Shown here: piece after piece, positions 1 to 4,289 of the stretch | Position numbering within the stretch: position 1 is the first letter of the stretch | Layout of the letters: every line of letters starts with the position of its first letter | Source of the DNA: a virus | Lineage: Duplodnaviria; Heunggongvirae; Uroviricota; Caudoviricetes | Reading direction: 5' to 3' (one strand) | Length of the DNA: 4,289 nucleotides | IMG/VR virus record: IMGVR_UViG_2585427750_000005 | The notes under the pieces: generated by a model | What the model was told of the DNA's origin: nothing | The model's input: the letters and a program-made list of their open reading frames with translations, nothing else | The model's database searches: none | Position numbers and translations under genes: made by a program

Positions 1-1
1 A

Positions 2-163
2 ACCCGCAACATCCGCTTTCCTAACCAAATGATTGAACAAATTAACATCGCTCTTGAGCAAAAAGGGTCCGGGAATTTCTCAGCCTGGGTCATTGAAGCC
101 TGCCGTCGGAGACTAACGTCAGAAAAGAGAGCATATACATCAATCCAAAGTGATGATGGATGA
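2..163 (+). CDS. Partial CDS (5' end outside window): C-terminal part of a small ribbon-helix-helix-like (CopG/Arc-type) DNA-binding protein
   Basis: Open frame enters from the window start and stops at TGA 161-163. Translation ...NQMIEQINIALEQKGSGNFSAWVIEACRRRLTSEKRAYTSIQSDDG shows a helix / G-x-N turn / helix pattern typical of the RHH fold. The internal ATG at 29-31 has no Shine-Dalgarno, so the start is probably upstream of the window. Convergent to the minus-strand operon. Not in the supplied ORF track (edge-truncated). Confidence 0.3.
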   Translation, partial: TRNIRFPNQMIEQINIALEQKGSGNFSAWVIEACRRRLTSEKRAYTSIQSDDG

Positions 164-374
164 ACATCCCGGTTTCTTCCACCATCGCACCGGAAAAGCG
201 ACTATGAGGGTAACCCTGCGTCTGTCAGCACAGTAAAACCCGGTGTGCATCGTTTTTGATTATTCCCGCACACTCACGCAGAGGAGTTCCCCGTCGGGCT
301 ACGGTCATGGTTAATGCGGGAATACGGCGACGATACAGCGCATGATGTGTCTGGCCTGAATACCTTTATCCGTT

Positions 375-400
375 AAAAGGGATATCAGTTAAGTTATCCC
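375..400 (-). terminator. Candidate weak intrinsic terminator downstream of rha
   Basis: On the minus strand: GGGATA (loop of 10 nt) TATCCC followed directly by TTTT, about 58 nt after the rha stop. Stem is only 6 bp and AT-rich and the T-tract is short. Confidence 0.25.
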
Positions 401-457
401 GTGCAGGGTATAAGCCATTATCAAGCCCACCCGTAGATAGGCTTTGTAATGACATCT

Positions 458-982
458 TCAATTAATCAGCAGTTCAGGCTGTGTCACCTGCAAAATGTAT
501 TCATGCTCGACAGCCAGGACACGCTTCTCTCTCTTCCGTTCGTTCATTAACCGACTGCCGATCGTACCTTTCAGCTTTGAGCGTGTTTCTTTGATGGCGT
601 AGCGGTGCTGCATTTCTTCGCCAATTGCCATGCGGCGGCTCAGTTGCTCTGCCATCCAGTTGAATGCTGCGATATAGCTCTCCTTGATTGCCGCAGCAGC
701 TTTCCCGGTGAACCCCATCACAACCATGATCCAGCCATCTTTCGTCAGGCTGTACATCGGGCGAACCTTGCCCTGCTCATCGATATAATCAGCCGACGCA
801 AAATTGCGTTGGCTAAACTCACGCGAGCAATCAGCCTTAACCTGCTCGATTTTCCTGAGAACATCACCGTGTCGCTTGCCGAAGTACTTGGCAATTTTTC
901 TGGATGTGGTAACGACCTCTCCGTTTTTGGCTTGCACCATTTCTCGGAAGTCGAAGGCTGGAATAACTGAATGATTATTCAT
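458..982 (-). CDS. rha: Rha-family phage regulatory protein (antirepressor-like)
   Basis: Translation from ATG at 982-980: MNNHSVIPAFDFREMVQAKNGEVVTTSRKIAKYFGKRHGDVLRKI...YSLTKDGWIMVVMGFTGKAAAAIKESYIAAFNWMAEQL, the signature of the phage Rha N-terminal domain. The supplied 255-aa ORF is trimmed to this Met because the upstream in-frame extension runs through a terminator hairpin and has no RBS. Weak SD AAGG about 10 nt upstream. Position downstream of the lysis cassette is typical for rha in P22/phi80-like phages. Confidence 0.85.
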   Translation of the reverse strand: MNNHSVIPAFDFREMVQAKNGEVVTTSRKIAKYFGKRHGDVLRKIEQVKADCSREFSQRNFASADYIDEQGKVRPMYSLTKDGWIMVVMGFTGKAAAAIKESYIAAFNWMAEQLSRRMAIGEEMQHRYAIKETRSKLKGTIGSRLMNERKREKRVLAVEHEYILQVTQPELLIN

Positions 983-1124
983 AGCGTCTTTACCTTTTAG
1001 AAAGTGAGCCTGTCTCACAGAAAAGCCGCCCGAGAGAGGTCGCCACCTATAACGGCATTTCTCAGGCTCTCTTACTGAAAGGCTCTCGTTAATATGCGCG
1101 TGAGATGCGCTGTGAAATTCAGAT

Positions 1125-1149
1125 ATAAAAAGCCCCGCGAATGCGAGGC
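1125..1149 (-). terminator. Rho-independent terminator closing the lysis cassette
   Basis: Minus strand reads GCCTCGC-ATTC-GCGGGGC (7-bp stem, 6 GC pairs plus one G-U, 4-nt loop) followed immediately by TTTTTAT. It lies about 175 nt after the Rz stop and is oriented for minus-strand transcription only. Confidence 0.5.
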
Positions 1150-1324
1150 TAAATCCTGGTATTTGTAATGAACTGGCTCTTATCTCAACACAGCCCCTTA
1201 CCGCGTGCCATATGCTCAACTTCAAGCATCAGCAATGAGATGTTTAATCTGGATTCACTCCAGAAGTGATCACCACCCTGTCTACAGAGCCAGATGTGAA
1301 GGATGATGAGTAAAATTATCGCTA

Positions 1325-1792
1325 TCATCGAAGGCATTGCGTCCTGATGTATTCCTGAAGCGTTCTCAGTGCTGTCTGGTCTCTGATAATTCCGTCCCGG
1401 ACACCGAGAACGTTTCGTCCAGCAACTGGAGAGAGTTCGACGGTGGCATCATTGCCCATGCCGGAGGCGCCGGAGGTTTCGGCTGAGGATGGCACAGGGC
1501 ATTTTCCTTTGACGAGCACCCTGCCACCATTATCAAGCTTGCGCCGAAGAGCATCATTTTCAGCTTTCGCATCAGCTAACTCCTTCGTGTATTTAGCATC
1601 GAGTGCATCAGCAGCACGCTGGCGTTGCTGCATGTCAGTAATGGTGGCGGTCGCCTGCTTCAGCTCACTGACTTTTTTATCGCGCTGCTCTTTGTAGGCG
1701 ATTGCATTATCACGGTAATGATTAACAGCCCATGACAGGCAGACGACGATGCAGATAACCAGAGCGGAAATAATCGCGGTGACTCTGCTCAT
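1325..1792 (-). CDS. Rz: Rz inner-membrane spanin (i-spanin)
   Basis: N-terminal TM anchor [30 protein letters not shown] plus coiled-coil region; the first ~85 aa closely resemble lambda Rz as recalled. Start ATG overlaps the R stop (ATGA). The C-terminal half diverges from lambda. Confidence 0.9.
1366..1572 (-). CDS. Rz1: Rz1 outer-membrane lipoprotein spanin (o-spanin), embedded in the +1 frame of Rz
   Basis: Translation [44 protein letters not shown]...: signal peptide with lipobox V-A-G-C, proline-rich mature region. SD AAGGAG 7 nt upstream of the ATG. Lies entirely inside Rz, the known lambda Rz/Rz1 architecture. Confidence 0.8.
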
Positions 1793-2265
1793 ACCTCAAT
1801 CTCTCTGACCGTTCCGCCTGCTTCTTTGAATTTTGCAATCAGGCTGTCAGCCTTATGCTCGAACTGACCATAACCAGCGCCCGGCAGTGAAGCCCAGATA
1901 TTGCTGCAACGGTCGATAGCCTGACGAATATCACCGCGATCAATCATCGGCAAAGCGCCACGCTCCTTAATCTGCTGCAATGCCACAGCATCCTGGCTTT
2001 TAGGAGAGAAGTCTTTCAGGCCAAGCTGCTTACGATATGCATCCCACCAACGGGAAAGAAGCTGGTAACGTCCGGCGGCTGTTGATTTGAGTTTTGGGTT
2101 TAGCGTGACAAGTTTGCGAGGGTGATCGGAGTAATCAGTGAATAGCTCTCCGCCAACAATGACGTCATAACCATGATTTCTGGTTTTCTGACGTCCGTTA
2201 TCAGTTCCCTCTGACCACGCCAGCATATCGAGGAACGCCTTACGTTGATTATTGATTTCCACCAT
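1789..2265 (-). CDS. R: Endolysin R (lambda-type lytic transglycosylase)
   Basis: Translation [61 protein letters not shown]... is near-identical to lambda R as recalled. The start overlaps the S 3' end by 17 nt as in lambda. SD GGAG upstream. Confidence 0.95.
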
Positions 2266-2572
2266 CTTCTACTCCGGCTTTTTTAGCAGCGAAGCGTTTG
2301 ATAAGCGAACCAATCGAGTCAGTACCGATGTAGCCGATGAACACGCTCGTTATATAAGCGAGATTGCTACTTAGTCCGGCGAAGTCGAGAAGGTCACGAA
2401 TGAACCAGGCGATAATGGCGCACATCGTTGCGTCGATTACTGTTTTTGTAAACGCACCGCCATTATATCTGCCGCGAAGGTACGCCATTGCAAACGCAAG
2501 GATTGCCCCGATGCCTTGTTCCTTTGCCGCGAGAATGGCGGCTAACAGGTCATGTTTTTCTGGCATCTTCAT
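2249..2572 (-). CDS. S: Holin S (class I, lambda-type, S107/S105 dual start)
   Basis: Translation [107 protein letters not shown] is essentially lambda S as recalled. Met1-Lys2-Met3 dual-start motif; three hydrophobic segments; charged C-terminus. Confidence 0.95.
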
Positions 2573-2592
2573 GTCTTACCCCCAATAAGGGG
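2564..2592 (-). promoter_or_regulatory. S translational-control region: dual start codons (Met1 2572-2570, Met3 2566-2564) and upstream sdi-like stem-loop
   Basis: Minus strand reads CCCC(C)-TTATT-GGGGG-TAAGAC-ATG-AAG-ATG. The G-run serving as Shine-Dalgarno sits in the 3' arm of a short hairpin (plus 2579-2592), matching the lambda sdi arrangement that sets the antiholin to holin ratio. Confidence 0.5.
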
Positions 2593-2817
2593 ATTTGCTC
2601 TATTTAATTAGGAATAAGGTCGATTACTGATAGAACAAATCCAGGCTACTGTGTTTAGTAATCAGATTTGTTCGTGACCGATATGCACGGGCAAAACGGC
2701 AGGAGGTTGTTAGCGCAGCCTCTTGCTACCCGCTTTCACGAAGGTCATGTGTAGAAGGCCGCAGCATAACTATCACTGATGAATCTAGGATAGCCAGTGG
2801 CTACGGCTCAGTTTGGG

Positions 2818-2863
2818 TTGTGGCGGCCGGAATCGAACCGGCTTCCATCGGTGCGCTGCCGAT
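2818..2863 (-). other. tRNA-like fragment (anticodon-arm-like hairpin + canonical T-arm + partial acceptor); not an intact tRNA
   Basis: Minus strand: ATCGG-CAGCGCA-CCGAT (5-bp stem, 7-nt loop), then 4 nt, then GCCGG-TTCGATT-CCGGC (canonical T-stem/T-loop with G53-C61-type closing pair), then CGCCACAACCC. The spacing matches tRNA anticodon-arm / variable loop / T-arm geometry, but no D-arm, no U33/purine-37 in the loop, no matching 5' acceptor strand and no encoded CCA could be found. Confidence 0.3.
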
Positions 2864-3020
2864 TGCAGTACGCGCGGCGGTCAGATACATGACTAGTATT
2901 TTCACTATCGCCTATCTGCTAGCTCGCCATTGAGCTTCACCACAACGATAAGAGCACTGCGCGGCACCTTTCGCCAATTCCGCGAGGTCTGCGAGTTCAA
3001 TGCTCTTACCTGTTGTGCAA

Positions 3021-3062
3021 ATAAAAAAGCCACCGTTGCAACTTAAGAGTCACTAACGGCAG
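3021..3062 (-). terminator. Candidate tR'-like promoter-proximal terminator of the late operon
   Basis: Minus strand: CTGCCGTT (17-nt loop) AACGGTGG, then C, then TTTTTT-AT. 8-bp stem with two G-U pairs and a large loop, as in lambda tR'. The downstream sequence TGCACAACAGGTAAGAGCATTGA resembles the sequence just after lambda tR' as recalled. Confidence 0.4.
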
Positions 3063-3073
3063 CTTACCTTCTA

Positions 3074-3103
3074 ATTATGGCTAAATGGCTAATTGCATGT
3101 CAA
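3074..3103 (-). promoter_or_regulatory. Candidate late promoter pR' with qut-like features (sigma70 -35 TTGACA, -10 CATAAT, tandem repeat in the spacer)
   Basis: Minus strand: TTGACA (3103-3098), 18-nt spacer, CATAAT (3079-3074). The -35 lies inside the last Q codons and the -10 just after the Q stop. The spacer contains a perfect tandem direct repeat TTAGCCAT-TTAGCCAT (plus 3077-3092). A -10-like TAAGCT lies at about +2 to +7 of the predicted transcript, a possible sigma-dependent pause element. Confidence 0.45.
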
Positions 3104-3599
3104 GGCTTTTAACAGCAACATGCTTAACTTTCTCAACACGTTTACGCATTTTGAAAGCATTTTGCATCGGCTGGTATAAAACAAATAATGACGCTTTCAG
3201 GATGTCGTCAATTTCGTTTCTACAGGTTGCCAGTGAAGGTTTTCTCCATCCCTCGCCACCACGTCCACACATCTTGCGTGGCTTTGCAGTCGCGTGATAG
3301 TAGGATGCAATTGCTCGCTTAGATGAACCATGAGCGTAGTAGCTGAGGAGGATGCCAAAGGCTTTTTTGTCAATGTACATGACGGAATCGACGACCTGAG
3401 AAATCAACATTCCATCATCATCATTGCACATTGGCCTTGTCATAACTCTTCCCGGCTCTACGCTCTCCATGAACTTCGCTATTACGCTGCTCATGCGCTT
3501 TTCCAGACGACCTGAATAAACCCATGCGCCCCACAGTTCAAGCCAGCCATTCAGCCAATCGTGCTGTTCTTTGGTGAGGTTTAGTTCTCTTATGCTCAT
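3081..3599 (-). CDS. Q: Late-gene antiterminator Q, non-lambda type (QuuD/Q21/Q82-like family)
   Basis: 172 aa. Motifs LELWGAW, RPMCNDDDGMLI and LLSYYAHGSS align with the WGAW / CCDDD / YY pattern recalled for DLP12 QuuD-type antiterminators. Sits immediately upstream of the late promoter, leader and lysis genes. SD GAGGGG; start ATG overlaps the ninH stop (ATGA). Confidence 0.8.
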   Translation of the reverse strand: MSIRELNLTKEQHDWLNGWLELWGAWVYSGRLEKRMSSVIAKFMESVEPGRVMTRPMCNDDDGMLISQVVDSVMYIDKKAFGILLSYYAHGSSKRAIASYYHATAKPRKMCGRGGEGWRKPSLATCRNEIDDILKASLFVLYQPMQNAFKMRKRVEKVKHVAVKSLDMQLAI

Positions 3600-3784
3600 C
3601 GTCTTCCCCTCTTGTCCTGTTTGACCATCAGGACGCCGTTAACTATTACGTGACGCTCGCCTTTTCTGTCTCGGTTGTACTTGAGCACTGTTCCTCTTGC
3701 GCAGGAAAGCATCCTCGCCACTTCGGTCTGATTGCCTCGTGTCTGGATAAGAAGCTCTGGTATCGTTTGAATTGTGGCGTTCAT
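3596..3784 (-). CDS. ninH: NinH-like small DNA-binding protein
   Basis: Translation MNATIQTIPELLIQTRGNQTEVARMLSCARGTVLKYNRDRKGERHVIVNGVLMV... aligns with lambda NinH as recalled (TIPDMLVEAYGNQTEVARRLKCSRGTVRKY...HAIVNDVLMV). SD GGAG 7 nt upstream. Canonical position directly before Q. Confidence 0.8.
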   Translation of the reverse strand: MNATIQTIPELLIQTRGNQTEVARMLSCARGTVLKYNRDRKGERHVIVNGVLMVKQDKRGRR

Positions 3785-4142
3785 ACGTTCTCCAGTTCGG
3801 TGATTTTATTCCAAGCCGTCCGCCTGGTACTTTCACACCACGAATTACGCGAATGTCATCGAATTGCTCGTCGTCTTCCGCAAATCCGGCGTGGATAAGG
3901 GAGTCGAGTAAACCTTTCAGGATGTTGTCGAGGTCGCGGCGGCGGGAGTCTGGAACGTCTGCGATGACTTTGATGCGGAGTCGTGATTTGGTGAAAATGT
4001 CTAACTTAAGTTGGCGGATGATTTGCTGAACGTCTTTTCGGTATTTCTGGCCTTTATCGCTGATGTAGTATTGGCTTCCCCGTCTTCGCCAGTAGGTATT
4101 CACCGACGGCGGGTATGGAAGCACAAACTGATATTCGTTCAT
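3639..4142 (-). CDS. rusA: RusA Holliday-junction resolvase, with an unusual ~45-aa C-terminal extension
   Basis: The N-terminal ~115 aa (LPYPPSVNTYW..., PDSRRRDLDNILKGLLDSLIHAGFAEDDEQFDDIRV..., GGRLGIK) align with E. coli RusA (120 aa) as recalled. The frame then stays open for ~45 more basic, low-complexity residues that overlap ninH out of frame. Strong SD GGAGG; start overlaps the stop of the upstream gene (ATGA). Confidence 0.85.
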   Translation of the reverse strand: MNEYQFVLPYPPSVNTYWRRRGSQYYISDKGQKYRKDVQQIIRQLKLDIFTKSRLRIKVIADVPDSRRRDLDNILKGLLDSLIHAGFAEDDEQFDDIRVIRGVKVPGGRLGIKSPNWRTYERHNSNDTRASYPDTRQSDRSGEDAFLRKRNSAQVQPRQKRRASRNS

Positions 4143-4289
4143 GACTTAATCTTCCCCTCCTTCAGCAGTATCGCCTGCGTCCTGATCACGCCTTCGAGGT
4201 GGTAAAGTCTGGCGTCTTTGTTGTCGAGAATCCTTGTGCGTCGGTCGATCTCCGCGTGGCAGTCACTACAAGCCCATGCGCCGATCAGG
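4139..4289 (-). CDS. ybcO: Partial CDS (5' end outside window): YbcO-like DUF1364 putative nuclease, C-terminal 49 aa
   Basis: Minus-strand frame open from the window edge to TGA at 4139-4141. Translation LIGAWACSDCHAEIDRRTRILDNKDARLYHLEGVIRTQAILLKEGKIKS matches the C-terminus of DLP12 YbcO as recalled (CxxCH...IDRRT...LEG..RTQ..LKEG.IK). Gene order ybcO-rusA matches DLP12-type nin regions. Not in the supplied ORF track (edge-truncated and short). Confidence 0.55.
   Translation of the reverse strand, partial: LIGAWACSDCHAEIDRRTRILDNKDARLYHLEGVIRTQAILLKEGKIKS

Follow-up and report, generated by a model that had tools for sequence, protein, structure and literature searches.

A tRNA-shaped element in the late leader of a lambdoid phage, very unlikely to decode, and its assignment to a widespread family of phage RNAs

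The late leader of the phage DNA studied here raises the question of why a tRNA-like structure should lie between the antiterminator gene Q and the lysis genes. The DNA, a stretch of 4,289 nt from the Caudoviricetes record IMGVR_UViG_2585427750_000005, was analysed as a whole and is called the window in the following. A sequence-only reading of positions 2818-2863 had described a 5-bp/7-nt hairpin, a 4-nt spacer, a T-arm and a CGCCACA tail, and had interpreted them as the remnant of a decayed tRNA gene or as the scar of a recombination event; a structured, processed leader RNA was its fallback. The features themselves can be read directly on the minus strand. The question is whether they are what is left of a tRNA or part of an intact RNA, and what such an RNA might do.

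The window is a lambdoid late region on the minus strand, which contains the following features:

3599-3081, minus strand: antiterminator gene Q (PF06530)
3103-3074, minus strand: late promoter pR′ (–35 at 3103-3098, –10 at 3079-3074; 11/12 in the promoter scan)
~3064-3024, minus strand: terminator tR′, with coordinates carried over from the HK75 and Sf6 annotations
2947-3015, minus strand: long hairpin, conserved at its base and variable at its apex ("hairpin 1"), from the MFE fold, directly 5′ of the element
late leader, ~450 nt, minus strand: contains the element
2572-2249, minus strand: holin gene S
2265-1789, minus strand: endolysin gene R, with Rz/Rz1 also in the late region

The element is located 3′ of pR′/tR′ and 5′ of S, and thus inside the late leader between Q and S, just as had been proposed. 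The placement of pR′ and tR′ corresponds to the annotated pR′/tR′ of HK75 and Sf6; with a loop of 17 nt, tR′ escaped a simple terminator scan. Transcription through the element is driven by pR′ and gated by tR′, and the element is part of the pR′ transcript. The arrangement of hairpin 1 followed by the element recurs in lambda, in the contig L307 and in a P1-like plasmid. A terminator-like hairpin is also predicted in the leader 3′ of the element.

The four features noted before are real, but the span given for them covers only the 3′ third of an element of 127 nt. It had also been stated that a D-arm is missing. This is not the case: upstream of the described segment, a heptamer pairs with the CGCCACA tail along its entire length and is followed by AA and a D-like hairpin. 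The complete anatomy is as follows:

2818-2944, minus strand: whole tRNA-shaped element, 127 nt, from the acceptor 5′ end to the discriminator A (MFE cloverleaf, covariance model R2 described below, and PGAP span)
2817-2946, minus strand: element with two extra closing pairs
2938-2944, minus strand: acceptor-like stem, 5′ strand UGUGGUG (pairs 7/7 with CGCCACA at 2825-2819, one G.U)
2937-2936, minus strand: A8 A9 linker before the D-like arm
2922-2935, minus strand: D-like arm GCUC-AAUGGC-GAGC, with GG in the loop, at the site of the H1 hairpin of the RNA family described below (covariance model alignment)
2864-2920, minus strand: variable insert of 57 nt, in or beside the position of the anticodon arm
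2847-2863, minus strand: conserved 5-bp/7-nt hairpin AUCGG-CAGCGCA-CCGAU, previously taken for an anticodon-like arm
2846-2843, minus strand: GGAA spacer
2826-2842, minus strand: canonical T-arm GCCGG-UUCGAUU-CCGGC, whose stem is the consensus H4 stem of the family
2825-2819, minus strand: acceptor-like 3′ strand CGCCACA
2818 and 2817-2815, minus strand: A, then CCC, the 3′ tail of the element

The T-arm is stacked directly on the closing stem, which can be extended to 9 bp by G2946 and U2945. With RNAfold, the 132-nt stretch 2946-2815 forms a closed multi-arm cloverleaf of –52.3 kcal/mol (z = –3.47), and none of 200 shuffled sequences folds as well. The T-loop consensus GGTTCRANTCC matches the window once, compared to 0.01 expected matches, and 3 of 200 shuffles reach one match. 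The small hairpin is identical in the L307-type copies; because of A33 and C37 it does not have a canonical anticodon loop. A further arm predicted within the insert (CAGAUA/UAUCUG) was dropped, as it is broken in the G8 variant.

All four arms of a tRNA are therefore present, yet the 57-nt insert separates the D-arm from the small hairpin. If the insert is removed in silico, the remaining 72-73 nt form a perfect cloverleaf, for which ARAGORN at default settings reports a tRNA-Arg(GCG). The intact sequence yields no tRNA at default settings and nothing in the tmRNA mode (-m). In the comparison to Rfam covariance models, which had been suggested as a check, the 17-nt T-arm matches tmRNA (RF00023, E = 0.055), the only Rfam match of the window element. 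The tRNA clan CL00001, with a gathering score of 29, reaches at most 10.2 bits, and this for the T-arm alone. In E. coli Eco_70239 (L236), the NCBI pipeline PGAP labels exactly these 127 nt as tRNA-Arg, which makes one tRNA annotation in twelve genomes among the matches listed (12 of 164). At the level of single positions, the T-loop UUCGAUU agrees with the UUCRANY motif and the D-loop AAUGGC carries G18 G19. The invariant U8, U33 and purine 37 are absent, with A8, A33 and C37 in their place, and the genome encodes A-CCC, in agreement with the earlier observation that CCA is not encoded. The hallmarks of tmRNA are also lacking, as position 3:70 is U-A instead of G3.U70 and there is neither an ACCA end nor a tag reading frame. 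Because of A8, A33, C37 and the CCC tail, we consider the element a tRNA shape that is very unlikely to decode.

Structures of this kind are not confined to the window, but form a large family of RNAs in phages and prophages; in many phages they are found next to true tRNA genes or replace them. Common to its members are a closing stem with the consensus GUUGUGGUG...CACCACAAC, the linker AAU, a first hairpin of 5 bp and a last hairpin with the stem GCCGG/CCGGC. The centre between the two hairpins is hypervariable, comprises 30-250 nt and forms one to three arms. The pattern GGTGAATNCNCAGGCTGATG was found in at least 120 viral contigs from many environments and, in a bacterial search with one genome per species, in the genomes of at least 120 species. 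The hosts are Gamma-, Beta- and Alphaproteobacteria, plus some MAGs placed in other phyla. Among 5426 complete E. coli genomes, one subtype of the family alone is present in 845, with 237 of its sites on plasmids.

An alignment of the core, which comprises three nested helices and a loop-loop helix, was constructed from 54 sequences. In this alignment 97.8% of the cells are paired, a percentage inflated because the members were selected for pairing, so that the compensatory pair types carry the weight: double changes occur at 16 of the 24 pairs. None of 500 shuffles reached the observed values, and slid controls came nowhere near them. The paired positions, which the sequence-only reading had proposed to inspect, are thus conserved by compensatory change across the family, and the natural T-stem variants GUCGG and GCUGG of the type-C copies retain G.U pairing. 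The arms of the closing stem covary as well (GAUGCGGUG/CACCGCAUC, GUGUAGGUG/CACCUACAC and others). A search from the 3′ side that forbade the common loop letters recovered members in which both loops are changed, and the loop partners covary: GGCUGA/AUCAGC, GGUCGA/AUCGAC and GUGCGA/AUCGCA, furthermore GUGAUUA/UAAUCA, UGCUCA/UGAGC and AUGGCAC/UGCCA. Since the loops of the first and the last hairpin change jointly, they are predicted to kiss through 5-7 Watson-Crick pairs. Judged by this covariation, a kissing helix replaces the contact between D-loop and T-loop at the elbow in most members.

Rfam 15, applied to the window, CUS-3, four family loci and the tRNA array of the P1-like plasmid, returned only the tmRNA T-arm match and the true tRNAs. 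Full-text literature searches, which included exact sequence strings and covered papers outside subscription, a limited basis, returned no description of the family. No conserved NCCA or RCC tail was found across the family, and CC occupies the positions equivalent to 74-75 in 17 of 72 members. The closing helix is usually 1-2 bp longer than 7. Because of this over-long helix and the lack of a conserved tail, the members are not textbook substrates of RNase P. The family relatives have no anticodon arm. A role of the variable arms as anticodon-loop decoys was rejected, as loops of 7 nt show no enrichment (14 of the 135 hairpin loops) and just one resembles an anticodon loop. Stand-alone sRNA genes with intrinsic terminators were likewise rejected: a terminator follows within 120 nt downstream in 7 of 77 cases, compared to 5 of 77 random windows.

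The window element shows the ends of this family in its own version, GUUGUGGUGAA ... GGAAGCCGG-loop-CCGGCCGCCACAAC. With the family it shares the closing stem (NNNNGGUG/CACCNNNN) down to the exact sequence, the AA(U) that follows this stem, and the GCCGG/CCGGC hairpin, which is preceded by AAG and abuts the 3′ strand of the closing stem. It also has a hypervariable centre: L307-type contigs contain the core of the window element base for base, combined with an unrelated or diverged sequence in place of the 57-nt insert and with other flanks. The loops, in contrast, can form at most 3 bp (AAUGGC with UUCGAUU) instead of the 5-7 bp of the family. Loops of the tRNA type also occur in L348, L308 and L162, with canonical D- and T-loops in L348, and one and the same genomic slot holds kissing loops in L187 and tRNA-type D- and T-loops in its relative L348.

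Membership was also evaluated with covariance models. The core-only model R1 missed the window element and split true members because long centres could not be bridged, and a second model, R2, therefore took its place. The 38 full-length members behind R2 are all of the kissing type, with neither a T-loop type nor a type-C sequence among them. R2 recognised the window at 2946-2817 from end to end (model positions 1-119) with 23.1 bits and E = 8.9e-5, the runner-up being at E = 0.64 (these E-values are rough). It also detects HK75, L307 and L348 and, weakly, a copy in lambda (13.7 bits). L308 was found by R1 only (20.2 bits) and not by R2 at E <= 1. Based on the shared stems and slot, the intermediates and the match to R2, we filed the window element as a T-loop subtype of the family. 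Both its structure and this assignment are well supported. In this subtype, to judge from the loop sequences, a canonical tRNA elbow appears to take over the function of the loop-loop pairing.

The slot between tR′ and S turned out to be a cassette site. We used the conserved S-leader CTGAGCCGTAGCCAC as an anchor and collected ~120 viral contigs, in which alternative fillings are found between tR′ and the anchor: a pair of tRNA genes, tRNA-Asn and tRNA-Thr, in the Sf6 type; the 133-nt element of the window/HK75 type; 88 nt in the lambda type; and several types of 109-221 nt, CUS-3 among them. The relatives that fill the slot and share the closing and T-like stems measure 90-220 nt and have 5-7 kissing pairs in place of the contact between D-loop and T-loop. 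Every filling other than tRNAs starts with GUUGUG(G/C)UGAA and finishes with C(A/G)(C/G)CACAAC. In the 109-221-nt types, the 5′ end reads AAU-GCGCA-GGCUGA-UGCGC, and the 3′ hairpin GCCGG-AGAUCAGCA-CCGGC abuts the closing stem. The 3′ end of the tRNA-Thr of Sf6 (AACCAGC-A-CCA|UAACUGAGCC) is in exact register with that of the window element (CGCCACA-A-CCC|AAACUGAGCC). The earlier statement that a tRNA-like element stands where related phages have tRNA genes is thus supported by Sf6. The suggestion of a mosaic joint was confirmed: the element lies at a cassette boundary, and identity to real lambda resumes at CACAACCCAAACTGAGCC.

Real lambda contains GUUGUGCUG...CAGCACAAC, a doubly compensated version of the closing stem (UGUGCUG/CAGCACA), and its copy has lost both the D-arm and the T-arm. 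Since the lambda copy is gutted, the element is dispensable to a working phage. "Remnant" is a fitting word for this copy and the wrong one for the window element.

We next turn to the genomic neighbourhood of the family, for which flanking ORFs were clustered and annotated with Pfam. On one strand of the P1-like plasmid, tRNA-Asn and tRNA-Thr are followed by hairpin 1 with a first element, which scores 85 bits, then by a short copy and by a second element of 75 bits, whose end lies 5 nt ahead of tRNA-Ser. After tRNA-Ser come a further element of 31 bits and tRNA-Ile, so that at least three family members stand among the genes for tRNA-Asn, Thr, Ser and Ile. Across loci, a tRNA is no more than 1 kb away from 16 of 110 elements, compared to 4.8% of random positions at the same loci (p = 7e-5), and all 16 lie on the strand of the tRNA. 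A repressor of the CI type (HTH + S24) ends 131 nt upstream of the element in 46 loci; in ~30 loci Q is located upstream, and in ~40 loci lysozyme or holin genes are located downstream. Other recurrent neighbours are spanin genes downstream, HNH-AP2 endonucleases, terminase genes with the element upstream of them, and integrase or SSB genes. This spread of contexts argues for a self-contained RNA gene and not for a device of the lysis genes.

Taken together, we think it probable that the window holds a complete, non-decoding tRNA-shaped RNA of the T-loop subtype, which would be excised from the late transcript by tRNA-processing enzymes. The fallback of the sequence-only reading comes nearest to this conclusion, with processing proposed by analogy. 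In this model, transcription would yield the element within a longer RNA, in this case the Q-antiterminated pR′ transcript, and the element would fold into an L-shape. The maturation enzymes of the host might then handle it like the tRNAs it adjoins elsewhere, with RNase P acting at the 5′ side and endo- and exonucleases at the 3′ side. The modelled geometry, with the acceptor stacked on the T-stem, an elbow and an A-CC tail, would be compatible with a substrate of RNase P. The product of excision would be a small, stable RNA in which the variable central arm is borne by the tRNA-like frame as its scaffold, and the same step would part the leader from the lysis mRNA. That tRNA-maturation enzymes recognise the element, that excision would stabilise it and that the centre would be the payload is what we infer from the likeness to tRNAs.

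The interpretation as a decayed tRNA has to be weighed against this. It would make the element an Arg-like phage tRNA that suffered a 57-nt insertion at position 26/27 and point mutations, and that survives as a functionless pseudogene in a young module. We regard this as unlikely. A8, A33, C37, the missing CCA and an intact sequence that neither the Rfam tRNA model nor ARAGORN at default settings recognises would be expected of such a pseudogene, and lambda shows that decay does occur in this slot. The type-C copies are all at least 92% identical, which leaves little time for selection to show, and in a few prophage copies the D-stem or the small hairpin is disrupted by a single change. However, the substitutions are concentrated in the insert, with 13 of 57 variable columns there and 6 of 69 in the core of the type-C copies (p = 0.044). 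A cloverleaf that is complete, that occurs in 164 of 5426 complete E. coli genomes at 92-99% identity, whose core recurs in L307-type contigs with another insert and other flanks, and that is recognised from end to end by a model containing no type-C sequence does not speak for a remnant or a scar; moreover, the wider family has the same architecture and abounds in compensatory changes.

To a similar degree we doubt that the element acts in cis without being excised, as a 5′ stabiliser, in pausing or antitermination, or in translational control of the lysis genes. Its position between tR′ and S, beside hairpin 1 and the downstream terminator-like hairpin, would suit such a leader structure, and the slot between Q and the lysis genes is a common one for the family, as the counts for Q, lysozyme and holin genes illustrate. 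But family members also reside in tRNA arrays, 3′ of CI-type repressor genes and in front of terminase, integrase or SSB genes, there is no enrichment of terminators nearby, phages of the Sf6 type use plain tRNAs instead, and the lambda copy is gutted.

It is still less probable that selection acts on the DNA, with the inverted repeats GTTGTGGTG/CACCACAAC as sites of module exchange and the RNA fold as a mere by-product. The cassettes are indeed swapped exactly at the arms of the closing stem, and the record of CUS-3 lists "boundary sequences" on both sides of the slot. But the arms covary instead of keeping their sequence, the elements near tRNAs are without exception on the tRNA strand, and the two internal loops covary, which indicates selection on base pairing within a single strand.

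We give hardly any credence to a working tRNA-Arg(GCG) with an intron-like insertion: the PGAP annotation, the ARAGORN call on the spliced sequence, the canonical T-loop and the GG of the D-loop point that way, but we know of no bacterial mechanism for removing an insert between D-arm and anticodon stem, U8, U33 and purine 37 are all missing, the insert is variable and partly structured, a single genome of the twelve among the matches listed (12 of 164) carries the annotation, and the family relatives lack an anticodon arm and show no enrichment of 7-nt loops.

If a non-decoding RNA excised by tRNA enzymes is the preferred reading, how does it compare to known systems? The phage tRNAs of the slot between Q and the lysis genes share with the element the slot, the strand, the register of the 3′ end, the cloverleaf, the canonical T-loop and the GG of the D-loop. 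We take the ileZ-argN-argO genes of Stx phages to be tRNA genes of the same slot. Further examples are tRNA-Asn/Thr/Leu of Sf6 and phage L as well as phage 21 (PMC8022706). Unlike these tRNAs, the element has a 57-nt insert, A8, A33 and C37 and no encoded CCA, and escapes the tRNA model of Rfam as well as ARAGORN at default settings.

By analogy, the closest functional analogues would be RNAC and RNAD of T4 (species 1 and 2 RNAs), stable small late phage RNAs of ~120-140 nt that lie within a tRNA cluster on the tRNA strand and whose role is still unknown (PMC3014915, PMC9697503). In RNAC a canonical T-arm is followed by a short 3′ strand. As for homology, R2 gave no match in the tRNA region of T4 at E <= 1, and no kissing-loop design was seen in RNAC or RNAD. 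The tRNA-like domain of tmRNA likewise places an acceptor stem and a T-arm around a large insertion at the site of the anticodon arm; the element differs from it by the lack of the tmRNA hallmarks named above and by its far smaller size. YrlA (Y-RNA-like), mascRNA and viral TLS are also non-decoding copies of the elbow formed by acceptor, T-arm and D-arm. YrlA differs in that its ends are found on the anticodon side and that it contains a helix for binding Ro; the Rfam model of YrlA did not match the element.

GOLLD and ROOL are structured RNAs of phages and prophages with unknown function that often adjoin tRNA genes (PMC5737381, PMC12286853). They are 5-8 times larger than the element and have an unrelated architecture, and neither of them, although both are in Rfam, was matched in the window, CUS-3, the four family loci or the P1-like tRNA array. 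A preprint on the Pas sRNA describes other prophage sRNAs near Q and holin genes. In the "tRNA scaffold" of Ponchon and Dardel, a foreign RNA reportedly replaces the anticodon arm for processing and stabilisation of recombinant RNA in E. coli. This artificial construct resembles the plan of the family in combining a conserved frame with a hypervariable centre; processing of the natural RNAs is putative.

A bolder generalisation, which is possible and which we hold only tentatively, would regard the whole family as undescribed, very widespread phage-borne tRNA mimics, that is, as "natural tRNA scaffolds". A true elbow or a kissing helix would then recruit the maturation machinery of the host to excise and stabilise a hypervariable payload arm. 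This payload may act in trans; a decoy against defence systems or toxins that target tRNAs, or a regulator, would be examples.

At present, the annotation of the element is inconsistent, with tRNA-Arg in one genome, a hypothetical protein or a "plp" ORF in others, and mostly nothing. If our reading is true, an RNA gene and not a spacer would occupy the little-understood stretch from Q to the lysis genes in lambdoid phages, with a degenerate copy in lambda, and the same type of RNA gene would be scattered over phages and prophages of many Proteobacteria. The two ways of closing the elbow, by D- and T-loop or by a covarying kissing helix, would then represent a natural experiment in building the L-shape of a tRNA, and the family would make it possible to test why phages possess tRNA-like RNAs such as RNAC and RNAD of T4.

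The tRNA-shaped element of the window is directly preceded by a long imperfect hairpin, and the same upstream hairpin accompanies the element in lambda (NC_001416), in the contigs that share the window core but carry another insert (L307), and in the P1-like plasmid pEc-050-T0_3. These features are located as follows:

Window 2947-3015, minus strand: long imperfect hairpin directly 5′ of the element
Lambda (L359) 385-470: counterpart of the upstream hairpin
L307 contigs: counterpart of the upstream hairpin
P1-like plasmid (L357) 2420-2505 and 2638-2700: counterparts of the upstream hairpin

This hairpin has a conserved base (CAACAGGUAAGAGCA / UGCUCUU..CGUUG) below a variable apex; in the P1-like plasmid, the apex has a T-arm-like hairpin of its own (AGGG-UUCGAAU-CCCU). 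The GUUG at the base has two possible partners, a CAAC further upstream or the CAAC closing the element.

Lambda itself carries a degenerate copy of the element in its Q-S leader (L359, 458-542), in which the D- and T-arms are deleted and compensatory changes preserve the closing stem (GUUGUGCUG/CAGCACAAC). With CM R2, the covariance model trained on 38 kissing-type members, this copy scores only 13.7 bits. Also common to the window and lambda is a terminator-like hairpin followed by GUUUUGCC in the S leader. In other prophages, the cleavage-derived sRNAs PasA and PasC are reported to lie immediately upstream of holin genes (bioRxiv 10.64898/2026.05.13.724894). The Rha-family gene and the DUF3950 ORF of the window are ordinary lambdoid accessory genes. 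The window features lie at these positions:

Window ~2694-2727, minus strand: terminator-like hairpin, then GUUUUGCC, in the S leader
Window 458-985, minus strand: Rha-family regulatory protein gene (PF09669), downstream of Rz
Window 29-163, plus strand: DUF3950 ORF of 44 aa

In the tRNA array of the P1-like plasmid, at least three family elements are interspersed among tRNA-Asn, Thr, Ser and Ile:

P1-like plasmid (L357) 2250-3360 and 4888-5002: family elements and tRNA array

In phage RCS47 the same DNA is labeled as the protein-coding gene “plp”, for a putative lipoprotein; this label may be wrong. Labels for the type-C sequence, the subtype of the window, are inconsistent across E. coli genomes (Eco_70239, L236:617-743, versus others): it is a tRNA-Arg in one RefSeq genome and “none” in most genomes among the matches listed, and in strain G8 a minus-strand “hypothetical protein” overlaps it. 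In G8 (L237), CM R2 has a further match of 18.9 bits at 922-1032, some 180 nt beyond the type-C element in the downstream direction, which suggests tandem elements in this strain.

Some family members, the viral contigs L285 and L342, contain an additional canonical T-arm-like hairpin within the variable center (AGUUGG-UUCGAUU-CCAACU and GCGG-UUCGAUU-CCGU). Genome contigs L375, L377, L378, L386, L397, L398 and L435, from MAGs labeled Saprospiraceae, Coriobacteriia, Anaerolinea, Bacteroides, Acidobacteriota, Phycisphaerales and Verrucomicrobiaceae, also contain the 20-nt 5′ motif of the family without any mismatch. Either the family has a very wide range of hosts, or phage contigs were assigned to the wrong bins.

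In E. coli, the most frequent subtype of the family is located directly downstream of, and in the same orientation as, a gene encoding a CI-type repressor with HTH and peptidase S24 domains. This setting was found at ∼46 of the loci analyzed, for example L199, where the element lies ∼131 nt downstream of the ORF. Because of this co-oriented position just 3′ of the repressor gene, the repressor-linked subtype may be expressed in lysogens and not late in infection.

Follow-up and report, generated by a model that had tools for sequence, protein, structure and literature searches.

The window analysed here, a stretch of 4,289 nucleotides from the Caudoviricetes record IMGVR_UViG_2585427750_000005, very probably carries the cassette for late-gene antitermination of a lambdoid prophage that belongs to the phage 21 family. 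In the mechanism that we propose, RNA polymerase-sigma70 would start constitutively at the late promoter pR', at about G3067, and sigma region 2 would then re-bind the -10-like TAAGCT (+2..+7), causing the polymerase to pause. Without Q, transcription would end at the hairpin and U-tract of tR', giving an RNA of ~45 nt (45-49). Once Q has accumulated, two protomers would occupy the subsites AATTAGCC/ATTTAGCC, an 8-bp direct repeat within the promoter spacer, the nozzle of the upstream protomer would enter the RNA-exit channel of the paused polymerase, and the Q-modified enzyme would ignore tR' and continue into S, R, Rz and the remainder of the late operon. In comparison with phage 21, a joint exchange would have affected the half of Q that reads DNA and the Q-binding element (QBE), producing a reader of TTAGCC (R95, A124, R127, N128) instead of the TGAGCA-reading Q21 (H95, A124, R127, R128). 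Evidence for this explanation comes from the anatomy of the sequence, its homology and geometry, and the covariation of Q with its site; the biochemistry and structures of phage 21 are the basis on which binding, the start site, pausing and antitermination are inferred.

Such an element would decide the timing of prophage lysis and of virion gene expression, and in relatives the same element controls the cargo located past tR', such as tRNAs or, in 21-type Stx2c phages, Shiga toxin. The mechanism is a textbook one and the exact sequence is already annotated, so that our analysis mainly confirms an identification made from sequence only. The clean covariation that we observed at three variable positions among the base-contacting residues of the cryo-EM structures points to a testable specificity code, and supplies a natural set of potentially orthogonal Q/QBE pairs.

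Gene order around the module

The minus strand of the window runs from RusA (4142..3781) and NinH (3784..3596) through the 172-aa antiterminator Q of the Q21 family (3081..3599) and a non-coding leader of ~500 nt, between Q and S, to the lambda-type holin S (2572..2249), the endolysin R (2265..1789) and Rz (1792..1325), with a Rha-family gene last in this order after Rz. RusA, NinH, S, R and Rz were assigned by ORF and family match, and Q by its ORF, a PF06530 match and alignment with the Q21 structures. The control of the S-R-Rz lysis genes by the module, proposed in the preliminary description, agrees with their position past tR' on the same strand and with the homology to phage 21. An Rz1-like ORF (1366-1572, minus strand, 68 aa) is embedded out of frame in Rz and has a lipoprotein-like N-terminus; this predicted protein is the expected Rz1 spanin partner.

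The cassette might be intact in sequence yet silent, the relic of a cryptic prophage, since prophage completeness is not visible from the window alone and close copies lie in many E. coli chromosomes. This is improbable given that the ORFs of RusA, NinH, Q, S, R and Rz are all full-length with family matches, and that the regulatory module is identical to that of Sf6, a viable phage.

The promoter and its spacer

Read on the minus strand, the module consists of TTGACA (3103..3098), TGCAATTAGCCATTTAGC, CATAAT (3079..3074), TAGAAGG, TAAGCT (3066..3061), GCCGTTAGTGACTCTTAAGTTGCAACGGTGGC and TTTTTTATTT. The hexamer TTGACA (3098..3103), inside Q codons 165-167, aligns with the annotated -35 of phage 21, and CATAAT (3074..3079) occupies the position of the annotated phage 21 -10. 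The promoter over the 3' end of Q that had been noticed initially was therefore found as described, on the minus strand, with an 18-nt spacer and a match to 11 of 12 consensus positions. It is the sole match of at least 11/12 in the window, and dinucleotide shuffles give 0.066 such matches per window. The stop codon of Q, TAG (3083..3081), falls both inside the promoter spacer and inside the second copy of a repeat.

This repeat is the perfect tandem TTAGCCAT-TTAGCCAT (3077..3092, minus strand, in the register of the preliminary description, which had placed it in the spacer), the only perfect 8+8 tandem in the window, with shuffles giving 0.076. By homology to phage 21, two putative Q-binding subsites can be drawn over it: an upstream one, QBEu (AATTAGCC, 3087..3094, core TTAGCC), homologous to ATTGAGCA of phage 21, and a downstream one, QBEd (ATTTAGCC, 3079..3086), homologous to AATGAGCA, both on the minus strand. 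QBEu overlaps the final Q codons, the upstream copy covering codons 169-172, while QBEd contains the Q stop codon and its final base is also the first base of the -10.

The predicted pause element, terminator and short RNA

A -10-like TAAGCT in the initial transcribed region had also been pointed out, and it is present on the minus strand at 3061..3066, starting 12 nt past QBEd. The transcription start would be G3067 (minus strand), 7 nt past the -10 and directly before TAAGCT, as in phage 21. With this start, TAAGCT would lie at +2..+7 as a sigma-dependent pause element identical to the SDPE of phage 21, and the C of each subsite core would lie at -21 and -13, which are the functional positions in phage 21.

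The intrinsic terminator tR' (3019..3065, minus strand) was assigned by its fold and by identity to the phage 21 terminator. Its bulged hairpin spans 3065..3027, with 17 pairs, a 4-nt loop and a G+C-rich core (3063..3029), and its pairing extends over the two leading bases of the T6 (3028..3023) of a T6-A-T3 run (3028..3019). The fold reaches -20.2 kcal/mol (z = -3.65), and none of 200 shuffles was as stable. A simple consensus terminator scan of 2500-3300 returned none, a false negative considering the folded hairpin and its U-tract; the scan probably overlooked tR' because of the one-base bulge in the stem. Folding thus bears out the expected hairpin plus T6 that would end the RNA after ~45 nt, the product from the start at G3067 being 45-49 nt. 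ARAGORN and Rfam searches found no known RNA at the pR'-tR' module.

The ~45-nt leader RNA from pR' might in addition act in trans as a small RNA in lysogens, similarly to StxS, a role that would come on top of the antitermination switch and that we consider unlikely. A promoter at 11/12 consensus should be strong, leader and terminator are shared with 100% identity by phage 21 and the otherwise mosaic window region, and StxS demonstrates that terminated pR' transcripts can be Hfq-dependent regulators, short RNAs having been reported for phages 21 and P22 as well. However, the leader RNA is nearly all hairpin, with ~5 unpaired 5' nucleotides that leave little room for a seed, pausing and termination account for its conservation, about one close relative in four carries a different leader, and the RNA matches no Rfam family. 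StxS is, like the leader RNA, a short constitutive transcript from an antiterminated late promoter in lysogens, but it is a 74-nt Hfq-binding RNA and comes from a different Q/pR' type.

Considered as the terminated product of an antitermination cassette, the leader is of ordinary length for its family. The terminated 6S RNA of lambda is ~194 nt long. Phage 21 has a leader of 47 nt with an identical pause element and terminator, the leader thus being ~45-47 nt in both, and the suggestion that the window module is unusually compact does not hold, as this is the family norm.

Q belongs to the Q21 family

The Pfam scan matched the window Q to PF06530 (E 1.3e-25), and its alignment with the Q21 structures 6JNX/6P18 is gap-free (E 2e-91), indicating a Q21-family protein and not a lambda- or Q82-type one. 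No PF03589 match was found in the Pfam scan of the window, so Q is not of the Q-lambda family, and the Q82 family (PF06323) gave no match either, the scan returning PF06530 and DUF1133 only. Of the QuuD/Q21/Q82-type assignment made initially, the Q21 part is thus supported and the Q82 part is not. Membership of P22 gp23 in this type was also considered and rejected, since it is described as lambda-type in the genome paper of phage L.

The pR'/qut region of lambda follows the same logic as the window: its late promoter fires constitutively, its QBE is placed between the -35 and the -10, the initial transcribed region contains a -10-like pause element, and Q allows the polymerase to bypass a terminator. 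Nevertheless, Q-lambda (PF03589) has a fold unrelated to that of the window Q, acts as a monomer on an asymmetric site without repeats and needs NusA, whereas the site in the window is a direct repeat.

Residues 1-102 of the window Q are ~97% identical to Q21, and residues 103-162, which comprise the loop and the recognition helix of the DNA-binding motif, are diverged. At the positions with which Q21 contacts DNA, the window Q has R95, R113, A124, R127 and N128; two base readers differ, H95 and R128 of Q21 being R95 and N128 here. The protein ends with a 10-aa C-terminal extension relative to Q21 (codons 163-172, 3081-3113, minus strand), because its ORF runs through the -35 and QBEu to the TAG inside QBEd. 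The six C-terminal residues of Q21 become ordered against the RNA polymerase alpha/beta interface, and the residues homologous to them are internal in the window Q.

Inside the Q gene we also observed a paQ-like CII-dependent antisense promoter on the plus strand (3274-3306), made of TTGCGTGGCTTTGC (ttgyN6ttgy) at 3274-3287 and TAGGAT at 3301-3306. Both parts lie at positions homologous to the annotated CII site and paQ -10 of phage 21, and are kept in spite of the diverged Q sequence around them.

The repeat lies in register with the phage 21 QBE

The genome of phage 21 (OL657228) carries a literature-based annotation of the -35, QBEu ATTGAGCA, QBEd AATGAGCA, the -10, the transcription start, the SDPE TAAGCTG, the terminator and the genes for tRNA-Asn and tRNA-Thr, and the phage 21 QBE sequence was taken from this annotation and from Shi et al. 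2019. From TAAGCT through the end of the terminator, window and phage 21 are identical base for base. Counting back from TAAGCT without gaps, AATTAGCC/ATTTAGCC (3094..3079) fall exactly on QBEu and QBEd of phage 21; in both sequences QBEd ends on the base that opens the -10, and 12 nt separate QBEd from the pause hexamer. Alignment with the annotated phage 21 late region, a check recommended at the outset, thus shows that the repeat coincides with an experimentally defined QBE. The proposal of the tandem repeat as a candidate Q-binding element is supported by this register and by the covariation described below, but by homology the subsites are in another register, AATTAGCC/ATTTAGCC, 2 nt upstream.

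In the published structures of Q21, two protomers are bound to a direct repeat of 8-bp subsites (Yin et al., bioRxiv version), in agreement with the statement in the preliminary description that non-lambda Q proteins such as Q21 bind directly repeated subsites. In the major groove, bases are read by H95, A124, R127 and R128, and R113 reads them in the minor groove (Shi et al. 2019). Q21-dependent antitermination requires the C:G pairs at -21 and -13, whose substitution impaired it (Shi et al. 2019). QBEu was described in phage 21 as a weak subsite that depends on cooperativity (Yin et al., bioRxiv version).

The phage 21 cassette (OL657228; PDB 6P18-6P1C, 6JNX/6JNY) shares with the window the Q family, an identical terminator, and order and spacing, namely a -35, two 8-bp subsites, 12 nt and TAAGCT at +2..+7. 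The subsite core differs at two positions (TTAGCC in the window, TGAGCA in phage 21), the window has an 18-nt spacer where phage 21 has 17 nt, and its -10, CATAAT, is much better than the AACACT of phage 21. The window Q is 10 aa longer than that of phage 21, continuing through the -35 and QBEu to a stop inside QBEd. Past tR', phage 21 has its tRNA-Asn and tRNA-Thr genes, while the window has another cassette.

Identity to phage 21 is distributed as a mosaic. It is ~99% over 3590..3351 (Q codons 4-83), drops to 60-80% over 3350..3067, which includes the helix-turn-[loop]-helix half of Q, the promoter and the QBE, and becomes essentially complete over 3066..3023, with the pause element and terminator; the leader past tR' (3020..2841) is unrelated. 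This profile, with its conserved flanks, suggests that the DNA-reading half of Q and its target site were exchanged as one unit.

The repeat could alternatively be incidental, a by-product of the C-terminal codons and stop of Q or of a small duplication, with the site of Q action elsewhere, for example in the initial transcribed region. In its favor, the upstream copy lies over Q codons 169-172 and the stop codon in the downstream copy. Also, the Sf6 record annotates an approximate qut at +1 to about +45, downstream of the -10, although this annotation is older than the Q21 structures. An incidental repeat is nonetheless difficult to reconcile with an exact register on the experimentally defined phage 21 QBE, and the transcribed region is identical in phage 21 and the window although the recognition helices of the two Q proteins differ. 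Together with the evidence from the family and from close relatives given in the following sections, these observations make it highly improbable.

Q residues and subsite bases covary across the family

The survey of the Q21 family was composed of three sets: 80 IMG/VR loci with Q at least 97% identical, nine divergent phages, and 49 loci from one-genome-per-species bacterial assemblies, with 45-100% identity. Subsites were anchored without using their sequence, by the self-similarity of adjacent 8-mers, a TAnnnT 12 nt downstream and a -35 2-4 nt upstream. In all 59 divergent Q21-family loci, taken from phages and from 49 bacterial genomes, we found a common layout, consisting of the -35, 2-4 nt, two 8-bp direct repeats, 12 nt and TAnnnT; one of the 59, locus L130, was re-registered by hand.

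Covariation was counted over 52 distinct combinations of DNA-binding region and QBE, a sample that includes related sequences. Asparagine at residue 128 goes with T at core position 2 (13 of 13), arginine with G (36 of 38) and lysine with T (the single case). Arginine at residue 95 is found with C at core position 6 (18/19), and histidine, isoleucine, leucine or tyrosine with A (33/33). For residue 124, all nine arginines accompany G at core position 3, and other residues accompany A in 42 of 43 combinations. R127 and the C at core position 5 are almost invariant in the family, and core position 4 of QBEu is degenerate. All four combinations of the states of residues 95 and 128 occur, each with the predicted DNA, and N and R types are interleaved within genera, for example in Proteus and Morganella. 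A Fitch count on a rough NJ tree gave at least 9, 5 and 6 state changes for residues 128, 95 and 124, respectively.

For the window Q, R95/A124/N128 predict TTAGCC, which is the repeat observed; the base-reading residues match the subsite sequence. This covariation represents strong comparative evidence that the window Q reads the repeat, although part of the conservation of QBEu could reflect coding constraint, given its overlap with the last Q codons. It also speaks against an incidental repeat, as three bases in both subsites change in step with three residues that contact DNA, and the repeat is present even in Q21-family members whose Q stops upstream of the -35. A coding artefact was rejected on these grounds, that is, the phage 21 register, the covariation and the repeats outside Q coding sequence.

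A broader reading is that the Q21 family uses a modular recognition code and that the window represents an orthogonal class (R95/A124/N128-TTAGCC) swapped in as one cassette; we regard this as somewhat more probable than its opposite, judging from comparative sequence data. The code may link residue 95 to core base 6, residue 124 to core base 3 and residue 128 to core base 2, with arginine perhaps selecting G, or G opposite a C, and the cassette may comprise the promoter, the QBE and the 3' half of Q. If this is true, Q21 should be inactive on the pR' of the window, and the window Q inactive on that of phage 21. Specificity could then be reprogrammed by one or two substitutions, opening the way to collections of mutually orthogonal antitermination switches. 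In the papers searched we did not come across the family-wide pattern of recognition at three positions, and this pattern is the only, modest addition that we make to what had been described.

Further putative QBE specificity classes were observed in Cedecea (L104), Edwardsiella hoshinae (L126) and Providencia (L123-L128). One of them combines K128 with TTATACCC/ATTTACCC (among L104, L126 and L123-L128), another Q127 with ATTGGCAC repeated twice, and a third R124 with AATGGACA-type subsites.

Close relatives vary in QBEu and exchange the leader

Among close IMG/VR relatives the module is conserved as TTGACATGCAATTA[G/T]CCATTTAGCCATAAT. The variable base is the G at 3089, in QBEu, which is T in about a quarter of the loci, changing Ala171 to Ser. 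QBEd is invariant in all 78 related IMG/VR loci that yielded the module, so that, of the two subsites, QBEu alone is polymorphic among close relatives. This fits the published role of QBEu as weak and dependent on cooperativity, and the degeneracy of core position 4 in the family.

About 20 of the 80 close relatives (HK629 type) have a different leader starting right after CATAAT. It resembles that of a Hafnia phage and keeps the 12-nt spacing with the hexamer TATGCT; a separate terminator and a gene for an HNH endonuclease come with it. This replacement of the leader with Q kept suggests that the Q-specific part lies upstream of the -10, and that the pause and terminator part is interchangeable. 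For a Q site in the initial transcribed region, such a wholesale swap of that region in HK629-type relatives with an unchanged Q is a further difficulty.

In these loci (among them L021, at 1700-2480, L015, L025 and L029) and in phage HK629, a module of ~700 bp is inserted between CATAAT and the 21-type TAAGCT. The HNH endonuclease ORF of the inserted module lies at 1914-2426 in L021, and the inserted leader matches the leader of Hafnia phage yong1. Since this module has its own terminator, two leader terminators stand in series behind one QBE and promoter.

The same switch in phages L, Sf6 and HK75

The same element had already been described in phages L, Sf6 and HK75, P22-like and HK97-like phages with the same Q type, and the module is thus a known one. 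Their Q proteins are 98-99% identical, that of phage L being 98.8% identical to the window Q. The pR'/QBE/SDPE/tR' sequence of Sf6 is identical to that of the window, while a single base in QBEu (AATTATCC) distinguishes HK75 and L from it. The switch is essentially the same in all three as in the window and the flanks differ, with nin genes upstream and tRNA genes or a structured leader downstream. In the records of Sf6 and HK75, the region is annotated with pR', qut and tR' on the basis of homology to phage 21. The genome paper of phage L (2021) gives AATTATCC/ATTTAGCC as the probable QBE, with a late start ~15 bp downstream of it, and reports that the segment contacting DNA lies in the part of Q that diverges from residue 94 on, and that contact residues differ. 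No base-level start of pR' is given in the BTP1 transcriptome paper.

A structured leader past tR'

In place of the tRNA-Asn and tRNA-Thr of phages 21 and Sf6, the window has a structured element on the minus strand (3010..2815), composed of a strong hairpin (3010..2947) followed by a cloverleaf-like fold (dG -82.4, z -3.4). GUUGUGGUG/CGCCACAAC close the cloverleaf-like fold, in which GCCGGUUCGAUUCCGGC resembles a T-arm. ARAGORN reported no tRNA in it at default settings and, when these were relaxed, only a weak "tRNA-Ala with a 38-nt insert", and the sole Rfam hit in the window is a weak, 20-bit tmRNA-like T-arm at 2815-2873. The region carries no annotation in RefSeq E. coli or in HK75. The element could be a decayed or interrupted tRNA, or else an undescribed processing element of the late transcript. 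Related loci keep its 5' 87 nt and 3' ~31 nt around unrelated interiors of ~95 or 195 nt.

Follow-up and report, generated by a model that had tools for sequence, protein, structure and literature searches.

The window, that is, the whole stretch of 4,289 nt that was analysed, carries a rusA reading frame of 167 codons, and we conclude that the long C-terminal tail of the encoded RusA is almost certainly an unselected by-product of a one-nucleotide contraction of a homopolymer, from A5 to A4, whatever the origin of that contraction. The extended frame is a frameshift allele of a well-known prophage gene or the result of a miscalled base, an event of an already known kind, and not a new domain. 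The features of the locus are as follows.

3639..4142, minus strand: frameshifted rusA ORF, 167 codons plus TAA; residues 1–113 are normal RusA and residues 114–167 are out of frame (ORF list and translation)
3804..3807, minus strand: the lesion, coding A4 (ATA AAA TCA) where relatives have A5 (ATA AAA ATC); frame lost after Lys113
3642..3803, minus strand: out-of-frame tail SPNW...ASRNS, 54 codons, 48 of which are ninH DNA
3781..3783, minus strand: ancestral rusA stop TGA, retained out of frame, in an ATGA overlap with the ninH start (3784..3782)
3596..3784, minus strand: ninH, 62 aa, intact; Pfam Phage_NinH PF06322 at 83.3 bits (cut-off 29.8)
3081..3599, minus strand: late-gene antiterminator Q, 172 aa; Pfam Phage_antitermQ at 90.1 bits and relatives' annotation
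4139..4289, minus strand: 3′ end of a DUF1364/YbcO gene that runs off the window; translation, and annotation in relatives

The RusA reading frame and its tail

RusA-family proteins are dimeric and cleave Holliday junctions in a Mg-dependent manner. The first 113 residues of the window protein were identical with those of WP_001008200.1, and also with the protein of the relative SJC33 minus its ITELENV end. The RusA profile PF05866 matched residues 9–100 with 59.2 bits (Pfam cut-off 22.8), and residues 1–112 aligned to the E. coli RusA structures 1Q8R and 2H8C (E = 1e-23 to 1Q8R chain A). All of the residues known for DNA binding and catalysis by RusA, R69, D70, D72, N73, K76 and D91 (PMC10956419), were present in the window protein, in columns that were invariant in a 40-sequence alignment. 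The C-terminus was different. Whereas members of the family have a complete last β-strand and end at ~118–126 aa, the window protein diverged at residue 114 and extended to 167 aa.

The preliminary description of this DNA had reported a long RusA ORF with a basic tail that overlaps ninH out of frame, and on these points it was borne out: the frame encodes 167 aa, and its last 54 residues are the peptide that had been quoted. The tail contains 11 R, 2 K, 4 D and 2 E, giving a net charge of +7. The overlap between the rusA ORF and ninH covers 3639–3784, or 146 of the 189 nt of ninH (77%), with the two genes read in differing frames; within ninH, the tail is read in the frame set one base ahead of the ninH ATG, and it is closed by a fortuitous TAA at 3641..3639. 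A Pfam search with the tail alone gave no match. The openness of this frame is statistically unremarkable, as it stayed open as far or farther in 26% of the synonymous-codon permutations of the window's ninH allele, with a naive expectation of (61/64)^47 = 0.10. That the tail looks basic and of low complexity simply reflects the residues encoded by this frame of ninH.

The window carries ybcO, rusA, ninH and Q as part of a lambdoid nin region of the HK97/HK75/HK620 type; in relatives, each of these genes overlaps the next by ATGA. Its gene order and ATGA junctions are the same as those around the 120-aa RusA of HK97 (gp67), HK75, HK620 and E. coli prophages (WP_001008200.1; PF05866, 1Q8R), from which the window differs in lacking one A and in having ITELENV replaced by 54 out-of-frame residues. 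The ATGA motifs lie at the ybcO/rusA (4142..4139), rusA/ninH (3784..3781) and ninH/Q (3599..3596) junctions, and the equivalent upstream gene of two of the loci analysed below (L126 and L128) gave a Pfam YbcO match. In five annotated relatives, E. coli SJC33 and C3728 and phages HK97, HK75 and HK629, rusA is 363 bp long, encodes 120 aa and shares 4 nt with ninH.

A one-base contraction displaces the ancestral stop

The coding strand at the lesion reads GGAATAAAATCACC (A4) in the window and GGAATAAAAATCACC (A5) in every relative examined. On the plus strand the lesion is a T4 run at 3804–3807, and the A-run spans rusA codons 112–114. When the window was aligned with the same five relatives, it read GGAAT-AAAATCACC where all five had GGAATAAAAATCACC; this one-base gap was the sole difference in the aligned stretch that separated the window from all of them, the flanks being otherwise near-identical. 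Upon restoration of the fifth A, the frame encoded a 120-aa RusA ending ...GGRLGIKITELENV, the last seven residues of which are ITELENV.

The ancestral TGA is still present at 3783..3781, and therefore the stop was not lost and is merely out of frame. Loss of the stop by a substitution, leading to simple read-through, would explain a longer ORF and nothing beyond it, and this candidate was rejected: the TGA is unchanged in the alignment with relatives, and the divergence from homologues starts at residue 114, which precedes the stop by seven codons. A stop loss near 3775–3785, as the preliminary description had proposed, is thus the wrong mechanism. Its other proposal, a frameshift, was right in kind, the lesion being a one-nucleotide contraction of A5, but not in place, since the lesion at 3804–3807 is 21–24 nt upstream of the old TGA and outside the interval that had been singled out (3770–3790, with the stop at 3775–3785). 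We propose that, with one A missing from the A5 run, translation would quit the RusA frame after Lys113 and skip the TGA at 3783..3781. It would then read 54 never-selected codons, mostly ninH in the wrong frame, up to the chance TAA at 3641..3639.

Rarity of the A4 allele

A megablast search with the rusA–ninH segment (547 bases) retrieved 974 records among 5,426 complete E. coli genomes and 53 records in the phage collection, and the DNA of the relatives was 97–99% identical with that of the window. In both sets, the full-length best matches all spanned 548 bases against the 547-base query, and the extra base relative to the window was present in 107 of 107 high-identity HSPs (46 + 61). When complete E. 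coli genomes were probed with 68 nt centred on the run, 689 places in 643 records matched; all of these places showed the one-base gap, and A4 was seen at none of them. The exact A4 38-mer had no match in genome, viral or metagenome contigs; the A5 39-mer, used as a positive control for these pattern scans, matched at least 120 viral contigs. At the protein level, an exact look-up of the 167-aa sequence among 15 billion collected proteins gave no match. The repaired 120-aa protein was found on at least 1000 contigs, and its cluster comprised 2,481 member sequences. Across the loci that were fetched, the run was A5 in 125 and A4 in five, the latter having been fetched specifically for carrying the frameshift. 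A scan of the whole window showed that the gap in the A-run is the only indel common to every aligned relative, all other indels being polymorphic among the relatives.

Selection acts on ninH and not on the tail frame

The pattern of substitution was analysed in 70 distinct ungapped alleles of the overlapped DNA, obtained from 110 relatives and containing 39 variants. Twenty-five of these variants fell at codon position 3 of ninH, which is position 1 of the tail frame. Read in the ninH frame, 20 variants were synonymous and 19 non-synonymous, and the 62-aa ORF was kept in all 70 alleles. Read in the tail frame, seven were synonymous, 25 non-synonymous and seven stop-creating, with a premature stop in 24 of the 70 alleles. 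In the overlapped DNA, selection thus acts on ninH, and the tail frame is without sign of selection.

The RusA homologues gave a concordant picture. In the 40-sequence alignment, 38 of the 39 homologues (47–93% identity) end 5–12 residues past GGRLGIK. The exception is P0023, which runs 16 residues past this motif, and none of the 39 carries the full tail. At alignment position 114 the window has Ser where the homologues have a nearly invariant Ile.

These results bear on the idea, also raised in the preliminary description, that the tail is a real overprinted extension forming a new basic domain. In such a case the C-terminal domain would have been selected and would increase the affinity of the resolvase for DNA. 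The net charge of +7 on a protein that acts on DNA is in keeping with such a role, as are a frame open for 54 codons and the existence of a natural 129-aa variant, P0023 (13 contigs), that ends nine codons into the same frame. We nevertheless regard it as extremely improbable. The extension occurs at none of the 689 places in complete E. coli genomes, P0023 is the only one of the 39 aligned homologues to enter the tail frame, and then by nine codons, and an open frame of this kind is expected by chance in 10–26% of cases. The tail frame gathers non-synonymous and stop variants, with early termination in the 24 alleles mentioned above, and the tail itself, for which disorder is predicted, matches no Pfam family and takes the place of part of a β-strand that is conserved. 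Both outcomes that the preliminary description had named as refuting its proposal were observed: homologues stop at ~120 aa, at a codon corresponding to 3781–3783, and a single indel sets the window apart from them; and the codon-position test detected no purifying selection in the tail's own frame. In place of the hallmarks of dual-coding DNA, we found a frame that is neither kept open across relatives nor under purifying selection, and an extension that the aligned homologues lack and that is otherwise confined to rare, singleton frameshift alleles.

A genuine overprinted pair lies elsewhere in the window, in its lambda-type lysis cassette, which comprises the following genes.

2249-2572, minus strand: holin
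1789-2265, minus strand: endolysin
1325-1792, minus strand: Rz
1366-1572, minus strand: Rz1-like ORF embedded out of frame in Rz, with a lipoprotein-signal-like N-terminus

In lambdoid phages, the nesting of Rz1 within Rz is a conserved arrangement of two genes. As with the rusA tail and ninH, Rz and Rz1 are two ORFs on the same DNA in different frames; however, Rz1 within Rz is conserved, whereas the rusA tail is neither conserved nor selected.

The same contraction in other sequences

A homology search with the 167-aa protein identified a cluster of 11 members (P0016) and a further protein (P0017) that share the break point between GIK and SPNW..., together giving 12 distinct proteins. These are 167 or 161 aa long, each found on one or two contigs. 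Their break point is the same as that of the window protein, and their tails differ from its tail by 1–6 residues, reflecting other ninH alleles, with some stopping six codons earlier. A4 was confirmed in the DNA of five loci (L126–L130). Comparison over 547 nt showed 2, 8 or 11 substitutions between the window and four of these loci, L126 and L128–L130, which therefore represent separate backgrounds (at least three). The ninH gene is intact in L128–L130, and in L126 it is cut short only by the contig end.

The remaining locus, L127 (GCA_013422845.1, QIBG01000001.1 3350746-3361310), lies in a 4.83-Mb contig in which the prophage genes are fragmented, with DnaB split into 247 + 91 aa and many ORFs of 30–90 aa. 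This fragmentation suggests an assembly rich in indel errors, and the A4 rusA of L127 is probably one such error. One A4 instance lies in an otherwise intact 14-kb contig. Another was recovered in identical form from two separate sequencing runs (ERR10497685 and ERR10498701), an argument for the occurrence of genuine A5 to A4 contractions as well.

Other rare public variants alter the same junction. P0020 (171 aa) has an in-frame deletion that fuses RusA ...GIK-I to NinH QTIPE..., and in P0024 (181 aa) RusA is joined to full-length NinH by a frameshift at ~residue 106. P0023, a 129-aa RusA in the NCBI annotation that was found on 13 contigs, reaches its natural stop after nine codons of ninH read in the tail frame. 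Taken together with the A4 singletons, P0020, P0023 and P0024 show that the rusA/ninH junction is a place of occasional indel variants, none of which has spread.

Real mutation or sequencing error

None of the findings spoke against the frameshift as such. As to its origin, we lean towards the base being genuinely absent from the DNA, as a real mutation. A sequencing or assembly error, in which the genome is truly A5 and encodes a normal 120-aa RusA and the homopolymer was under-called, is a rather less probable but serious alternative, and as regards the nature of the tail it is a sub-case of the same by-product. An error would fit a lesion that lies in a homopolymer and an exact A4 allele that is a singleton, absent from all of the collections searched; moreover, the public instances of the contraction are almost all single contigs, and one of them is in the assembly with fragmented neighbouring genes (GCA_013422845.1). 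Set against this, no other indel is specific to the window over its 4.3 kb, each of the 12 other runs of at least 5 nt matches at least some close relatives, and all of the other genes and ORFs of the window are intact. The lack of any other universal indel and the intact state of the other ORFs argue against a generally error-prone assembly. At the few homopolymer sites of variable length, the window matches its locally closest relatives, which speaks neither for nor against an error. The recovery of A4 in the intact 14-kb contig, and identically in ERR10497685 and ERR10498701, also speaks against an error.

To anything more exotic than mutation or error we assign at most a very small probability. 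One such scheme is programmed recoding, in which a −1 slip of tRNA-Lys on A_AAA would restore wild-type RusA at low frequency; another is an A5/A4 phase switch of rusA/ninH expression. A −1 slip on AUA-AAA would give AUC ACC GAA CUG GAG AAC GUA UGA, the exact wild-type C-terminus, and the contraction recurs on several backgrounds. However, the relatives need no recoding and no stimulatory element is known at the rusA A-run, and five A's are short for a contingency locus. Phase-variable loci have a long tract with both lengths common, in a balanced on/off mixture, whereas here the tract is 5 nt and A4 was found at 0 of 689 places in complete genomes. We consider both schemes extremely unlikely.

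Predicted consequences for RusA, NinH and Q

For wild-type 120-aa RusA, AlphaFold2 run with the same homologue alignment placed the last strand at 109–117, and the mean pLDDT was 89. For the window protein, the mean pLDDT was 66 and the last strand spanned 109–114, three residues shorter; residues 118–167 had a pLDDT of <50 and no secondary structure, indicating a disordered tail. If the base is truly absent, the predicted product would keep the catalytic core, lose the end of the last β-strand and gain a disordered tail. Such a product would probably be less stable or less active, a weakened or inactive resolvase in a prophage that is decaying or merely polymorphic. This putative loss of RusA function follows from the predicted truncation of the last strand; no paper on C-terminal truncations of RusA was found in the literature library searched.

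The frameshift may also affect how the downstream genes are translated. In relatives, ribosomes translating rusA would terminate on the ninH start codon; here they would terminate 48 codons into ninH, at a stop 40 nt before the start of Q. With rusA termination moved away from the ninH start codon, translational coupling between rusA and ninH would be broken. The ninH gene has its own GGAG Shine–Dalgarno sequence 11-8 nt upstream of the ATG and so can still initiate independently; a change in the amount of NinH or Q is a matter of speculation. That A4 is genuine and recurrent, and either yields a stable and active tail protein with DNA binding altered through the disordered basic tail (+7) or uncouples translation of ninH, and possibly Q, from rusA as a rare regulatory nin variant, seems to us very unlikely.

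NinH of lambda is a characterized Fis-like DNA-binding protein in which the DNA-binding residues have been mapped (PMC7166090). The window NinH has Arg40 at a site where 62 of the 70 alleles have C, encoding Ser, and it has Asp57 (KQDKRGRR) where L128–L130 have Gly; both are minor allele differences.

The main use of these results is in annotation. The extended ORF is best described as rusA with a frameshift, either a pseudogene or an error in need of checking, and not as a new resolvase variant, and the intact ninH should be kept. Automatic gene calls in L128 (8001-9167), L129 (1511-2572) and L130 (319-1335) give a 167-aa RusA followed by Q, with no ninH called, and the extended ORF appears to mask the real ninH in automatic gene calling. 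Biologically, this is one more homopolymer frameshift in accessory prophage genes, and it raises no new question on Holliday-junction resolution.

Other features of the window

A tRNA-like 3′ fragment was noted at 2815-2873 on the minus strand, with a GGTTCGATTCC T-loop followed by the 3′ strand of an acceptor stem. Rfam gave a sub-threshold tmRNA/tRNA-clan match to this fragment (20.2 bits against a gathering score of 47), and ARAGORN found no intact tRNA in the window. The close relative C3728 has an annotated tRNA-Thr between Q and holin (L004 2205-2280), and 20 of 53 relatives have an extra base at 2813. The fragment is possibly a degraded phage tRNA gene.

A 255-aa ORF at 458-1225 on the minus strand, with a TTG start, is Rha-family or antirepressor-like according to the annotation of relatives. 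Its N-terminus is probably over-extended, since an internal Met begins MNNHSVIPAFDF.... Relatives vary by indels at ~1000-1170, and this region is accordingly suspected of being largely non-coding.

Downstream of Q lies a GC-rich stem with an A6 run after it (T6 when the coding strand is read; run at 3023-3028, with the flanking stem at ~3019-3046), which looks like a tR′-type terminator. In relatives, the length of this run is 6 in 13, 7 in 33 and 8 in one.
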